Below, piece after piece: positions 1-64,000 of a stretch of DNA of 64,000 nucleotides. Position 1 is the stretch's first letter. Each line of letters starts with the position of its first letter. Source of the stretch: a virus (Duplodnaviria; Caudoviricetes); the IMG/VR virus record IMGVR_UViG_3300044675_007236; one strand, written 5' to 3'. Both the position numbers and the translations under genes were made by a program. Under the pieces are notes generated by a model. That model did not search any database. It saw only the letters and a program-made list of their open reading frames with translations, and was not told the origin of the DNA.

Positions 1-487
1 CTTTCTTTTCTACCTCAAGCATACCCGACAACAACGCACTATCGTGCCGATCTAAGCAATCTTTAAGCTCGCTAGCGGCTTTTACTCGATCAACTACAAT
101 TTGGCATGCCGCAGTTTTGACCTCGTCGATATACTCGACTTCTCCAAATTGAGAATCAAGCAAACAAATCAAATCGTCTTGAATTTGCTCACTAAGCTTT
201 CGCAAAAACCACCTGTAATCATTTTCTTTAACGTCGACTTTAGGGTTATAACCTCTAGGTACTAAGTTGTCGTCGGCAAGATAATCCACTAAATTCCATT
301 GGTAAACGGAATCCGGCGTCGGGCCTTGTTTTCTCACAGGGTCTTGTAGCAGCAAGTCGAATCTACCGCCGAGCAGCTCCCGGCAATGTACATGTAGAAC
401 TGCCGCATAACAACCATTGTGTAAAAACACATAAGGAGCAGCAACGGCTTCTGCTTCTCGTCTTCGGCTAACTAAATCACGCAACAC
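1..487 (-). CDS. hypothetical protein, 3'-truncated by window edge (not in ORF track)
   Basis: Manual translation gives an open frame from GTG/TTG at 487/484 (overlapping the stop of 477..707) to position 2: LRDLVSRRREAEAV...LEVEKK. Confidence 0.7.
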   Translation of the reverse strand, partial: MLRDLVSRRREAEAVAAPYVFLHNGCYAAVLHVHCRELLGGRFDLLLQDPVRKQGPTPDSVYQWNLVDYLADDNLVPRGYNPKVDVKENDYRWFLRKLSEQIQDDLICLLDSQFGEVEYIDEVKTAACQIVVDRVKAASELKDCLDRHDSALLSGMLEVEKK

Positions 488-707
488 GTGTAACCCCCAT
501 GTTTAATAGTTCTTCTTCAATTTTTCGGCTCAGGTGTAAATCAACAAACTCAGATCCGCAACTAGAACACGTAGGCATTTCTATGCCCTTTAGGTTTACA
601 GTATGCAACTTTGAATTTATTTTTACCTCCATACTACAGTCACGAATAACTGGTTGAACTGTTTTAGTGTCGCAATAGCAACACCACCAAGGAAAAGGCT
701 TGTCCAT
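477..707 (-). CDS. YgiT/MqsA-type zinc-ribbon protein (stand-alone)
   Basis: CxxC (CCYCD) ... MPTCSSCGSEFVD; spacing resembles the MqsA N-terminal Zn ribbon; no HTH follows. Confidence 0.6.
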   Translation of the reverse strand: MDKPFPWWCCYCDTKTVQPVIRDCSMEVKINSKLHTVNLKGIEMPTCSSCGSEFVDLHLSRKIEEELLNMGVTRVA

Positions 708-711
708 TTAA

Positions 712-1707
712 TTAGCTCCCGTGATTGTCGCGTTCAGGTTTAAATGGCACAAAACCGTTGCAGTTTTCTTTGACCCATTTAAGTCTTTCTTCTTCCGTTG
801 AAAACCCGGCGGTAAACGCACAGTTACTACCTCTGAAAAACTTAACGACATAGAACATTCCGTTTCTTTCGTGCGTGTAATAACGATTCAACTGAAACAT
901 CGGTAAATCTTTTACAGTCAATTGCTTTCCACCTTCTTGCAGCAAGCAAAAGTACCAGTACGAAACGCACGGCTTTCACCTAGCCGCCTATACCAGCCTT
1001 TGCCTGCGTAAACGTAAACCTGCGGGTTTTCTTTTTTATCTGTAGGCCAAGTGAACCTATCACCCGGCTGCAGCCAGCGAATGAGTGTACCGGAGCCGTA
1101 AAGCTCTTGACCCCATACGCTGGCTGCTATTTCTCTTTGTTCGATTGCGGTCATTTAACCTTCCAGTTCTACACGATTAGCAAGGTCGGCTCGGCCTATC
1201 GAGATTGCAAATTCACTTGTTTTTCGAATTGCAGTTTCCCTATCTAAAACCTTGCCGTCATAGTGTGTCCAAATTTCAGCAGTATACAATCCGCCATCAG
1301 TTGCAGCATCGATAGCCCAACCATCGAAGTCTCGAATAACTCTTAGTGTTGTCGCTTGCTGCGGTGTAATGTAGTCATACCGGTCGAAAGGCATTTGCAC
1401 GCCTTCAACGATGTCGTCTTCTAACATATGTTTTCTTCGCTGCTCTTTCTGTCGTTATTCCAATCGTCGATGTGCTGTAGCTTTATACTTGCTAGTACCC
1501 TTTAGCGTCTAATTCCGCTTTTAGCTCGTCTTGAATAGCTGAATCTCTTGAAAGAACAAGCTGAAGGTCTATTTCATTGTCCGTCAGTATCGACACGGGC
1601 ATTGATAACAGTTTTCGATAAAGTTCGATCTTCAGCTCGCTTAAATGCTGTGAATCTCTTGTCATAAATTCATAGTTACCGGTTGCCGTTTGATTTACCT
1701 CTGCCAT
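712..1707 (-). CDS. four small hypothetical ORFs (712..945, 918..1154, 1155..1427, 1492..1707)
   Basis: Abutting minus-strand ORFs of 71-90 aa; GGAG-type RBS before 1707. Confidence 0.65.
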
Positions 1708-1751
1708 AGCTTAGGCTCCTTTTCAGTGTTTGTAGCTTCAAAAGAATCTTC

Positions 1752-3698
1752 TTAACGTTGACTTTCATTTTCTGTCAACTTCATACCGAACGGGGTTCCG
1801 TCTTGTTTTACAAAAGCCTCAAAAGCTTCTTCCCATGTGTAGCTATCTTCACCGATCCAACAACAGGTGTCGTGGATAGCGTCGATACGATACAATGAAA
1901 ACGTGCTGCTCTTGCGTCTTAATCGCGTGTCAAAAAACGGTTCTGCCTCTTGGCCGTTTAAGAACGGTCGATATTGCTGAGAAATCTCCATGGCGGTTTG
2001 ATCTTTTTCTAAATCTACCACCACTAAGTCAGACAGCTTTTCCGGCCAGTCGTCATCTGGGTTTCCAACTTCTCGACTTTCGATCCTGATCTTACATCCA
2101 TTCGCCGCCTCGGCAATGTTGTATCCGTAGATCGGATGGGTAATGTCCTCTAGCTTTCCATTGACATACAAGGCTTCCCTGTTGTCTTGATCGTTGACGA
2201 TGACCAACTTTTTGACCGGTTCAGGCTCGATCATTTCTCGCTCTTCAAAAACCAAATTGTTTTTCCGCACTAAATCAAACAGATTTTCTGGCCATTCCTT
2301 TACAGGTTTTTTAGCGACGTAGTTTTCAATCCTGACTGCGCGACCTTTTGCAACCTCAGCCATGAAGCAGTCGTAGCTTGTTTCGCTGCTTCGATTCAAA
2401 ACGCCATTGACGTAAAAAACCTGGTCCCCTTTTTGATTGGTCACAACGACGAAATGCTTGCCTGGTTCTGGTTCGGCAGCCACAAGCCGGATCGCTGGCC
2501 ACATATCACGGCTCGCCTCCTCGACTCGATCACCGATCACAAGCCAGTCTTTGCAGCTCAGCGACCAGTAGCCATCAGACGCCAGCCGAGGCTCATCGCC
2601 AAGCAGCCGAAAGCCTTTGGGTACAGGAAGCTCGGATTTGCACGGAGCGATCGGCACTTCGATTCGGCAATGAGCCCAGCGGTGAATGCTGCCTTGCGAA
2701 GCCGTAACGAAGGGGAACCCGTACTCTTGAAAAATGTGAATGAGCAATTTCTTTTCCCAGTTATCGCCACTCCCTTGTCGCACTTCGCAATTGATAGCCC
2801 CACTTGCTAGGTCAGCTAGTGTCGGCGTGCGGTGCTGCTTGGGTTCAGGCTCGTACTTTTCAAGCTCGGAAATTGCGCACCATCGGGAAAAATTTGAGTA
2901 GTTGCTTCGGAACAAATACTCGCTTTGCAAAACGCATGATATTCGCCCGATTGTTCCACACTTAGCGTGATTCGGATTTACGAATCGAACTTGATCGCCT
3001 TGTGCTGGCTTCCAGGGTTCAGGCTTGGTTTCAACAGGCACTTCGATTCGGCATTGGTTCCAATGCCTCTCAATTTCCAAACTCCTGTTCTTGGCCCGAA
3101 AGCGATTAGATACTGAATCGTGAATATCAACCAAAAGCCCTGATATCCATATATCAGAAGTATAGTTTCGCACTTCGCATTCAATCGGACCGTTCCTTAG
3201 ATCAGCTAGCGTCGGCTCTCGATGCTTTTCTGAGGTCGGTTCAGGTTTAACCACAACTGGACTGAATGCTTCAATGACCTCAGCACCAACATTCTTGCCG
3301 ATTTCTTCGACAGGCTCTTTAATCGGTCGGCAGTACCAAGCAGGAGCTGCAACCGCCAACGAAGGAAAAAATCCTTCCCCCAGGTAGTTCCAGCCTGCAC
3401 CCCAGTTAATGAAGTCCCCAGGCATCGGCTCTTCGTTGTCCTCAAGCATTCGGCAGCCGTCCTTGGGAATGCGTGTCGGTGCTGGCTCGACGTACACTTG
3501 GCAATGCGTCCAGTAAGCGTTTCTCGCCGCCCAGTTGCCGTTAATCCACCCCTGCAAAAACGCATCGTCTCGCCATGAATCAACGTCTTCGTTTCGGACC
3601 CTAGCCGGAATCGGCTTGCCAGTCTTTATAATTTCCGCAACATCGTCAGCGGTTGCGTCACGCCAGTTTTCGTCACCTTGCTTTTTTTCATCAGACAT
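1752..3698 (-). CDS. mosaic multi-module phage protein with internal repeats (648 aa)
   Basis: Repeated modules HREPTLADL..CRIEVP / HRTPTLADL..CRIEVP and two YVNG.L..WPE.L modules, joined by EPEP-type linkers. Confidence 0.85.
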   Translation of the reverse strand: MSDEKKQGDENWRDATADDVAEIIKTGKPIPARVRNEDVDSWRDDAFLQGWINGNWAARNAYWTHCQVYVEPAPTRIPKDGCRMLEDNEEPMPGDFINWGAGWNYLGEGFFPSLAVAAPAWYCRPIKEPVEEIGKNVGAEVIEAFSPVVVKPEPTSEKHREPTLADLRNGPIECEVRNYTSDIWISGLLVDIHDSVSNRFRAKNRSLEIERHWNQCRIEVPVETKPEPWKPAQGDQVRFVNPNHAKCGTIGRISCVLQSEYLFRSNYSNFSRWCAISELEKYEPEPKQHRTPTLADLASGAINCEVRQGSGDNWEKKLLIHIFQEYGFPFVTASQGSIHRWAHCRIEVPIAPCKSELPVPKGFRLLGDEPRLASDGYWSLSCKDWLVIGDRVEEASRDMWPAIRLVAAEPEPGKHFVVVTNQKGDQVFYVNGVLNRSSETSYDCFMAEVAKGRAVRIENYVAKKPVKEWPENLFDLVRKNNLVFEEREMIEPEPVKKLVIVNDQDNREALYVNGKLEDITHPIYGYNIAEAANGCKIRIESREVGNPDDDWPEKLSDLVVVDLEKDQTAMEISQQYRPFLNGQEAEPFFDTRLRRKSSTFSLYRIDAIHDTCCWIGEDSYTWEEAFEAFVKQDGTPFGMKLTENESQR

Positions 3699-3737
3699 TT
3701 GCAGTTTGCCCTTTCAGGGTCTTGGGTTTACGAATCG

Positions 3738-3757
3738 TCCGTGTATCTAACGCCACG
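3738..3757. repeat. 20-bp direct repeat, copy 1 (TCCGTGTATCTAACGCCACG), hairpin-forming
   Basis: Identical to 4185..4204; both copies are intergenic. Confidence 0.9.
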
Positions 3758-3766
3758 AATCAAAAA

Positions 3767-4144
3767 TTAAAAAATTTCGTCGCAGTGATCTATAACGTTA
3801 AAACCAGCCTCGTTTAGTTTGGATTGTAAAAAGCCATACAGCATGCCTAGATTTGCATTTGTGGTTTCGCACCCACCACGAGAGTCGCCACGAGCGTTTC
3901 GCAACTCCAGAGCATAAATCGGAACATTGTCATTTTGTGATGGAGCAGAATCACCGCAAGGATCAACAAACGGCGTGAGTCGCAGGATATCGTCATCACA
4001 GCCCGAGGCCATGATATAGATTGTATTGAGATCGTAATCACCACCCCTTTCTGCGGATACTTCCATTTCGCACTTGACGGGCGATTGATCCAAAATTTCC
4101 TTGAGTATTACACTGCTCCAGATGTTTAATTGATTTTCAGACAT
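3767..4144 (-). CDS. hypothetical protein flanked by 20-bp direct repeats
   Basis: 125-aa ORF lying between the two repeat copies. Confidence 0.75.
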   Translation of the reverse strand: MSENQLNIWSSVILKEILDQSPVKCEMEVSAERGGDYDLNTIYIMASGCDDDILRLTPFVDPCGDSAPSQNDNVPIYALELRNARGDSRGGCETTNANLGMLYGFLQSKLNEAGFNVIDHCDEIF

Positions 4145-4184
4145 GTTAACCTTTTCGTTTTCCTGCTAGAAGAATATCTAAATA

Positions 4185-4204
4185 TCCGTGTATCTAACGC
4201 CACG
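4185..4204. repeat. 20-bp direct repeat, copy 2
   Basis: Identical to 3738..3757; here TCCGTG/CACGGA forms a 6-bp stem around TATCTAACGC. Confidence 0.9.
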
Positions 4205-4232
4205 GACAGTTGTAAAAAAAACTTAGCACAGT

Positions 4233-5273
4233 TTACGATTCTATCGGTTCGTCCAACACCAGATAGCCACCTGCCTGCCGCATCGTCGATCCTGGGTAGT
4301 GCTTCTCCAGCATATCGCCTAGTTTGCCGAGTACGATCGCAGGGACCGGTAGCCTGATCTGCATGATCGGACGAACTTCGATTGGATTTGAGCCGAATAC
4401 GCTTGCTGGTACGCCGCAGCGATCCATTGCGTATTCGATTTCATCTTTCTTTGGTTCCCATTCTCCCGACGGGTCCTCCAGTTGCTTTCCGTCCAACTTT
4501 CCCAAGTCCGAAAGTCTTCTTGGCCATTCCTCAGGGGCTGAAACCTCATAGCTGTCAAACCTGATTAAAGAACCCTTTGCAAGCTTGGCAATGTTGGTTC
4601 CGTAGATGGTTTCATCGAAGTCTTCCAAAATTCCGTCAACGTAAAGCGCTTGATCGCTTATCTCGTGATCACACACAAGGACCAACTGTTTGAACGGTTC
4701 GGGCTCATCAACTTGACCTGATTGATACTTTGCCCCGGCTTGGAAAGCTTGCCAATATTGCTCGATTCCAAGATCAAGATATCGACCATCGCCGTGAGTA
4801 CGTAATTGATCAGCCTTCCATCCGTACCGCTTGAACATCTCGTTCTCAAAAGAATACCGCATCGAGCCAGTTAAGACCGGTTCGGGCTCTTCGACCACAA
4901 ATCGGATCGCTGGCCACTTGTCACGGTTCGCAATCTCGACTCGACCTCCGATCAGAATCCAGTCGTGGTAACTCCAGTAACAATCAGACGCCAGCCTAGG
5001 TTCGTCGCCAAGCAATCGAAAGCCTTTGGGGATAGGCCCGACATCTTTGTGTTGGTCGGCGTGCTTGCCCGGTTCTGGCTCGATAGGAATTAAGTCGTAT
5101 TCGCTTTCAATGTGGTCCCCTTCATACCTACCATTTCGATTCCACGAACACCATCGAATGTCGTAAGTATTTTCGCTCATTTTCAAAGTTCCTTGAAGCG
5201 GCCACCTGTCATTGGTACTCGTCCAAACACTGAGAACAGGATACCCACCCCTAGATTCAGTTTTCCAACTCAT
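4233..5273 (-). CDS. mosaic multi-module phage protein (346 aa), shares modules with 1752..3698 and 45716..46516
   Basis: PKGFRLLGDEPRLASD..WPAIR module is also similar in DNA to about 2470-2625; ALYVDG..WPRRLSDL module; WQAFQAG module. Confidence 0.85.
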   Translation of the reverse strand: MSWKTESRGGYPVLSVWTSTNDRWPLQGTLKMSENTYDIRWCSWNRNGRYEGDHIESEYDLIPIEPEPGKHADQHKDVGPIPKGFRLLGDEPRLASDCYWSYHDWILIGGRVEIANRDKWPAIRFVVEEPEPVLTGSMRYSFENEMFKRYGWKADQLRTHGDGRYLDLGIEQYWQAFQAGAKYQSGQVDEPEPFKQLVLVCDHEISDQALYVDGILEDFDETIYGTNIAKLAKGSLIRFDSYEVSAPEEWPRRLSDLGKLDGKQLEDPSGEWEPKKDEIEYAMDRCGVPASVFGSNPIEVRPIMQIRLPVPAIVLGKLGDMLEKHYPGSTMRQAGGYLVLDEPIES

Positions 5274-5736
5274 TTTTTCACCTTAAAAGCCTTTTTAAAA
5301 TCTTCTGTTCGAAACTCGATAAGCTCTACCTCGTCCACCGACGGGTGTATGTACCCGTCGACAATAGCTTGCACAATTTCTCTGATTTTGGAATCTTCAC
5401 CGTCTAGAGGATCTATTAAACCAATTCTCACAGTCACATCGATAGTGTCAGTCATTAATTTAAGTCCTCCAAGCCGGATAAAGCGTCGTTTACCTTGTTT
5501 TCCAAAGCAACCAGTTTTTGACTCAAAACCGCAATTTGTTTTTCAAGAATGGCATCTACTGCGTTCTGTATTTCTTTGTCTGTAAAAACAAAAGTCATGT
5601 CGATATCGTTTTCTAAACTGTCTAAAGCTTTAATTGTGTAGCAGTGGGCGTTGTAAAGTATGTTTCTTGCCTTGTATAACTTTTTTTGTTTTTCTTCTAG
5701 ATCTTTAACTGCTGCAATGACTTCGTGCAAACGCAT
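5270..5736 (-). CDS. two small hypothetical ORFs (5270..5455, 5455..5736)
   Basis: Coupled stop/start junctions; GGAG RBS before 5736. Confidence 0.65.
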
Positions 5737-5747
5737 GTGTTAACTCC

Positions 5748-5774
5748 AAAAAAAACCCGCCAAAATTTGGCGGG
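5748..5774 (-). terminator. intrinsic terminator abutting the next RBS
   Basis: Minus strand CCCGCCAAATTTTGGCGGG followed by T8, then GGAG and ATG. Confidence 0.8.
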
Positions 5775-5809
5775 CTAGTGAAAGAAAAATCGACGCATTA
5801 AAAAATGTT

Positions 5810-6618
5810 CTAGGTTAGAACTTCTTGTGCGGCTGCCCAGTTATTAACATAACCTTGTCTTTTGTGAAGCTCCATAAGCACTTGAACTCGATTGTCTACC
5901 GCCCACAAACGGTTCAGCTTTTCATGATCACTTTTGTCGAGCGTTTGTAACCCCATCAAACAGCCGTTGGCTTTTGCAAACTCGTGAAACTCATTTGTAA
6001 GGAACATCTGCTCTAGAAGATCGGTCAGCTTCAACATACCAGCATCTAAGCGAGGCTGCGGCATATCATGCTCAAGGCAGACACGTTTAAAACCGTTTAG
6101 GTAATCCACTACAACAACACGGTAGTCGATAAGACAACCTGCGTATGCTCTGTCAAAAATGAAACAGTCTAACAGTTTTTGCAGCCAATGGAACGTTGAA
6201 TTTTGAAAAGGCTCTGTAGGCTTTTCGTCGCGAATAACCGCGTAAAATTTTTCCAGTATGTCTGAGTCAAATGTGTGATACATCAGCATAATAAGTCCTT
6301 GGTAACTAAGTGTCAACTTTAGGAAAGAGAAGCAGGTTCTTCTTCTGGCTCGTACTCAGGGCAACCTACTGTCATGCAAAAACCTTTTGATCTTATGTTA
6401 GTAAGATGTACGTCGCACCTACGTGCATAGTAGCCTAACGCTCTAAAGTGATCCAACGCCAGATCTGCTACTTCGTCTGACACATCAGGTACATCGACGG
6501 AGCAGGCGGTTCTACCTGCTTTTAATGCAGTCTGCAGTGTTTCGGTCAACAACAAGACCAAATGCTCTAGGGCGTAGATTTTTGCGGCTTTTGGTCCAAG
6601 ACCAACGTTAAAACTCAT
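5810..6618 (-). CDS. two hypothetical ORFs (5810..6316, 6319..6618)
   Basis: Tightly packed minus-strand ORFs of 168 and 99 aa. Confidence 0.65.
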
Positions 6619-6625
6619 GATTAAA

Positions 6626-6859
6626 CTACCTCAAAATTACAACATCTTCCAATGTCTCGACCCAGACCCTAGCTCCACAGCTAAGTGGTTTATCCGGTGA
6701 GTACTTAACCAAACAGGGTCCAGGTATATGCACCTCGTGCGCGTACCTGTTTGTCTTGCCTTGTTTGACGGTTATAACAGGTTCGTCTGCACCTGTCTTT
6801 AAATTTTTGCGTATAACCGCCTGATTTACGTGCACAATCGTTTTCGCTTTTCTGGCCAA
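6626..6859 (-). CDS. conserved small phage protein of unknown function
   Basis: IHVNQ..I..N.K.G..EPVITVK..GP..V.Y..DKPL.CGARVW.ET pattern recalled from many phages; TTG start. Confidence 0.7.
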   Translation of the reverse strand: MARKAKTIVHVNQAVIRKNLKTGADEPVITVKQGKTNRYAHEVHIPGPCLVKYSPDKPLSCGARVWVETLEDVVILR

Positions 6860-6861
6860 AG

Positions 6862-7200
6862 TTATTCTCCGTCGGCTATTTCAAGATCAACTGTAGTAGC
6901 CTCGTTGTGTTGCTCGATAGTGTACCAGTCGTTGTGTGTCACTGTATCTTCCTCCAGGTCGTAAGTAACATTGTCACCGAAGGCGTCACCGTCACCGGCA
7001 CCGCCGTAGGAGTAAGCTTCTTGTGCCCAATCTTCAATCTTATCTGAGAAGTCACCATCGTCGTCGCAATAGCCTGGATCAACGGATACTTCCAAATAGC
7101 CTTCATCGCTACCGCCTGAAAATTCAAGCAAAATCTTTTTTACTCCCAGCTGTTTGGCTTCCTCGTACAACAACTTCGGTAGAGGCAATACAAATGTCAT
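6862..7200 (-). CDS. DUF6878-like acidic protein
   Basis: EFSGGSDEG ... YSYGGAGDGD.FG.VTYDL pattern; adjacent to the DUF6915-like gene. Confidence 0.5.
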   Translation of the reverse strand: MTFVLPLPKLLYEEAKQLGVKKILLEFSGGSDEGYLEVSVDPGYCDDDGDFSDKIEDWAQEAYSYGGAGDGDAFGDNVTYDLEEDTVTHNDWYTIEQHNEATTVDLEIADGE

Positions 7201-7201
7201 G

Positions 7202-7570
7202 TTATTCTTTTCCTTCGACTTTTAGGGTTTTAGACAACTTAACTCCGACACGCGTCATCCACGGCTGTGGTGTAATGTTTTGCAGCCAATCTTTCATACT
7301 TGGAATAAATCCACAATCCTCGGTAACATGCTGCTCACCAATAGCCCTAACTGGAACTGTCCTATTGTTGGAGTTGGTTATAGTGACGCCAAACTCCCTT
7401 TCACACAAGAAGATACCCTCAGCGTGATGTCTGATGGCCCTGTGTCTAAAGTCAGCATAGGCCGACTTACTCTCATCAAACCAACTGTGTATCGCCAGAT
7501 AATCCTCTGGCACACCTCCCCACTTCTTTACCGAAGACAGGGAATGATTATAAGGATGTGACATAGCCAC
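7202..7570 (-). CDS. DUF6915-like His-rich protein
   Basis: HP.NHS.SS.KKWGG..EDY..IH.WFDESK....D.RHRA.RHH.EG ... EQHV.ED.G.IP. Confidence 0.65.
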   Translation of the reverse strand: MAMSHPYNHSLSSVKKWGGVPEDYLAIHSWFDESKSAYADFRHRAIRHHAEGIFLCEREFGVTITNSNNRTVPVRAIGEQHVTEDCGFIPSMKDWLQNITPQPWMTRVGVKLSKTLKVEGKE

Positions 7571-7575
7571 CCTTT

Positions 7576-8763
7576 CTAGCCGAGCTTGCCGTCACTTATC
7601 TTCTTCAAATAGTTTTCAAACTCGTGCTCGCTATAGAAAACAACCAAGTCGGAAAGGTGTTCAGCAGCGAGCTGAACGCCTGTGTATTCCGCCCGCAAAG
7701 TTACGCCACCTTCAACGTATACCAACGTCCACTGTTGATCTGTATAGTCTTCAAACAGTCTGTCATGTATCTTGCGGACAGGAATCCTCTTATCGTTTCG
7801 AGGTAACCCAAGCGATTGAAGAACCAGTTGACGTCGGCTCACTCCAGCAGCCCCGCTGCTCGCATATCAGATAATAAGTCTTCTGCAGCATTTAGAACAG
7901 ATTCATAGCCATTCGAGTGATGGCCTTCGTAAGCTTTGTTTCGAACGAATGCGGCTTTCTTTTCAGGTAAGCCGTCCAAAAGAGCCGCAATCGCTTGTTC
8001 ATATTCATCAGATGTTAGGGCCAAAAATGGTAAATCTCGCGTCACGTTCAAGCACACTTGTCGTCGCACGTCGCCTTTATCAACACAAAGTCTTTCAACT
8101 TTTACGTTGACCGTTTTCGGCGTAGATCGATGAACATAGACACCCATCGATTGTATTAGATTTCGGCTTGCAACGTCCATCTCCCAGCTAGCCTTGTGGC
8201 TTTGGGAGCCTTCGTAAAACCATTCGTATAGTTGGTCGTTGTAAATGCAACTTGCTACGTAAATTGTCATGGTTTTCTCCTGAACTTTGTTTTGATCGTG
8301 TAGCGTAATTCTTTCAAAAGCAGCGGGATACATGCAAGCGACGCGGCTACGGCTGCAGCAGCAACAACCAGTAACACCAGCGATAACCCCATAACAGGGA
8401 TTATCCAAATCGGTAAAGTAGCTATCCACCAAGGCCAGTCAATTACGTTTGCTAGTCTAAGTGTTACAAACACTATGCCTATCACAAACAAAAGTGAATA
8501 AGCATTAATTAGATAGTGAGGTCTTTCTGAACTGTTTTGCATTTTGTCCCTTTCACATCTGTTTGTACCGGAAAAATCGAATCGCACTTACGGTAGCAGA
8601 AGATTTTCTTAAGTTTTACTCTTGAACCTCCTGACGTATACCAACCTGGCTCACCGTAATTATCAGAGAAACCCGCAGGTGTGCCCCAGTACAACACTAC
8701 GAAATCCATGTCTCCATTTTCAAACTCGACTTCACAAAGATATCGCGTACCGTCTTTTTTCAT
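7576..8763 (-). CDS. hypothetical ORFs (7576..7842, 7839..8432 probably starting internally, 8267..8587 membrane protein, 8509..8763)
   Basis: 8267..8587 has two hydrophobic segments around IDWPWW; the others have no recognisable motif. Confidence 0.55.
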
Positions 8764-8773
8764 TTTGTTCCTT

Positions 8774-9370
8774 TCAAACTACCTCTAAGTTGTATAAATT
8801 TAGCTCGTCTGCCGTCGGAAGTCTAAAATGCTTCGGTAAGAAAAGTTCATCGGGGCGTCCTTTCAATGACATGTACATACGTTCGCAAATTGTAGTAATT
8901 CTGGTTACTCTAAAAAAGTAACACTCAACGAGTCGAATTGATAACGTTTTAGCACAAACAACAACATCACTCTTTTCTGGTACCCAAGCTTTTGTCTGGG
9001 CTTAAGGTGTTTTAATACGCCGCCGTAGCCATCGCCGTAGCCGTAGCCGTAGCCGTTGCCGTAGCCCCAGCCGTATCCGTCGCCGATATGTCTCAACGCT
9101 ATACTTGCCTACAGCATAGCTCACAAGAGATGTAGGTTGCCAATCGAGGCTAGCATAACTAAAATATTCATCACCTTTTTTGACCGTTTCACCTTCGTTT
9201 AAAAACCGATAGTCGTCGCCAACAACCCGCTTTGTCGTAAGCTTGGTTCTACACCGACTTTCCGTTTTTACTTCGGAGCATGCTGCTAAAGCCGAAACCT
9301 TTGCAGCTGCTATTTTCGATGGCTTGGCGACATTGTAACTACCACCAAGCTTTCGCACTATTCTCGGCAT
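8774..9370 (-). pseudogene. mosaic protein interrupted by an in-frame TAA at 9002-9004 and carrying an in-frame (CGGCTA)n expansion
   Basis: The frame of 9002..9370 stays open for 75 codons after the TAA (AQTKAWVPEKSDVVVC...NLEVV*), ending at the RBS of the next gene. Confidence 0.55.
9019..9085 (-). repeat. GGY-NNN hexamer tract
   Basis: Minus strand GGC GAC GGA TAC GGC TGG GGC TAC GGC AAC GGC TAC GGC TAC GGC TAC GGC GAT GGC TAC GGC GGC. Confidence 0.85.
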
Positions 9371-9374
9371 GATT

Positions 9375-9749
9375 TCACCTGAAAAAAGTCCAGCCTTGAC
9401 CTGGTAAAGCTTCTAACACGCGTTCTTTTGCTTCGGTTCGACTACCAGCCCTAACAAAAACACGTATTTGGTTTTCATTGGCTGTATCGTCCGGTGAAAA
9501 AGCACAATACAGATTCGCAGGGCCACCCCAGTAAGCTCCACCGACATCGTAACAAGCGTCTTGAAATTGCACTTTCTGCAAGTGCAGTTTCTCTGGATCA
9601 CCTTCAACCCAGTTTCTACGCCCCATATCGGCTCCCCAGCTCGAGTAACCTTTGTTAACAGGGAGTGCTAGAATTTTGTTGATACTTGCTGTCATCTGAA
9701 GATAATCCTCTATACTCAGGTCGCCTAATTCCGTATTTAAGAACAACAA
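9375..9749 (-). CDS. conserved phage protein (GA.MGR / YD.GGAYWG family); true start probably internal
   Basis: GADMGRR ... CYDVGGAYWGGPANLYCA motif. Confidence 0.6.
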   Translation of the reverse strand: MLFLNTELGDLSIEDYLQMTASINKILALPVNKGYSSWGADMGRRNWVEGDPEKLHLQKVQFQDACYDVGGAYWGGPANLYCAFSPDDTANENQIRVFVRAGSRTEAKERVLEALPGQGWTFFR

Positions 9750-10219
9750 CGCTGTTGTCTTTCATTCGAACGTAGTTGTGATATTGCCTACAGAAAACCA
9801 TCTTTTGATAGTCATACGAGTTGCGTATGCCGCGTTTTCGCCATTCGTTTTTAATGGCTGCGTCAACATACTCGTCATTGAAACCAAAAGCGGCCACTTC
9901 TTCCGGGTCGATGCCGTGGGTTTTGACTTCTTCCCACATGTTTAAAACCAGAAGCAAGTGTTGTTGTTCTTCTGTTTTAGATCGCATCGAATCAATTATT
10001 TGATTAGCTGACATGTTGTTACCCAATTACAAAACAAAGAACAACACCTACGCATAAACCAAGAAACAAAACAGCTGCCGTAATAGCAAAAAATTCAAAG
10101 CTATTGGACGCTTTTTGCTGATCTTTATAGTCAAGTTCATCCTCAATGTCCTGTAGCGATTTCATGCTTTTCCTTTTTATCTTTCGGAATCGTGAGATTG
10201 TATCGGCGTGCCGCCTCAA
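9655..10219 (-). CDS. two hypothetical ORFs (9655..10026; 10019..10219 with a C-terminal TM segment)
   Basis: ORF track; hydrophobic C-terminus in the second. Confidence 0.55.
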
Positions 10220-10989
10220 TGTAATGATAACGCAAATGCTCTACTGGTCGATTCCAACCGTCAGTAAAGGCATCTACGAGATCGTCGTGTAACATAGCCT
10301 GAAAGTCGTCTAAACTAGAGCGAAAGCGACCAACAACGTCTTGGTCGAAAAGTTCACAAAAATCGTTCTCTCTAACAACTTGGCCAAAAGACATTTCTTT
10401 ACTTTTTAGTTTCTCAGCAACATCGTCTGGTAGAGATAAACCAATTGCACAGCGTCGTCCACACGGCGTTAAATACCAGCAACGACCGTCACGGAATGCT
10501 GGATTTTTTTTCTCTATAACAAAAGCCTGCCACGCTTTGTCAAATATCGATTGCAAAGTAATCTTTTCAATCATTTTATTCTCCTGGAATTGTAAGTCCA
10601 TACGCTACAGCTACGTCTTTGTATCTTTCTTTAAGCTCGTATGTCGAATATTTCCAAACGCCTTTTTCTTGTAATTCATCGTGCAATTTACTTTGAAAAT
10701 TAGTCAGTAAATCTTCAGCCAGAGTTGTAACACTATCATCGAAAATATATCGATAATGTTCGTATTTGTGTGCAAGACAGCCGAAACTCACCATTTTACC
10801 CGCTAAAGCTGTGACAACTGAATCCGGCAAAGCTAAGCCTACGGCACAACGCCGCCCATCTTCGGTCGAGTAGCGACAAATATATCTGCCTTCGTCCGCG
10901 TCAAATTCAGCCGCAGGGGGCCTGTCTTCAACAATAAAAGCCTGCCATGCTTTGTCAAATATCATTTGTAGCGTAATCTTTTCGTCCAA
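10143..10989 (-). CDS. tandem paralog pair (10143..10601, 10576..10989)
   Basis: Both begin EKITLQ.IFDKAWQAF..E...PA and share C.Y.T..GRRCA.GL.LPD and FQ..LHD.L. Confidence 0.85.
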
Positions 10990-11147
10990 CGTAAGCCTCC
11001 TGCGGCCTCAAAGCCGCGTATCAATTAAAAGAAACAGGGTAGGGTTGTCGTCGGCTCTCAGTATCTCAAGATGCCGATAACGAATTCTAACTGCAATTCG
11101 ACGGATTTTCATCGTCGTAGCTGTGTCGAAAAACGCTATAAACCTTT

Positions 11148-11531
11148 CTACCACTCGTAGACATCCAAAGACACACAAACATTGGCGTCACAATCAAACC
11201 AAACGTAATCAAATTCAAGTTGCTTGGCTGCCCACAGTATCTTAGAAACATGCGGGTGACATTCTTCAAGCTCTGAATCACTAACACTGAACAGAAAGCC
11301 GTAATTGTTTTCCATGGTGCACTTACCGGCACACCACTGAGCAGCTTCCGAAGTGAGATGAGCTGTACTTAGCTCCAAAACTCGAGGGGTATCTAACCCC
11401 TCGAGATCGATTTTAACGTCAGACAATCGGTACTCACGATCTGGCACCCGGTAAAACGCTGTAAACATCATTGATAACAGGGTGCCGCATGTTATCCGAG
11501 AAGTTGAAATACTGTATACCAACAGAATCAA
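11148..11531 (-). CDS. conserved phage hypothetical (LSTAH...GY..FD.D family); true start probably near 11470
   Basis: LELSTAHL ... YGFLF ... YVWFDCDA pattern. Confidence 0.6.
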   Translation of the reverse strand: MILLVYSISTSRITCGTLLSMMFTAFYRVPDREYRLSDVKIDLEGLDTPRVLELSTAHLTSEAAQWCAGKCTMENNYGFLFSVSDSELEECHPHVSKILWAAKQLEFDYVWFDCDANVCVSLDVYEW

Positions 11532-11661
11532 GCTGGCTTACACAATCTAGAAAGAGCGGAAACTCGCCTGTTCTTCGCGTGTCCTGCGTAGGGTCACCAC
11601 ACAGAATCATTTTAGAAGTTTTACCCAATCGCGAAAAGCCTGCGTTTGTTGCCGGTTTAAA
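11434..11661 (-). pseudogene. phoH: PhoH C-terminal remnant
   Basis: FSRLGKTSKMILCGDPTQD ... FNFSDNMRHPVI matches the PhoH TRxGxxSKxIxxGDxxQ ... F...D.VRHP pattern; an in-frame TAG directly upstream removes the Walker A/B region. Confidence 0.7.
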
Positions 11662-11664
11662 CAG

Positions 11665-11892
11665 CTAGTAGTCGTAACGGTTTAACTTAAGCCTGTAAAA
11701 GGTTCTTGCTCCCCAGTTTTGTAAATTATCAGGCTTGTTGCTTCGACAAGTATTACAACTGTCGTAAAATTCGTTAGGCTTTTGGCTGGTTTTTCTAAAA
11801 CTGGCCAAGAGCACCTCGCGATTACAAGTATTGCATTTTTTTGTTTCAGCGTCGTTTGCAAAGGTAGACGAGCTATCTTTTGTTTCTAGCAT
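11665..11892 (-). CDS. zinc-finger peptide resembling the N-terminus of phage HNH/endonuclease proteins (possibly truncated)
   Basis: KKCNTCNREVLLASFRK....FYDSCNTC; no nuclease motif follows. Confidence 0.5.
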   Translation of the reverse strand: MLETKDSSSTFANDAETKKCNTCNREVLLASFRKTSQKPNEFYDSCNTCRSNKPDNLQNWGARTFYRLKLNRYDY

Positions 11893-12104
11893 GCTTCAGC
11901 TTCTTTCTGCATATCAAAAAACATACCTTCAACAGCTGCACCTAAAAACCAAGGGTCTTCCAGGTTTGCTTTTGAGGGTAACAAGACGCGAGCATTTCGC
12001 TTGCCGTCGCTGTTAACCCAATAAACTCTCAATGAAACCCCTAGCTTGTCTTTCACAAGTTCTACTTTAGAATTTCTAGGTAGGTTTGACAGAATAAATG
12101 ACAT
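11886..12104 (-). CDS. hypothetical protein
   Basis: 72-aa ORF coupled to its neighbours. Confidence 0.6.
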   Translation of the reverse strand: MSFILSNLPRNSKVELVKDKLGVSLRVYWVNSDGKRNARVLLPSKANLEDPWFLGAAVEGMFFDMQKEAEAC

Positions 12105-12115
12105 GCTGTGCTTTC

Positions 12116-12475
12116 TTAGACTTCAACCAATTTGCAACGTGATTCCCATGCGTAGTACTGAGCTGAAATAGCTGCAGGCGTGCGTTTAAATCGCGTTGAA
12201 AGCTCCCTGGCCGTAGTCTGCGTAAATCTAATTTGCCGCATAAACATTCGCTTGAATTCTTTGTAAAGCAAACGCTTTTCAACTACCGTCCAATGTAGGT
12301 TAGACTTAGGTGGATTCCTTCTTGCCGCACGCTTGTCAGAGCTAGCAACCAGTACATCGCCAGACTCCAAACTTACTTTAAGTATGGCGTAGATCAGTCT
12401 TTTTGTTTCCAAATCAGAATCAAGCACAGGTGCCGCGATACGTTCAAACTTCTTACTGTGTAACTTCTTAAGCAT
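12116..12475 (-). CDS. Myb/SANT-like helix-turn-helix protein
   Basis: HWTVVEKRLL ... ARELSTRFKRTPAAISAQY; start reassigned to ATG 12475, downstream of the terminator and GGAG. Confidence 0.5.
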   Translation of the reverse strand: MLKKLHSKKFERIAAPVLDSDLETKRLIYAILKVSLESGDVLVASSDKRAARRNPPKSNLHWTVVEKRLLYKEFKRMFMRQIRFTQTTARELSTRFKRTPAAISAQYYAWESRCKLVEV

Positions 12476-12487
12476 GTTTAACTCCAT

Positions 12488-12510
12488 AAAAAAAGACACC
12501 TTTCGGTGTC
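12488..12510 (-). terminator. intrinsic terminator abutting the next RBS
   Basis: GACACC-GAAA-GGTGTC followed by T7, then ATGGAG. Confidence 0.85.
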
Positions 12511-12535
12511 TAAATTGAAACAAATGTTGATAAGC

Positions 12536-13468
12536 CTATTGGCTACGTTTGAAGCAAAAGTTAGCGTACTTCTGCTCTCGACTGATGCATACAGGTCTGT
12601 AACAGACTACAGAAAACTCGTCAGTTTCTATTGTCATGTTGTGAGTGTTGCCGAGTTTTGTAAAATTATCCTGTAGGCTGCGGAGAGCCGACGCATCTTT
12701 CTCGGAAGCAGTTGTAGCCGCTGCGAATTCCAAGCAGAAGTAGTTAGGTAAAGCATCACCCTGTATCTGCAAAAACACTAAATCTGCTTTTAAGCTGAAC
12801 TCTTCAACTTCGCCAGTGTTGAAATAGATTGTGACTTTTTCAGGTCTCTCGACTGACCTAAACCTGATAGGCCAGAAGTCATACGTGGGTTTTACTTTTT
12901 TGATTGGGGCTACCGCGACTTTTTTCTCAACCTGAATTGGCTCTGTTATCATAACCTTCCTTAGCCTACTTGCTTGACCTTCCCATTGTTATATTAGACT
13001 GTAAGCGTATCTCTTTGTTGTTAAACGTCCAGCATTCGCCGGTTTCGTCTACAAAAACTACCCACAGAAGATCGTGTTCTTGCGAGTAGTCTATAACAAA
13101 ATGAGCAAAACCTTTACCCTTAGGCGTATCCAGCGGTAGGGGCGTGTGCAGCTGGCGTATCATTGTCGGTTTATTGAAACGCTGCTATCTGGATTTGCCA
13201 TAGCCCCGTCACCGTAACTTCCACCAACACGGTCTGGAAAAACTTGAACTTGCTCAAAGTTAGTGAGTTTAATTCCGACGTTGTCCGGTATGGTAAAAAT
13301 CTCTGCGGGACGATGCAGTTTCAAATAATTTCTTGCAAACTCTAGAAATTTCAAGACGTCACTAGAAAGAGGCTGTGAATAGGCATTCGCCAACGCAGCC
13401 AGCAAATCTTTGGGGTTTTGGCCGGGAGCAGGTGAAGTCAAAAATGAACCGGTAGAATTTTCCGCCAA
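12536..13468 (-). CDS. three hypothetical ORFs (12536..12952, 12966..13163 conserved TPKG.G.AH..IDY family, 13160..13468)
   Basis: The middle ORF matches a widespread small phage protein pattern QL..P.P..TPKG.G.AH..IDY..E..L.WV.F.D..GECWT. Confidence 0.65.
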
Positions 13469-13522
13469 GGTGGGGGTACCTCCAAACGCTGTAGTAAAAT
13501 TGACGATCGACTCTGAAAAAAA

Positions 13523-14098
13523 TTAAAAATCAACTGTAGCAACTGTTTTTTCCAACTTTGACAGTTCCTTTACGTCCAGTTCTAACACGGTATCGAAAGA
13601 TTTCAAGCGTTCTTCTGCCCTGTTAAGTGCAATATCTCTTATTTTTATTTCGATATCCGAAGGAATCAGATTGCAAGCATCTCTAATTGCTTTAACATCC
13701 TCGTCGTACGACGCTCTAACAAAAACTACGTTGTTAGAAAAAGGGCGAAACAAATCTAGATAAGGTGCTATCAAAACGTCTACAAACGCAATCGGATGAA
13801 ACTTTGAGAACTCAGCCACAAACGCACGTAAGCGTTGCACGACATCCCGTGAGTAATACTGGATAAACTGCACAGGGTACGCCGTTTCGCCGGAGAATAT
13901 CGAACCAAGAAGCGCTATAAGTTCTTTGTTCCTACAAGTTTCAACAAAAAAATCGTGTTCTATTCTGTTTTTGGTGTAAAGCTGTTTATCGTGTAGAAAC
14001 CGGTAGCCCGCTCTACGCAAAATAGGTATAGCTTGGCTCAGGTCTGCACCCGGAGTTCCTGTAACTATCAAATTCTGCCCGCTAAAAGTTGTTTCCAT
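13523..14098 (-). CDS. hypothetical protein with a degenerate P-loop/sulfotransferase-like N-terminus
   Basis: LIVTGTPGADLS.....L...G; coupled to the glycosyltransferase gene. Confidence 0.3.
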   Translation of the reverse strand: METTFSGQNLIVTGTPGADLSQAIPILRRAGYRFLHDKQLYTKNRIEHDFFVETCRNKELIALLGSIFSGETAYPVQFIQYYSRDVVQRLRAFVAEFSKFHPIAFVDVLIAPYLDLFRPFSNNVVFVRASYDEDVKAIRDACNLIPSDIEIKIRDIALNRAEERLKSFDTVLELDVKELSKLEKTVATVDF

Positions 14099-15198
14099 TA
14101 CGAGAGCTCCTGTGATAAAAACCTGGCAAATTCTTGTGCTTGCTTTTTGTGGTTGCTATAAGCGTTTTTCTGCAGCCCTTTCAAGCCAAGATCGTTCATG
14201 TTGATTGCTTGCGACAATGTCGTAGCCAAATCTTTAAAACAAACGATGCCCCTAGGATTGAACGTGTTAGAGACTACAGTGGGTACGAGCATCCCGGATA
14301 AACCACCAGATATGTAAGACCTTGCTGGTGGTATGTCGTGACATATAAGCGGTGTCCCACTCACCGCTAAATGCGGAATTAAGGCTCCGTGCTTAAATGA
14401 AGCACAGGCCAAATAAACCCAATCATGTAAGTAAGCCATCGCATGATACTGACTATACGGCATCACACCGGCAAGCACAACGCGATCCTTGAAGGAAAGT
14501 TTCAGCTGATTTAAACGGCTTTTGTGTACCTTAGGTAATGATTTTTCAAGCAAAAAGGTAACTTTAAGCGTTTCGTGTTTTTTAAGTAGGGCTTCGAAAG
14601 TGGAAATCAACTCGTTACCAATATCCTGCGAAAAGTCTGATCCTAGAAGCACCAGCATTTTCACCTTGTCCTTATCGACTTTTCCTTGCTTCGGTACAAG
14701 TAGCTTATCCGCCGAACAAAGCGTTGACCAATTTCGATCAACTTCGAAATCTTTACACTCTGAGCTCAACCACAGAGCAGAATCTCGATTAAGACAAATA
14801 GCTTTAGAGTTAAGCAGCAATTCTCCAAACAGCACTTCCTTACTACACCAGCCTGGAAAATACACGTGGTTAAGAGTACTGGTTTTACCTAGATTTTCAA
14901 TGTGCGAATCCAGTTCGCTGGCTCTTTCGGTGTTCTCACCTACGGATTTTGCCGTAAGAAAAGTAAGCCTGTCTGGATAAAACCAAAACGCGTGCGTTAG
15001 ATTTTCGTAAAGCTTAAGGCTTTTGTTGCTGTCTCTAATAACACGGTCATCCCAATAGCAGTCTACGTTCCGTGCTACTGGCCCGTTAGATATGACTTTA
15101 ACTGAATTGCCCAATCTAAGCATCCAATTTGCAAGCATAACAGCCGCAAGCGTCGTGTCGTTATGCTTGTAATCTACGTAGATACCTACTTTTAGCAT
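14098..15198 (-). CDS. GT-B fold glycosyltransferase (GT4-like)
   Basis: C-terminal LAGVMPYSQY..M....DWV.LA...FKHGALIPHLAVSGTPLICHDIP resembles the GT4 E.FG....EA...G.PVI..D region, with the Glu residues absent. Confidence 0.6.
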   Translation of the reverse strand: MLKVGIYVDYKHNDTTLAAVMLANWMLRLGNSVKVISNGPVARNVDCYWDDRVIRDSNKSLKLYENLTHAFWFYPDRLTFLTAKSVGENTERASELDSHIENLGKTSTLNHVYFPGWCSKEVLFGELLLNSKAICLNRDSALWLSSECKDFEVDRNWSTLCSADKLLVPKQGKVDKDKVKMLVLLGSDFSQDIGNELISTFEALLKKHETLKVTFLLEKSLPKVHKSRLNQLKLSFKDRVVLAGVMPYSQYHAMAYLHDWVYLACASFKHGALIPHLAVSGTPLICHDIPPARSYISGGLSGMLVPTVVSNTFNPRGIVCFKDLATTLSQAINMNDLGLKGLQKNAYSNHKKQAQEFARFLSQELS

Positions 15199-15207
15199 GT
15201 TTGTTGT

Positions 15208-15915
15208 CTAGCTACCGTGTGATATAAAACAAAAAAACGGCGAGTTTGCTCGGCAACCTGGAATGTGACCGTAAGGTATCTTTGTTTTCCAAGCAACGTA
15301 GTTAAAGCTAAGTTGATCTCTTAAGCTATGGTTGTCAAGCTCGTACCACCAATACTGGTCAAACTTTAAACTGGCGTTTGTGTTTTTGCGTACAACACAA
15401 GCCGTCTCGACCAACCCATTAAACGCAGGATAGTCCATCTTACGGTAAAGCTCTATCTGTCTCTTCATCAGTTCGGGGTTATCTTTCTTTAGTCGCAAGC
15501 ACGCGTGAAGCTCTTGATAAATGCAACTTCTCTGCGGATGCTTGAAAGAAAAAATGTCAACATTACGTGTTTTGTATACCGTAGCCTCGAGCAAATCGGA
15601 CACAAACGTCTTAGCTGTTATTCGTTGCGACGCGTCCACCCAGATCGAAATATCTCCATGTTTAGTGATTATTCCAGGATGTAGTTTGTGCCAGCGAGCC
15701 GTTCGCGTTCTGCATAAAGAATGCTTCCAAGCTAGCGGTAAAACGTCCCACTCGACACCTTCGCTTGTTACAACCTTACCTCGGCCCGACGTCTGCTTAT
15801 CTGAGAAAACGACATATCTTACACCCGGTTCTGGTACATTAGCGGACGCAAAAAAAGTGCTGTCGAGCTTGTCGTAGCTGCCGGTTACACAGCTGTAAAC
15901 GACGACATTAGTCAT
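15208..15915 (-). CDS. DUF616/TOD1-MUCI70-like glycosyltransferase
   Basis: VVVYSCVTGSYD, ARWHKLHP, SIWVDAS, KHPQRSCIYQE, RDQLSFNYV.W. Confidence 0.8.
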   Translation of the reverse strand: MTNVVVYSCVTGSYDKLDSTFFASANVPEPGVRYVVFSDKQTSGRGKVVTSEGVEWDVLPLAWKHSLCRTRTARWHKLHPGIITKHGDISIWVDASQRITAKTFVSDLLEATVYKTRNVDIFSFKHPQRSCIYQELHACLRLKKDNPELMKRQIELYRKMDYPAFNGLVETACVVRKNTNASLKFDQYWWYELDNHSLRDQLSFNYVAWKTKIPYGHIPGCRANSPFFCFISHGS

Positions 15916-16702
15916 CTTGTCTGTACCATTGACCTTTCTTGTACTTGTCACCTCTAGTGACTGCACGGTAATGAAAAATAAAACTGCTAAGGCAGACTGC
16001 GGATTTCATGCCTAGCTTTTCCCACCGAGACTGCAGCTCGTCTTCGTTAAGCGTAGTATACGGCGTAGGATTCTTGACGCCAGCAGCTGTAAAAAAATTA
16101 GCGGGGCGGTAAAAGTGTTTTGCATCATACCTTCCCGCGATCCAGGCTCGCATAGCCGCGAACTGAAAAAAACCATTTACCTTACTGATTGTGTAATGCC
16201 CCTTGTACCGCTTTAGAAGCTCTAGCGAGTAGTTGTCAAGTAAGACGGGATCATCTGTAAGCGTATAGTCACCGATGAACTTTGAAATCTCTTGCTGACC
16301 TTTAGCTGTGACACCGGGAGCGTTTGAAAGCGGACCTACCATTGCAAAAGCAACTTCAGCAAGCTGCACTAAACCTTCATACCAACGCACTGGAAAAACT
16401 ACATCGTTGTTACCTGCAATTGCATAGTCAACCTGTTGGTCAGCACAGATTTCAAGCCCGCGGTTCCAGCTTCTTGTTAGCCCTAGCGGTTGCTTAAAGT
16501 GCTCAACAACAATTCTTGCCGGATCTGGCGATAGCTCTTTGAGCTTTCGAGTGTAAGCAGAAGAAAAACCTACAGAACCATCGTCAACAACGACCACAAT
16601 TCCATTCGGCGTTGTCTTTAAAAACGTAATTATCGCCTTTGCCGTGTAACTGTGGAGATCAAGTGCTTTATGTGTAGGGCAAACAAAGCCGATTTGCATC
16701 AC
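15908..16702 (-). CDS. GT2-like (GT-A) glycosyltransferase
   Basis: VVVVDDGS, GLTRSWNRGL, IAGNNDVVF, MVGPLSNAPG, SFIFHYRAVT. Confidence 0.8.
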   Translation of the reverse strand: MMQIGFVCPTHKALDLHSYTAKAIITFLKTTPNGIVVVVDDGSVGFSSAYTRKLKELSPDPARIVVEHFKQPLGLTRSWNRGLEICADQQVDYAIAGNNDVVFPVRWYEGLVQLAEVAFAMVGPLSNAPGVTAKGQQEISKFIGDYTLTDDPVLLDNYSLELLKRYKGHYTISKVNGFFQFAAMRAWIAGRYDAKHFYRPANFFTAAGVKNPTPYTTLNEDELQSRWEKLGMKSAVCLSSFIFHYRAVTRGDKYKKGQWYRQDD

Positions 16703-18627
16703 ATTTGTCCTTGCGACATTTGTTGTTGAAGCATAGCTCCTCCTTGATTTTTAAGCTGCTGCCTCTGCTCGTCCATTTTGGCTCTCACTCGACTGTGTAA
16801 TATAGGATTGAACTGTTTAAGCTTTCTAAGCTCCGAATCCTTTACACTCTCAGGTAGGCCCAGTAACTCCTGTGCAAGCTGCTCTGCCGCCGCTTCCAGA
16901 TCATTGGGCGTAACAGCCGTGTTTGGCCCCATACTTTGAACGTAGCTTGTGACAGGTGTCTGACCTGCACCCATAGCCGATTGAGCGTCGGGACCAACTG
17001 GATTACCACCTTGTTGCCCGCCAGCAGCAGCTCCGCCTTGCATTTGAGCTCCAGGTTGACCACCTTGCTGTGTGGCTGGATTCATACCCTTGGCAACTTC
17101 AGCAGCAAAACCAGCTTGCTCCATTTCTTCTTGCATCCTAGCTTGCAATTCCTGCTGCTTCCTAGCCTCGTCAGAAAGCCGTTTTTGCTCTGTTTCCCAA
17201 TCAAAACCAACAGCCGACAATCCAGATTGACCTGATAGCTGCTGTGCCATCATAAGCTGCAACGCAGCCATTTGTTTTTGCATGTCGTCTGCAATAGTTA
17301 CTGGTTTAAGTTTACATTCAACCTGCTGCCAGCTCATAATCCTAGAGACGGTTTCCATAATCCACTGCAAAAACTTATTAGCGTCATCGATAAGATTTCG
17401 ATGCTGACTTTCGAACAAACGAAGTCCTACTGGCGCAGCCTGAACACTAAGTGTGCCTTGATAGAGCTCTACAGGAACGCCGGATTCGTTTAGAAGAGAA
17501 TCGTAAGCCTGTGTAATCATGTCAGTCGGGGCTAATTGACTTGCTTCACCGCCCAGTATCTGGTACTTCACAGGAAACGGTAGCATCTGCCAACCCGCAG
17601 GGTCGCGTCTACGGCGGTTAATCATGTTTCGAATCTGAGATCTAAAGTCACCCATGTTATAGGAAGCCATGGGATCGTTCATAGCAAAACCACCGGCACC
17701 ACCGCCGCCACCAGCTTTTACTTCCGGCGTAATAAGCCGAAAAGGTATGATGTAGTCAAGTGCGATAGCTTCATTGTACCTGCGTAGCACCTGCAGGTTC
17801 CAAAGTTGTCTGTAGTTTATAAGACTTCTGGGCAAACCCCAACCCATAGCACGAATACCGGCCAGAGTTTGTTCTTTCATGTGGTAAATGGCGTCTGGAT
17901 GAAAGCGAAATAGCTTATCTTGACGAATAGCCTCCAGTACAGACTTAGGGGATCTCTCGAGATGATACAGATTACCCTCTTTAACCATTCGCTTGTAGTA
18001 CTCTGGAATACGCCACAAGTAAGCTGTCTCGTCTGTGTACGGATCGTGCAGAATTTCTATCTCATGCGGATTCCATCGCTTTAAGATAAGGTGTTCCGAC
18101 TCTTCCTTAGGTTTATCAACAACAGTCCAAGGTCCTCGCCAACCAGTTTCTGGACAAGTCGCAACAAAATTGAAAGAAGCATCAAATTGAAAGTTGAAAT
18201 TGTTGTAAACAACTTTCAGAGGATACATGTTTCCGGTCTTAGGACATTGCATATGTCGTCTGAAAGGAACAATCACACTTCCGAAAAAGTTACCGTAACA
18301 CGTCCTATCCCGCATCGCCATTGACATAAACGGCATTAAGCCAAGTTTATGCCCTAGATAGTCCTTGTACTTCTTTTTTTCATCGTCGCCTACGTCTTCT
18401 CCGCCGATTTCTATGTCGGTTAAAAAGTAAGCAACCAGCTTTTCCATGGCAGTACGATAAGTACCCATAATCTGCCAAATGTACTCAGACCACCACAGTG
18501 CCGACTTGATAGTCGTCGGCATCTGGGTTGTTGCAATGTCGTTGAAGGGATCTGCAAAACCATGCTCTCCGTGCGATACGCCTGCTCCGCGACTGAAGAA
18601 CGGAACGCTTGCGCTTTGGTATGTCAT
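16699..18627 (-). CDS. putative portal protein with Gln/Gly-rich C-terminal tail
   Basis: 642 aa; RD..CYGNFFGS motif reminiscent of portal D...GN; helical middle region and Q-rich tail. Confidence 0.55.
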   Translation of the reverse strand: MTYQSASVPFFSRGAGVSHGEHGFADPFNDIATTQMPTTIKSALWWSEYIWQIMGTYRTAMEKLVAYFLTDIEIGGEDVGDDEKKKYKDYLGHKLGLMPFMSMAMRDRTCYGNFFGSVIVPFRRHMQCPKTGNMYPLKVVYNNFNFQFDASFNFVATCPETGWRGPWTVVDKPKEESEHLILKRWNPHEIEILHDPYTDETAYLWRIPEYYKRMVKEGNLYHLERSPKSVLEAIRQDKLFRFHPDAIYHMKEQTLAGIRAMGWGLPRSLINYRQLWNLQVLRRYNEAIALDYIIPFRLITPEVKAGGGGGAGGFAMNDPMASYNMGDFRSQIRNMINRRRRDPAGWQMLPFPVKYQILGGEASQLAPTDMITQAYDSLLNESGVPVELYQGTLSVQAAPVGLRLFESQHRNLIDDANKFLQWIMETVSRIMSWQQVECKLKPVTIADDMQKQMAALQLMMAQQLSGQSGLSAVGFDWETEQKRLSDEARKQQELQARMQEEMEQAGFAAEVAKGMNPATQQGGQPGAQMQGGAAAGGQQGGNPVGPDAQSAMGAGQTPVTSYVQSMGPNTAVTPNDLEAAAEQLAQELLGLPESVKDSELRKLKQFNPILHSRVRAKMDEQRQQLKNQGGAMLQQQMSQGQM

Positions 18628-18649
18628 TGCAAATCCCTCTAAAAGCTAA

Positions 18650-21600
18650 CTACTGCTTAGTAGCCTTATTGACAGCATCTACCGCATCTTTCATCAAACC
18701 ACCGTCTAACCGATCTGCGGTTTTTTCGTCTTCTGGAAAATTTAACTCCATCTGTGCAAGCTTCTCCCCGCCTGATTTTCGGCAGCAGTCCGGTTTATCG
18801 CACGGAGTATCTTTACTAATAGCACCATTCTTTTCCATAATTATCACGCCTTAATCAAAAGAACAAAGTCTAAACAACCCATCGTCCAACTTAGTCCAAC
18901 CGAAGCCACTTGATAGTTGACGCCAGTCGCTTGAACTCCAACCGTTACCGGTTGGTTTATGTCTAAAACAGGAGGCAAATACTGTTGTCCGTACTCGAAT
19001 CGAGTGTCGTAAACCAGAACAAGACATTGTTTTGAGTCAATAACTTGATGATACTTCGACGACAAAGTACCAAACTGGTCGAATTCAAAATATACCGTAA
19101 AACACGGTTTAGACGGAACATCAGCCGTCAGAAACGGTATTTCCAACTTCGCAAAAGCCTCAGAAATCACACTTTCACGTGAAATAACAGCTGCAGGTTT
19201 CGCGTCAGCAGTTATTTTGTTTAAGGTCACCGACGAATCCTCGTAATCAATCAGGTCTTCCCAAACCTCCGTAGAAGTCGGTTTAGCTTCTTTAGGAGTC
19301 CTGGCTTTTCTTGTTGCTTTTTGTTTAGGTTGTGCGGCTAACGCTTGAAAAAAATCTGAACCGTTGGCTGCCGCTTTTGCAGCTTTTTGAAGAGCTTCTT
19401 TGGAAACCTTGCTGAGGTCGACAGTAACCGATTCGGATTCATCTGGATCAACTACAACTACACCAGGCTTGTTATGATTAAAACCTGACGATCTGCCATC
19501 GGAATCTGCAGCGTAAGCGTCGTTTACACCGTTAGCTGAAGCACTAGGTATTTCCGTGGCTCCTGGTAGTACTAGACTAGGTTTGTAGCCGCTCATTGTC
19601 GTTTCCTTTAAGACGGTAGATTGTCGTTGTCGTTGTCGTTGTCGTTATTTTTTTGCGTGGAATCTTGAAAAGGATCAGATGTACCTGGTTGAAAATACTG
19701 CGACGAAAGAAAGGCATCATCACCCATCCAACCTTGTTGTAGTTCTTCCATATTCGCATTCTCAGTTAGTTCTGCCACGTCAAATACGACAAGCTCTCCT
19801 GCCGCGTTCAACCTGGCTGCTGTCTGATTAGGTAGTCGCAGATAATAATCTATGTCGCCCTTTATCCTTTGAATCTTGGTTATAGTCAATGGTAAACCGA
19901 AAAACACAGATACGGACGTTTCCTTACCTATGCGAAGATGTAAAGCTTTTACCAGATCGGAAAGTCTTGTGTAGGCGTACACTGAAGGGTAATCGCCTTC
20001 CGGACTATCGCAAAGACAATACTTAAGTGTCGGAAGCGATATTTCCTCAGCTTCCTGCTGACTAATCGCCAGCATTGCGTCTGCTACGACTGGGGGTAGT
20101 CGCTTAAGATACGCAGCGTAGTCTAGTTGATTGTCGTCAGTCGCAGGTTGCCTGGTTACGATAGCCTGCATTGCGTTTTCAATAGCCGACAACTCTGGTT
20201 TCTTAACTCCTGTCATCTTGTATCCCCTCGCTAGAAGGCACGTAAGACAGTGTTACATAAAACATATCCGCAGAAATAGAAACAACGCCCGGAACAGCTA
20301 TAATTGACTTGGTGCTAGAAACCCAGTCGTTTACTTTTAATTCCAGCAAGTCCAAAGACTCTGCATAGAACAGCTTCAAAGAAAGAAGTTGATCCGGGAT
20401 AAGAAACGTTTGCAAACTTTTTAAAGGAAACAATTTCGGATCTGTTATTTCAAAAGTCATACGTTTGTCCTTTTTGAAGAAATGCTTTTACCTCGCTTAG
20501 CTACATCTAAGTAGTACGCTTCATCCTGCATTTCGGTCATTACTCGCTTGTAAGCTAAAAATGCAGCGTCAGTGTCTTTGTGCGAAAGGCTAAATAGTCT
20601 TTTTGCAGCTTTAACATGCAAGCTGTCCGGAGGATAAGACACCATGCCAGGTAAAGCTTGTGTTGATTTTTTTGTATCGAAGGCGCACTGCCTGATGTTT
20701 GAAAGCACCGCAAAAACACTGATCTCTATTACCGGTGTACTTGTTAAAACGACACGCTCTAAATCCGTATTTAGCGGATCGTAAATTTTTAGCTTTTGCA
20801 ACGCGTACTGGTAAAGCACGTTCTTGTCTAAATCAAACTGCACCGTTTCCAGGATTCCATCGACTAACTTTTGGTACTCATCAATTCGCACTGCCCACAA
20901 CAAATGGTTCCATGCCTTATCTTCCCCGTGTGCAAACCCGGAGAATATAGGTTTATCGAACTGGTACCAATATACAGACAAGTTGTACTTTTCAACTAGA
21001 TCTGACAAATTTTTTTCAGTGAATCGACCCCACAAATACAGTGCAGCTGGTGTGTACCACGCGTAACCTGGAATGTTCTCAAGCTTTTTCGCGTTCTGGA
21101 ACTGAATACGATATTTAGGAACTCTGAACGGCTTGAAAAGATAGTGTTTGTCTTCGTGCAGCTGAACTTTGTTCACGATTATTTTTCCACCGGTACCGAG
21201 TCAACAATACCGAGTATCTGTGCCGCGGTAAGCAACAAAATGCTTGAGTTGTCGACACCAGCACCAGGACAATACTGATTTGCTAGATTATCGTATATGG
21301 CTAGCGTACCTGTCTGCTCAAGCTTTTGGCGGTTGTTATGTGCGTAAGCTTTGACCAAACCTAACGCTTCTGTCTCGCAAATTTGAATATGCCGTATGCC
21401 TTCAAAAGTATCCATACCGTAAGGTATTGGACTATCTAAAACAGCGCAAGCGTTCACCAGTAACCGACAGAAATCATTGTCGGATTTGAAACTGACAAAG
21501 GTAATATCATTCTCTGATTTTGGCTTGTGGGCTCTCATAAAGAGATCAGGAAAGGTAGCCGAAAAAAACGACTTGCAAGCCAAACTAATCGGCGGCTTAG

Positions 21601-21904
21601 CGTCCGGTGTTCCCGGAAAACGTGTCGCTAGACTGTACTTAGCTGACTTATTCTTCTGCGGCACAGTTATACGTGTGGCCAGCAAAGTGTAATTGAACGG
21701 ATCTGCTGACTTAAAGTCTTGTAGTAATTTAAAAGGGTTTTCAAATTGCTTAAGCAAAACTTGTAGTTCTGGACTCGCGGCTTTTATGCGAGCAAATCGA
21801 TCAGCTTTACTTTCAGCATCACACACCGCATCAAGCATAGCCGCTGTGTCTTCCCACCACCTTATAACGTTATCCGTCTCAAGCCAGCTCAAAAAAACTA
21901 ACAT
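18650..21904 (-). CDS. run of six hypothetical ORFs (18650..18847, 18844..19596, 19608..20216, 20203..20460, 20457..21176, 21179..21904)
   Basis: Long coupled minus-strand ORFs with no recognisable motif; 19608..20216 ends in a (DN)n tract. Confidence 0.75.
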
Positions 21905-22374
21905 CAGTTTGCCTTACGCCCCTCTACGAGCAATTTACGATACATCGCAGTACGCTTAGCTGCGCTTTTACAACCTTCAATTTGAGAAGTAGCTGCACCC
22001 ATCGACAATAAGCTGTCGATTTGTTGCTTTTTATTGACCCGGCTAAATCTTCGTGTGACCTGCTTAAGCCCGATTGGATGATAAGGGCCTTGCGACGCTT
22101 CCAGATAGGTGGCAATCTTGCGTAAAGTATCAGGTAAAGAAACAGTAGTATTTACGCATCTTGTGCGAAAGAAATTCTCGATCTTACCCATAAGAGCGTT
22201 TACTTCCAGCGAAATGACGCCCCGCACTCTACCTGAGTTGTGATCGTGATCAACTACTGGAGTGAACTTATCCCCGGACATACCTAAAATAGGACACGCA
22301 TCTGGTGTGTTCTTTTTTCGGTAGTCCTGCAGTTTGTCGTACGGGACATAAAACTGATATTCTTCAGACATCAA
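21904..22374 (-). CDS. recombination endonuclease VII-like (Holliday junction resolvase)
   Basis: CPILG ... PVVDHDHNSGRVRGVI...VN..MGKIE. Confidence 0.8.
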   Translation of the reverse strand: MMSEEYQFYVPYDKLQDYRKKNTPDACPILGMSGDKFTPVVDHDHNSGRVRGVISLEVNALMGKIENFFRTRCVNTTVSLPDTLRKIATYLEASQGPYHPIGLKQVTRRFSRVNKKQQIDSLLSMGAATSQIEGCKSAAKRTAMYRKLLVEGRKAN

Positions 22375-23303
22375 ACAGGCCTTTGCTTTCGTCGCTGTGC
22401 GGGCGATACGGCTGGAACGGTTCTCGTAGCTCTGTCTATTGTCGGTACTCTCGGTAAATTTTCAACCTTATCAGTCAAAGCTTCTAGCTGAATTTGCTTA
22501 ATTTCTTTTTCGATTAAAGGCTCTAAGCCTTCTGGTGATAGCGGTTTAGGCTGCTCGTTAACCAGTAGTCGGTACTGCTGCATAATGTAATGTACACACA
22601 TCGCGTCGTAAGCTGCACCGTGCAGTTGGTTTGCATCAATAGCGTGCTTTTCTGTCAACTTGTAGAAATCCAGAATAGCCGACATGTTCCATTTAAGCCC
22701 TGCGATTCTGACGCCTGCTATGCGGATGAAGTAGTCTTTAAGCGTCTCTCCGGCTGCTGGTAGCACGATACCCCTATACACTCCAAACGGGCTACCAGGG
22801 TCCATAATACGGCTGGCTTTGAAAAGTACACCAGTATCGAAGTAGCTCGAAGCAGGCAGATCAAAGCTTCTGTTAAGAAACCGGTTGAAATTACTCTTAA
22901 CCATTCTCTCGTCGGCCCAGACTCCGTTCTGAGCCACAAAAGGTAATTCTCTTTTTTTCCATGTATCGAAAAGCTGATAATAAAAACGAAGGACTTCAAT
23001 TGGGTCTTGCCCGTTTTCCTTTATAAAAGAAGGGTTTAAACGCCAACCGGCACCGATAATGCCACGCATGTTACTCAGTTTGTAGTCTAACCAGCCCGTA
23101 TCAATATCTGCTTTGTACCAGTTAAGCACAAAACTTTTATGATCTACGACCTTGTTATCTTCAACGATCACGTGCCCGATCTCTAACACGAGATCTTTTT
23201 CTTGGCTATTACCTGTGAACTCGGTATCGAAACAAAGATATGAGCTTGGAAACTCACCGCCGTATTGTTTCTTAAACCGAGGACTCCATTCGTTTACTAT
23301 CAT
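22371..23303 (-). CDS. DEDDh 3'-5' exonuclease (DnaQ-like)
   Basis: ExoI CFDTEFTG..VLEIG, ExoII AQNG.WAD, ExoIII LHGAAYDA. Confidence 0.85.
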   Translation of the reverse strand: MIVNEWSPRFKKQYGGEFPSSYLCFDTEFTGNSQEKDLVLEIGHVIVEDNKVVDHKSFVLNWYKADIDTGWLDYKLSNMRGIIGAGWRLNPSFIKENGQDPIEVLRFYYQLFDTWKKRELPFVAQNGVWADERMVKSNFNRFLNRSFDLPASSYFDTGVLFKASRIMDPGSPFGVYRGIVLPAAGETLKDYFIRIAGVRIAGLKWNMSAILDFYKLTEKHAIDANQLHGAAYDAMCVHYIMQQYRLLVNEQPKPLSPEGLEPLIEKEIKQIQLEALTDKVENLPRVPTIDRATRTVPAVSPAQRRKQRPV

Positions 23304-23308
23304 AAGGC

Positions 23309-25174
23309 TTATCGACTTGAAAAAACGCCTAAAGCCGCTTTTAGCTTGGCAAACAACTTGTAAACTCTACGCAACCATCGTGGATATCGCATATACTCAA
23401 GCAAAGACTGCGACTCTTTAACCAAAGACTTTGCGTCGTGCAAAGGACCTTCGCCGCCAAGCGTAGCTTCCCTGATACCTACATGCTGAATACCAGCATA
23501 CACGGTACCTATCATAGCCATAACAGCAACTTGTGCCGCTGGCTTCGTTTCAAAAAACCCGGAGTCGTCCATTGCGTTGAGCATAGACAGTTGGGGTAGG
23601 TTTGCTGAGTCTACAAGATAACGGCAATAAGCTGCACAAGCGTCACCTAAATCTTTGTCTGTTACATTTTCGCGTTTAAGCACCTCGGAAAGTTCTTTCC
23701 AGGAGTTCTTGTCCTCGAGTCTCTTGGCTACTTCCTCCATAACTTGCTTAAAGTTATGTGCCACATCTCTGCCTGGATTGTAAAGTCGATTGTCACTTGC
23801 CGACATTCTAGCCTGCAATGTCATTGTTTTCTCCTGACCGCTGCACAGTTAACGCAAACATCTGGGTGAAGTTTATCGTCTTGATTACAGTAGCCCCTAG
23901 TCTTACACGCTTTGCAGCTTATTATCGTATAAGTACTAGGATGCGTAGCCATCTCACACCTGTCCGTACCGTACGGACATTGATGGCATTCTATACTATC
24001 CGAAAGCTTGTGAAAACAAGGAGTTACGTTTCTGTCCCGCCTTGTTATCAAAATTTTGTTGTAGGTCATAGTTGAGTTACTGTGGCCTACTTCAGTTGCT
24101 GTCGGTTCATTTCTAGCCTTAGATCGCGTAGGATCAAGCAGCAAAAAGCAACGAAGACCTGCGTATTGCCGGTAATCCCAAAACAAGTTTCGAGCCGTAT
24201 TCTCACCAAGCCGGTTAAGCTTAGACCGATTAAAGCCGAAACCTAAGTTTTTATTGTCTCTGTTTGTTGCCAGGTGCGTTGTCTTTTCAAAAGACCAGCT
24301 CTGAACCAACTTCCTAGGTACAATAGAACCAGCAAGTGATTGAAATATGAAACGATTTTTCAACTTTCCATCTTGCTTAACTACGTGTACCTCTTCCACA
24401 AAGACCGGTATCCATTCAAATTTACGTTGAAAAGTCCAGTCGATGACCGGATTGCCTACCCACATCGTGTCGACATTTGCGGCTATTCGCCAACAAAGCT
24501 CGAGTAGAAGGCTATCAGTCAAAACTTTACCGGCTAAGTTTTTGATGCTGTTAGTAACCGACGCCGCGGGCATACCTTCCGGCAAAGCCGAAAGCAACTT
24601 TTCACTAAAAGCATCGTAAACACCCTGAGTAAGATCATGTCCCAGGAAGGACGTCAATGCGGAAGTTAGTCTGTCCCGTTTGGCCAGGATCTTGGCTATC
24701 GATATCGACGGTATTTCCGGTAGCTCCATTGAGGTCTACTCCGCAATCTTCTACTGTAAGGGCCATGTCAATGAAAAGAAATCGATCCCATTCTACGGCG
24801 TGCCCTGTGCTCGGGTCGAGAAACATGTGATGGCTTTTGTCGTTGCCAAAGCCGTGCAAATACTGGTACGGCGAGAAGTCAAGCAAAGGACTATGTGAAT
24901 CAACAGGCATGTTGGACATTTTTTGCAAAACCTCTGTCATTTGTTCTAGCGTACCTTCGGCATTTAAAAACTCAGCTACAGCCGCCGCGAAGTGGTTTAG
25001 CCGTTCTAGATGGCTTGCTGCGAAAGGTCCGCAGTCCGGGTAGTCGGCTAAGGAGGCCAATACCGTATCAAAAACAATCTCACCACGGTATGTCAGATCA
25101 AAAACAAGCAAGTCGTCGGTAATATACGCGTTAAACCCGTCACCGGGTTCCATGTCTTTAAAATCAAATTTCAT
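23309..25174 (-). CDS. three hypothetical ORFs (23309..23824; 23821..24729 with C-terminal Cys clusters; 24635..25174)
   Basis: 23821..24729 ends with CHQCPYG..RCE and CKACKTRGYC..CVNC (probable Zn fingers). Confidence 0.7.
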
Positions 25175-25175
25175 G

Positions 25176-25982
25176 TTAGCTTCCGTAAAAAGTTACTTGC
25201 GTTTCGAAATTCTGGTGCGTTGTCGATGGAAATGGTTCTCCATCTGAAAAAACATAACGCTCACCAGTTACACCTATACCTCGTCTACCTGATCTGCCGC
25301 CCACGTTGATATGCACACCTTTCTTAGTGTCTAGTGCATCCTTGAAGCAGGCTTCGCAATGACACAAAGCCACGCTCTCAGGTGCTCGACCTAGTCTCGC
25401 GTTCTGCTGTCGAGCTAGCTCTCCTAAAATAGAATCTCCCCCATTGTGATGCAATTCTGGAAAAGGGTAGTCCCATCTCGTTAAAAAGAAAGCATTGCCC
25501 ACCCACCAACCACCAGTAACAAACTTGTAAAGGTGGTTAGAGGTTACAGGTTTACCCGTGTACCAGGGTTGGTGCGGTATAGCTGCATACTGCTTACCAC
25601 GCTGACGTATCCGGTGAACACAACCGTAGATATCGTACAGTCTAGTTGCGTCCTTTACTTGTCGCCACCAGGCATCGTCTACGTTCAACAGATAACTGTC
25701 GTCATCAAACCACATTACTTCCTTGGTTTTCAGATTTTTAAACATTTGACGCATAAGTGGGTATTTGCCGACATTTTCGTTGTTAACGGGCTGGTACAAC
25801 GAAACTTTAGTACGTTTGGACTTTGTCGCAGCCCAATTGCGAACAAAAGACGCAGTATCATTTGATACTTCGTTAAGCCCGACTCGTATTTCTAAAACAA
25901 AACGCGTGCCAGAGATAGACTCCAGCACGCGTTTTGCAAGCTCAGGATAGTTGCCGTAAAGCAACACACAAACAGTGAACAT
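25176..25982 (-). CDS. GT-A-like glycosyltransferase
   Basis: FTVCVLLYG, NVGKYPLMR, VMWFDDDSY (DxD), HNGGD..LGE. Confidence 0.65.
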   Translation of the reverse strand: MFTVCVLLYGNYPELAKRVLESISGTRFVLEIRVGLNEVSNDTASFVRNWAATKSKRTKVSLYQPVNNENVGKYPLMRQMFKNLKTKEVMWFDDDSYLLNVDDAWWRQVKDATRLYDIYGCVHRIRQRGKQYAAIPHQPWYTGKPVTSNHLYKFVTGGWWVGNAFFLTRWDYPFPELHHNGGDSILGELARQQNARLGRAPESVALCHCEACFKDALDTKKGVHINVGGRSGRRGIGVTGERYVFSDGEPFPSTTHQNFETQVTFYGS

Positions 25983-25984
25983 CG

Positions 25985-26776
25985 TTAGCCTTTCGCTTTT
26001 TTAGCCGCCGTTGCAACCGGTTCGGCTTTCTTAGGTGCTCGAGACCGAGCTTTCTTCAACTTGTCTCGTGTCTCAAGTAGCGTTTTTTCGGTTTCCGAAA
26101 TTCTGGCCAGTGCATTGTCTAAGTTTTCAACAAACTCAGCATCAAAATTACCGTCTTCGATTTCGTCGACCGCAGCAACAAATGGACTAAGCATTTCTTG
26201 CAAGTAGTTATCAGTTTGCTGTGTGCTGTTGATTAACTTCTGCAACATGGCGTTAGGTGACTTTGGAATGCCTGGCTTTCGCCCGCCATTTCGTTTAATC
26301 TCTGCGTCACCTTTGCTAGAAATCTCAACACCTAACTCACGAGCTGACATCGCTTCCTTACGAATTTTAACCAACAACGCCTCTCGTTTAGCTTCATTTG
26401 AAATCTTTTGCAACTGATGAAAGTGCGAAAAACTAAGCAACCTTCCGTCGCTCATAGGTTGCTCAACCTGCTGCACCAAGTACTCTCTTCGAAACGCCAA
26501 AGCAACGTTTCGATAATCTGTCAACTGCGTCAAGCTGAAACCATCTTTACCCAGATAGTTTGCGAGCTTATTCATTTCAGCTCGCTTGGCCGCATCATTT
26601 AGGCCTTCTGACTTGTACAAAATGTCAATCGAGCTGCCAATATCGTGATATAGCAAAACGCCGACCTTACCTGCCGCAAGAATCTTCTGCTCGATCTTCG
26701 ATGCAATTTCCTTTGTGACATCGTTCATCGAATCTAGCAATTCTTGTTTCTTCTTAGAAACGATCAAAGCACTCAT
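25985..26776 (-). CDS. DUF1016 (YhcG) N-terminal-like helical protein
   Basis: YHDIG..I ... LANYL..DGFSLTQLTDYR.V ... LSFSHFHQL ... R...L.....EAMSAREL. Confidence 0.45.
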   Translation of the reverse strand: MSALIVSKKKQELLDSMNDVTKEIASKIEQKILAAGKVGVLLYHDIGSSIDILYKSEGLNDAAKRAEMNKLANYLGKDGFSLTQLTDYRNVALAFRREYLVQQVEQPMSDGRLLSFSHFHQLQKISNEAKREALLVKIRKEAMSARELGVEISSKGDAEIKRNGGRKPGIPKSPNAMLQKLINSTQQTDNYLQEMLSPFVAAVDEIEDGNFDAEFVENLDNALARISETEKTLLETRDKLKKARSRAPKKAEPVATAAKKAKG

Positions 26777-27306
26777 GTGTTACTCCTTAGGTGATTCAAA
26801 AAACCAGTAAAAGACTGAACAACCATAGTACTGCCATCCTCAGCCTTGTAAAGATGGCAACCAGAGCCAGACGGAACAAATTTGTCTGGATCCCCATTAT
26901 GCAGAATCAAACCCTGCTGAAAACCCTTCCTTGGAAAAACCATACCTACGGGCTTTTTACCTGAAAAAGACTTGTGCTTCTCCAGGTACTTTTTTACCAG
27001 CGGTAAAACGGTAAAAGATTTAAACCACATAGGATGCACCGAGCGGTTATCCCGGTGAATTGGCGGCTGCCCTTTAAACGTGTCAGCAAAAAGCACAAAT
27101 GGAAAATCGTTACACACTTGATTGAAATCATCAAACGTGTAAGTGCTAGTTGCAGCAATTTGTTTCAGCTCTGAAAGCAGCGTTTTGTAACCTGTGACCT
27201 GTATAAGGTGCATAATCCTAGCGTGTTCCCATGCAGCACTAGTGACCGAATGAGCATCGATGCTCTGAAACTTGGCCAGCAACGGGTTGTTTGGATTGCC
27301 TTCCAT
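26773..27306 (-). CDS. hypothetical protein
   Basis: 177-aa ORF coupled to both neighbours. Confidence 0.7.
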   Translation of the reverse strand: MEGNPNNPLLAKFQSIDAHSVTSAAWEHARIMHLIQVTGYKTLLSELKQIAATSTYTFDDFNQVCNDFPFVLFADTFKGQPPIHRDNRSVHPMWFKSFTVLPLVKKYLEKHKSFSGKKPVGMVFPRKGFQQGLILHNGDPDKFVPSGSGCHLYKAEDGSTMVVQSFTGFLNHLRSNT

Positions 27307-28802
27307 TACTCGGCCTCAGCTCTGTAGTCGTTGTGGATATCTGCAAGCGACAGACCGTTGATTAGCTTTGGTCTAGCCTTGATGTCTAAAGCCTCACGAA
27401 TTTTACTACAAATCTCAGGATTAGAGTGGATCATCTGCCCTACTTCTTGCCAGGGTAGGTACTCCTCTTTACCCATACCGAGTGCAACCATGTTTGCTAG
27501 GCATTCAACGTCAGCCGCAGGCGACTTCACCTTGATGTCTAAACCCATCGCCTTGAGTCTATTCTTAGCAATACCCTCGGCTTCGTGTAACAGACTGCAA
27601 ATCGACCAATCCCAATCCCAGGTTACCTGCTGTATAAACTGACCCGTAGTCGGATCTTGTTCATGCCACCAAAGAAACCTGGTTTTAATCCAACGGTGTG
27701 TCGGACCAAAAGAATTTTTCGAACAGGCTATCTTTACGCCGATACCTTCAAATTGTGAATTCTTAAACTTGCTCCGCCACACAGACAAGTTAAGCCCGAT
27801 AGACTCGCGGAAGTTTACGTTCTCGCCGCCTAGCGTGTAACTATGCTCAATACCTCTATCGTCCTTTTTAGTCTTGAGGTGGTTCACAACCAAGATCATG
27901 AAAGGAAAGTTGGTCAATTGAGGAATAATCGCATTCAGGTAGTTTTTGTTTTTCAACGCATCAATCGGGTGAGCTCGGTCGGCGTGACCTTCTTGAACTA
28001 CTTTGTCTTGCAACTCTTGCGATAGACCAGCTGCTAGTGAATCCAATCCAATAGCCACTGGAATTGTTGGGCCAGGCCCAGGCTCTCGCTTAGTGCCAGT
28101 AAGAACACGTTTTACTTCTGCCACATAATGCGTAAACATCTCCTGCCACTCTTCGGTAGAGTTACAGCGGTTGGAGACGAACGGTACAACATCGTGTGGC
28201 GATCGCATGATGCGGCAAGCAAAATCCGCGTCAAACTTGTGCTCCGCGTCAATGTGAAAAGGCAAACCGTTGAGCTCGTAGACCCATCTAAAAAACTCAA
28301 ACAGAAGCGAAGATTTACACGACCCCCAGCTACCCGCAAGCATGATGAGCGCAAACGGTAGGACATCGTTTGCAAGCACATACTCAATCGGTAAAGACGG
28401 AGTAGGAATACCTACGCAAAGCTGATCCAATTCCTTTCTACTGCCAAAAACCTTAGTTGCCCCAAATTTCTCTTTTGCTACCGCGGTAAACGCTTTCATC
28501 AACCCGTTACGCGCATTACTCCGATTATTACCAGACCACTGAGCATCAAGAGACGCCTTACCTGCCTTGGTAAGCTTTCTTGGGTCGTGGAAAATAGCAA
28601 GCTTATCTGCAGGTTCGTTCGATTCCTCTTTAGCAGGCTTGCTTGATTTTTTAATTCCGCTTTTAGCGTCTTTCTTTTTACTATCAGCCGCAATAGATTC
28701 CGGCTTTTGCGTTTTAGCCGTGTTTTCCGGTTTCACCGGTTGTGACGGCAGCTCTAACGAAGAATCTGCAATAAACTCATCGTAATCAGAATTTTCAGAC
28801 AT
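27306..28802 (-). CDS. RecA/UvsX-like recombinase with Lys-rich N-terminal extension
   Basis: Walker A GSWGSCKS, IDAEHKFD, Walker B IGLDSLAA, VVNHLK, GG..V.F..SI.L, G..VKI...KN.FG. Confidence 0.85.
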   Translation of the reverse strand: MSENSDYDEFIADSSLELPSQPVKPENTAKTQKPESIAADSKKKDAKSGIKKSSKPAKEESNEPADKLAIFHDPRKLTKAGKASLDAQWSGNNRSNARNGLMKAFTAVAKEKFGATKVFGSRKELDQLCVGIPTPSLPIEYVLANDVLPFALIMLAGSWGSCKSSLLFEFFRWVYELNGLPFHIDAEHKFDADFACRIMRSPHDVVPFVSNRCNSTEEWQEMFTHYVAEVKRVLTGTKREPGPGPTIPVAIGLDSLAAGLSQELQDKVVQEGHADRAHPIDALKNKNYLNAIIPQLTNFPFMILVVNHLKTKKDDRGIEHSYTLGGENVNFRESIGLNLSVWRSKFKNSQFEGIGVKIACSKNSFGPTHRWIKTRFLWWHEQDPTTGQFIQQVTWDWDWSICSLLHEAEGIAKNRLKAMGLDIKVKSPAADVECLANMVALGMGKEEYLPWQEVGQMIHSNPEICSKIREALDIKARPKLINGLSLADIHNDYRAEAE

Positions 28803-28811
28803 GACGACTCC

Positions 28812-28841
28812 AAAAAGCGTAGCCGGGTTATCCGGCTACGC
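28812..28841 (-). terminator. intrinsic terminator abutting the recA-like RBS
   Basis: 10-bp stem GCGTAGCCGG/CCGGCTACGC followed by T5, then GGAG and ATG. Confidence 0.85.
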
Positions 28842-28861
28842 GTGAACAAAAACTAAACACA

Positions 28862-30685
28862 TTACTTCTTAGGCTTGGAATTTCTAGCCGCAGAACGACC
28901 AATAGCCTTAGCGGTTTCAAGACTTTTTGTAGTGCTAGCTACAAAAGGGTCCGCATCTTCTGCTTCGTCAACCTCAGGCTGCGGGTCGAAGTCAGCCGAA
29001 ACTTCGTCTTCAAACGATTCAACCTGTTCAAATTGTTGTACAACGCCGGAGTCGCTTTCGGCATCGTCAGACTCAGCTTCGATTTCACCTTCAGAGTCAA
29101 ACTCTTCAAAATCCTGCATCAGTTCTTCGGCGTTTGGCTTAGTTACTTTTGTTGTCGAAGCTTTGGTAGCCTTAGTTTCAATCGCAGGAGCCGGATAGTC
29201 TTCACCGGGCTCGTCTGAAGCTGAATCGAAATCGTCCATCAAACTTTCAGCAAATGCCGCTGCAGGTGCCGGTTTGTTTGCTTTGGTTGAAGTAACCTTG
29301 GTAACAGGCGTTTCCTCTTCTTGTTCTTCTTCAGGTTCAGGCGTGTACTCTGGGATTCGAACTTGTGTTCGATTTCTGAGAACGGCTTTAACCGAGTCAA
29401 ATTCAAGATAATCGGTGTTACTCATCCAGCAGAGTTCTACAAGCTTAGGTACAAACTTAAACGCAGTTGCAATCCAAACGCAACGCTCTTCAATTGAAGG
29501 CTCATAAAGCAAAAACGAATCTGGGCCGTCTTCGTCTGAGTCTTTCCAGAAAAACAAATGCTTTGAAGTGATATTGTTTACCTGTTCTTGTGTGAAACCC
29601 GGTTTAATCAGACCGTTAGGCCCGACAATTCCAGAGGACACAGCTGCTTCGTAAAGCGTTACTTGCTCACCGCCTTTGGTGTTCTTGCTTTTCGATGCGG
29701 TTTCCGCTGCGTTAAACACGTAAGTTGTGTTTTTCAGCATCTGCTTGTGGATGGGATCGTTCGGATCAAATGTAAACACATCGGGATTGAAAATATGGAA
29801 AAAGCATCCACCGTTAACAATACGCTTTTGTGCGTCAAATTTACCGCAAGGATCGCCGTATTTGTACATGCACGACGGGTCTACATCAGGGTCCCCCTCG
29901 TAGGTCTCCTTGGTTCGAGACATAAGCTCAAGAAGCTTACGTCCGGTGCTGACCGACAACGTAAACAGCGGAAGCGGATCTTCTGCTGCCTCACCTAAAG
30001 GAATGCCATTACGCTCAGCCTCCTTGTCGACTCGCTTCCCGTTCTTTTCGTAACTCAAATCTTCTCGAACTAGGTCAAGCTTAGGTCCATTGTTGTAAAT
30101 CGAACCCACGCCAAAATAGATCTGCTTCCACGGCTGGATAGCCTTGTCCATTTTACTCGCGAGAAGCGAATTCCAATCAGAATCCCATTTTCGATTCGCC
30201 GTAAACCTACCGCTTTCGTGCGCGTCTTTGGCAACTTTACAGAACTTAACGTAAGGTTCTTCCCAAAAGTTAATGCCGTCAACAACGCGTTCCTTGCTGC
30301 GTGCAATAATGTAACTAACAGGATTACATTCTTTGGCATCATGGCCAATAATCTTATCGGTATTTTGGTTGATGCCAGCGTAGTTGCAAACATACACCGG
30401 CTCAGAAATCGAAACACCTTCCAGACCAGCTACGTCGTACTGCGAAGTACGACCGTTTAGAAGCTCGGTCGGGTTTTCTGGATTGAGCATGTTCCAGATA
30501 CGAATAGACATCGTACCACCCTTCTTGTAGCAGTCGGGGGTTACAAGCCGCACTTTCTTGGCGTCCTTGTTGATGAAATGGTTGTTTCTAGGGCTCAACC
30601 TTGGCCCGTCGTCCGTAGGCAGCAAACTTCTTTGAGTAGTACTTTTTGCACGCGGTCGCAATCGGTTATTCATTCTTAACTCCAA
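28862..30685 (-). CDS. large protein with acidic C-terminal third, possible ssDNA-binding/annealing protein
   Basis: Position next to the RecA-like gene; aromatic-rich core and D/E-rich low-complexity tail. Confidence 0.35.
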   Translation of the reverse strand: MELRMNNRLRPRAKSTTQRSLLPTDDGPRLSPRNNHFINKDAKKVRLVTPDCYKKGGTMSIRIWNMLNPENPTELLNGRTSQYDVAGLEGVSISEPVYVCNYAGINQNTDKIIGHDAKECNPVSYIIARSKERVVDGINFWEEPYVKFCKVAKDAHESGRFTANRKWDSDWNSLLASKMDKAIQPWKQIYFGVGSIYNNGPKLDLVREDLSYEKNGKRVDKEAERNGIPLGEAAEDPLPLFTLSVSTGRKLLELMSRTKETYEGDPDVDPSCMYKYGDPCGKFDAQKRIVNGGCFFHIFNPDVFTFDPNDPIHKQMLKNTTYVFNAAETASKSKNTKGGEQVTLYEAAVSSGIVGPNGLIKPGFTQEQVNNITSKHLFFWKDSDEDGPDSFLLYEPSIEERCVWIATAFKFVPKLVELCWMSNTDYLEFDSVKAVLRNRTQVRIPEYTPEPEEEQEEETPVTKVTSTKANKPAPAAAFAESLMDDFDSASDEPGEDYPAPAIETKATKASTTKVTKPNAEELMQDFEEFDSEGEIEAESDDAESDSGVVQQFEQVESFEDEVSADFDPQPEVDEAEDADPFVASTTKSLETAKAIGRSAARNSKPKK

Positions 30686-31365
30686 GTCTTAAAACAATTA
30701 AATGAAACAATCTCTGACACAATATCAGAAAAACTCTTTAAACCATCTTCTGTTGCATTGTCTGTGCAATCTACCCGAATAAAACCAGCCGCAGGGTGTA
30801 GCCGTTTCATTTCTGAGTAGATGCGTGAAGCATTATGCAACAATTCGCGTTTGCTTTCAAGTAGGTCTAGCGTTTTTTTCGTGTATTGCCTTTCTGCTTT
30901 TTTGGCAATGTTTACTATCGCTAAATCTACAGGCATATGCAGGAAAACGATGCAGTCTGGTTTTGGTAATCCCATCTGACCGTACTCAAGATTGCAAATC
31001 AGCTCAATTATCCCTTCCTCTCGCTCCCTTTCTACCGCAGCGGCGGCGTAAGCCAAATTACTAGGCACGTAACGATCACAAAAAACAATGTCGTTTTCTT
31101 CCAGTGCTTGTTTCAAATCCGGTTTAAAACCAAATCGTTCCATGGCAAAAAGACTGGCCTGTACCTCTATTGGAAACACGCCAAACTCGCCGTTTAGATA
31201 TCTGCCAATGATATCGCTCCAGGCGTTGTGTCCGTAAGCAGGAAACGAAAAAAGCTTTGTCGTTGCCCCTGCCTTTTCAAAATGCTCTCGTAGCAATTTT
31301 GTAACGGTACCTTTACCGGAACCGTCTATACCTTCGACGCAAATAAGCACGATTACTTTCTCCAA
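30676..31365 (-). CDS. tmk: thymidylate (dTMP) kinase
   Basis: VEGIDGSGKGT P-loop, FP.Y, LFA.ER, DRY..SNLAY, PD..VFL. Confidence 0.9.
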   Translation of the reverse strand: MEKVIVLICVEGIDGSGKGTVTKLLREHFEKAGATTKLFSFPAYGHNAWSDIIGRYLNGEFGVFPIEVQASLFAMERFGFKPDLKQALEENDIVFCDRYVPSNLAYAAAAVEREREEGIIELICNLEYGQMGLPKPDCIVFLHMPVDLAIVNIAKKAERQYTKKTLDLLESKRELLHNASRIYSEMKRLHPAAGFIRVDCTDNATEDGLKSFSDIVSEIVSFNCFKTWS

Positions 31366-31400
31366 GGTTTCTTGTCGATCTCACCAAATTGACTAACAAA

Positions 31401-32069
31401 CTAAACGACTTCAATCAGCCGCTGCAGCGTTCCGCAAGGGTCAAGCGGACGCCAATCAGGCTTACGGCTAGAACCCGTAGTGTACATAACATTACCCGCA
31501 GTAGTAGCGACACAGCGTGCCCGGTCACGACTGACATTATGCTTATCACTACGAGCAGCAATAGACGCATTATCTGCAGCTCTGGCTGCAGCTGTAGCCG
31601 CAAACCAAGCCCCGGTAACAGTAGAACTCGAAACAGACGCTGCCCTAGCCGCCGCAATGGCAGCATCTGCATTTTTTTCGTTAAGCATCACCCGCCACGG
31701 ACCGCCGAAACAAAAAATGTCAGCTTCAGACTGAGCACGAGGAAGAACCGAGTTCCACATCCAATCTAAAAGCAACTCCAACCGTTCTTTTTCTTTTTTT
31801 CGACCTGTGCCAGCCGCTAGAGGAAGCAAAGACTTCCATTGGCGGCTGTTTCGAATATATGCAGGTATCGCGTCTTGAATCGAAATAATCCAATGACCTA
31901 TTACCTCGCTCATACAGGCTGGAATGCCATCGTGCAATTCACCGGTCAAAGCTAGATTTATCGCCGCAATCGAGCACGCCGATTCATACGATCCAAGTCC
32001 CGCGCAAAGCTCCATGCCTTGTACCTTATTTTCAATCGCCTTAAATTGGTCCTGTGTTAAATTTTTCAT
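31401..32069 (-). CDS. conserved phage protein with Ala-rich tract
   Basis: ACSIAAIN.A..GE..D.P.CMS.VI ... RNS..WK.LLP..AGT, then an A-rich low-complexity region. Confidence 0.7.
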   Translation of the reverse strand: MKNLTQDQFKAIENKVQGMELCAGLGSYESACSIAAINLALTGELHDGIPACMSEVIGHWIISIQDAIPAYIRNSRQWKSLLPLAAGTGRKKEKERLELLLDWMWNSVLPRAQSEADIFCFGGPWRVMLNEKNADAAIAAARAASVSSSTVTGAWFAATAAARAADNASIAARSDKHNVSRDRARCVATTAGNVMYTTGSSRKPDWRPLDPCGTLQRLIEVV

Positions 32070-35000
32070 TTTTTTCGCCTTTGTTCGTAAGGTGGTGGTG
32101 GGGTCATATCACGTTTAAGTCTGGGTTTTGTGTTAAAAACCACGGACCTGTCGTCACCAGCTTTAGCCGGTTCACTGTAATGAAAAACGCAGCCTTCGAC
32201 AATGCCCTGGCCCAACGGTAAACCGTATTTTTTTGCTTCAGTATCCGTTACTTTCTCGCCCCAGTGCGTCATGACCTCACCTTCAATTCCAAGATAATAG
32301 GGTCCTGAACCTGTGGGCTCACCCTCCCTGTCGCCGGAAATGTAAGTTGGATAAATCGGAACTGATTTTCGCATGTAAGTCGGCAGCACGTACTCGCAAA
32401 CATGTTTGACATATTTGTACGGCACCTCAAGCAAGATCGCATCGTGAACCTGCAGCAAAAGCCTGAACATATCGTGTCCTTGTTTTCGCTGCTTGTCGCG
32501 ATAATCCATGATGTAGCCTAGCGCTCGGCTTACTACGGAAGCAATCATGCTTTGGATTGGAAAGTTCATGGCTTGTCGTTCAAACTCAGCTGCAAGATCA
32601 CTTGCACCCGAGCTGTCTGGAAACCGTCTAAACCGTCCAAAGCAATTGCAAAGATATCGTGGCACTTCAACTGGTTGTTGATTTTCATCCAGGTAATAGC
32701 CGCGAGCTCTTTCCTTGCAACCTTCAAAAAACGGAACAAGGGCTGGGTACGTGTTGAAGATAGTTTTAATTACGGCTTTAGCTTCATCTACCGTAATGTC
32801 AATACCTTCCTCTTTTGCGGCGATCGAGATAGCCTTGGCTCCTCGCCCGTAAGCAATACCGAAAATAACAGACTTGGCTACAATGCGTAGGTGTGTTTTT
32901 TCAATGGACTTAAGCCCTGTTTTAGTGGGGGCACACTTCAGCCTAAACGCATTAACAGCTACATTTGAATGTATGTCGTAAAAATCAGGATGATTCTCTG
33001 GTAGCTGATTACGCTTAGCATGGTCAATCATGTTAACATCGCCAGCCATGACCGCCATTCCAAAAAGTTCAGCGCCGACATAGTCCGCCTCAACAAGCAC
33101 ATAACCTGGCGAGGCTTTCAACAAGCTTCTTAGTTTGTATTTGTACCTAGATTTAAGCAGCCGTTTGAAGTCGTCGTCGCGTTTTTTGGATATATTTTGA
33201 AGATTAGGCCTGGCACTTGACCATCGACCTGTTTCCTTAGTTTGATATATGTGCGTTCGTACTTTTCCGTCCGAGCAACAAGCCGCGGCTAGCCCTTTAT
33301 CGTACTCCATGTTGCCGTCGTCGTCGTAACAAACTTCTTTAGTGTCCTCATCGATTGAGGGTGGCCGTAAAACCGTTTTTAACGCTTGATCCAGGAAACG
33401 ATAATCTCGGATCAATCTAAGCAACGCTTGCTTATTTTCGTCCTTTATCTCCTGTGCAAGGATAGGAAGAATCTTATTGCTGGTAGACGGATTATGTTGG
33501 CTTTCGACTCCTTTTTGTCTGATCTCCTCCCATGGTTTAGGCGGTTTGCTTGTGTCGTAAAGCGGCATCAAATTCAACGATTTGGCGTCCGCAGGTCTAA
33601 CCCTAACCGGTGCTCCAGTTTCTTTGTCTCGTTTGCCGTTTAGTTGGTGCCCAAACAAAGCTTCTCGAAGATGAACAAGAGACCTGATATTAAAATCAGG
33701 CCAGTTAAAACTCTTTCGAATCTTTGCTTCGATTTCGTTTCTACCGTCTACAAATTGCACCGTCAAAAAGTCGACTCTGGCTTTATCGAGTGTTATGCCG
33801 TTTCGGTGAATATCCAAAACAGCAGGCGTGGCTATTTGAGATTCCCAGAAAGCTTCACGGCAGCAGTTACCGTCGTAGTCGCTATCAAGCATGGGATTGA
33901 ACTTGTAGTACAGCCTAAGTGTGACGTCCGCGTCCCACATGCCATAAGGTAAAAGCGTTTCGTTTGGACATTCGCCGTAACCTTCCAGCTCTTCAGACGA
34001 CAGCCCGTGCTTTTTACAGTACGTTGTTTTCCACTCCTGCAACGCCGTATCGTACCTTGGAGCGTTTAAGTAACGAGCTGCGAGCAGCTCAAGCTTGTAT
34101 TGAGCTGTCTCCTCAATTGCGTGACACATAAGTCCCGTGTCTGCCCCGCCTTCGTACTTAGTTCGGTACCAAGCAGGAACAGTAGAACCAGGCTCAAAAC
34201 CGTCAGCAAAATAGGCATTAAATAATGCCTTACTGCCTTTTGGTAGCTTGTCTAATTGCGGTAGCTCGAGATCGTAAAGCTTACATGAAAAACACTCCTG
34301 AATGTCAATACCGTATCCAACTAGCCACTCCAAGTCAGCGTTAAAGAAATGCCCGACAACCCGCTTTCGTTTAAATTGTAAATCAAGCTTTTGTCCGTCT
34401 TCGCGTGTAACTGTTACCTTACCACCTTTGAAAAAAGTAGTCAGAAGAGCAGCTATCTCTGGATCGTTTAAAACGTCCAGTTCCTCGTTTATCGCACCGC
34501 CTGCGTGATGCAGAATAATACCGATAGCTTTTTTAGGTTTCCAAGCTAGCTGTATAGTTCGCATGTAGGAGCCTTTGTTAACCCCGTGCGAACCGTGCCA
34601 TTCTGCGTCGACCGCAATAACTTCTTCGATCGAAATGTACTCTTTATCTATTTCAGTCAAGTAGTAAATCAGCTCGTCAACTGTACTAACTACATTGTGC
34701 TGAACGGTCGTATCGAAGCTTACGTCTTTGCCGCTTGTGAGATTTACAAACGAAGCAATTCCAGTTTCTAAAGATCTAATTGCAGACTGATCTCTGATAG
34801 TTTGCCGTGGATGCACAACAGTCATCACGGCAGCTTCTGACCAGCTATCCGCTACGCTCTCTTTATCTAACGCTGTGTTGTATTTGTACTTGACGACTTT
34901 ACCTAGCATTTCGTTGACGCCGTGTCCGTCGCCAAGAAGAGCCTTACTTGCGTCAGTTCCAAGACAAAGAATAAAATCCGGTCTAACTATTTTGATCTCG

Positions 35001-35569
35001 TGAGCAAGTAGATAAGCACCGTCTTTTACCCACTGCGCTCTAAACGTCGTTTTACCGTTTGGAGGCATAAACTTCACAAGATTGGTAACATAAATGCTAC
35101 CAATGTTAGGAAGCTTAAACTGCTCAAAAAGTTTGAGCAACATTAAGCCGTCTTCGTCCGCAAAGCACCGTTTTTGATTAAGGGCCGCACCCCATGGATT
35201 TTTGTTAATGATCATTATCTTGGCCGGTCGAGGGCCAGCAACGTCAGCCCCCCACAAGTGCCCAGGAAGAAACTTTACGTCTTTCGTTTGATGTGATGCT
35301 ATTTCTACCGGCAAAACAAACGAAGAGTCTCGCAAAGCACTGCGGATAAGCTCGTACATAAACGAGTCACTAGCGTCGCCTCTCGCTTCAGCGTGTTGTG
35401 TAAAAGCACTTCCACCGTAAAGCGTAGGTAGTTCCGGCGAATCTAAAGGATAAATTGCAGAACTAGTTCTAATTTCTGCTAACTTGTTCAGCTTGAATTG
35501 CTGTGACTTGACATTAGAACGATTAAGAACGTTTACCGTCCCACCTAGTTTTTGTATTTTTCTAGCCAT
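32066..35569 (-). CDS. family A DNA polymerase with N-terminal UDG-like domain and 3'-5' exonuclease domain
   Basis: YVTNLVKF.P / HP (UDG fold); AVDAEW, GHFFNADL, YG.WDAD (exo); TGRWSS..PNLQN; motif A EADYVGAE; motif B RIVAKSVIFGIAYG (Phe at the E. coli 762-equivalent position); motif C QVHDA. Confidence 0.95.
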   Translation of the reverse strand: MARKIQKLGGTVNVLNRSNVKSQQFKLNKLAEIRTSSAIYPLDSPELPTLYGGSAFTQHAEARGDASDSFMYELIRSALRDSSFVLPVEIASHQTKDVKFLPGHLWGADVAGPRPAKIMIINKNPWGAALNQKRCFADEDGLMLLKLFEQFKLPNIGSIYVTNLVKFMPPNGKTTFRAQWVKDGAYLLAHEIKIVRPDFILCLGTDASKALLGDGHGVNEMLGKVVKYKYNTALDKESVADSWSEAAVMTVVHPRQTIRDQSAIRSLETGIASFVNLTSGKDVSFDTTVQHNVVSTVDELIYYLTEIDKEYISIEEVIAVDAEWHGSHGVNKGSYMRTIQLAWKPKKAIGIILHHAGGAINEELDVLNDPEIAALLTTFFKGGKVTVTREDGQKLDLQFKRKRVVGHFFNADLEWLVGYGIDIQECFSCKLYDLELPQLDKLPKGSKALFNAYFADGFEPGSTVPAWYRTKYEGGADTGLMCHAIEETAQYKLELLAARYLNAPRYDTALQEWKTTYCKKHGLSSEELEGYGECPNETLLPYGMWDADVTLRLYYKFNPMLDSDYDGNCCREAFWESQIATPAVLDIHRNGITLDKARVDFLTVQFVDGRNEIEAKIRKSFNWPDFNIRSLVHLREALFGHQLNGKRDKETGAPVRVRPADAKSLNLMPLYDTSKPPKPWEEIRQKGVESQHNPSTSNKILPILAQEIKDENKQALLRLIRDYRFLDQALKTVLRPPSIDEDTKEVCYDDDGNMEYDKGLAAACCSDGKVRTHIYQTKETGRWSSARPNLQNISKKRDDDFKRLLKSRYKYKLRSLLKASPGYVLVEADYVGAELFGMAVMAGDVNMIDHAKRNQLPENHPDFYDIHSNVAVNAFRLKCAPTKTGLKSIEKTHLRIVAKSVIFGIAYGRGAKAISIAAKEEGIDITVDEAKAVIKTIFNTYPALVPFFEGCKERARGYYLDENQQPVEVPRYLCNCFGRFRRFPDSSGASDLAAEFERQAMNFPIQSMIASVVSRALGYIMDYRDKQRKQGHDMFRLLLQVHDAILLEVPYKYVKHVCEYVLPTYMRKSVPIYPTYISGDREGEPTGSGPYYLGIEGEVMTHWGEKVTDTEAKKYGLPLGQGIVEGCVFHYSEPAKAGDDRSVVFNTKPRLKRDMTPPPPYEQRRKK

Positions 35570-36662
35570 CTATCTTCTTCCAAGAAACTTTGACACCTTG
35601 TTTAGCCGCTTCACTGGCAATGTAGTCGTAAAGAAAAGCTTGCTCAAAATCAGCCGGGTCGGTGTCGTCCGGCAACCATACCGAACAACAACCACCAGCT
35701 AATTCTGCTTTTAGCCGTTTTTCTGTTTCCATTAAATTTTCAAGTACTTTAGCTTTTTCTGCGTCTTTACGTACGTCTGGGTCGAGCAAAAATACAACGG
35801 AATGATTTTTAAAACTGGCTGCCAGCAGTTCAAACTGCTTTGTGGTAACAGACGCACCAAGTATTGCACCAAACGAGTCGCCGCCCCGCCAAACACTGGT
35901 AACACCCTCAACAACAATTCCGGTTTCACGTTTTCTCATGTTACCAAAATTATAAATTACTTGTCGTTTAGGTGTTCCTCTTGCGGTGTAGTATTTAGGA
36001 ACGCTTGCCAGTTTCCAATCGATGTCAAAAGGAGCTCTAGCTTGAAATCCAACCATCTTTTTGTTCATGTAGATCGGAATAATTATACGTTTACGGCACA
36101 AAGCATGACTACTGTTTTCGCACCAGTGCACGTTATAATAAACACCAAGCTTTTTTACATCGAATCCACGAATACTAGTCAACCAAACAACAGCTTGGTG
36201 ATCTTGAGGTAATTTGTCTATTCGAACAACTTCTCCGGGCCAGCTCATTCTAAATGAATCAAGATCTACTTCTTTACCCTCTACGACTTCCGCTTTTGTT
36301 AAATCAAAAAGTTTATGCCCGGTAAGCATCACTTCAAGCCGATCGTAACATTCTTGTTTTTTTAGCGATAGCGGACAACCTGCGTTAAAACAAACAACAA
36401 GCCTGTTTTGTATTCTCTGATACTCATCGACTGTTCCATATCTGTGATTAATCAAACATCGAAATCGCGTGTCGTTGCAAAACGGGCAGCAGACGGCGTA
36501 AGTCTCCCCCCAGTTTTGAATGTCAACTGTTTCTTTGTTAGTTAAAAAATCAATGCGACGCTTTCGTTCTTGTTTCTCGCTTGAATTTCCTATTCTTACG
36601 TTTTTGAAAGTCGCTTTAATTCTGTTGTAAAGAAGTAAATTTAAAGGTTTGTCTGCCATCAT
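35562..36662 (-). CDS. DNA primase (Zn finger + TOPRIM)
   Basis: CPFCND...C ... CFNAGC; IIIPI....VGFQAR; IVVEG..S; LDPD; D.DPAD. Confidence 0.9.
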   Translation of the reverse strand: MMADKPLNLLLYNRIKATFKNVRIGNSSEKQERKRRIDFLTNKETVDIQNWGETYAVCCPFCNDTRFRCLINHRYGTVDEYQRIQNRLVVCFNAGCPLSLKKQECYDRLEVMLTGHKLFDLTKAEVVEGKEVDLDSFRMSWPGEVVRIDKLPQDHQAVVWLTSIRGFDVKKLGVYYNVHWCENSSHALCRKRIIIPIYMNKKMVGFQARAPFDIDWKLASVPKYYTARGTPKRQVIYNFGNMRKRETGIVVEGVTSVWRGGDSFGAILGASVTTKQFELLAASFKNHSVVFLLDPDVRKDAEKAKVLENLMETEKRLKAELAGGCCSVWLPDDTDPADFEQAFLYDYIASEAAKQGVKVSWKKIDG

Positions 36663-38356
36663 GTCTGCTCTTGTGTTTCATTTGCTTCGTCATAGGAATT
36701 GTTAAAATCAAATTCGTCATCGACATCAGAACCATCAGCTTCCGTATTTTCTTCAATACTTGGTATAAACCCATCAATCGGTGGTGCAACAATTTGACTG
36801 TCAGCAATACTTTCTTTTCGAACTATTCGACCAAGTCTGTCAATTGTGTAACCTTCGGGCGACGTCACAGTGTTAAATAGGCCATCTACTTTAAGAAGAA
36901 CAGGATTGTGTTTTCCAGCTCGTCGCTGCTTAGAACAAGTAAGCTGACCCATGTAGTCGTCATTTAACCTACTACCTGCAAAACAGAAAGCGAAGTTTTC
37001 TCCGAAGCTTTTTGAACCTTTTGCCTGTGTGTGATCCATTCGTTTTGCTGGATTTAAGATAGCGTTGGCTTCGCCCGATAATTGATGAAAGGCCCAAACA
37101 GGGGTGTTAAAAGGCATAGCAATCCTGTTAACAAGGTTTAAGCCAGCTAGCTGATACAAAACGTCTTCCCTTTGTCTTTGCTTCGGGTCAACCGTCACAT
37201 CTCGCTGTACCATCAAGCCTACATAGTCCAAAATAACGGTAGCTACAAAATAATCAGGACCACATCGCTTTAATTCCGTTTTTATAGCCGAAGCTATCTC
37301 AGGAACACCGCGGTTTCCGGCAGTCTTGAACTTCTCGTGTCTACCGGTAAAGTCGAGGCAAACAGTGTGCTCGTTAACAATCGGCAAAACACGTTGGTAC
37401 CTTTGCATTTCAGGTTCAAATACACCGTTGGCAATCTGCTCCTTAAAAAGTACTTTTTCGTAATCGTTTGGTTGTTCTGGATCAGTGCCGAATATTGAAA
37501 CACCGTTGGTTCCCATCACTTGCAATCGTGTGCGAGATATTTGAGCTGAGTACATCAGCAACCTATCTCGAAGTTCGTTTTGCAGTGGAGCCTCGTAGGA
37601 AACTAAAACAGCCAAACCTTTTTTACCGTTCGATTCACCGCTTAAAAACCTAGCAAAAGCTTGTTTCGCAGCCGCGTACCACAGCATTACAGCCAGCGTG
37701 GTCTTGTACGAACCAAACGGAGCTAAAATAGCGTACGCTTCACCCGGAGCCGTACCGCTGTCAAGAAACGTATCAAGAAAACCAATACCGCACGATGTCA
37801 AACTTACATTTGCACGCTGATCCCAGCCGTCGGGCAAAGTTAAATTTCTACCGCCAGATATCGACAAGCCCATCAACGACTCAGTCTGTGCTGATGCTTG
37901 CTCGAAGATAGCAGGTAACTGCCCTATATCATCTAGGTCCCGTAGCTTGGCTATTGCAAGCTTCTTTTGCTGCTCGAGCAAAAACTTAGTCGCAAACTTG
38001 AAAGCAAACGATTCTGACTTTGAACTCTTTGGACCTTCTTGATCTTTAAACAAGTCAGGATCGAAGGCGTAGTAAAGAAAATCGTCTAGCTCGTCGTACT
38101 CTTCGGTATCTAGTTCCAAAAAGCCTTTTTCAATATAGCTAGCGACATCCGCATTAATCTGCGAAAGCTCAGGAAGACAGTTGTTTTCGTTAAAATAATC
38201 CCAAACCACTTTGTAAAGTAACTGATACCCTACAAAATCAAAATGACCCGCAGTCAGGCTCGATCTGAAACTTTCAAATACCTGTTCGTTTCTGAACAGA
38301 ATTGCCAGAAAAAGTTTCAAGTGAGCGTCTGACAGCGTCGATTGCTGCCCACTCAT
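36659..38356 (-). CDS. DnaB-like replicative helicase
   Basis: Walker A APFGSYKT, VSYE, ILDYVGL, HQLS, K.R. Confidence 0.85.
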   Translation of the reverse strand: MSGQQSTLSDAHLKLFLAILFRNEQVFESFRSSLTAGHFDFVGYQLLYKVVWDYFNENNCLPELSQINADVASYIEKGFLELDTEEYDELDDFLYYAFDPDLFKDQEGPKSSKSESFAFKFATKFLLEQQKKLAIAKLRDLDDIGQLPAIFEQASAQTESLMGLSISGGRNLTLPDGWDQRANVSLTSCGIGFLDTFLDSGTAPGEAYAILAPFGSYKTTLAVMLWYAAAKQAFARFLSGESNGKKGLAVLVSYEAPLQNELRDRLLMYSAQISRTRLQVMGTNGVSIFGTDPEQPNDYEKVLFKEQIANGVFEPEMQRYQRVLPIVNEHTVCLDFTGRHEKFKTAGNRGVPEIASAIKTELKRCGPDYFVATVILDYVGLMVQRDVTVDPKQRQREDVLYQLAGLNLVNRIAMPFNTPVWAFHQLSGEANAILNPAKRMDHTQAKGSKSFGENFAFCFAGSRLNDDYMGQLTCSKQRRAGKHNPVLLKVDGLFNTVTSPEGYTIDRLGRIVRKESIADSQIVAPPIDGFIPSIEENTEADGSDVDDEFDFNNSYDEANETQEQT

Positions 38357-38367
38357 GACGATTTCCT

Positions 38368-39210
38368 TTAAGCGTCTCTGGCTGATTCAACCAAAGACAA
38401 AGCCAATTTTTTAAACCTTGAAGACAAACTAGCACCGTAAACCGAATTGTAAATTTCCGGAAAAACAGTGTAGTCAAAAGCCGCCAAAAATTCTAAATCG
38501 TCTGCGTACTGTTGCATACGCAAAAGAATAGAATCTAAGTTCACATCGGCTTTACGCTTGTCTTCTTCCGCTTGAAGTGTACTGACCGCTAAACAATAAC
38601 GAAAAAGCGGCGATAACTCCAAACGAACATCAAGTAAAGAACAATATACAGCTGAAGCCATAGGCTGCCTAGCCCCTGCGGCTGCAGATGTTCGAAGAAG
38701 TATTTCAGTTTTTGCTCTGTGTGAATCCGCTATAAATTTTGCCTGCACACGTCTAAAAGCGTCTTTAGCAAAATCCGCGACGACTGTTGCGTTATTTTGA
38801 GATGCCAATTGCAAAACAGTCGGCGTTGGTAACGAACTAGATCGCAACGAATAAAACAAAATCCGCACGTATTCAATAGGTGTTTTAGGTTTTGAAATAT
38901 CCGCCACCTTCTGATAAGCAACCAACCACTGGTTCTTTTTTGGCTTTTCTTCTGGTGTGTTGTAACGGTTACCACCGTCCAAGCTTTTAGCTGGATTGTA
39001 AACTTGCGAGGCAGAACTGAGCCTACACAAATCCAAAACACGACGCTCAAGTACGTAAGTTTTCTTAAAAAGATCTACGTAGACTGGAATTTCCGGTTGG
39101 TCGCTGAAAGTGACGCAGGCAGGCCTAGCTGTCGCTGACGGTTTAGGCTGCTTTGAAAATGTCATTCGTATTCCTTCTCCAGCTGTGGATTTTGAAACTT
39201 CTGTCTCCAA
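38368..39210 (-). CDS. hypothetical protein in the replication module
   Basis: 280-aa ORF; true start possibly ATG near 39165. Confidence 0.7.
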   Translation of the reverse strand: METEVSKSTAGEGIRMTFSKQPKPSATARPACVTFSDQPEIPVYVDLFKKTYVLERRVLDLCRLSSASQVYNPAKSLDGGNRYNTPEEKPKKNQWLVAYQKVADISKPKTPIEYVRILFYSLRSSSLPTPTVLQLASQNNATVVADFAKDAFRRVQAKFIADSHRAKTEILLRTSAAAGARQPMASAVYCSLLDVRLELSPLFRYCLAVSTLQAEEDKRKADVNLDSILLRMQQYADDLEFLAAFDYTVFPEIYNSVYGASLSSRFKKLALSLVESARDA

Positions 39211-48079: not shown

Positions 48080-48376
48080 TGTACACTTATTTCTATTTCA
48101 TAGTTACTACATAACTATATCAATAGGTGAACAGCCAAAATTTCGTGTATTATTATTAATGATACACCAACACCCACCATTAGCTTGGTCTATTTAAAGA
48201 CAGTTTTCTGATCTAAAAACAGGTTGTTTAGCGGCAGGTGCCTTTAGTGGTTTCGGTTTAGGCCTACCAAAGCTACCTATGCACCAAGTCTAATGCGACA
48301 GGGAGCCTGGTACGATCACGCGTGCGGAATATTTTGTTACTCTTGAAAAGAGTAATGAAATAGAAATAAGTGTACA
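48080..48376. repeat. 297-bp non-coding element with perfect 22-bp terminal inverted repeats
   Basis: TGTACACTTATTTCTATTTCAT (48080-48101) and ATGAAATAGAAATAAGTGTACA (48355-48376); internal hairpins. Confidence 0.9.
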
Positions 48377-48403
48377 TGTTTGTAGTGGACAGGCTAATGC
48401 TAA

Positions 48404-48703
48404 CTAGCTTTTGTACAGATTTTCTAATGTACTGGCAAAGACACAAACCTGAAGCCACTGTTCGTTGGTAACGTATGAGGCAAACGGATTTATCTCGTTT
48501 GCCATCAGCTGACCGGGTTTGACTAGGTTTGGGCTTTCAAGTGTTGGTGTAGCCTCGCCCAGCCTGTAACCTTGATCGTATAGCCACTGCTCGAATCTAG
48601 CCTCTATGTCGTTTATCCAGTAGCCGGGCTTAAACCGTGACGGTAAGTAACCCGGCTTGCGTGTTTTGACGACGTGCTGTGCTGTATCGGCGCTGACTCT
48701 CAT
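48404..48703 (-). CDS. hypothetical protein
   Basis: 99-aa ORF. Confidence 0.65.
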   Translation of the reverse strand: MRVSADTAQHVVKTRKPGYLPSRFKPGYWINDIEARFEQWLYDQGYRLGEATPTLESPNLVKPGQLMANEINPFASYVTNEQWLQVCVFASTLENLYKS

Positions 48704-48743
48704 AGCATCGCTTTCTAGGCCCCTGGGGCCTCGCTAGACGCAC

Positions 48744-49094
48744 TTAGCTTTTTTTTGGCTGTGACTGGGCGGTTTTTCGCTTCTGTGCGTCTAATCGCTT
48801 CCTAGCGGTCTGTACCTGGACCTCGTTACTTTCGTTTAGCTTGTGGCTTACGTTGAGCGAGTTCAAAAAGGCGCGAAGGGTCTGAATTGTGATTTGACCT
48901 AGGTTAGGGATAGCCAGTAGTTCTTCAACTGTTTTTGTTGTCAGATGCTTTACGGTGAGTATTCCGTGCAGCTCGAGAGTGTTTTGAGTTCGCAGAGCTA
49001 ACTGTGTTTCAGCTAGTGACACTTCTAGTACGTCTAGTTTGGGAATTCGATACGTTTGCTTTTTACGGGAAGCAGGCCCACCTACTATTTTCAT
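48744..49094 (-). CDS. stand-alone RNA polymerase alpha-CTD-like protein
   Basis: L..SLAE..L..RT.N.L...GI.TV..L.....EELLAIPNLG..TI..L...L. Confidence 0.85.
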   Translation of the reverse strand: MKIVGGPASRKKQTYRIPKLDVLEVSLAETQLALRTQNTLELHGILTVKHLTTKTVEELLAIPNLGQITIQTLRAFLNSLNVSHKLNESNEVQVQTARKRLDAQKRKTAQSQPKKS

Positions 49095-49095
49095 A

Positions 49096-49431
49096 TTAGC
49101 TCCTAAGTTTTGATTTAAATTGGTCGAAAGTGTCGTGAGCTCGCTCGAGAAGTTTATAAATATCCTCGACGTCTAAGTCCATTTCTGCGGCAACATCGGC
49201 AACGTCGGTAGATCCGAACAGCCCAACATCGTCGCACTCGGCTATGAATCTTGCAAATTGCACTAAGTCTACGCACCAGAGGGGTTGCCATACACTATCT
49301 GCCGGAATATGATCTGTTTCTTTTCTTTCTTTTTCTGTAAAGAAAGTCGCCTCATCGATTCCGGTCCAGCCGTGTTCGTTAGACCAAAATGTGTTTTCTT
49401 TCAGCTTATGCTGAATTACGTAGCTTGCCAT
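49096..49431 (-). CDS. hypothetical two-module protein
   Basis: FWSNEHGW....A.F.FT module followed by QFAR.I.E ... V...MDL module. Confidence 0.65.
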   Translation of the reverse strand: MASYVIQHKLKENTFWSNEHGWTGIDEATFFTEKERKETDHIPADSVWQPLWCVDLVQFARFIAECDDVGLFGSTDVADVAAEMDLDVEDIYKLLERAHDTFDQFKSKLRS

Positions 49432-49443
49432 GTTTAATCCTTG

Positions 49444-49992
49444 TTACCGTGATGAATTCCAGGTGACGATTGAGCCCGCTAATCCTGACGTTTTTAACCG
49501 ACGTGCATCCTCGTGACCGTATGCAACCAGACACGATGGCCCGCCGCTGTTTCCTTTAGCTCTGGACCCGTCCGGCTTGTGAAAGAACAATCGACCGTGA
49601 AGAAACATCACCGCCGTCGCACGCTTCCAGACCTGCTGTACAAAACCTTCGGTTTCTGTTCTTGCGAAAATCAACGCCGTTCCCCGGTCGTGATCTGCTA
49701 GACGTTCCATCCACTTCCACGCTTCGCTGTACGGCGGATTCAACCAGACGCGACCGTACCACGTGCGGCTGAGTCCGTCCTGATCAACCGTAAATGCGTT
49801 TTCTGCACACGCCCATGGTTGAGGGGTGCATTGGCATGGATCTAAATTGAATGGCCCTAACGCGTCGATGATGTTTTTCGGAGTGATCCACGAATCCGTT
49901 GCCCCGCGATTGGGAGAGGTGTGACCTCCAATTCCTCGCGAGGTGCCAGTGGGATGCAACGGAACAACCGGTTGGTCGTTTTCTATGTTCAT
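49444..49992 (-). CDS. phage DNA N6-adenine methyltransferase
   Basis: W.TP..I...LGPF.LDPC, DGL...W.GRVWLNPPYS, ALIFARTET. Confidence 0.9.
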   Translation of the reverse strand: MNIENDQPVVPLHPTGTSRGIGGHTSPNRGATDSWITPKNIIDALGPFNLDPCQCTPQPWACAENAFTVDQDGLSRTWYGRVWLNPPYSEAWKWMERLADHDRGTALIFARTETEGFVQQVWKRATAVMFLHGRLFFHKPDGSRAKGNSGGPSCLVAYGHEDARRLKTSGLAGSIVTWNSSR

Positions 49993-50011
49993 AATTTTTT
50001 CCGTTTGTCTG

Positions 50012-51268
50012 TTAATCGCGATCGTCCGAACTGTTGGCTGGTACTATTCGTGTAAAAAATTTGTCGTGGTTTAGGTTGATTGCCGCACCGGTTTCTGTCC
50101 TGTCTGCCTTTCGCTCTACCATCGGCCCCATTCGGCTTTCAATATTGCCGGTAGCTTTTTCCACTATTTCGACGTAAAACATGGGTATGTTCGCATCGTC
50201 CATGCTGTTTAAATCCATATCACCAAAACTACGTATTGCCATGTTATTAACCTCGATGGTTTGTTGAAAAAAACACTCAATCGGCGTTTAGTCGCTACGT
50301 TAAACGTTCGACGATAACGGTTTTAACGGTTTCTGACGTTGCCGGTATTAAGAGAAAACAGCTCGTAGTTTTGATTTTAATACCGCAGCGACTTGCAAAC
50401 GCTTGCGAAGTTGCACCTGCGTTTTTTGTAGTTTCCGGCTCTGCGAATACACAGCAATCACCTACAGCCATTATTTTAAGTTCTCTAGCTGAAACCTTTT
50501 TAATTTTTGTTGATTTAGCTATTTTTTGTCGCAGAACATTAGCTGCATTTGCCAACTCCCAATCGTCTTCTCGTGGTATTTCGTTGCGACTGTCGACAAT
50601 TTTAATCGCGTCTTCAATCGACATTTTCTTTTTTTGTTTCATTTTTTAGTTCTGACACCAGGCTTGAAAATACGAAACGTAAAGCTAACTTTAGCTTACT
50701 TCTGGTTTGATCTGAGCTAGTAATTCAAGCATCGCGGTTTCAACTTCTTCTTTGGTTGCTAACTGCAATTTTAGCTGAAGTGCGCGTTCGCGTTTTTGAT
50801 GCGTCGACAACCGACGTAGTTCGCGGCTAAAAAGGTCTACGGCAGTTTCCCATGTACGTTTGCCTTTTAAACATTTGTAAGTTTTAAAATCCCACCTTAT
50901 ATCTTGGCTATAAAGTTCAACAGATAGCTCTACTTCGATTTTGACTTTACTTCCGTCGTCGCGACGTATGATTTTTTCGTGTCTCATGTTATCTCCTAGT
51001 AACCACAGTCTTCTAGTTACATAAACAGGTTATTTACCGCCACAAAGCTATGTCGAAACTCCGGACCCATAACTTCTAATAGTTGTCGAAGCTTTTCTAA
51101 TGCCTTTTTAACCGTAACAGCGGTTTCTTTATCAATTTTGCCTTCAGTTTGTCGTATTTTTATGTATCGCTTAAGTGCTTGTCTTTCTAATTCCGCTATT
51201 TGGCTCATGTTTGCTCCTATTTTGCGTATTTTGAAGTAATGTTTAAGACCTTGGTTTTCGGTATACAT
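50012..51268 (-). CDS. four small hypothetical ORFs (50012..50242, 50295..50642, 50691..50987, 51017..51268)
   Basis: Minus-strand ORFs with RBS-like purine runs. Confidence 0.6.
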
Positions 51269-51321
51269 TTCATTTGTCGCTGCCCGTCGGTTTAAAACAG
51301 GCAGAATAAAAGCTTACGAAA

Positions 51322-51624
51322 CTAACGTCTTCCGTTTCCAGAGACAGTAGCGTAGCCGTCTCCCCAGCCGCTGCCATCGCCGTAACCGTTGCCGTCGCCA
51401 GAGCCGTAGCCGTAGCCGTAGCCGTCGCCGTAGCCGTAGCCGTAGCCGTAGCCGTAGCCGTTGCCGTAGCCGTAGCCGTTGCCGTCGCCAGAGCCGTAGC
51501 CGTAGCCGTTGCCGTCGCCAGAGCCGTTGCCGTGGCCGTAGCCGTAGCCATAGCCAGAGCCGTCGCCCCAGCCGTCGCCGTAGCCGTTGCCTACTGGTTT
51601 AAAATTTTGTTCAACGTTTGGCAT
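51322..51624 (-). CDS. Gly-Tyr/Asp repeat ORF, copy 2
   Basis: FKPVGN-(GYG/GDG)n-ATVSGNGRR; DNA is a GGY-NNN hexamer array. Confidence 0.6.
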   Translation of the reverse strand: MPNVEQNFKPVGNGYGDGWGDGSGYGYGYGHGNGSGDGNGYGYGSGDGNGYGYGNGYGYGYGYGYGDGYGYGYGSGDGNGYGDGSGWGDGYATVSGNGRR

Positions 51625-51627
51625 TAT

Positions 51628-51951
51628 CTAACTCCTTCTTCCACTGCCAGAAACAGTAGCAAAGCCGTAGCCGTAGCCATCACCGTAGCCGCAGCCGTAG
51701 CAATAAGCGGCACCGTTGCCGTAGCCAGAGCCGTAGCCGTCGTCAGAGCCATATCCTTTGCCGTAGCCAGCGCCGTAGCCAGTGCCGTAGCCGCTGCCGC
51801 AACCCCAGCCGCTACCCCATCCGTCGTTGTAGCCCCAGCCGCTGCCCCAGCCGTTACCGTCGCCGTAGCCATCGCCGTCGCCGTCGCCGTCGCGGTTGCC
51901 TACTGGTTTAAACGTATTTGGCAGTACTATCAGTTCTTTTATTTGACTCAT
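51628..51951 (-). CDS. Gly-Tyr/Asp repeat ORF, copy 1
   Basis: FKPVGN-(G-x)n-ATVSGSGRRS; RBS AGGA before ATG. Confidence 0.6.
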   Translation of the reverse strand: MSQIKELIVLPNTFKPVGNRDGDGDGDGYGDGNGWGSGWGYNDGWGSGWGCGSGYGTGYGAGYGKGYGSDDGYGSGYGNGAAYCYGCGYGDGYGYGFATVSGSGRRS

Positions 51952-51971
51952 GTTTAATCCTAAAAGCGTAA

Positions 51972-53835
51972 TTAGCTGTTTGCTTCAACTAGTTTTTCTA
52001 CAATTTCTGTGTATGTCTCTGAAGCGGTACCGGGGTTTTCTTCTTTTGTTTGAAGCGGATCGTCTACGACAATAAATTCCGTCCAGACGTCTGTAATTAA
52101 ACCTTCGCTGGTGAAATTAAAAACTAGAGCACCATTTTCGTTGTCTTCGCCAGGGCAACCGGAAAAAACAGGTAGAGGACTAACGAGGACTCTAATACCT
52201 TGCTTGGCTGTAGTCCAGGTTTTTCCGCCGTCAAGTGACATAGAAATTGACATGATTATTCCGGAATGAAGTGGTGTGTGTTAAGATGTGCAAGCACGTT
52301 GGCTGCGTGTTGTCTATTTTCGAAGTCGCTGATGTTTTCGCTTTCATAAATTAGCACGCAGCGTCCGGAATCATAAGTATCGCCTAAGACTACTGTTGCA
52401 CGTGAACGAAGAATATCCGATCCACCCTGGCCTTGTATAATTTCTAGCCGGTGTAAGTCGTCGCTCCAGTCTAAGATCTGATATTCAATTGCATCGACTT
52501 CAAACGAGTAAACAACTTTTTTAGTGTACATGCTTTCGCCTAAATAAAACTTGATCGAAACATTAGTTAAATCACGTGTTGTCTTCCCACGACCATTCGG
52601 GATACCCGTCGGCGTAAAAGTATTCCTGAACCGCCTTCATCTTTTCGTCTTCGGTCGCAGCGGCCCATGCCGCACGACTTTCAAAGCCAAGTTCTTCAGC
52701 AGATGTAATGACGTCATTTGAGCTTTTGCAATTTGCTCCGCTTTCTAACGACACTAAAATCTCGTCACCTTTTGGTTTTGGTTTGCCATCCCAACTCATA
52801 AGTATTTCCTTTTAGTTTAGTAGTTGTGTGCGACCCAGGACCCGTCGTAGTCGTCAATTGCTTCTTCAGGAGTCGATTTGCCCGTTACCACTCGCTTCGG
52901 TCGCTTCGCGCCGCGATTCAATGCGGCACATGACCTCGAGCAGGTTTTACCCCAGCCGCGATCGACGTCAGCCTTGCGGACTTCGATCTGCTTTCCACAT
53001 GTCCGACAAAATACTTTAACGAGTGTTGCCATGTTTACTTGTTTACTCCGGTTACTAAAGCGAACAACGCTGCTCCGAGTAGCATAAAAAGCAAACCGAC
53101 AACGCCCATCGCCACAAAAGATATTAGCGATTCAGCAAATCCCGTAGGCCTACTTTCAGCGTATTGTGCTTCTAGCATTTCGACGCGTTCTTCTAGCGAC
53201 GGCTTAGTCGGTTCTGTGGGTTGATATGGGTTCATCTGTTGTGCCTTTGCCGCTTCTAAAATGTCTTTGACAATGTTCATGGAGTGGCCTCTTTAGGTTG
53301 CTCGACGCACACGAAAGAGACTCGAAAGTAAAACTCCTGGCCGTCACGATCAAAAAAGCGATTTTCATCGCCACGTGCTTTTCGAAGATTTTTGAATTCA
53401 CCAAGCTTGGTTGTGACCGTGTATTCGGTGACTGTACTTTGTGAAGGTTTCGAAAAGAAAGAATTAGTTACTGCGGCTAATATGAACGCTATTGCCAGTA
53501 CGACAATAACAATCCATCCGCCTTTGTCTTCGTTGCTTTCCATTGTTTTATTCCTTAGATTACTCAAAAGTTGGAGGCCAGTGAAATCCGTTTTCTATTT
53601 CAGGGTCCTCAGGTTGTTGTTCGTTCGGCTTGTCAGGTTTTGAGGTTTTAGACTGTATTTTTTTCATGACGTCTGCAAACGACATTGACTTTCCTACCTT
53701 CCAAAAGATATCTCTTGGGCACTTCTTGCAGCGGTATCTGCCTTGCTGTCCGTTTAGATGCGTGTCGTATAGCTCGATGTCTCCGCCGCAATCGGGACAC
53801 CCCCTGTTTAACATTGTCTGTTCGTGATTTGTCAT
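51972..53835 (-). CDS. run of small hypothetical ORFs (51972..52253, 52256..52531, 52572..52799, 52817..53032 Zn-finger, 53035..53280 TM, 53277..53567 TM, 53560..53835 Zn-ribbon)
   Basis: CRTCGK..RGWGKTCSRSC; CPDCGG..RCKKC; hydrophobic segments in two ORFs. Confidence 0.65.
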
Positions 53836-54080
53836 TAGATTTGCTTCTCCCTGTGAGGAGGTTTGGGCACAAAAGCCGAGCGGATCGAGCGATCTTCGGG
53901 AGTTCGAACGGGGATATTTTGCAGGTTGGGTTCAACGCTGCTGAGTCGTCCGGTCGGCTCGCAGGACATCGGGGCCACCGCTGGCTGATCGTCGACCATC
54001 TCAGCCCATTGCTGCGGATACAATCGCTTATGCTCAGGTGGCAGCGAAATAAACAATCTCAACACCTCGAATTGGTTCAC
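53835..54080 (-). CDS. micro-ORF containing a cellular-type DNA Pol I motif-2 fragment
   Basis: TGRLSSVEPNLQNIPVRTPEDRSIRSAFVP versus canonical TGRLSS..PNLQNIP.R...GR.IR.AF. Confidence 0.75.
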   Translation of the reverse strand: MNQFEVLRLFISLPPEHKRLYPQQWAEMVDDQPAVAPMSCEPTGRLSSVEPNLQNIPVRTPEDRSIRSAFVPKPPHREKQI

Positions 54081-55293
54081 GATGCCGCCTCCAGTTCGCT
54101 AATCTTGTCGTTAATCACCATACGGATCGCCTTGACTTCGCTAATGGCTTCTTCGATGCGATCTTGGATTTCCTCGAATTCGACCACCGGGAGCTCCTGG
54201 AAGTCGCGGAACATGTTGAAATTATGCTCCAAGTTCTCGATCGCCCGAAACAGGCTCGCGTGTCGGTGTTTCAAAAACTTAGCTTTACCGTTCATATTTT
54301 AATCTCCCTGGTAAGGTAGGTCCGGATTTAATTTGCCATCGCTCTATTCTTCGGCTTGCTGGCCGAGGGCTACCTGATTTATAACCGCACATTCCTCGAT
54401 CCCTGCGGCTACACCTCGGTTGTAAGTCCTGTGCGATTCGTTCGTAGCCGTAGCTGTGAAGTTTAGGTAACGCTCGCGAATCTTTTCAAATTTTTCAATA
54501 GTTTCAGCAAAACGCTTGCGAGTCTTTTCAAGCTTTTCAAGAACTTCAGCAAGCCGCTTTACGGTCAACTCGTTGTCCGACTCTGTTTGCGACGATTTCA
54601 TTTGTAGTTTGATCCTAGCTTTATTCCAACTGGTTAATGCTACATTAGGGTCTAAAACATTAGAACCTATTTCAATTACGGTGAAACGGCTTTCTGCGTT
54701 AGAGTTGGCAATATGCACAAGCTTTCGCTTACACCACTTTTTACCGTCGTCGCTGACTTCTACTACTGACTCAATATCCTGGTCTGTCGGCTCTCTGTAC
54801 TGGTTGTTCATACTCACTCGCTTTCTTTTTAAACGTGCTCGACCGGCTCGGAAGGTTCTGCGGGTGCCCAAACCTCTAGACCGCCAACAAAATAAACTCC
54901 GTCCGAAGTTCTTTGAGTGCACGTGTACTCAAAACGCTCGATCAGTTCTTCGGTCAGTTGAATATCTTGATTTTCTTCGGCTATATGCCTCAATACTTGC
55001 TTAGATTCACTCATAGAGCTAGCCACCCAAGTTCTTCCAAGTAAACCATCTTCACCGATAAACCCAATTACATAACGCATCTGTTGTTTTTACTCCTCGT
55101 AAACATCTATACCAATTACAACACCACCTTCACCGTCAAGTACAATTGCTGCGTAGGCACTATCAGGATATTCGGTACGAATTATACGCTGGCAATAAGC
55201 CTCAAAAGAAAACCAGATTGCTTCAGCCTGTTGTTCTGTCGCTGAAAGCTGTTGTACAATCACCGACTTTAAAAATGCTTCCGGTGTACTCAC
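54077..55293 (-). CDS. small hypothetical ORFs (54077..54295, 54344..54811, 54829..55080, 55090..55293)
   Basis: 54344..54811 begins with the YREPT..D..EV..W..ARI module seen in 1752..3698. Confidence 0.65.
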
Positions 55294-56726
55294 TAAACAA
55301 GTGCTACCTTTCTAATTTGATCGGTGAAGCATTTGTTAAAACGCTTCCTGTTTTTCATAACCAATGCCATAAGATCTGTAAGGTCTCCTGCAAAATCTTC
55401 ATCATGATAGCTGCGGCCATATTGCCCGTGAACAAACTCATGGGCGGCGATGGCAATCAGCTTGTCTTTGTCTTTTGACGAAAACCGGCGTTTGAACCCT
55501 GGCAATGTTGGATTGATGTAGTAGATAGGTTCGCCGTTGTGTGACTCGTAGCCCGCGACGTACGAACCTTCTGGGTCTTCATCAAAAACAAAACCAACTG
55601 AGAAAGAAGCCGATTTTTTAGTTATGTTGTGCAACTCGACTAAAATACTTGCCCAGGTATGCACGAGTTTTCGGGCAAAGCTTCGCATGCTGGTTCCTGG
55701 CGTTAGCCATTTTGGAATCTTGCGGTCGGTCCTATTGTAAACGACGAAACGCATTTTATAGCTAACGGCTCGGGTTGTGCTGTAACTACTTGCAGCACTA
55801 GCCTCGTATTTTGTAGTTTCAAACAGCGAGGGAATTTCACTTGGTTTGTTTTCGACGTGTAACGGTTTTTCTGGTATCTCGTTGAAAGCACAAGACATTC
55901 TAACGTTTCCAAAAAACTCACGTTCTTGTCGTTTGCTTGACAAAGCACTTCGGCGGTCGACCGCGATCTCAGTAAGAAAATCGTCGAGCTCGTAGGAGTA
56001 CTTTGAAAGCAGTGAGTCGCGATTGCTAGTTAGCCTGTCAGCACTCGATCCGTTTAGCTCCAGTACAACACAGCGATTAAGCCGGATATGCTTGGTAAAC
56101 ATAGGAATGCCGCCGATGCGTACAACAAGCATGTTTTCTTCGGTCTTGTTGGTGTAGACTTTGCCGAAAGAAAAGTCGCGACGATGACTTCCTTTTCGCA
56201 AGTTAGCCCGGCCAGCAACGCCGTCGATATGAAAAGTACCGTGCCATTGTGCAAGGTTTACAAATCTAGAAGCCTTGCCGTTTAGCGATTCTGCGTAATT
56301 GCCTTCAATGCTAACAACAGAAATAGTGCCTTTGCGGTTATCCGCAGGGTAAACCGTATAATCACCGCCCTGCCCGTTAACAACTAGTTGCCCTGTATGA
56401 ATGCTGTAGTTTTGCTGTGCAAAGTACAGAAGCGTTTTAGCTTTACCAAAGCCGCCGACAGTGCCGTCAAAACCTTTTCCAGTACCACCGAGAGCGAAGA
56501 GTTTATTCTCGACGGTTTCTTGGTCCATCGGTTTGCCGTTGTTTGACCAAGTTACCACCGTTGTGTTACCAATGTCTTTTGCTTGGAAGTGTATTTCTTG
56601 AGAACCGGGTGCGTCGATGCAATTCTGCAAGGCTTCACGGACGAATGCCCACTGCCAGTTAGCATACTCGCGTAGCTCCTTTTGAAAGAACTCAGGCCCA
56701 ATCTTAACTGATTTCATTTCGCTCAT
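55293..56726 (-). CDS. GHKL (HSP90/MutL-type) ATPase fused to a C-terminal HExxH domain
   Basis: FVREALQNCIDA, NNGKPMD, LGGTGK, GGFGKAK, GT; C-terminal IAAHEFVH...HDEDF. Confidence 0.8.
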   Translation of the reverse strand: MSEMKSVKIGPEFFQKELREYANWQWAFVREALQNCIDAPGSQEIHFQAKDIGNTTVVTWSNNGKPMDQETVENKLFALGGTGKGFDGTVGGFGKAKTLLYFAQQNYSIHTGQLVVNGQGGDYTVYPADNRKGTISVVSIEGNYAESLNGKASRFVNLAQWHGTFHIDGVAGRANLRKGSHRRDFSFGKVYTNKTEENMLVVRIGGIPMFTKHIRLNRCVVLELNGSSADRLTSNRDSLLSKYSYELDDFLTEIAVDRRSALSSKRQEREFFGNVRMSCAFNEIPEKPLHVENKPSEIPSLFETTKYEASAASSYSTTRAVSYKMRFVVYNRTDRKIPKWLTPGTSMRSFARKLVHTWASILVELHNITKKSASFSVGFVFDEDPEGSYVAGYESHNGEPIYYINPTLPGFKRRFSSKDKDKLIAIAAHEFVHGQYGRSYHDEDFAGDLTDLMALVMKNRKRFNKCFTDQIRKVALV

Positions 56727-56745
56727 TATTTTTCCTTGTTAGCTG

Positions 56746-57889
56746 TTAGCTACCCCAGTCTTCTTGTGACTTTAGTTGTTCGTCGTAACAACGCTGGCAG
56801 GCACACCGACTGCACCAGCCTTCGTTGTCTTCTTCCTCCGAAGCCCCGATTAAACTTTTCATTTCATCGGCTGCTAATTGAGCTCCTTTAGCCATAGCCA
56901 AACGGTATTGGTCGGTCAGCCAGTCCGCAAAAGCTAGACTTGTGACATCGGTAGGTACGCGTTCCAGGTCACAATAATTGGTAATTGGTACAGTTTGGTT
57001 TATAGCTCTTTGTATCGCTTCGGGTTTGTACCACTGACAAGCAAACGCCCACGGGTTACTGACGATTGATAGGTTTTTGTTTTTTCCGGAATCACTCATG
57101 TTTTTCTTTCGGTAAAAACCATACAGGTACAACCCCTGTAACGATTCTATCATCAACTCGAGCAGCTACACGCAAACAAAAAAGACCGAGTTCGGTTGGA
57201 ATCGGGCTAAGCATTGCTCGAGCGTCGAAGCTGACACCTTGAGCCTTAGCCGTGTCATTTATTCCTTGTACAATATCGAATTCTCTTGGAAAATTGCCGG
57301 TTATTTTAGAATCGTCGTCTGCGTAGACTTCGAAGTTAATGCAGATACTTTTTAGCGATGTAAATTTTGCGTCTGCACTCGGCGGAAAATCTCTGTCAAA
57401 CTTTTCGAGCTTTGCTTTTAACGTCGCAAGTTCTTCTTCTAGATCAATCAGGTCGATAATTGCTGTTGTAAGCATTATCTCGGTGGATTGTTGTTCTTCA
57501 ACACCGATACTGTTAATTGCGTAGAAATCAAATTTAGTCTGTATTTTGTCTTTGATACGCACTGACTAGTCTCCGTATAGGTTTTCGGCTGATAACGCTT
57601 CTAACACGTCGTCGACCACTTTTTCGTTATCAACCATTTTTAGATGACACCTAAGCAGCACACGCTTGGCGTGTCTGTCTATAGTTTTTTCGCGTTCATT
57701 TCGTTCTAACCAATCGCAAAAGGACTCAGAAGAATACGCAGAATCGTGACACGGTATATCGAGAGCTTCCGTAACAGCCCGAATTATTTCACGTATCTGA
57801 CGATTCTCTGCGTCTGTTTTTTTGATGATATCGTCTTTGATATGAATGCGATATTTACGCAGCAATCTTCGCTGATTGTCAGTTAACAC
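56746..57889 (-). CDS. three hypothetical ORFs (56746..57156, 57092..57562, 57566..57889)
   Basis: ORF track; minus strand, tightly packed. Confidence 0.6.
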
Positions 57890-58406
57890 GTCTAATCCTT
57901 TGCATTAATATGTATTGTGCTAAACGGTATTTATCTTTCAAAGATCCTTCGTTTAGATCGCTCATGTTATGTTGAAGATCAGCAAGTTTGACTGCTATTG
58001 CTCCAACGCTAATCGAACCACTGTTCATAATTCTAACTACGAAATCTAAATAGTTCTCATCTTTTTTTCGTGACACAACCTCGACAATTTCAGCCGTCAA
58101 AGGTGTAAAACCTTCGGCTTTTATATCTTCCTTAGTTACGCCGCAGTCCTCAATTACGTCATGCAAGTACGCCGCATCGACTATGTTTTCGTAAAGCGGC
58201 CCCCAGACTGTCAACGCGTGAAACGGCATCAAATTTAACCAGTCATTCCTAACGATACCAGCCACAGCTTCTACGTGCGTAAAGTAAGGCTTGCCGTCTT
58301 TTCGCTTCTGATCTTTGTGTTTAGCCGCGGCATAGGCACGAGCTTTGTTTATTAGGTTTTCAGTCGTCATTTTTGGTTTCCTTCTGTATGCGGATAACGC
58401 GATCAA
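57879..58406 (-). CDS. HD-domain RelA/SpoT-like hydrolase (small alarmone hydrolase/Mesh1-like)
   Basis: A...H.DQ.RK.G.PYF.H, AAYLHDVIED, VKLADL.HN. Confidence 0.85.
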   Translation of the reverse strand: MIALSAYRRKPKMTTENLINKARAYAAAKHKDQKRKDGKPYFTHVEAVAGIVRNDWLNLMPFHALTVWGPLYENIVDAAYLHDVIEDCGVTKEDIKAEGFTPLTAEIVEVVSRKKDENYLDFVVRIMNSGSISVGAIAVKLADLQHNMSDLNEGSLKDKYRLAQYILMQRIRRVN

Positions 58407-58489
58407 TTCTTCGGTTCTTGTCTACACAGGCTTCAATTTGCATAAGCAAAAACGCGAAGATAAACAAAAACACAATTACACCTGCTCCT

Positions 58490-59233
58490 TTAGTCACGTC
58501 TCATTGTCCCCCACTGAGTACAGACTTTACCGGCCTTTTCGATGTCATCTTTGATTTTCAAATACTTTTTGTCAAAAGCGGCGTAGTCAAAGGCACGCCA
58601 AATGTCCCACACCGCAACATTGAAAGATTGTTGCCAGTCAAAATCGTAGGCACTTGTATGAACAAGCGTTATTGGCTTGTCGTATATCGCTTTTAGTCTT
58701 GAACCGAAGAAGTCTAAAACATCTTTGTTGTCGTCAACGATTACAACTTCAGTTACTTTTTTTCGTTGAAGTACTTGAGCCGCGAACCAACCCATACCCA
58801 TACCGGCGATGATGGTTTTACCGCTTGTGCGTCTGATCTGCGAACGTTGAGTCACCATTTCGCTTGGAGTAAGGCTCATCCAAGCACGCCCATCTGTGTC
58901 TTGCAGTATTGGAAGCAACACGTCGCCTGAAAACCCGACTTTCTTATCGCTGCCACCTACGATATCGAGCCAATTTCGATGCAGTTTTGGATTGCTAAAC
59001 AAAAAAGTCGAACGCATAGAGAACTTGGGAAATACTGCGTTGAAAAGTCTAAACTCGCCCAGCTTAATTGCGTTTTTAGGTGGGTTATTCACTTCGCCCC
59101 TGGGTAGTTCTTTCGACCAAGGTAATTGTTCTTCGACTAGTTTGTTGTAAGCCTCTGCGTCGAACACCGTGTACCGTTGCAACGGTTTGAAATCAAGCGT
59201 AAACTTGATTGTTTCTTCTACTGTTGTTGTCAT
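58490..59233 (-). CDS. class I SAM-dependent methyltransferase/spermidine-synthase-like protein
   Basis: WMSLTPSE, IIAGMGMGW (GxGxG), V.IVD, DIW. Confidence 0.6.
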   Translation of the reverse strand: MTTTVEETIKFTLDFKPLQRYTVFDAEAYNKLVEEQLPWSKELPRGEVNNPPKNAIKLGEFRLFNAVFPKFSMRSTFLFSNPKLHRNWLDIVGGSDKKVGFSGDVLLPILQDTDGRAWMSLTPSEMVTQRSQIRRTSGKTIIAGMGMGWFAAQVLQRKKVTEVVIVDDNKDVLDFFGSRLKAIYDKPITLVHTSAYDFDWQQSFNVAVWDIWRAFDYAAFDKKYLKIKDDIEKAGKVCTQWGTMRRD

Positions 59234-59245
59234 CGTTTACTCCAT

Positions 59246-59269
59246 AAAAAAACCCGCCTTTCAGCGGGT
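59246..59269 (-). terminator. intrinsic terminator abutting the next RBS
   Basis: ACCCGC-TGAAAG-GCGGGT followed by a T-run, then ATGGAG. Confidence 0.85.
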
Positions 59270-59319
59270 GTGGTGTTAACGTAAGTTTACTTCGGTTCAA
59301 AGCGTAACTCGTAAAATAT

Positions 59320-60358
59320 TTACTGCGAACACGGTGGGCTGACATATTCTTCGTAATTAACGATGTCAGCTATCTGTTTTAGCTTGTCGTAGTCACAACA
59401 ATGCCTTACGCACTCTGCTATCGAGTACCTATCTGCAACAAGTGCCCGCCGATTAATCTCTTCCTCAGAAAAGACATGGGCGTGACCTTCTTTTTTAGGT
59501 ACTTTTCCGCCACAACTTGTAACCCAGCTTCTTGTTGTTTCTCCGACGATTTCAATTTTAACCCAGTGTTCTCGCCAAATTGGGCCACCGAATGTTTCGC
59601 CTTTGTCGTTTCGGCGATATACACGACGGTTAGGTTCAAATAACCAGCAGTCCGGATACCCAGCGGGTTCGGTTTTTGTTGCCTTCATGTTGTTCTTAGT
59701 TCCGTGCAAAGCCACCAGGTGGTGTACCGTCAAAAGAAATGCGAACGTTTGTTACTTCGTTGCGACCTGGAAAGCGGTCCATGGGGTCGCCATCGACTTC
59801 TTGAATTACGTATTCAATTTTGACGTTCAAACCTGAAAACAGCTTTTCGCTGATAATTTTGTTGATCTGTTCAACAGGGTAGTCTACGGTCGTTGTCGTT
59901 TTACTTGTTGCCATGTTAACTTTCTTTGCTTCTAAAATTTTCAAGATTCGCATACGATAGTTGTCAAACACGAATTCTTTGTATTCTTCGCAATAATCCT
60001 CTTCTTCGTACGAGGCGAAATCAAACTCTTTGACAGCTAATTCAACGATTGTACCGGCTGGACGAATTAATTTGCCTTTCTTCAAATCTTTTTCTGCTCT
60101 TACAACGTACAACGTAACGGTTTTAGGTTTACCCCAGTCAGGAGCACAGCCGGTTTCGTTATCTCGAGTAGAAAACTGTGCAACAACTTTTACGCCGTCG
60201 TACAAATCTTTGAGAGACATTTCGTTCGCCGGTTCTGTTAGGTTATTAGACATACCACTCAGACCTTTCTCTGTAGATACCGCTAATCTTTGGTTCTTTT
60301 TGCCCGACGTACTTGCCGTCATATAACCGGTAATTAACACCGTCTGTTTTAGGTTCAA
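59320..60358 (-). CDS. two hypothetical ORFs (59320..59733, 59696..60358; true starts probably internal)
   Basis: NRRVY...GGPI.REHW...EIVGET.RSW pattern in the first. Confidence 0.55.
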
Positions 60359-60785
60359 AGAAGTAGATTTGACAAATACGCATGTTGGCGTAAATGCGAA
60401 CAGGTTGGATACACGATACTTCTAGCGTCCAAGTTCCTTTGAAACCGATGTCACCAAAGCCTGCCGTTGCGTGAACGTTAATTCCAAGCCTGCCGATAGA
60501 CGACCGGCCTTCAATGCACGGCACGTATTTAGAAGTGTACGTTACCTCTCTGGTTGCCATTAGATAGAGCTGGCCGGGGTTAAGCCGCAACCCTTCTTTT
60601 GGTATCTTGCTCTCTATAAACACAGGCCTTGAGGCTGCATCGATTTCTTCGTAAAGACTGATAGAGTAAACTTCACTTAGCCGAAGATCGTATGAGTTTG
60701 GGCCGAGTTGGCTTTTGTCGTACGGGGTTATCTCGATATGGCCTAGTTCTACCGCTCGGTCTATCGCTCCGCCTGTTAAAATCAT
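60246..60785 (-). CDS. dcd: dCTP deaminase
   Basis: MILT, QLGPNSYDLRL, L.PG..YL..T.E, EGRSSIGRLG, HATAGFGD.GF.G..TLE, ICQI.F, Y.GKY.GQ. Confidence 0.95.
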   Translation of the reverse strand: MILTGGAIDRAVELGHIEITPYDKSQLGPNSYDLRLSEVYSISLYEEIDAASRPVFIESKIPKEGLRLNPGQLYLMATREVTYTSKYVPCIEGRSSIGRLGINVHATAGFGDIGFKGTWTLEVSCIQPVRIYANMRICQIYFFEPKTDGVNYRLYDGKYVGQKEPKISGIYRERSEWYV

Positions 60786-60848
60786 TTGTCACCCAACTTA
60801 GATAAAATAGCGTATAAAAAAACAATGAAAACAATAAAAGCAGCAAGT

Positions 60849-61337
60849 TCAGGGCTTATTTGACTTAGGTTTGTTTGTGCGATCATTTGGTTCCTCCCAG
60901 TTGATAGCCAGTATTCCTTCGGAAACAGCTTTGGCTAGTTTGGTTATATCAGGATAGTGAATTGGTCTACCGCCGGTGCGTAAAATAAAACCGTTTTCAA
61001 TTTTGTTGATACGAACTGTGGTAGTTGTATCGTTACCTTCAGATGTAACTGAAAATTTAGGTAGCATAGTGATTCTTTATTTGAGACAAGAACAGCACCA
61101 CCAGTAGTTGGTTGTTTCGCTAGCCTGGCACCAGTACTTTTCGCTAGGCTTTAGTTTTTTGCGACAAATACCGCAGACTACATCTCTAGATCTGGCGGGA
61201 AGTGTTCTTAAAACAGGACCGCATTCCTCTGCTGGTTTTTCTTGCTTAGACTGTTTTGGAATTTCTTGTTTGGTGGGTTTTAAGTCTTCTTTTTTAGTTG
61301 TACCCTCAAGCTCAGCCAAAAGATCTTCAATGTTCAT
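60849..61337 (-). CDS. two small hypothetical ORFs (60849..61067, 61077..61337 Cys-rich)
   Basis: CGICR ... WWCCSC in the second. Confidence 0.6.
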
Positions 61338-61849
61338 GTGGTAGGTTCAATTTCATAAGCGGTTTGTTTTCCTAGAAGTGTTATGGCGGTTTGATCGTAC
61401 TTCGCGTTTTTGATGTCTGCTCGAGCGTACTTACTAACCATATCGGCAAGTTTGTTGGCTTCTAACGTAGAACGTTCAAGCCAGTGCGTCTTTACGATAA
61501 AACCTTTAGCTAGAAAGTCCGACAAGAATTTACCGCAGATGTAGGTGGTGCTGGCGGCGGCGACAACTTGGCTATCAGTGATGATGTGCACGTGTTGGAA
61601 GTTGTCGTATTTTCTGCTAGCGTAGTAAATAAGCGGTTGAATGTAAGCCATGTACTCGGCCACGTTTACCGTGCCATGGTTCATGCTGCCATACCACATA
61701 GTTCGGCTAAAGTCTTTACGCTCAATCGACAAACAGCCCCAGCCGCAAGGCCCCCACGACGCACCAGATCCGTCACCAATTAGCAAAATGTCCCAGTTTT
61801 CGATTTTTAGATGATCTAACAATTGGGACAATTGTTTACAGTTTTCCAT
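61334..61849 (-). CDS. ribonuclease HI-like protein
   Basis: IGDGS, TVNVAEY.A, IITDSQ, N.LAD..SK.AR catalytic D/E/D/D pattern. Confidence 0.85.
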   Translation of the reverse strand: MENCKQLSQLLDHLKIENWDILLIGDGSGASWGPCGWGCLSIERKDFSRTMWYGSMNHGTVNVAEYMAYIQPLIYYASRKYDNFQHVHIITDSQVVAAASTTYICGKFLSDFLAKGFIVKTHWLERSTLEANKLADMVSKYARADIKNAKYDQTAITLLGKQTAYEIEPTT

Positions 61850-61918
61850 TGTATTTTCCTAATGCAACATGCTAGCAAGAAATATTTAAAACAGCTATTG
61901 GTTAGCAACTAAAACCCA

Positions 61919-63214
61919 CTAACCGCTGTGCTGTTTAAGCGGAACGAGAATCTGATTGAAGTCTGACGCATAAGTGTGATCTTCATGAGGAACGCTCGGG
62001 CTTCCTTGTTTAAATAAATTGGCCGTTAGCGTTCTATCGAACATAATGTCCAATTCTGGTAACGCTTCATCTTCAATATCGGACAATACCAAGCTGACCT
62101 TGTTTCCGTTTGGAAGCTCAATTACAACTTCGTCTCCGTCAACTTCAAGTTTAACTTTCACTTTCACAGTGTCTTTCTCCGGTAATGTCGCATCTTCAAT
62201 AGCTGATGTGATCCTCGACTGCCCATTCTTTTAACTTATCAAAAACTTGTTCAATGCAAGCGACTGCGTTAAACGCGTCGTAGGAGTCTGTTGGACTATC
62301 ACCATACGATGGAGCTCCGGTAATACCTAGTCTGTAGTTCATAGGGGCAACACAAAGCCATCCAACGTCTTTTGAAGCATTTTGAAAGTTTTCGCAGACT
62401 TCTACTACGTATTCAAGGAGCTTTTCTCTAATTACTGTGATGTCGCTGTCGCCGTAAAACTGATAAGACTCTTCAAATTCGTCGATTTCTAACGTGGCGA
62501 TTAACGATTTCATGGCTGCTTTCCGCACTTCTGTGAGTTCACACAGCGGTGCGGCTGCAAAAGTCATACTCATGCCCATGCTACTACCTTCTTTCTACAA
62601 CGCGAGTAGTTGTTATTGTTTCAGTTTCAACGATTTCAGCTATGTGGTACTCTGTCTGCATGTCGCTAAAAGCTGCATAGGCCTCGATGATTGCACCGGA
62701 CAAGAAGTACTCACCTTTTTTTGGGCACCGTTTTTCACCGGTCCAACGTGCTTTAAACCTGCGGTCAATAAGCAACTTATTGGGTATTACAGGGTAAAGC
62801 CCGAATCGGCTTAGTTTCTCAGTCATTAGTGTTCGATTTCTCCGCGAGCTTAAGCCTAAGTGCAACCACGCGGTCTTCGAGTTCTTCCAGTTCCGCCTCC
62901 AAAATAGCTCGGTCGAGGTCTACGACGATAACGTAATCGTCGTATTTCAGCCTAGACGTAAAAACAAAAATATCTTCGATATCGGGTCTAACTGTCAAAA
63001 GGCTAAGCTGACGCAATAAAACTTTTTTGCTATCGAAAATTCTGGCGTTTTTTAGATCCGGATTCCAGCAAAAGTCGTCGTCATCTCTATCATACATAAG
63101 ATAAGAAACTGTTCCGGTTTGTTTGTGCCGTAGAGCTGCACCGTAACCACTATTAATTTCAAGGTTTTCCATGTTATTTTCTTTTGTTGTTTGTGATTCT
63201 TGTATTCCAATCAA
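61919..63214 (-). CDS. four hypothetical ORFs (61919..62167, 62196..62579, 62584..62865, 62819..63214)
   Basis: ORF track; the TGEKR.PKKGEYF module in 62584..62865. Confidence 0.6.
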
Positions 63215-63395
63215 CTATCGCTAGACTGCGGTCGTAGCGAATACCTTCAGGGCAACTGCTAGCGCCACAGTCGTCACATTGCACTACCCAATCGTCAAGG
63301 TCGTGCAATTGGTAGTGCAAAAGAGGTTTGTCACCGCAAAACGGACAAACAAGTAACGCAGATTTTTCTTCGCTGGTGAAATCGAAAGTTGTCAT
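63174..63395 (-). CDS. Lar-family restriction alleviation-like Zn protein
   Basis: L.CPFCG ... VQCDDCGA ... WNTR. Confidence 0.75.
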   Translation of the reverse strand: MTTFDFTSEEKSALLVCPFCGDKPLLHYQLHDLDDWVVQCDDCGASSCPEGIRYDRSLAIVDWNTRITNNKRK

Positions 63396-63432
63396 GCTAA
63401 TCTTTCGATACGTTAGTTATGTCGGGTTGTTC
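63396..63432. repeat. direct repeat, copy 1 (21-bp identical core GCTAATCTTTCGATACGTTAG)
   Basis: 33/37 identical to 63781..63817. Confidence 0.9.
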
Positions 63433-63753
63433 AAGATTACTTGCTTCTTTTTCTTCTGCGTCCATAAGTCTGTTAATTGAAAAGACTCTCGCGTACACGT
63501 CCGGCGTGTTATCGTAAAGCCATTTAATGCCTTCTTGGTATCTTCTAGTTTCCAAAAACCATTCAACTACCGGCGATATGTCTTCCCACGCCGAGTCGAT
63601 AAGAACCATGTACTGCAGATTATGATCGGCAGCAAGCCGAAACAACTGTAGCGATGCAGAACATTCCAACTTCGCCGCCAAAGCTGTCGGCATTCCGGAA
63701 GCAACGTCAAAGCGATCTTTTTCTACGTAACGCATAATTTTTACAAGTTTCAT
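63397..63753 (-). CDS. hypothetical protein flanked by direct repeats
   Basis: 118 aa, ends EQPDITNVSKD. Confidence 0.7.
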   Translation of the reverse strand: MKLVKIMRYVEKDRFDVASGMPTALAAKLECSASLQLFRLAADHNLQYMVLIDSAWEDISPVVEWFLETRRYQEGIKWLYDNTPDVYARVFSINRLMDAEEKEASNLEQPDITNVSKD

Positions 63754-63780
63754 AAGGGTTTTAAAGTACTGCGAGTTTAA

Positions 63781-63817
63781 GCTAATCTTTCGATACGTTA
63801 GCCGTGTTGGGTTGTTC
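63781..63817. repeat. direct repeat, copy 2
   Basis: See copy 1. Confidence 0.9.
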
Positions 63818-64000
63818 GGAGCTCGTTCTGTAAGAATCTTTTTCGACGGACAGTGATAGGTCGGCTCTGACCGCTATGCCCTCTTCACGGTGTTTAACTG
63901 TGTACCAGCCAGATGTGTGTAACGCTATGCGGTTGTTTTCTTTTTGTTCTATGCTTACCACGCGTACCCACTGATACGGAGGATGTTTGGCTAAAGAATT
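63782..64000 (-). CDS. hypothetical protein, 5'-truncated by window edge
   Basis: Open frame NSLAKHPPYQW...EQPNTANVSKD*. Confidence 0.7.
   Translation of the reverse strand, partial: NSLAKHPPYQWVRVVSIEQKENNRIALHTSGWYTVKHREEGIAVRADLSLSVEKDSYRTSSEQPNTANVSKD

Follow-up and report, generated by a model that had tools for sequence, protein, structure and literature searches.

The window, by which we mean the whole 64,000-nt stretch of DNA that was analysed, is part of a 175,160-bp IMG/VR virus record, and its own lineage is labelled WIN in the comparisons below. Essentially all of its genes lie on the minus strand. One operon encodes Dam, a protein which we call P0001, SbcD, SbcC and, further on, a helicase, and directly upstream of the P0001 gene there is a non-coding element (48080-48376) closed by inverted repeats. 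The features of this locus are as follows.

48355..48376, no strand: gene-distal closing arm, the 5' arm on the gene strand, complementary to 48080-48101
48337..48355, no strand: distal inner hairpin with an 8-bp stem and a 3-nt loop, abutting the distal arm (TTACTCTT/GAA/AAGAGTAA)
48169..48336, no strand: variable central region, poorly aligned in alignment A3; lineages are not alignable there
48136..48160, no strand: tract of AAT repeats, richer in AT than any other internal 25-nt window, overlapping the GTGTATTATT/AATGATACAC stem
48126..48148, minus strand: conserved internal motif, ACACGAAATTTTGGCTGTTCACC on the gene strand; subfamily consensus CGGAA-N2-6-TGGTTTT
48100..48118, no strand: proximal inner hairpin, ATAGTTA/CTACA/TAACTAT, with a 7-bp stem; the loop reads TGTAG on the gene strand and CTACA on the plus strand
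48080..48101, no strand: gene-proximal closing arm, ending 40 nt before the P0001 GTG start
47119..48039, minus strand: P0001, 306 aa, an orphan Zn-finger protein with a predicted Rep_1-like (HUH-type) fold, the element lying upstream

A preliminary description made from the letters alone had called this the largest intergenic gap; longer gaps between open reading frames of at least 90 aa occur elsewhere in the window (small genes may fill those).

Two genes close to the element were noted in passing. A 116-aa protein encoded at 48744-49094 (minus strand) matched the bacterial RNA polymerase alpha C-terminal domain (PF03118, E 6e-9) and could be a transcription-hijacking factor. Its gene is also kept in L004, L005-L008 and L010, again at a distance of two genes upstream of the element. 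Between Dam and this gene lies a 111-aa gene (49096-49431) which is 60% identical to its L004 counterpart with 82 gap positions, in a neighbourhood where the surrounding genes are 96-98% identical to L004. The mismatch may reflect a gap in the L004 scaffold, which contains 100 consecutive N, instead of replacement of the gene.

Sequence and folding of the element

An inverted-repeat search returned the two arms as exact reverse complements (100% over 22 nt, spacing 253 nt), in agreement with the preliminary description. Among the long-range perfect inverted repeats of the 175,160-bp record theirs is the longest, followed by one of 14 nt, which is the level of shuffled sequence. The hairpin proposed inside each arm was recovered at 48100-48118 and at 48337-48355, and so was the additional GTGTATTATT/AATGATACAC stem (near 48146-48168), which includes one G-T pair and lies in the most AT-rich internal tract. 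A search with the arm sequence allowing up to three mismatches found no site besides these two (shuffles expect 0 matches), and the internal motif also has a single occurrence in the genome. The ATAAGTGTACA-like end of the gene-proximal arm is kept in L004, L011, L012/L018 and L013.

Folding of the element was compared with shuffled sequences. As RNA the two strands gave z-scores of -6.2 and -7.6, and as single-stranded DNA they gave -6.2 and -6.1 with energies of -49 and -48 kcal/mol, so that both strands fold equally well as single-stranded DNA. An assembly artefact was ruled out because an independent contig from a DNA run on a different lake sample (X8) spans the element colinearly, running through both arms across 47623-49130.

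Scans for other known features returned little. Iterons were not found at the element, a tRNA/tmRNA scan gave nothing, and a scan for sigma-70 promoters and intrinsic terminators found none on the gene strand, with counts at shuffle level. Cumulative GC skew over the whole record was monotonic and showed no inflection at the element, which is a weak test because the genes are all on one strand. A DNA similarity search against GenBank phages gave no match, and a search with the internal motif gave 40 matches among which the real ones were only three loci already known. A reading of the arm core (TTATCC...) as a DnaA box was rejected by eye, the CACA half being missing in all lineages, and a TTGATAT match to the phiX174/pC194 nick region was dropped as it is not conserved in relatives.

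The neighbouring protein P0001

The P0001 gene had been taken to start at an ATG at 48054. The most likely start, judged from the sequence context, is instead the GTG at 48039, which has GGAGG 7 nt upstream; in the 93% identical relative L004 an ATA replaces the upstream ATG and the gene starts at the codon aligned to GTG 48039. With this start the distance from arm to gene becomes 40 nt rather than 25 nt.

P0001 has four close homologs and its family comprises about 40 representatives at 50% clustering. It had no match in Pfam, NCBIfam, PHROG or PADLOC, and a Pfam search with P0001 and 37 family members gave no match even at E = 1. A tblastn search with P0001 against GenBank phages found no relative, and one with P0049, its Gimesia relative, against PLSDB plasmids found no match.

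An AF2 model of P0001 was confident (pLDDT 92.8). Its best match by shape in the ESM Atlas was a cluster of 100% PF01446 (Rep_1), with TM scores of 0.54/0.52 over 234 residues, and further Atlas matches by shape and by language-model features were to Rep_1/Zn_Tnp_IS91 clusters. The named matches in BFVD were Microvirus replication initiators. Against the PDB the model matched the ferredoxin-like/palm fold, with the HUH Rep domains 9pqf and 2x3g at Z 6.1, which is not above the background of that fold. An hhalign comparison with pUB110 Rep was non-significant (probability 3.8%); the same alignment sets Y277 on the motif-III tyrosine and R305 on the C-terminal RL motif. A retron reading (msr-msd, a1/a2 repeats) was rejected, since P0001 has neither an RVT match nor a YxDD motif and its nearest folds are Rep_1.

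Across the P0001 family four cysteines are invariant (NCPPxGF...C...CPWCFVR), and a GPHxW motif, Q190, an HxGxQ/H strand and R305 are common to its members. The consensus HxGxQ/H stands in place of HUH. At position 277 a tyrosine occurs in WIN and L004 alone, the other relatives having F, M, L or a different residue, and among 37 sequences there was no invariant or near-invariant tyrosine. On the model P0001 is best described as a Rep_1-fold protein that has lost its nicking residue, the predicted relation to Rep_1 being at the level of fold only. Because the family has no conserved catalytic tyrosine and its HUH motif is degenerate, reduced to HxGxQ/H, P0001 probably binds rather than nicks, and the defining chemistry of a rolling-circle origin is unlikely here.

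P0001 is a fast-evolving protein; between WIN and L004, codon positions 1+2 of its gene are conserved no better than position 3. Its Zn-finger loop (47655-47716, residues ~113-133) occurs as two cassette alleles (...SMLFQCKNAK... and ...FPIFHCEHLR...). The strain in run X8 is a recombinant, since an L004-type loop is joined there to a window-type remainder of the gene and window-type arms. Covariation of the loop allele with arm sequence was considered and rejected on account of this X8 pairing; the hypervariable allele recombines independently of the arms, and there is no simple covariation between protein and arm.

Distribution of the element and its protein

An inverted-repeat-closed element of 240-405 nt was found upstream of P0001 homologs in nine lineages (WIN, L004, L005/L015, L010, L018, L060/L068, L064 and L070; the L016/L017 loci carry L005 sequence), large freshwater phages and two planctomycete genomes among them. 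The closing stem is 15-31 bp, a local hairpin abuts or overlaps each arm in every lineage (n = 9), and the element lies 25-60 nt upstream of the gene in most of them. In shuffled upstream regions repeats were never above 11 nt. The lineages compared with WIN were as follows.

L004: P0001 identity 93%; arms 22 nt, perfect; span 297
L005/L015 group: P0001 identity ~51-53%; 70-nt arms at 79%; span ~288
L010: P0001 identity 38%; arms 20 nt at 85%; span 288
L018: P0001 identity 38%; arms 31 nt, perfect; span 240
L060/L068 (Gimesia benthica chromosome): P0001 identity ~26%; arms 15+11 nt; span 277
L064 (202-kb contig): P0001 homolog distant; arms 13+17 nt; span 405
L070 (planctomycete genome): P0001 homolog distant; arms 31 nt, perfect; span 324

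According to the preliminary description, relatives without the repeats at the syntenic position would tell against it, and the relatives carry the repeats. It had also linked the element to the protein then annotated at 47119..48054, a link which the conserved co-occurrence together with the Rep_1-like fold now strongly supports, binding itself being putative. Among full-length family members on contigs that extend upstream of the gene, all but two have an equivalent element. The pairing of element and protein is not universal, because L019 is a family member without an inverted-repeat element; L069 has a weak 25/40 repeat only. The L019 gene, a 28% identical member on a 51.7-kb viral contig, abuts the preceding reading frame directly (region 2339-2520), and by eye the translation of that frame resembles a formylglycine-generating-enzyme (sulfatase-modifying) domain.

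In five further loci (L011, L012, L013, L014 and L063, one of them on a 43.6-kb scaffold) the assemblies end 47-136 nt upstream of the P0001 homolog, and the first base of L012 lies one base inside the 31-nt arm that is intact in L018. A de Bruijn assembler breaks at such a repeat, and the contig breaks presumably arise where the arms reach the assembler's k.

Searches for additional loci added little to this set. Single searches with P0001, P0006 and P0008 for related loci gave nothing new, a metagenome scan with alignment A2 gave nothing, and a scan of genome contigs with alignment A4 returned only the Gemmataceae locus L069. Eight weak planctomycete matches (E 1e-14 to 7e-6), confined to the Zn-finger region, had no repeat above chance and were treated as a different family.

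In Gimesia benthica CP043930 (~1.05 Mb; L060/L061/L062) the module sits among genes of 136, 545, 386 and 385 aa in whose products Pfam and PADLOC found no domains, and to its left an MmeI-type restriction-modification enzyme alternates with a GmrSD-type nuclease. Such a context suggests a mobile or defence island.

The distribution bears on one of the readings offered at the outset, a MITE-like element, or more broadly a selfish palindromic insertion that does nothing for the phage. The element has terminal inverted repeats that end TGT...ACA, and its size is typical of MITEs. It is nevertheless single-copy in the 175-kb record, an exact search of IMG/VR with the arms found no copies elsewhere, and the flanks (...GAAAG and TGTTT...) carry no target-site duplication, as had already been noticed. 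It further keeps the same syntenic position where the flanking protein is only 38-53% identical and again in planctomycete genomes, and its arms evolve by compensation. We regard this reading as already largely refuted and give it the least credence of all.

Covariation and constraint

In the alignable subfamily, double-sided compensatory change was seen at 11 of the 20 closing-stem positions. Paired cells numbered 113/120, compared with a mean of 95.6 when the 3' arms were permuted among lineages, and 5 of 2000 permutations attained the observed number. Between WIN and L004, three adjacent changes in one arm (TTC>CCG) are mirrored as GAA>CGG in the other. Judged from these alignments, arm sequence varies between lineages and it is the pairing that is the conserved, and apparently selected, feature. 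The arms are imperfect in L005, L015 and L010.

The inner hairpins were also retained. Each hairpin is the reverse complement of the other, loop and all, in five lineages. WIN and L004 have two hairpins unrelated to each other in sequence, and the difference between WIN and L004 in the distal hairpin is confined to the loop. The hairpins themselves seem to matter, and not merely as part of an extended repeat, because two sequence-unrelated hairpins are both kept in WIN and L004; the unrelated pair in WIN argues for folded single strands over two identical duplex operators. A TAG in the gene-proximal loop (CTA when the opposite strand is read) is common to the nine complete elements and L013, and is missing from L011.

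Conservation is concentrated towards the ends of the element. L005 and L015 show 17 differences, 15 of which fall in the central ~150 nt, while the arms, the hairpins and a 3' block common to the subfamily (AAT repeats followed by CGGAA-N2-6-TGGTTTT) are almost invariant. The columns of the internal motif are invariant or near-invariant in A3, and the motif is also found in L011 and L018. In 8 of 9 lineages the distance between the gene-proximal end and the AT-richest internal window is 81-115 nt. The WIN/L004 pair gives no power on constraint in the interior, because divergence of the element (94.9% identity) equals that at third codon positions (93-97%).

An invertible switch, that is, a promoter segment flipped by recombination between the 22-bp arms, was another of the original readings. 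Its geometry resembles that of known invertons, which have 20-30-bp inverted repeats around ~250 bp, and recombination between the arms would homogenise them and so mimic compensatory change. The interior (AAT tract and CGGAA...GGTTTT) is however in the same orientation in WIN, L004, L005, L015, L010, L018 and L011, and every assembly has the same orientation relative to the gene, a comparison of assembled contigs which a minority form could escape. Likewise at the level of contigs, the independent DNA contig is colinear and no inversion joints were reported. No tyrosine or serine recombinase was found among ten neighbouring proteins searched, and arms as imperfect as those of L005, L015 and L010 also speak against arm-to-arm exchange. 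We find an inverton hardly credible at this locus. Thus two of the four readings in the preliminary description, the MITE-like element and the invertible switch, are disfavoured, and two, an origin-like site and a structured RNA, survive.

RNA and regulatory alternatives

The element could instead act as a structured RNA. It would be transcribed together with the operon, on the gene (minus) strand, as a leader of the P0001 mRNA or as a ~250-nt RNA excised by RNase III, which would cut in the 22-31-bp closing stem as it does in rRNA processing stems or phage T7 intergenic sites; P0001 might be the protein that binds such an RNA. In favour of this reading, covariation maintains the closing stem as well as both hairpins, and the fold z-scores are -6.2 to -7.6. 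A perfect stem of at least 22 bp is the size of an RNase III substrate, and the closing stem matches it. Read-through transcription is to be expected, as the genes are co-oriented and no terminator precedes the element, and one contig from a metatranscriptome spans 48091-48241. Several single-sided substitutions turn a G-U pair into a Watson-Crick pair or the reverse on the gene strand (padded-sequence positions 108, 212 and 240 between WIN and L004, and the 3' arm of L015).

Other observations do not fit an RNA so well. The RNA contigs came from three metatranscriptomes and were sparse (depth ~2-4) over element and genes, with DNA carry-over possible, and over the element the depth (~2) was no deeper than over flanking genes, so that nothing suggests a stable, abundant RNA, although coverage this thin speaks neither for nor against one. 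No Rfam (15) family matched in the window at gathering score, and at E <=10 the matches in 47950-48500 were at chance level (E 0.95-1.9). In secure helices the wobble asymmetry amounts to two gene-strand events against one on the opposite strand, and minimum free energy is lower for the gene strand in 4 lineages and for the opposite one in 2. The mutual reverse-complement hairpins of five lineages place the same sequence on both DNA strands, which an RNA does not need, and the central region is unconserved. We know of no RNA role for the Rep_1 fold, the predicted fold of the partner protein. An RNA is in our view unlikely, although it is the strongest of the rival readings.

A duplex-DNA regulatory region was considered as well, in which the element would hold the promoter and operators of the P0001-SbcCD operon and its palindromes would be bound by a phage regulator; by analogy with plasmid Rep proteins at origins that overlap their own promoters, P0001 could repress itself. 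The position 25-60 nt upstream of the gene in most lineages would suit such a region, as would conserved ends around a variable centre and the AT-rich tract and conserved motif upstream of the gene, and the small hairpins are palindromes of 19-29 bp, the size of a dimer operator. Against this, a sigma-70-like promoter was not found on the gene strand, and the motif, being unique in the genome, is not a reiterated phage promoter. The two palindromes of WIN are unrelated in sequence, so the same dimer cannot bind both, and operators need no perfect long-range complementarity with 11/20 covarying positions. A regulatory region of this kind appears improbable to us.

A proposed origin-like site

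The reading that we prefer, to which we give a probability of roughly 45%, is that the element is an origin-like, structure-forming DNA site recognised in its folded form by a non-nicking, Rep-like protein. Since a hairpin-preserving non-coding locus with an AT-rich tract is fixed upstream of a gene with a Rep_1-like fold, the element is most simply taken as the cognate DNA site of P0001. It would be the cis-acting partner of the gene directly downstream, the two forming a two-part module of a structure-forming DNA locus and a Zn-finger protein within what appears to be the replication-recombination operon of the phage. Unwinding at the AT-rich tract would allow each strand to fold into a Y or T shape, in which the long closing stem bears one small hairpin at either inner end. 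P0001 would recognise the folded end, chiefly the gene-proximal hairpin with the adjacent CGGAA...GGTTTT motif, and would thereby mark the site for the phage's own helicase and recombination machinery, giving an origin-like site. Binding by P0001, the single-stranded state of the DNA and the role in replication are the parts of this scheme that we infer.

Rep_1 proteins belong to the HUH initiators, which attach to a 'bind' locus beside their gene, and the site where they act is exposed in an origin hairpin (PMC5714925). Evolution that preserves the hairpins would, by analogy, fit this type of action. We have to admit that arms ~250 nt apart extrude poorly from duplex DNA, so that extensive unwinding, or RNA, is needed, and that the compensatory change supports an RNA stem equally well; both points count against the origin-like site.

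Genes for an SbcCD-type nuclease lie 2-5 kb downstream of the element in the same operon, and the element might alternatively be a programmed hairpin site which this nuclease cuts to give a double-strand end for recombination-dependent replication. SbcCD cleaves DNA hairpins, PHROG 77 is named 'palindrome specific endonuclease', and SbcD-like (Metallophos) and SbcC-like genes follow P0001 in WIN, L010, L012 and L063. Palindromes sensitive to SbcCD normally have short spacers, however, and the arms here are ~250 nt apart, and the planctomycete copies have no SbcCD neighbours. We consider a programmed cleavage site very improbable.

Among known systems, the module would by analogy work most like the Rep-dso pair of the pC194/pUB110 plasmids. 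In both, a non-coding, hairpin-bearing locus lies directly upstream of the initiator gene, and P0001 has a predicted Rep_1-like fold with an N-terminal Cys-cluster. The two differ in that P0001 falls outside the Rep_1 family on sequence, on the HUH motif and on the catalytic tyrosine, and in that the replicon here, either a dsDNA phage with 175 kb or more or a bacterial chromosome, is no small plasmid. A long closing stem around ~250 nt is, to our knowledge, not a described dso feature.

A further comparison is with plasmid single-strand origins (ssoA/ssoU/ssoT) and with the filamentous-phage intergenic region. These are non-coding, 150-300 nt long and active as single-stranded DNA in folded form; they adjoin a rep gene or dso, and conserve structure better than sequence. 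The element is similarly non-coding, beside a Rep-like gene and conserved in structure over sequence. The sso functions on one strand only, and host RNA polymerase or primase, rather than Rep, recognises it (PMC5714925). The element, in contrast to the one-strand sso, is two-fold symmetric in most lineages.

The origin-binding domains of papillomavirus E1 and SV40 large T are HUH-type folds without a nicking tyrosine which bind inverted-repeat sites beside an AT-rich origin tract; they are fused to SF3 helicases, and their duplex pentanucleotide or palindromic sites are a few bp apart. P0001 would resemble them by analogy, as a tyrosine-less HUH fold at an inverted-repeat site with an AT-rich tract; neither a sequence match nor a specific structural match to them was obtained. 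In the oriV of RSF1010/R1162, two equivalent hairpin initiation signals (ssiA and ssiB) lie on opposite strands in a large inverted repeat beside an AT-rich region, are recognised by the replicon-encoded primase RepB', and are accompanied by iterons bound by RepC. The symmetric hairpins of the element on both strands beside its AT-rich tract are similar, but for the element and P0001 neither iterons nor a primase fold was found.

In AAV the T-shaped ITR is a terminal structure which measures 145 nt and lacks a long interior, its recognition by Rep68/78 uses structure and the hairpin tip, and AAV Rep has an active tyrosine and a helicase domain. The likeness, which is one of analogy only, lies in a closing stem with two small hairpins at its inner end and an HUH-fold partner. 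The element differs in not being terminal and in its long interior, and P0001 differs in having no conserved tyrosine. Rolling-hairpin replication is mentioned in the same source as above (PMC5714925).

A tyrosine-less, Zn-finger, Rep_1-fold protein paired with a Y-shaped, inverted-repeat-closed element may constitute a two-part module not described before, with structure-specific recognition without nicking and co-inheritance from large freshwater phages to planctomycete chromosomal elements. We advance this joint claim tentatively, as a possibility clearly short of even odds. If it is true, the module could be a new way of marking a phage replication origin or, if the partner is RNA, a new protein-nucleic-acid machine.

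Biological meaning

The element is real, conserved and covarying, it is tied to an undescribed protein family, and we take it to be a variant of the initiator-origin theme, with a putative function. Replication origins of large uncultured phages are almost unknown, and here comparative evidence alone defines a compact, testable pair of one 300-nt element and one 306-aa protein. The element is a practical marker for the module and presumably explains the recurrent assembly breaks at the locus, and the signature of these breaks could itself be used for finding the module. If the partner is RNA, this would be the first RNA role for a Rep_1 fold. Should P0001 bind the folded element and leave it uncut, bacterial viruses would have a counterpart to the tyrosine-less HUH-fold origin binders of eukaryotic DNA viruses, and the case would show how a rolling-circle initiator came to be re-used in a big dsDNA genome.
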